NCBI GenBank assembly: GCA_043750125.1
Contig: JAYVCD010000352.1
Span: 1-11,528 of the forward strand
Origin: Archangiaceae bacterium
Lineage (GTDB): Bacteria; Myxococcota; Myxococcia; Myxococcales; Myxococcaceae
Reading direction: 5' to 3'
DNA length: 11,528 nt
The position numbers and the translations under genes were made by a program. Positions within the stretch are counted from its first letter, which is position 1. Each line of letters starts with the position of its first letter. Positions 1 to 11,528 of this stretch are shown piece by piece. A model generated the notes under the pieces. It made no database searches. It had not been told where the DNA came from and worked only from the letters and a program-made list of their open reading frames with translations.

Positions 1-271
1 CTGCGCCGCCGCCCGCGCCGCCCGTGCCGCCGCCGACGCCCGTGCCTCCGCCCGCCCCTCCGGCTTTGCACGCGCCACTCGCGCAGACCTCACCGTTCGC
101 GCAGGACACGCACCCGGTACCGTTCGAGCCGCAGTGCTGTCCGGAGCCCACCCCCTCGCAAATGTTGTCCGCGGTGCAGCAGCCGCCGCAATTGTCTGCG
201 TTGCACTTCGAAGGAGTGCCGCATCCAGCCAGGACGGCCCCGGTAATGACAACAAGAGCGACGATGCGCAT
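1..271 (-). CDS. Cys-rich lipoprotein with Gly-rich linker (5' part only; runs off the left edge)
   Basis: Not in the ORF track. Manual translation from ATG at 271 (-), preceded by SD-like GAGGGGG: MRIVALVVITGAVLAG|CGTPSKCNADNCGGCCTADNICEGVGSGQHCGSNGTGCVSCANGEVCASGACKAGGAGGGTGVGGGTGGAGGGA... It has a lipobox LAGC, a Cys-rich module, then a GGxGG linker, and no stop before position 1. Confidence 0.85.
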   Translation of the reverse strand, partial: MRIVALVVITGAVLAGCGTPSKCNADNCGGCCTADNICEGVGSGQHCGSNGTGCVSCANGEVCASGACKAGGAGGGTGVGGGTGGAGGGA

Positions 272-427
272 GCGAGCCCCCTCGAAAAGGCGTCCAGCCG
301 CGCTTCGTTCCCGATCCGATCCCCCACATTCACGCAGGGTGTGAGGTTCTGAACATTGAGGGCGCACCCAGGGCGAAAGCAGTTTCAAGCGAACCCCGAG
401 CCCCTTTCGAATAAGAGCGGAGGCACA

Positions 428-1207
428 GTGAAGACCCTGATCACCACCCGGTACGTGACTCCGCTGCGGGAAGGGGGCTCGCTGCCGGCGATCGTCGAGG
501 CGAGCGACGACGGGCTGTACGTGCTGAAGCTGCGCGGTGCAGGGCAGGGCGTGAAGGCACTGATCGCCGAGGTCATCGCTGCCGAGCTCGGCCGCTCGCT
601 GGGGTTGAAGGTGCCCGAGCCGGCGCTGATGGAGCTCGACGCGGCAATCGGGCGCGCCGAACCGGACGAGGAGATTCGCGACCTGCTCAAAGCGAGCGTG
701 GGGACCAACGTCGCGCTCGACTATCTGCCCGGTTCGGTGATGTTCGATCCGATCGTCGGGCCTGCGCCGGACGGCGCGACGGCGTCCCGCGTCGTCTGGT
801 TCGACGCCTTCATCACCAACGTGGACCGGACAGCCAAAAATCCGAACTTGTTGGTCTGGCACCGACAGCTGTGGCTCATCGATCACGGAGCCGCGCTGTT
901 TTTCCATCATGCGTGGGACGACGCGCTGGCCCGGGCGAAGTCGCCGTTCGTTCAGATCAAAGACCACGTCCTGCTGCCATTCGCGACGCAACTGCAGGAA
1001 GAAGGCGCGGCGATGGCGGCTCGACTCACCCCTGCGATGATTGACGCCGCCGTGACCGCCGTGCCCGACGCCTGGCTGGGCAACGAACCGCAGCATCCGA
1101 CCGTTGCTGCGCACCGCGAGGCGTACCGCCAATACTTTCTCGCGCGCCTTGGCGCCGCGCCCATCTTCCTCGCCGAATGCTTGCGGGCCCGTTCTGCACT
1201 CGTTTGA
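428..1207 (+). CDS. HipA-like (HipA_2-type) Ser/Thr kinase
   Basis: Likely start is GTG 428 after SD CGGAGG (the ORF track opens at 356). Motifs: RYVTPLREGGSLP (Gly loop), YVLKLRGAGQG (Lys), ALIAEVIA (Glu), FDAFITNVDRTAKNPNLL (catalytic loop), WLIDHG (Mg-binding). It is followed by a DUF3037 gene, the usual partner. Confidence 0.9.
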   Translation: MKTLITTRYVTPLREGGSLPAIVEASDDGLYVLKLRGAGQGVKALIAEVIAAELGRSLGLKVPEPALMELDAAIGRAEPDEEIRDLLKASVGTNVALDYLPGSVMFDPIVGPAPDGATASRVVWFDAFITNVDRTAKNPNLLVWHRQLWLIDHGAALFFHHAWDDALARAKSPFVQIKDHVLLPFATQLQEEGAAMAARLTPAMIDAAVTAVPDAWLGNEPQHPTVAAHREAYRQYFLARLGAAPIFLAECLRARSALV

Positions 1208-1580
1208 TTACGCCGTGATTCGAGTGGTCCCTCGCGTCGATCGCGAGGAATTCATCAATGCGGGCGTCATCCTCTATTGCCTCGGGCTCGACTACCTCAG
1301 CGCCAGCATTCACCTCGATGCCCAACGGCTGGGTGCGCTGGCTCCCGGAGTCGATGTACCGATGATCCAGGCGCACCTCGATTCCATTCCGCTAATCTGC
1401 AGCGGTGGCGCCACCGGTGGCCCGATCGGGCGGCTCGCCCAGAAGGAACGGTGGCACTGGTTGGTGGCGCCCCGCAGCACCCTGGTCCAGCCGGGACCGG
1501 TTCATTCGGGGCTGTGCGATCAACCGTCGCTCGCCCTCGAGAAATTGATGGGGCGCGTCGTGCGCGCAACCCCAGTCTGA
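1185..1580 (+). CDS. DUF3037 domain protein, partner of the HipA-like kinase (start uncertain)
   Basis: SFDYAVIRVVPRVDREEFINAGVILYC...RWHWLVAPRSTLVQPGPVHSGLC matches the DUF3037 pattern. It overlaps the kinase 3' end. There is no ATG/GTG at the expected position (GGG 1185, CTG 1194). The nearest in-frame canonical candidates are TTG 1104 and GTG 1215. Confidence 0.88.
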   Translation, partial: GPVLHSFDYAVIRVVPRVDREEFINAGVILYCLGLDYLSASIHLDAQRLGALAPGVDVPMIQAHLDSIPLICSGGATGGPIGRLAQKERWHWLVAPRSTLVQPGPVHSGLCDQPSLALEKLMGRVVRATPV

Positions 1581-1582
1581 AA

Positions 1583-1601
1583 GGGCCGGGCGGTGAGGCC
1601 C
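1583..1601 (-). terminator. Possible weak hairpin terminator between the convergent DUF3037 and cupin genes
   Basis: GGGCC-N9-GGCCC stem flanked by AAA/AAAA on the + strand, which gives a short U tail on the - strand. The stem is only 5 bp. Confidence 0.3.
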
Positions 1602-1607
1602 AAAATT

Positions 1608-2009
1608 TCAGTGGCTGGGTTTTGAAGCTTCAGGGGACCCAGTTTTCGGCGAGGCCAGCGCCGGCTCCTTCAATTCGACGATCAAGACCTCGGTATCTGT
1701 CGATCCGATATTCTCTCCGACGTGCTTCTGCCCGGGGAGCAACACCACATCCCCCGCCTTGAACTCGAGCTCCCGGGTCTTCCCATCCGGAAAAGTCAGC
1801 CTTCGCCGAAATGGTGCAATTGCGTAGAGCACGAGGTCCGGATGAACGTGCATCGTGGTCTTGTCGCCGGGATGGTCGTGATACCGAAGCACGCGGACTC
1901 GCTCGTTCTCTTTCACGACTTTGTACTTGTCCGAGTCGGTCTTGACGGGATCCTGTCCGAATGCGCTTCCTGCAAGCAGCAACATCACGGCGACAAATGA
2001 ACACTTCAT
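1608..2009 (-). CDS. Cupin-fold protein with Sec signal peptide
   Basis: ATG 2009 after SD GGGAG. Signal peptide MKCSFVAVMLLLAGSAFG|QD, then DPVKTDSDKYKVVKENERVRVL, cupin motif 1 PGDKTTMHVHPD and motif 2 FKAGDVVLLPGQKHVGEN. Confidence 0.85.
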   Translation of the reverse strand: MKCSFVAVMLLLAGSAFGQDPVKTDSDKYKVVKENERVRVLRYHDHPGDKTTMHVHPDLVLYAIAPFRRRLTFPDGKTRELEFKAGDVVLLPGQKHVGENIGSTDTEVLIVELKEPALASPKTGSPEASKPSH

Positions 2010-2072
2010 GAGCGCTCCCGGTGAAAGTTCCGCCCGCGACGCGCGAGGAAACGATGAACGCGGACCTTATGA

Positions 2073-2794
2073 TCACTTCGCCTGCTGCCTTCGGCATTCG
2101 AAGTGAGCGTTGCACCCGACGTGGCTGAACGCCTGGGGGAAATTTCCCAGCAACCGCTTCCCGACCGGGTCGTACTCTTCGGAGAGCAACCCGAGCTCGT
2201 TGCGAACGCTGAGCAGCCGTTCGAACAACACCCGCGCCTCGGCCACCCGGCCCGCGAGGGCGTAGTTGTCCGCGAGCCAGAACGAGCAGGCGAGGAAGGC
2301 TCCTTCGCCCCTGGGCAAACCATCGGTGGGGTTCTCGTCGGTGGAGTAGCGCTCGACGAAGCCGTGGCGAAACAGATCCTTTTCGATCGCGCGCACCGTG
2401 CCCTGAATCCTCGGATCATGCGCCGGAAGGAACCCCACCACCGGGAGCAACAGCGTGCTCGCGTCGCGTTGCGCCCGCCACACGTCCACCGGGCCAGAAC
2501 GAACGGAATTCGTTCGCCGGTGTGCACGACGAAATCCGCGACCGTCGTGAGGTCGCGACCATGGGGCTCGACCGGGGTGCTCAAATCGAGCGCTTCGGGT
2601 CCAGCGATCGCGCGCACGACGCCGTCGATGCGGCGAACCCATGAAACCACCGAGCCGCAGTCGAACCGGATGATCAGCTCGGCCTGCAGGCGCACTTCGC
2701 CGCGGACTCCTTCGACCAGCCGCATTAAATTCGGCTGTTCGTCGCGCGGGGGCATGAAGTCGATCACCCGCACCGTGCCCGTCGACGTATCGAC
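2073..2794 (-). pseudogene. Glycoside hydrolase family 15 (trehalase/glucoamylase-like) remnant
   Basis: The N-terminal domain fragment (GTVRVIDFMPPRDEQPNLMRLVEGVRGEV...RFDCG...GERIPFVL) and the C-terminal fragment (DASTLLLPVVGFLP...EGAFLACSFWLADNY...LGLLSEEYDP...GNFPQAFSHVG) are in different frames, joined near 2492. The 5' end and the central catalytic region are missing. There is an in-frame stop at 2795-2797 just upstream. Confidence 0.9.
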
Positions 2795-2830
2795 TCAGGT
2801 CGTATGGGTCGGAAGCTGGGGCGGCGCCAC

Positions 2831-3103
2831 TCAATCGCCCTCGGCGAGCACGCGGCCGCTCACCCGATGCGCAATGCTGACCGCCCAGGTGGAAAGGGAA
2901 GAGCGAAACCGAAACGAAGGCAACGCGCGCAGCACCTCGAGCAGGCTTTCCTGCACAGCGTCATCGACACCGGCGGGAAAGCCGAACGAGAAGCCGATTT
3001 GACGATGCAGCAACGGGTAGAGGAACTCGGCCACCTGCGCCTGGGCCCTTTTTTCGCCGCGGCTCGCGCGCGCGATCATGTCCTCATTCGGCGGTGCGGA
3101 CAT
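2831..3103 (-). pseudogene. Truncated ECF sigma-70 factor (region 2 only)
   Basis: DMIARASRGEKRAQ...VDDAVQESLLEVLRALPSFRFRSSLSTWAVSIAHR is a clear ECF region 2. The ORF stops at 90 aa with no region 4 HTH, and the GH15 remnant begins about 36 nt later. Confidence 0.8.
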
Positions 3104-3137
3104 TTCAGGTCTTCAGGTGCGGCGGTGCAAAGTCGCC

Positions 3138-3165
3138 TCAGGTGGGTGCCGATGTCGCAAAGTCC
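3138..3165 (-). promoter_or_regulatory. Candidate ECF (sigmaE/AlgU-like) promoter upstream of the sigma gene
   Basis: On the - strand, GGACTT(3165-3160)-N17-CCTGA(3142-3138) resembles GAACTT-N16/17-TCTGA and ends 34 nt upstream of the sigma ATG. Confidence 0.4.
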
Positions 3166-3240
3166 CCCGGTTTTCGGCGGCGGCCGAGCCGACGATCACG
3201 CGTGTCTCGGGCCGGCACGGGATTTGTACGGTGCAGTCCT

Positions 3241-3843
3241 GTGAAAAATACTCGCGAGCTTCGACGTGCGTTGTGGATCCCCTCGGTGGTGCTGTGGGCG
3301 GCAGCTTCCTGTGCCAGCTACGACCAGCTGATTGAAAAGGACCAGGCCTGCCAGATGAAGTGGGCGGACCTCGAAGCGAACCTTCAGCGCCGCGCGGACT
3401 TGATTCCCAATCTCGTCGCGACCGTCAAAGCCGCCGCCGCCCAGGAGCAGACGACGCTGACCAAGATCGCCGAAGCCCGGGCGTCTGCAACTTCGATTCA
3501 TTTGACCGCCGAAGACACCCAGGACCCCGCGAAGATGGCGGCGTTTCAGGCGGCCCAGGACCAGCTGAAGGGTGCGCTCTCGCGGTTGCTGGTGGTTCAA
3601 GAGCAGTACCCGGACCTCAAGTCGAACGGGAACTTCCGCGACCTGCAGGTCCAACTCGAAGCGACCGAGAACCGGATTCTTCGCGCCCGCGAGGAATACA
3701 ACCGCGTGGTGGGCGAATACAACTCGGAGCTCGGCAAGGTCAAAGGGAAGATCATCAAGCGCGCCACCGGCGGCACGTTCATGCCGCGCCCCTACTTCGC
3801 CGCTTCTGCCGGGTCGGAAGTCGCGCCCAAGGTGAACTTCTGA
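3241..3843 (+). CDS. lemA: LemA family protein (probable lipoprotein)
   Basis: Likely start GTG 3241. Lipobox-like AASC, then WADLEANLQRRADLIPNLVATVK, QLKGALSRLLVVQEQYPDLKSNGNFRDLQVQLEATENRI, and C-terminal APKVNF. Confidence 0.95.
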   Translation: MKNTRELRRALWIPSVVLWAAASCASYDQLIEKDQACQMKWADLEANLQRRADLIPNLVATVKAAAAQEQTTLTKIAEARASATSIHLTAEDTQDPAKMAAFQAAQDQLKGALSRLLVVQEQYPDLKSNGNFRDLQVQLEATENRILRAREEYNRVVGEYNSELGKVKGKIIKRATGGTFMPRPYFAASAGSEVAPKVNF

Positions 3844-4625
3844 GCCTTGCGGCCCATGCGCGGGGTGCGGCCTGGGCGTTGTTGCTCGTGGCCTGCAGCG
3901 CCTGGGCAGACTTTCGTCCACCGCCGATTCAAGGGCACATCACGGACACCGCCGGAAAGCTGACCGGTGAACAAGTTCAATCGCTGGACCGATCACTCGA
4001 GGCGTTGAGGACGACGTCGGGCTTCGAGATCGCGGTGTTGCTGATTGGCTCTCTCGAAGGCCAGAACATCGATGACGTCGCGTACACCACGTTCAATACC
4101 TGGAAGATCGGAAAGAAGGACGCGGATAACGGGGTGCTGCTGGTCATCGCGCCGAACGAACGCAAAGTGCGGATCGAGACGGGGAAGGGCGTCGGCGGGG
4201 CGCTCACCGATTTGCAGTCGCACGACATCATTCGCGATCGGATTTCGCCCCAGCTGAAGGCGGACCACTTCTACGAAGCGATCGAAGAAGGGACAACGGC
4301 GATCGGCCTGGCGCTGACGGGCAAGGCGTTTCCAGATCGGCCCGTGGGGTTTGCGCCCGATGACGCCGGCGCCCGGCCGCCCACCCGCACCGGTTTTCCG
4401 TTCTCGTCGGCGGTTCCTGTTTTTCTGTTCCTCGGGCTGGGGCTGGCGCTTCGGCTCTTGCGTGGGCGCAGAGGAGGAAGGGGCGGGGGCGGAGGGTTTT
4501 GGGGCGGCGGCTTCGGAGGTGGAGGCTTCGGAGGTGGAGGAGGCAGCAGCTCGGACAACAGCGGCGGCGGCTACTCCGGAGGCGGCGGCAGCTCGGGCGG
4601 CGGCGGCTCGAGCGACAGCTACTGA
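3840..4625 (+). CDS. TPM domain (YgcG-like) membrane protein with Gly-rich C-terminal tail (start uncertain)
   Basis: GHITDTAGKLT, WKIGKKDADNGVLLVIAPNERKVRIETGKGVGGALTD, a TM segment (AVPVFLFLGLGLAL) and a GGGFGGG...SGGGGSSDSY tail. It is the usual lemA neighbour. Start candidates are CTG 3840 (overlapping the lemA stop) and TTG 3879. Confidence 0.92.
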   Translation: MSLAAHARGAAWALLLVACSAWADFRPPPIQGHITDTAGKLTGEQVQSLDRSLEALRTTSGFEIAVLLIGSLEGQNIDDVAYTTFNTWKIGKKDADNGVLLVIAPNERKVRIETGKGVGGALTDLQSHDIIRDRISPQLKADHFYEAIEEGTTAIGLALTGKAFPDRPVGFAPDDAGARPPTRTGFPFSSAVPVFLFLGLGLALRLLRGRRGGRGGGGGFWGGGFGGGGFGGGGGSSSDNSGGGYSGGGGSSGGGGSSDSY

Positions 4626-4641
4626 CTTTCAGCGGCGCGTC

Positions 4642-5355
4642 TTACTGAACGCTGATCGGCATGTTGTAGAGGAAGCAGACGGGAACCTGCTGGGCCTTGT
4701 AGAGCCACCCTTCGCGGATGCCCGCGACGATCGCTTCGTCCGCACCGGGAACGCTCTTCACCACCCCGACCTCATAGACCCGGCCGTCGATGCCGACGCA
4801 GACCTTGTACATCCCCGTCAGCTGCGCGCCCCGGTGCGCCTGCTTGAAGACCTCGGGAAGCCGCAATGGCGTTTGCTGAAGCATGTCGCGCTGAATGACG
4901 AACGCAGGAACGTTTTTGGGCTTGGCAGGCGCTGCGGGCGCATCGGGCGAAACCAGACCTCCCACCGTTCCACCCGCGACGCCGCCCTCGGTTCCTCCTT
5001 CGACGCCACCGGCGGCCGCAGGCGCTTCGATTTCCGACGGCTCGGCAGCCTGGGGCGCATGAGCCACCTCTTGCGGGCGGGGCATCGAAGTCGGAATTTC
5101 CACCTTGTGAACCGGCTCGACCTTCACCGGGTTCGGGCGTGGAGTCTTTGCCGCGGGCGGAGGAGGCGGGGGCCGTGCCACCGGGGGCGGAGGAGGCGGC
5201 GGTTTGTAGAAGGTGAGGGCGAGCGGCTCGTTTTTTCTTGCCGAGGGCGAGTCCAGTTTGAGCACCAGCCCCAGCACTCCGAGATGAAGGACGACCGAAA
5301 ACGCCGCGGCGCGGGCGGGAAAACGACGTCGCTGGACCGCGTACTGCGCGAACAT
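4642..5355 (-). CDS. TonB-like energy transducer (N-terminal TM, Pro-rich spacer, TonB_C-like domain)
   Basis: ATG 5355 (TTG 5361 is an alternative). The TM helix has the TonB SxxxH motif (FSVVLHLGVLGLV), followed by KPPPPPPPVARPPPPPP, a GGVEGGTEGGVAGGTVGG repeat and a C-terminal domain YKVCVGIDGRVYEVGVVKS...WLYK...PVC. Confidence 0.85.
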   Translation of the reverse strand: MFAQYAVQRRRFPARAAAFSVVLHLGVLGLVLKLDSPSARKNEPLALTFYKPPPPPPPVARPPPPPPAAKTPRPNPVKVEPVHKVEIPTSMPRPQEVAHAPQAAEPSEIEAPAAAGGVEGGTEGGVAGGTVGGLVSPDAPAAPAKPKNVPAFVIQRDMLQQTPLRLPEVFKQAHRGAQLTGMYKVCVGIDGRVYEVGVVKSVPGADEAIVAGIREGWLYKAQQVPVCFLYNMPISVQ

Positions 5356-5425
5356 TCCCAAGCCGTCTCACCCCTGCGCCGAGTTTTCAAGTTGTCGTTC
5401 GCCAGTTGTGATAGCCGCGCCCCCC

Positions 5426-6373
5426 ATGCGAATCGATTGCTGTGGCGTTGCGCTGATTTTGGCGCTGATGGCCTGCGGCGCCCACGACCCCTCGACCACG
5501 GCGGATCCTCAGCAGGGATTCATCGACGGTTCGGGGTTGGACGCCAAGTTCCTTCCCTCCAAGTGCGACAACAAACCCTGTTACGTCGGCCAGGCCGCGT
5601 TCGCCCGCGGTGAGGCGCTCTTTTTCTACAACCTGGGCACGATTCCCACCGCGACGTTTCCGGCTCAGAAGGCCGCCAGTGCGCCGCCCGTCTACACCGT
5701 GCCGGAATGCGACACCGTCGGCACGTACGAACCGATGCGCGATGCCTTTGCTCCTTCGCAGCAGCTGCCGCTGTTCTCGACGCTGCCGCTGACGAGCAGA
5801 GTGATCGGCGCGCTGGTGTTGCCCTTCGTCAACGTGACTGCCGCCACTCACCCCAAGCCGTTTGCCTGCAACGCGGTCAAGGACGCCGCCGACGTGAGCA
5901 GTGATGCCGCCAAGCCCGGCAAGTTCGGCCTGACTCCGGCAGGTGCCCCTGAAGTTCGACTCTGGGCCGTGGTCGACCCCACCGTGCCGCTCAACCCGAC
6001 CAGTCCGGACTTCAAGCTCGGCAGCGCGCTGGGTTGGTACAAGTCGCTGCTGCTCACCTACCTCGACGGAGGTCCGGTGCCGGTGAACGAGGCCGGCGAG
6101 CTGGTCGCGATGGACGGGATCATTCTCGACCCGGCCGGGCTGACCACTTTCGCCAAGACCACGGATCCGAAAGTGATTCTGTTGCCCTTCAAGCGCGGCG
6201 AGGCCGGCTTCTCTCCGATTGTTCGGCTTCACAGCTTTCGGTTCCCTTCGGGAAAAGGTCCCGGTGACTTCACCGGCATCTGCCTGAGCGGAATGAGCTG
6301 CGGCGCCAAAGAGATCAGCTTCATCCAGGCGAGCCCCACTTCCTTCAACACCGTCTTGATCGCGGCCCAATGA
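5426..6373 (+). CDS. Lipoprotein of unknown function, first gene of the TBDR operon
   Basis: ATG 5426 (GTG 5408 is an alternative). Signal peptide with lipobox LMAC, several Cys residues, and a stop codon overlapping the receptor start (ATGA at 6370-6373). Confidence 0.85.
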   Translation: MRIDCCGVALILALMACGAHDPSTTADPQQGFIDGSGLDAKFLPSKCDNKPCYVGQAAFARGEALFFYNLGTIPTATFPAQKAASAPPVYTVPECDTVGTYEPMRDAFAPSQQLPLFSTLPLTSRVIGALVLPFVNVTAATHPKPFACNAVKDAADVSSDAAKPGKFGLTPAGAPEVRLWAVVDPTVPLNPTSPDFKLGSALGWYKSLLLTYLDGGPVPVNEAGELVAMDGIILDPAGLTTFAKTTDPKVILLPFKRGEAGFSPIVRLHSFRFPSGKGPGDFTGICLSGMSCGAKEISFIQASPTSFNTVLIAAQ

Positions 6374-9177
6374 CCCCTTCGACTTCGACCGCAGCATGGA
6401 AGAGCTTCGCCCTGGCCGTCGTGCTCGCCGGCGCTCCTGCCTGGGCTGCGGGTGAGATCACCGGGCGACTGACCGGGTTCGTGTATGACCCGACGGCCAG
6501 TGGGCTGGGCGAAGTGCCGCTCACGCTCAGGGGCAGCGCGTTGATGAAGCCGCTGACCCGCACCTCGGGTGACGACGGCCACTACGAGTTCCCGCTTCTT
6601 CCTCCGGGCAATGACTACGTGCTCGAGGTCGATGTGCCGGGGTTCGCTCCCATTCGGAAGACGCGCATCGTGGTTGAGCTCGGCCGCACCACGTCGGTCG
6701 ATGTGAAGCTCGACGTGATGACCGAGACGACAGCGGCGACCTACGAGATCGTCGAAAAGGTCAACCCGATCATGGCGGCAGATTCGGCGCAATCGACGAC
6801 GGTGGTGACGGCCGAAAAAGCCTCACAGACCCCGGTGTTCCACCAGGTCGAACGGATGGCGTCGCAGGTGGCCGGAGTGGGTCCGGGGACCCGCCCTTCG
6901 ACCCGCGGTGGCCTTGCCAGATACGGAAAATTCTACGTCGACGGAATGGACACCACCGACATCAGCGACGGCTCGATCACCGCCCCGATGAACTTCGACG
7001 TGGTCGACCAGTTCGAGATCATCACCGGCGGTTTCGACGCGCAGTACAACGCGCTCGGAGCGGTGACGAACGTGGTCACCATGAGCGGCAGCAACAAGCT
7101 GAAGTACGACGTGAACCTCACCTTGAGCCCCAGCTGGATGACCGCGAAAAATCCGGTCCCCGGCAGCCAGGGTTCCTTTGTCGGCACCTACCTGGACAAC
7201 CCTTCGCTGACCCTGGCCGATGCGTATTTCTATTCGCCGGTCGCGGTGCTCAGCGGGCCGATCATCAAAGACAAGCTGTGGTTCTCGGCTTCCGGTCAGC
7301 TGAATTTCAACCGCCGCCAGAGCCTGGTTTCCACCCCTTATTCCCCTCAGGAAAATCGGAGCACCGACACCGTGACTGGCCTCGCCCGCCTCAAGCTGAC
7401 CTGGCAGGCGACCGCCCGCGACCGGGTCTCGCTGGCGTTCAACTACGACCACAACACCATCGACAATGTGATCGGCAACGGGACGGTGACTCTGGACGCG
7501 GACCAGCGAATCGATCGCGGCGGGTTCTTCTTGATCGCCAATTACGACCACTCGTTCTCCGACAACGTCCTCTTTCAGCTTCAGGCAGGAATGACGCACA
7601 AGAATGTGAACCAGGATCCCGAGAAGGACACCGGGCTGGTCTCGCACTTCGATTCTTCCCAGCGGGTGAGCCAGTTCAGCCCCGGGGCGATCGCCGCCGA
7701 CATCCCCGGAAATTTTCTTCACGAATCAAAGCAGCGGATCCAGTTCGACCCGACGTTGCTCGTCAACATCGGGCACCATCAGTTGAAGGGCGGGGTGCAG
7801 CTGTCCTACCAGCGCGGCTCGCAATCGACCGGGGTGACCCAGGCGCAGCGCTTCATCGACCGCGGCGGGGTGTGTGATCCCGGGAATCCGGCAACGTTCG
7901 GGTTCTGCAGCCAGCACGTCGATTTCTACAACCAGGACGGCGAGCTCGCGCCGCAGCGAGGGCTGGGAACCGTCTTCACCACCGGAGTTTTCGTCCAGGA
8001 TCGTTGGACGATCAACCGCCACCTCACCGTGGTGCCGGGCCTGCGGGTCGACGTGGGAAACATTTACGGCAACGGAACGCCGATCGCGACCCTGGTGGGC
8101 GTCGGGCCCCGGCTGTCCGCGGTCTGGGACGTGCTGGGCGATCGGCAGACGATCGTCACCGGGCACTATGGGCGGTCGAACGACGTGGGCAACGTGCTGG
8201 TCGCGCAGCACGCGAACCCCGCGTTGACCCAGGTCACCTCGACGTTTTCCAACGGAGGGTTCGCCAACTGTCAGCCGAACGTCGCTTCGCCCGGCTGCAC
8301 TCAATCGGGAGGAAGCCGCACCTTTGGGCCGGGGGCCGCTCCGTCGCTGGACGAGATCGCGTTCGGGGTGAAGCACGAGATCCTCGAACGGACCGCGGTG
8401 GGGGTGGACTTCACCTGGCGTCGCTACTCGAACATGTGGGCCGACCGCGAGACCAACCGGATCTATGACCCGACCGGGACCCGGGTCGTCGACTACGCCA
8501 ACGGAATCCCCGAAAGCCGGCTGCAGGCCGCGCCTTCCCGCGAGGCGTTTCGCGAATACAAAGGAGTCGACCTGTGGGTTCAGGGTACGCCCGGCAACTG
8601 GGACCTGCTGGCCAGCTACACGCTGGCGTTCAACACCGGAACCGTCGACGACTACTTCTCGGGAATCTTGCTCAACCCGCGCTACACGCCCTACTACTAC
8701 GGGGCCGTGAGCGACGATCGCCGACACACTCTGAAGGGCAGCGTCTCGTACAAGACGCCGTTCGGGCTCGACGTGGGGGTCCGGGTTCAATACCTGTCGG
8801 GCAATCCGCTTTGGGAAACGTTCCCCAACCCCAACCCCTCGGAGACTCAGCGGGTGATTCGCTCGCCGCGTGGCACCGGGTTTCCCAACGACTCGAGCTC
8901 GGGCTTGCCCAATCTGAACGATTCGAGTCAGTGGACCGAGCTGCGCAACCCGAGCCAGCTGATCATCGATCTGCAGGTCCGCTACGACGTGGGGCACCTG
9001 TTCCGGCTGAACGAGCCCCGCATCGAGCTGGTCGGACTGCTGGTGAATGCGCTCAACAGCACCGATGCGACGACGCTCAGCGACACATTTTCCAACGGCG
9101 CTACCAACCGATTCGGAACCGCGCTGTTTCGTCAGGCGCCGCTGCAAGCCGAATTGATTTTGCGCGTTCGCAACTGA
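6370..9177 (+). CDS. Oar-like TonB-dependent receptor with N-terminal carboxypeptidase-regulatory-like domain
   Basis: 935 aa. Signal peptide ending APAWA; N-domain TGRLTGFVYDPT...DDGHYEFPLLPPGNDYVLEVDVPGF; plug STRGG...FYVDGMDTTD...FEIITGGFDAQY...VTNVVTMSG; barrel motifs SGPIIKDKLWF, GVFVQDRWTINRHLTVVPGLRVD and GPRLSAVWD. Confidence 0.95.
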   Translation: MTPSTSTAAWKSFALAVVLAGAPAWAAGEITGRLTGFVYDPTASGLGEVPLTLRGSALMKPLTRTSGDDGHYEFPLLPPGNDYVLEVDVPGFAPIRKTRIVVELGRTTSVDVKLDVMTETTAATYEIVEKVNPIMAADSAQSTTVVTAEKASQTPVFHQVERMASQVAGVGPGTRPSTRGGLARYGKFYVDGMDTTDISDGSITAPMNFDVVDQFEIITGGFDAQYNALGAVTNVVTMSGSNKLKYDVNLTLSPSWMTAKNPVPGSQGSFVGTYLDNPSLTLADAYFYSPVAVLSGPIIKDKLWFSASGQLNFNRRQSLVSTPYSPQENRSTDTVTGLARLKLTWQATARDRVSLAFNYDHNTIDNVIGNGTVTLDADQRIDRGGFFLIANYDHSFSDNVLFQLQAGMTHKNVNQDPEKDTGLVSHFDSSQRVSQFSPGAIAADIPGNFLHESKQRIQFDPTLLVNIGHHQLKGGVQLSYQRGSQSTGVTQAQRFIDRGGVCDPGNPATFGFCSQHVDFYNQDGELAPQRGLGTVFTTGVFVQDRWTINRHLTVVPGLRVDVGNIYGNGTPIATLVGVGPRLSAVWDVLGDRQTIVTGHYGRSNDVGNVLVAQHANPALTQVTSTFSNGGFANCQPNVASPGCTQSGGSRTFGPGAAPSLDEIAFGVKHEILERTAVGVDFTWRRYSNMWADRETNRIYDPTGTRVVDYANGIPESRLQAAPSREAFREYKGVDLWVQGTPGNWDLLASYTLAFNTGTVDDYFSGILLNPRYTPYYYGAVSDDRRHTLKGSVSYKTPFGLDVGVRVQYLSGNPLWETFPNPNPSETQRVIRSPRGTGFPNDSSSGLPNLNDSSQWTELRNPSQLIIDLQVRYDVGHLFRLNEPRIELVGLLVNALNSTDATTLSDTFSNGATNRFGTALFRQAPLQAELILRVRN

Positions 9178-9187
9178 CAGGAAAGCC

Positions 9188-10126
9188 ATGAACCCAAGCC
9201 CTCGATATTTCCTGTTCCCCCTCGCAGCGGCGATCGCGCTCGCTTCGTGCCTCGACGTGACTCCGGCTCCGGCGTCGGCGACCCAGAGCGCGCCGCCCTT
9301 CTTTGTTCCGTATGCCTTCGATGCGGGGGACGGAGGGGACGCGGGGCCGCGCGACGCAGGGGTCGATGCGGGGCTCTTCGATGCCGGTCAGACCGACGCC
9401 GGAACGCCAGGGCTCAAGATCTTGTCGAGCAACAATCGGCTGCCTCCAGCCTGGACGGTGACGAACTCTTCGGTCCTCGCGCGGACTCAAAGCCCGACCG
9501 ACGGAGGATCGACGGAAGCCTTGCTGCACGTCGGCCAATGGGTGCGGTTGGCAGTGCCGACCACCAGCGACAACACAGTCATCGATGATGATCATTGCCC
9601 CAACATCTTCATGGGCAGCTGTTCCGGATTTGCAGCCGCAAATGCGCTGGGTCCGTTGGTACTGGTCGATGCTTTTGGGTTGTTGGGCTCGGGCAGCACC
9701 GACTGCGCAGCGAAGTTCAATGCGGCGCTGCTGCCGTCGATCACCGGCGTATGGCAGGGCAAGTTCAACAGCACGTCGATGACCACGTCCTATTCGCTGG
9801 TTCTGGCCGGCTGCGCGGGAGTCGGGGTCGGGCCCAACTACAACGGCACTGTGCTGGCGCCCGCGAGCACCGACATCCAGGAACTGCAGGCAAGCTACCC
9901 GACCGACAAGCGCCTCGTCACCGTCCGGGGAATCGTCATCGGGGTGACCCTCAATCAGGCCAAACAGCGAACGGTCTTCCTCGAGGACCCGGGCGGAGGT
10001 CCCTTGTCCGGAATTCAAGGCTTCCAGACCGCGGGCTTGATGCCCGTGCCCGCGATTGGGGACTACGTGTCGTTCACCGCGAGCGCCGATGTGCGCGGGA
10101 CCTACAACCAGCTGCTGATTCCCTGA
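9188..10126 (+). CDS. Lipoprotein with DAG-repeat linker and extracellular-nuclease-type OB fold(s), no catalytic domain recognised
   Basis: SD AGGA and lipobox LASC. The C-terminal TDIQELQ...LVTVRGIVIGV...VFLEDPGGGPLSGIQGF...PAIGDYVSFTA resembles the YhcR/ExeM/NucH OB fold (TIxEIQ..VTVxGVVT..FFxQD..SxGIFV..VGDxVxVxG). Confidence 0.8.
   Translation: MNPSPRYFLFPLAAAIALASCLDVTPAPASATQSAPPFFVPYAFDAGDGGDAGPRDAGVDAGLFDAGQTDAGTPGLKILSSNNRLPPAWTVTNSSVLARTQSPTDGGSTEALLHVGQWVRLAVPTTSDNTVIDDDHCPNIFMGSCSGFAAANALGPLVLVDAFGLLGSGSTDCAAKFNAALLPSITGVWQGKFNSTSMTTSYSLVLAGCAGVGVGPNYNGTVLAPASTDIQELQASYPTDKRLVTVRGIVIGVTLNQAKQRTVFLEDPGGGPLSGIQGFQTAGLMPVPAIGDYVSFTASADVRGTYNQLLIP
9320..9403 (+). repeat. Low-complexity D-[AG]-G repeat linker (coding)
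   Basis: Encodes DAGDGGDAGPRDAGVDAGLFDAGQTDAG. Confidence 0.8.
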
Positions 10127-10249
10127 TCGAGGCGAGAAGCGGTCAGTCCGTTCGTCGCCGTTTGCTCGGCTCGAACGCTCCAACGTATGGTTTCTGTTCA
10201 GTCTGCGGGTGAGCCGGCGTTCCCGCGAGCAGTGGTTGGAGGTGACCCG

Positions 10250-11338
10250 TTGAAAACATCAGAAGCAGTTCGGCCTCATCGCGGGACGGATGTCCCGTTT
10301 CTTCAAATTCTCTGCGCGCTCTGTCTGGCGATGGCCGTTGGCTGTGGATCCAGGCCCCTCGAAGGCGACGCCGGCATCGCCGATTCCGGGCCGCAGACGG
10401 ACATCGACTCAGGAACGCTCGGACGAGATGCAGGGCCCGACGCGGGAGAGGATGCGGGTCTTCCCCCCGACAGTGGTTGGGACGCAGGGCTTCTTCCTGA
10501 CAGTGGGTGGGACGCAGGCCAGGTTCCGTTCGACGCGAGCATTCCAGACGGCGGGCTGCGGGTTCGAATCGTTGCAGCGAACACCAGCTCGGGAAACGGT
10601 CAGTCTTATGACCCCGGGGAAGGAATCCGCATGTTCGAAGGTCTTCACCCCGACGTGGCGCTGGTCCAGGAGGTGAACTACGGAACCAACTCGGTGGCTG
10701 ATCTGCAACATTTTGCAGATTTGTCATTCGGGCCTGGCTTCACAATCGTGCGAGAGGCCGGGGCCCAGATTCCCAATGCGGTGATCAGCCGTTATCCGGT
10801 TCTGACTTCCGGGACCTGGACGGATGCCCAGGTGGCGAATCGGGGCTTCACCTGGGCCCAGATCGATCTGCCGGGTCCGCGAAATTTGTGGGCGATCAGC
10901 GTGCACCTGTTGACCAGCAGCGCCGTCGCCCGTGCGCTCGAGTCTGACGAAATCATGGTGCGCATAGGCCAGAGCATTCCGATCGGCGATTGGATCGTCC
11001 TGGGCGGCGATTTCAACACCGGCACCCGTTCCGAGAGCTGCGTGACGAAGCTCAGTCCAAGGTTCGCGACCGGTTTTCCCTACCCCGCGGATCAGCTCGG
11101 GAACAGCGACACCAGCGCGAACCGGTCGAAACCGCACGACTGGGTCCTGCTGAGCAATGAGCTCGCCTCGAAAGAGGTGCCCTTGCGCCTCGGAGTCACC
11201 CCTTACCCCCATGGCCTGGTTCTCGACACCCGGGTCTACACCCCGTTGACCGACATTGCTCCGGCACTCTTGAACGACAGCGCCGCATCGGGAATGCAAC
11301 ACATGCCCGTCGCGAAGGATGTGTTGATTTCGCCCTGA
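10250..11338 (+). CDS. Endonuclease/exonuclease/phosphatase (EEP, DNase I-like) family lipoprotein
   Basis: Likely start TTG 10250, 7 nt after a strong SD GGAGG(TGA) at 10238-10242. Hydrophobic segment with lipobox AVGC. EEP motifs: RIVAAN, PDVALVQE, NAVISRYP, ISVHL, IVLGGDFN, PHDWVL and terminal QHMPV. Confidence 0.92.
   Translation: MKTSEAVRPHRGTDVPFLQILCALCLAMAVGCGSRPLEGDAGIADSGPQTDIDSGTLGRDAGPDAGEDAGLPPDSGWDAGLLPDSGWDAGQVPFDASIPDGGLRVRIVAANTSSGNGQSYDPGEGIRMFEGLHPDVALVQEVNYGTNSVADLQHFADLSFGPGFTIVREAGAQIPNAVISRYPVLTSGTWTDAQVANRGFTWAQIDLPGPRNLWAISVHLLTSSAVARALESDEIMVRIGQSIPIGDWIVLGGDFNTGTRSESCVTKLSPRFATGFPYPADQLGNSDTSANRSKPHDWVLLSNELASKEVPLRLGVTPYPHGLVLDTRVYTPLTDIAPALLNDSAASGMQHMPVAKDVLISP
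10451..10519 (+). repeat. 30-bp imperfect tandem repeat (about 2.3 copies) encoding DAGL[PL]PDSGW
   Basis: gatgcgggtcttccccccgacagtggttgg / gacgcagggcttcttcctgacagtgggtgg / gacgcaggc. Confidence 0.85.
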
Positions 11339-11371
11339 TCGGTCAGACGCCTCGAGCGGGTTGGTGCGAAG

Positions 11372-11391
11372 GCTTCAACACACGTTGAAGC
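11372..11391. terminator. Perfect 8-bp inverted repeat between convergent genes (terminator-like hairpin or operator)
   Basis: GCTTCAAC-ACAC-GTTGAAGC, 33 nt after the EEP stop, with no U tract. Confidence 0.4.
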
Positions 11392-11396
11392 TGAAC

Positions 11397-11528
11397 TCAG
11401 CGGTCAGGCCCATACCCCAGCGGGAGCAGCACGACCCACCCTACGGCGTACCGCACGATTCCGGCCGAGACGGGACGCCACCACCGAAACGGGGGGTGCT
11501 CTTTCCAGAGCCAGGCCGCCATCAAGAA
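11397..11528 (-). CDS. Possible 3' end of a membrane protein entering from the right edge
   Basis: Open frame from the window end: FLMAAWLWKEHPPFRWWRPVSAGIVRYAVGWVVLLPLGYGPDR* (TGA at 11399-11397). It is hydrophobic and Trp-rich, but only 43 codons are visible. Confidence 0.4.
   Translation of the reverse strand, partial: FLMAAWLWKEHPPFRWWRPVSAGIVRYAVGWVVLLPLGYGPDR

Follow-up and report, generated by a model that had tools for sequence, protein, structure and literature searches.

The locus described here is built on a conserved unit of three genes, a TonB-like gene, a lipoprotein gene (lipoprotein-1) and the gene for an Oar-type TonB-dependent transporter (TBDR), followed by a slot whose content varies between genomes. 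With roughly even confidence, we read the whole as a Ddb-like surface machine that scavenges nucleic acids or nucleotides with swappable phosphoesterases. An analogous Bacteroidota DNA-utilization system is already known; a myxobacterial counterpart has no characterized precedent in the literature searched, in keeping with an earlier note on this DNA, which knew of no characterized myxobacterial system of this kind.

The window is the entire 11.5-kb contig of a MAG, ending at position 11528, and holds the five genes in the order divergent TonB-like, lipoprotein-1, Oar-type TBDR, tandem-OB lipoprotein and EEP lipoprotein. The TonB-like gene (4642..5355, minus strand, 237 aa, ATG at 5355) is separated by 70 nt (5356..5425), presumed to be a shared promoter region, from the plus-strand gene for lipoprotein-1 (5426..6373, 315 aa, ATG at 5426, protein P0143), whose TGA is overlapped by the ATG of the TBDR gene in an ATGA at 6370-6373. 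The TBDR gene (6370..9177, plus strand, 935 aa, protein P0003) stops at 9175-9177 and, after a 10-nt spacer (9178-9187), the tandem-OB lipoprotein gene (9188..10126, plus strand, 312 aa) starts with the ATG at 9188. Its stop at 10124-10126 is separated by 123 nt from the TTG at 10250 of the gene for the EEP-superfamily lipoprotein (10250..11338, plus strand). This layout of four co-oriented exported genes and a divergent neighbor, as the earlier note had it, is all present in the sequence, and its count of three lipoproteins among the four agrees with lipobox-like motifs seen by eye (LMAC in lipoprotein-1, LASC in the OB protein and AVGC in the EEP protein). Single Logan contigs bridge the OB–EEP junction with 0 differences in 4/4 runs (all from one study, with two possibly being source material), so the adjacency is no obvious assembly chimera. 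A scan covering one promoter type only found no sigma-70-like site in 4500-11528.

In translation, the TonB-like protein comprises an N-terminal membrane anchor, a poly-Pro stretch, GGV repeats and a conserved C-terminal domain of ~90 aa, and homologues share the MFAQ beginning that follows from the start at 5355. Of 16 20-kb loci, 13 have a divergently placed homologue of the C-terminal ~95 aa (64-69% identity), and none was found in loci L023 or L032. The 'TonB' label given earlier holds as far as this architecture goes, but family searches did not back it: the protein had no Pfam match at E ≤ 0.1, TonB_C was detected in one of ten family members (E 0.072), and a PDB profile search returned no TonB structure. 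The gene is a candidate TonB-like gene, resting on its architecture.

The TBDR carries an AWA-type signal peptide, a CarboxypepD_reg domain, a plug and a 22-strand-type barrel. Its Pfam matches (PF13620, CarboxypepD_reg, E 6.9e-11; PF07715, Plug, E 2.8e-5; PF25183, OMP_b-brl_4, E 4.5e-22) bear out its description as Oar-like, and orthologues with 48-67% identity occur in 42 of 207 other genomes of the same family. Each of the relatives examined (36/36) has a lipoprotein-1 gene upstream of its TBDR orthologue. It matches no Pfam or NCBIfam family above cut-off (an Ornatin match, E 6e-4 and 20 bits, is below the cut-off of 25) and nothing in the PDB by sequence, and none of the 25 relatives found carries a name. 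Its model (pLDDT 87.4, pTM 0.83) found no PDB fold match, with a best E of only 1.8 in Foldseek and a best Z of 2.4 among 48,161 chains in VIA-align. When a complex of the TBDR barrel with a lipoprotein was modeled, as the earlier note had suggested, lipoprotein-1 passed, with an ipSAE of 0.74 (0.73-0.75 in three runs) against 0.00 for the best control; among solved complexes 58 of 80 attain this mark, among mismatched pairs 2 of 110, counts that are rough because own alignments were used. The runs had at least 91% of contacts in common, with a partner pLDDT of at least 82. The contact loops of the TBDR include E694, N696, D700, G703, P770, R771 and N850, which are invariant in 25 orthologues, and the contacts of lipoprotein-1 map to its most conserved blocks. 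Lipoprotein-1 is predicted to bind the TBDR loops.

The co-oriented gene directly 3′ of the TBDR orthologue was surveyed in 36 genomes. This slot holds a 5′-nucleotidase lipoprotein in 16 genomes, a two-HKD PLD lipoprotein in ten, an OB lipoprotein in two and none of these in eight. None of the 36 other genomes has an EEP gene after its TBDR orthologue, an arrangement seen only in this window, and the OB gene is present in three genomes only, this one included. With EEP at 0/36 and OB at 2/36, the TBDR–OB–EEP gene set is no conserved unit, and on the co-occurrence check that the earlier note proposed, its four-gene set has to be given up as one. The slot pattern represents only about three independent gene-replacement events, the genomes being kin and not independent samples.

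Such a slot could also mean that the TBDR and lipoprotein-1 work outward, exporting or surface-exposing the adjacent lipoprotein enzymes, whose products would enter by other routes. Cargo encoded beside its exporter would account for unrelated enzymes in one slot, and the variable downstream genes all encode exported lipoproteins on long tethers. The shared domain architecture recalls Oar of Myxococcus xanthus, which is described in the accessible text of PMC6434023 as required to secrete the protease PopC, giving TBDT-dependent protein secretion a precedent within the phylum. Against this, the pair of lipoprotein-1 and TBDR is retained in the 8/36 loci that lack a phosphoesterase in the slot, and P0003 has Oar domain architecture but no close Oar kinship. 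The large genus g5 (21 genomes of the family), which presumably holds Oar, gave no match to P0003 at E ≤ 1e-50. PopC is not known to be a lipoprotein or to be encoded beside oar. Finally, the authors of the Ddb work read that system, whose gene order is the same, as an importer (available text of PMC12478041). Outward export is unlikely, and inward transport is the direction that we infer.

The functional unit might, alternatively, comprise only the TonB-like protein, lipoprotein-1 and the TBDR, with the OB, EEP, PLD and 5′-nucleotidase genes as unrelated exported neighbors. The accessory slot is indeed unconserved, with no such enzyme in 8/36 loci, distant OB relatives occur on their own, the EEP gene is set off by a gap of 123 nt, and the GC3 of that gene drops at its 5′ end to 0.58-0.65, compared with ~0.8 in neighboring genes. 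We nevertheless regard this reading as quite unlikely: three phosphoesterase superfamilies are represented, all as co-oriented lipoproteins, and of the 26 genomes carrying such an enzyme 25 have it 63-281 nt past the TBDR stop (in G174 an inserted gene intervenes and the distance is +755), a pattern that is hard to obtain by chance in our judgment, made without a statistical test. In the window, moreover, the OB gene begins 10 nt past the TBDR stop and the terminator scan found no terminator-like site on the plus strand between 9177 and 10250.

The OB fold named in the earlier note had no sequence support at first reading, and two fold searches with the AlphaFold model have since confirmed it. 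An acidic, DAG-rich linker extends to about residue 70, followed by OB-1 (~88-215) and OB-2 (~227-312); the model has a pLDDT of 75.6, with the globular part largely above 80. Foldseek matches include Teb1, HIN-200/p202 (with 4jbm_B), RPA and LysRS. VIA-align gave Z-scores of 7-9.2 (8.5 for 4jbm_B, with CcmE and YgiW also matched), a range that the tool terms common, and the best 50 rows are, judged by title, all OB-fold-containing proteins. As modeled, the protein has two OB folds resembling HIN/p202. The family profile retrieved 326 proteins at E ≤ 0.001. Among ten sampled, nine have a lipoprotein-type N-terminus by eye, eight carry two to six repeated OB-2-like modules (domain E ≤ 0.001) and one (P0180) is matched once, over nearly the whole profile. 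Pfam DUF5689 occurs in three of the ten (two passing the cut-off) and overlaps the OB-2 match in two of those three; a direct search of the window's own protein gave no DUF5689 match. The neighbors of more distant family members (30-39% identity) are an M32 carboxypeptidase gene, further unrelated genes or ORFs lacking any Pfam match; neither a P0003-like TBDR nor an EEP gene was found beside them. The OB domains have net charges of −2 and −1 (family range −5 to −16), and are thus not basic; acidic OB domains are unusual for polyanion binders.

The EEP lipoprotein stands as first read, with a match to Exo_endo_phos (PF03372, E 3.3e-7) besides its lipobox. An SD-like GGAGGTG (10238-10244) precedes the TTG at 10250, and translation could alternatively begin at the in-frame ATG 10187; in the 383-aa reading, an acidic linker of DSGWDAG repeats leads to the EEP domain from about residue 123. 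Many of the 527 relatives are fused to LTD (lamin-tail, PF00932) and some are annotated as endonuclease in their source databases; N132, E162, H240, D275, N277 and H372 are invariant in the alignment. Both other genomes keeping the OB gene have EEP relatives on other contigs.

The EEP profile finds solved relatives only among sphingomyelinases C and beta-haemolysin, and the enzymes may instead take phosphate from lipids or other organophosphates, the EEP protein being of sphingomyelinase/phospholipase-C type, the PLD lipoprotein a true phospholipase D and the OB protein a binder of a non-nucleic ligand. OB folds also bind non-nucleic ligands, with CcmE and YgiW among the fold matches here, and acidic OB domains point the same way, as does a fatty-acid hydroxylase gene that follows the PLD gene in L066 and takes its place in L070 and L071. 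The PLD lipoprotein, furthermore, finds its closest PDB match in a Serratia 'PLD' deposited as 'Phospholipase' (7e0m, E 1.4e-87). However, the available text of the 7e0m paper (PMC8004604) reports no substrate, phospholipids included, and describes a pocket that resembles those of nucleases, carries positive charge and is ill-suited to acyl chains, and the next PDB relatives are the 5′-3′ exonucleases PLD3/PLD4 (E 1e-44) and the poxvirus nicking-joining enzyme. The sphingomyelinase C match is weak and partial (E 1.7e-5, 83 of 342 profile positions), the OB family is tied to DUF5689, and the slot enzyme of 16/36 loci is a 5′-nucleotidase matching UshA-type enzymes, not a lipid enzyme. Lipid scavenging is decidedly unlikely on this balance.

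An HIN/p202-like OB lipoprotein, together with an OB profile that reaches DUF5689 proteins, identifies the characterized Bacteroidota DNA-utilization locus ddbABCDEF/BT3560-3563 as the closest known system (accessible text of PMC12478041 and PMC8851478). The 'split' ExeM/NucH architecture envisaged in the earlier note was rejected: NF033681 matches nothing in the window's own genome and nothing at cut-off in 41 genomes (own included), and hhalign of the OB family with an LTD–EEP homologue aligns the signal peptide only. DdbD, a DUF5689 protein, is likened in PMC12478041 to p202 HIN (PDB 4JBM), the template that the window's OB lipoprotein also matches, although the latter has no DUF5689 match itself. 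BT3560-3563 encode a TBDR, a hypothetical protein and two lipoprotein nucleases, of which BT3563 is a proven DNase (PMC8851478, where figure legends define the label 'EEP'); here, the TBDR is likewise followed by lipoproteins, tandem-OB and EEP. From the likeness to these gut Bacteroides loci, the locus probably harvests environmental nucleic acids.

In the Ddb-like reading, a TonB-dependent outer-membrane system would gather extracellular nucleic acids or nucleotides. Its core would be the dedicated TonB-like protein, the Oar-type TBDR and lipoprotein-1, translationally coupled to the TBDR and predicted to sit as a fixed subunit on extracellular barrel loops L8-L10, where it may fill the lid or receptor role held elsewhere by SusD or DdbD. 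An OB lipoprotein, presumably at the cell surface, would capture the polymer with two HIN-like OB folds held on a long, acidic tether; the EEP phosphodiesterase lipoprotein, similarly tethered and presumably co-transcribed, would cut it. The TBDR would then admit the fragments, with energy from the TonB-like protein. The same slot is taken in sister genera by a PLD3/PLD4-like enzyme or a 5′-nucleotidase. The PUL-like nucleic-acid surface system without SusD that the earlier note proposed gains real support from the HIN/p202-like lipoprotein and from the phosphoesterases of related genera. Against the Ddb-like reading weigh the lack of conservation of EEP and OB, the acidic OB domains and missing DUF5689 match, the distant OB relatives elsewhere, the sphingomyelinase-only EEP matches, the eight slots without a phosphoesterase and the fatty-acid hydroxylase found in two, the small number of independent gene replacements, and a TonB identity from architecture only. 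A role in natural transformation, with the TBDR and OB lipoprotein importing DNA intact as has been suggested in Riemerella anatipestifer, where DdbC and DdbD homologues are essential (accessible text of PMC12478041 and PMC8459023), is highly improbable despite the DdbD-like fold of the OB model, given a degradative EEP enzyme here, exonuclease or nucleotidase types elsewhere, an OB gene in so few genomes and no competence genes within the window.

Past the EEP gene, 34 nt beyond its stop, an 8-bp inverted repeat seen by eye on the plus strand (11372..11391, GCTTCAAC-ACAC-GTTGAAGC) is absent from the terminator scan because it has no T-run, and is a possible transcript end.

The five genes of the locus lie within positions 4642–11338 of the window, whose 11,528 bp make up one complete contig of a metagenome-assembled genome (MAG; 6.2 Mb, 460 contigs, 89% complete), and sequence reading and Pfam bear out in every particular the gene order, overlaps and gaps described in the earlier note. 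The gene for lipoprotein-1 (P0002, 5426–6373, plus strand; called protein P0143) starts with ATG at 5426, 70 nt from the TonB-like gene (P0001, 4642–5355, minus strand), and its end overlaps, through an ATGA, the start of the gene for the 935-residue TonB-dependent transporter (TBDR; P0003, 6370–9177, plus strand). The gene for the OB lipoprotein (P0004, 9188–10126, plus strand; 312 residues) follows 10 nt past the TBDR stop, and that for the EEP (endonuclease/exonuclease/phosphatase superfamily) lipoprotein (P0005, 10250–11338, plus strand) has a TTG start at 10250, preceded by GGAGGTG, 123 nt past the OB gene. Pfam recognizes CarboxypepD_reg, Plug and OMP_b-brl_4 domains in the TBDR and Exo_endo_phos in the product of the last gene; the TonB-like protein, lipoprotein-1 and the OB lipoprotein have no Pfam match above threshold, and NCBIfam adds none. 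The OB–EEP gene junction is spanned by single Logan contigs with 0 differences in 4 of 4 runs (from one study; two of the runs may be the source of the assembly). A promoter scan of the locus returned 0 promoter-like sites, and a terminator scan returned four terminator-like sites, none of them intergenic on the plus strand, a count lower than the shuffle mean of 5.9 and uninformative on co-transcription. We put at about even the chance that this locus is an importer of nucleic-acid-derived substrates, similar to the Ddb system of Bacteroides, with exchangeable front-end enzymes.

The pair formed by lipoprotein-1 and the TBDR is the most original element of the locus. Lipoprotein-1 has no Pfam family, no NCBIfam family and no PDB sequence match, and its relatives bear no family name; the Protein Atlas gave no credible relative (best feature score 0.83) and a poor model (pLDDT 0.25). 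A confident model built on an alignment of 31 sequences reached a pLDDT of 87.4 and a pTM of 0.83. With this model, Foldseek found nothing better than E 1.8, and VIA-align returned only two rows from 48,161 chains, both at Z 2.4, compared with the Z of 7–8 that the best row typically reaches for models without a match. Of the complex predictions proposed in the earlier note, the one for this pair was run with TBDR residues 240–935 and lipoprotein-1 residues 18–315, each with its own alignment, and gave an ipSAE of 0.74 (runs 0.75, 0.74 and 0.73) versus 0.00 for the best control; by an approximate calibration (own alignments), 58 of 80 solved complexes reach this mark versus 2 of 110 mismatched pairs. 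Contacts agree to at least 91% between runs, with a partner pLDDT of at least 82. The contact residues of the TBDR (694–710, 770–774, 821–831 and 849–852) include residues invariant across 25 orthologues, and we infer, from a hand topology with strands counted back from the C-terminus, that they belong to the long extracellular loops L8–L10; those of lipoprotein-1 fall within its most conserved blocks. The predicted complex supports, rather than demonstrates, the binding of lipoprotein-1 to the TBDR. Outer-membrane barrels usually end in an aromatic residue; the TBDR (window 9160–9177) and all 29 orthologues (loci L034–L062) end in R-V/F-R-N, without a terminal aromatic residue.

This arrangement resembles SusCD systems in having a TBDR with an N-terminal carboxypeptidase-regulatory-like domain and a lipoprotein predicted to sit on its extracellular loops, with tethered binding and hydrolytic lipoproteins encoded alongside. 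It differs from them in that the lipoprotein gene lies upstream of the TBDR in the window but downstream in SusCD, and in that the enzymes are phosphoesterases, whereas SusCD loci carry glycoside hydrolases. The SusD/RagB Pfam family is absent from all five proteins.

The TBDR might instead act in the opposite direction, as an exporter of the adjacent enzymes. The precedent is Oar, a TonB-dependent transporter of Myxococcus xanthus that is reported to be required for PopC secretion (PMC6434023). P0003 shares with Oar, from the same phylum, the architecture of CarboxypepD_reg, plug and large barrel (OMP_b-brl_4), a likeness of domain content. Oar is linked to protein export and is not known to have an adjacent lipoprotein partner such as that of P0003. 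We consider an exporter of this type unlikely, if the best placed of the alternatives to import.

How far the locus holds together was examined in the neighborhood survey that the earlier note had proposed as a test. By row count, TBDR orthologues (48–67% identity) are present in 42 of 207 other same-family genomes, and in none of four same-genus MAGs (78–97% complete). The survey covered 36 of these 42 genomes, leaving out G288, G325, G350, G324, G327 and G326 (the last four partial or split). Lipoprotein-1 is encoded upstream of the TBDR in all 36, at 30–57% identity. Only two genomes (G248 and G333) have the OB gene after the TBDR, in both cases followed by something other than an EEP gene and with the EEP relatives on other contigs, and an EEP gene follows the TBDR in 0 of the 36 other genomes; the four-gene unit of the earlier note is therefore not conserved. 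The co-oriented gene position just downstream of the TBDR (the slot) is occupied by a lipoprotein 5′-nucleotidase of the UshA type (Metallophos plus 5_nucleotid_C) in 16 genomes and by a lipoprotein with two PLD/HKD domains in 10; in eight it is without a 5′-nucleotidase, PLD or OB lipoprotein, and a fatty-acid hydroxylase is found there in two of these. After the Serratia protein 7e0m, the best PDB relatives of the PLD protein are the 5′–3′ exonucleases PLD3/PLD4 and a poxvirus nicking-joining enzyme; 7e0m is described as having a positively charged, nuclease-like pocket, and the accessible part of the report names no substrate (PMC8004604).

That the accessory genes are unrelated neighbors of a conserved transporter pair comes next in probability and is also unlikely. 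The scattered occurrence of the OB and EEP genes and the eight genomes without such an enzyme in the slot would suit it; set against this, the slot occupants are not random, and one and the same slot receives members of three unrelated phosphoesterase superfamilies, which suggests nucleotides or nucleic acids as the shared theme, a judgement rather than a statistic, made over approximately three independent replacement events in related genomes. Three further features of the slot region were seen in individual loci. At L076 (G302) 11055–12600 the PLD-like gene gives matches in two frames, with 69% and 81% identity, and is probably frameshifted. In the 5′-nucleotidase variant, the nucleotidase gene is followed at L063 (G194) 2758–6660 and at L068 by co-oriented genes for a WD40/PD40 beta-propeller lipoprotein and a TPR protein, so the operon may be longer in this variant. 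Finally, a MASE1 histidine kinase gene follows the PLD gene at L067 (G272) 12798–14969, and in L074 a protein with, by eye, an N-terminus similar to that of this kinase is encoded directly after the TBDR; the MASE1-type protein is a candidate regulator of the module.

Turning to the enzyme encoded in the window itself, P0005 carries a lipobox and an EEP domain (PF03372, 30.7 bits versus a cut-off of 24.5), and its context makes it a putative nuclease. Residues N132, E162, H240, D275, N277 and H372 are invariant in an alignment of 24 sequences and presumably include the canonical EEP catalytic set (Asn/Glu/His/Asp-x-Asn/His). The Protein Atlas assigns the protein to the ‘EEP family’ only. Scavenging of lipid or of another organophosphate would fit the solved relatives of the P0005 profile, which are only sphingomyelinases C and beta-haemolysin (E 1.7e-5, 83 positions). 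Many of the 527 relatives of the protein carry a fused lamin-tail domain, and their sources call a few of them ‘endonuclease’. We place lipid or organophosphate scavenging third among the alternatives, as improbable. In the 5′ third of the EEP gene (window 10187–10700), GC3 is 0.58–0.65 versus 0.78–0.84 in the adjoining genes, which could reflect a repeat-rich linker or recent acquisition. The public gene call starts at residue 149 and gives P0023, of 235 residues, from which the first catalytic strand would be cut off.

The earlier note had favored an ExeM/NucH architecture split over the OB and EEP lipoproteins. The likeness consists of an OB-type module and an EEP domain in one exported function, with EEP relatives often fused to lamin-tail domains; the EEP domain of the window, however, is of another subfamily. 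With ExeM/NucH membership defined as a match above 300 bits to NF033681 (LTD, OB and EEP in one chain), neither P0004 nor P0005 has an NCBIfam match at E ≤ 0.1, NF033681 matches nothing in their own genome, and a search of 41 genomes, this one among them, gave no match above the cut-off; the split reading is rejected.

The OB lipoprotein, in turn, was rightly named from its sequence, as Foldseek and VIA-align applied to its AlphaFold model attest. Its family comprises 18 proteins, all unnamed and from metagenomes, and the model built on their alignment has a mean pLDDT of 75.6, and confidence is low only over the signal peptide and an acidic linker rich in DAG. Foldseek against the PDB matched the model to the nucleic-acid-binding OB proteins Teb1 AB, HIN-200/p202/AIM2/IFI16, RPA70, BRCA2 and LysRS. 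A VIA-align run over all chains resolved two domains (approximately 88–215 and 227–312) with Z up to 9.2, and p202 (4jbm_B) is among the matches at Z 8.5 (rmsd 2.2, 80 residues aligned); by the program's own warning Z-scores of this size are common, and weight is placed on the uniform list, all 50 rows of which, judged by title, are OB-fold-containing proteins, rather than on single rows. Both OB domains are slightly acidic (family net charge −5 to −16), which would count against nucleic-acid binding.

The relationship of P0004 to DUF5689 is best read, from profile comparisons, as remote homology and not membership. P0004 and its 17 relatives have no match to Pfam DUF5689 at E ≤ 10, and a whole-genome search with PF18942 gave no match at this locus, with a positive Bacteroides thetaiotaomicron control. 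An exhaustive profile search with the P0004 family retrieved 326 proteins at E ≤ 0.001. Among the 10 of these that were sampled, nine have, by eye, a lipoprotein-type N-terminus, eight contain repeated OB-2-like modules (2–6 copies, domain E ≤ 0.001), and three match DUF5689, two of them above the cut-off; in two of these three the DUF5689 stretch overlaps an OB-2 match. One sampled protein, P0180, matches nearly the whole P0004 profile once, with the tandem-OB module at full length, and is fused to a cytochrome c domain (PF00034, E 1e-12), an odd fusion for a nucleic-acid binder. Single-sequence searches of the PDB with P0002, P0004 and P0005 brought no useful match; in metagenome contigs, eight closer OB-family sequences matched 45 patterns and no relative; genome contigs yielded one OB-family locus only, on the same contig as G333:C700; and the neighborhoods of distant OB homologues contained no TBDR and no nuclease.

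The closest counterpart of the locus is the ddbABCDEF locus of B. thetaiotaomicron, described in 2025 as comprising the TBDR DdbC (WP_008762511.1), the adjacent DUF5689 protein DdbD (WP_048698952.1), whose AlphaFold model resembles the dsDNA-binding HIN domain of p202 (PDB 4JBM), and lipoprotein nucleases, and as needed to deplete exogenous DNA (PMC12478041). The same operon, BT3560–3563, had been described in 2022 as a TBDR, a hypothetical protein and two lipoprotein nucleases, of which BT3563 is a proven extracellular DNase; the label ‘EEP’ is defined in its figure legends (PMC8851478). As far as these sources describe it, the Ddb system shares with the window the gene order of TBDR, non-SusD tandem-OB protein with a HIN/p202-like fold and EEP lipoprotein, as well as a PUL-like organization without glycoside hydrolases and a complement of nucleases, putative in the case of the window, that differs between subtypes. 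PDB 4JBM is common to the likeness of DdbD and to the matches of the OB model, and P0003 resembles DdbC in domain content, with its plug, barrel and CarboxypepD_reg. The window differs in its phylum; in its OB protein, which has no DUF5689 match of its own and is linked to that family through intermediates only; in the added upstream lipoprotein-1, a universally conserved partner and predicted barrel binder whose gene overlaps that of the TBDR; in the dedicated TonB-like gene that adjoins it; and in that no periplasmic (SPI) nuclease is seen within the 11.5-kb contig.

A relative of the ddb locus is also reported from Riemerella anatipestifer, whose natural transformation requires the pair RA0C_RS04915/04920; its two members, a TBDR and a DUF5689-type protein encoded next to it, are proposed to carry DNA through the outer membrane (PMC12478041; also PMC8459023). 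The TBDR of the window and the adjacent OB protein, probably a remote relative of DUF5689 proteins, are comparable; the Riemerella pair serves transformation, but the window module is joined to degradative-type phosphoesterases, with no competence genes nearby, and DNA uptake for transformation is very improbable here. Use of nucleic acids as food has a parallel in Vibrio cholerae, where extracellular DNA is reported to be a phosphate source through secreted nucleases and UshA/CpdB-type phosphatases (PMC4714964), nucleases being combined, as they may be in the myxobacterial loci, with a 5′-nucleotidase-type enzyme; unlike here, no dedicated TBDR with surface lipoproteins is described alongside those enzymes in the part of the source available.

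The protein that would energize import, P0001, has 237 residues; its membrane anchor, poly-proline run, GGV repeats and conserved C-terminal domain of approximately 90 residues make up an architecture that by eye fits a TonB-type protein. Its ATG at 5355 agrees with the MFAQ start of all homologues. P0001 has no match at E ≤ 0.1 to Pfam, including PF03544 and PF13103; TonB_C is seen in one of 10 family members (E 0.072), NCBIfam gives only low-complexity matches to TolA and GltJ, and a PDB profile search returned no TonB structure among its matches. The C-terminal domain is encoded divergently upstream of the TBDR in 13 of 16 20-kb loci, with 64–69% identity; in the two closest relatives it was looked for and not found.

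A broader and more tentative proposal, to which we give less than even weight, is that the lipoprotein-1-capped Oar-type TBDR, with its own TonB-like energizer, is an undescribed two-component outer-membrane transporter of Myxococcaceae that serves as a nucleic-acid-harvesting chassis with interchangeable front-end modules. The modules plugged in by each lineage would be a HIN-like OB lipoprotein with an EEP nuclease, a PLD3/PLD4-like exonuclease, or a 5′-nucleotidase. If true, TonB-dependent import of nucleic-acid fragments would not be a Bacteroidota speciality, and would have arisen in, or spread to, predatory bacteria of soils and sediments, for which lysed prey is food. The passage of nucleic-acid fragments across the outer membrane as food is poorly known in Gram-negative bacteria, and the first TonB-dependent DNA-utilization loci were described only in 2022–2025, in Bacteroidota only. 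The literature covered, which stops short of the supplements of the Ddb paper that might list non-Bacteroidota loci, mentions DUF5689 in two works, both on Bacteroidota, and nothing specific was found on myxobacterial TBDR–nuclease systems. With a counterpart in Myxococcota, the mechanism would extend to microbe-lysing predators. Structural work would gain, as a target, a well-defined and widely conserved transporter–lipoprotein pair whose lipoprotein is without a PDB fold match, and substrate tests could draw on three enzyme variants that occur naturally in cultivable genera.

Some minor observations concern the surroundings of the locus. Upstream of the TonB-like gene, at 3094–4625 (plus strand), a LemA gene precedes one whose TPM_phosphatase-domain product has a Gly-rich tail. 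The other loci lack this pair at that place and have instead, by eye, a DnaJ-like, Hsp70-like and kinase-like set. The ORF at 2073–2834 (minus strand), around which ORFs in other frames overlap, matches only the C-terminal part (240–420 of 427) of glycoside hydrolase family 15 and resembles what truncation or a frameshift would leave of a glucoamylase. At 356–1580 (plus strand), there is an overlap between genes for a HipA_2-type kinase (PF20613, E 5e-19) and a DUF3037 protein (PF11236, E 1.5e-40); the two may form a module, perhaps toxin–antitoxin-like. Elsewhere in the same genome, contig C300 (L093) has at 6201–8165 a gene for a protein whose C-terminal domain is recognized as TonB_2 (PF13103, E 2e-6) and, after it, a short EEP stretch of approximately 80–145 residues split over two frames; this EEP paralogue amounts to a fragment, and the contig holds a second, decayed TonB–EEP adjacency.
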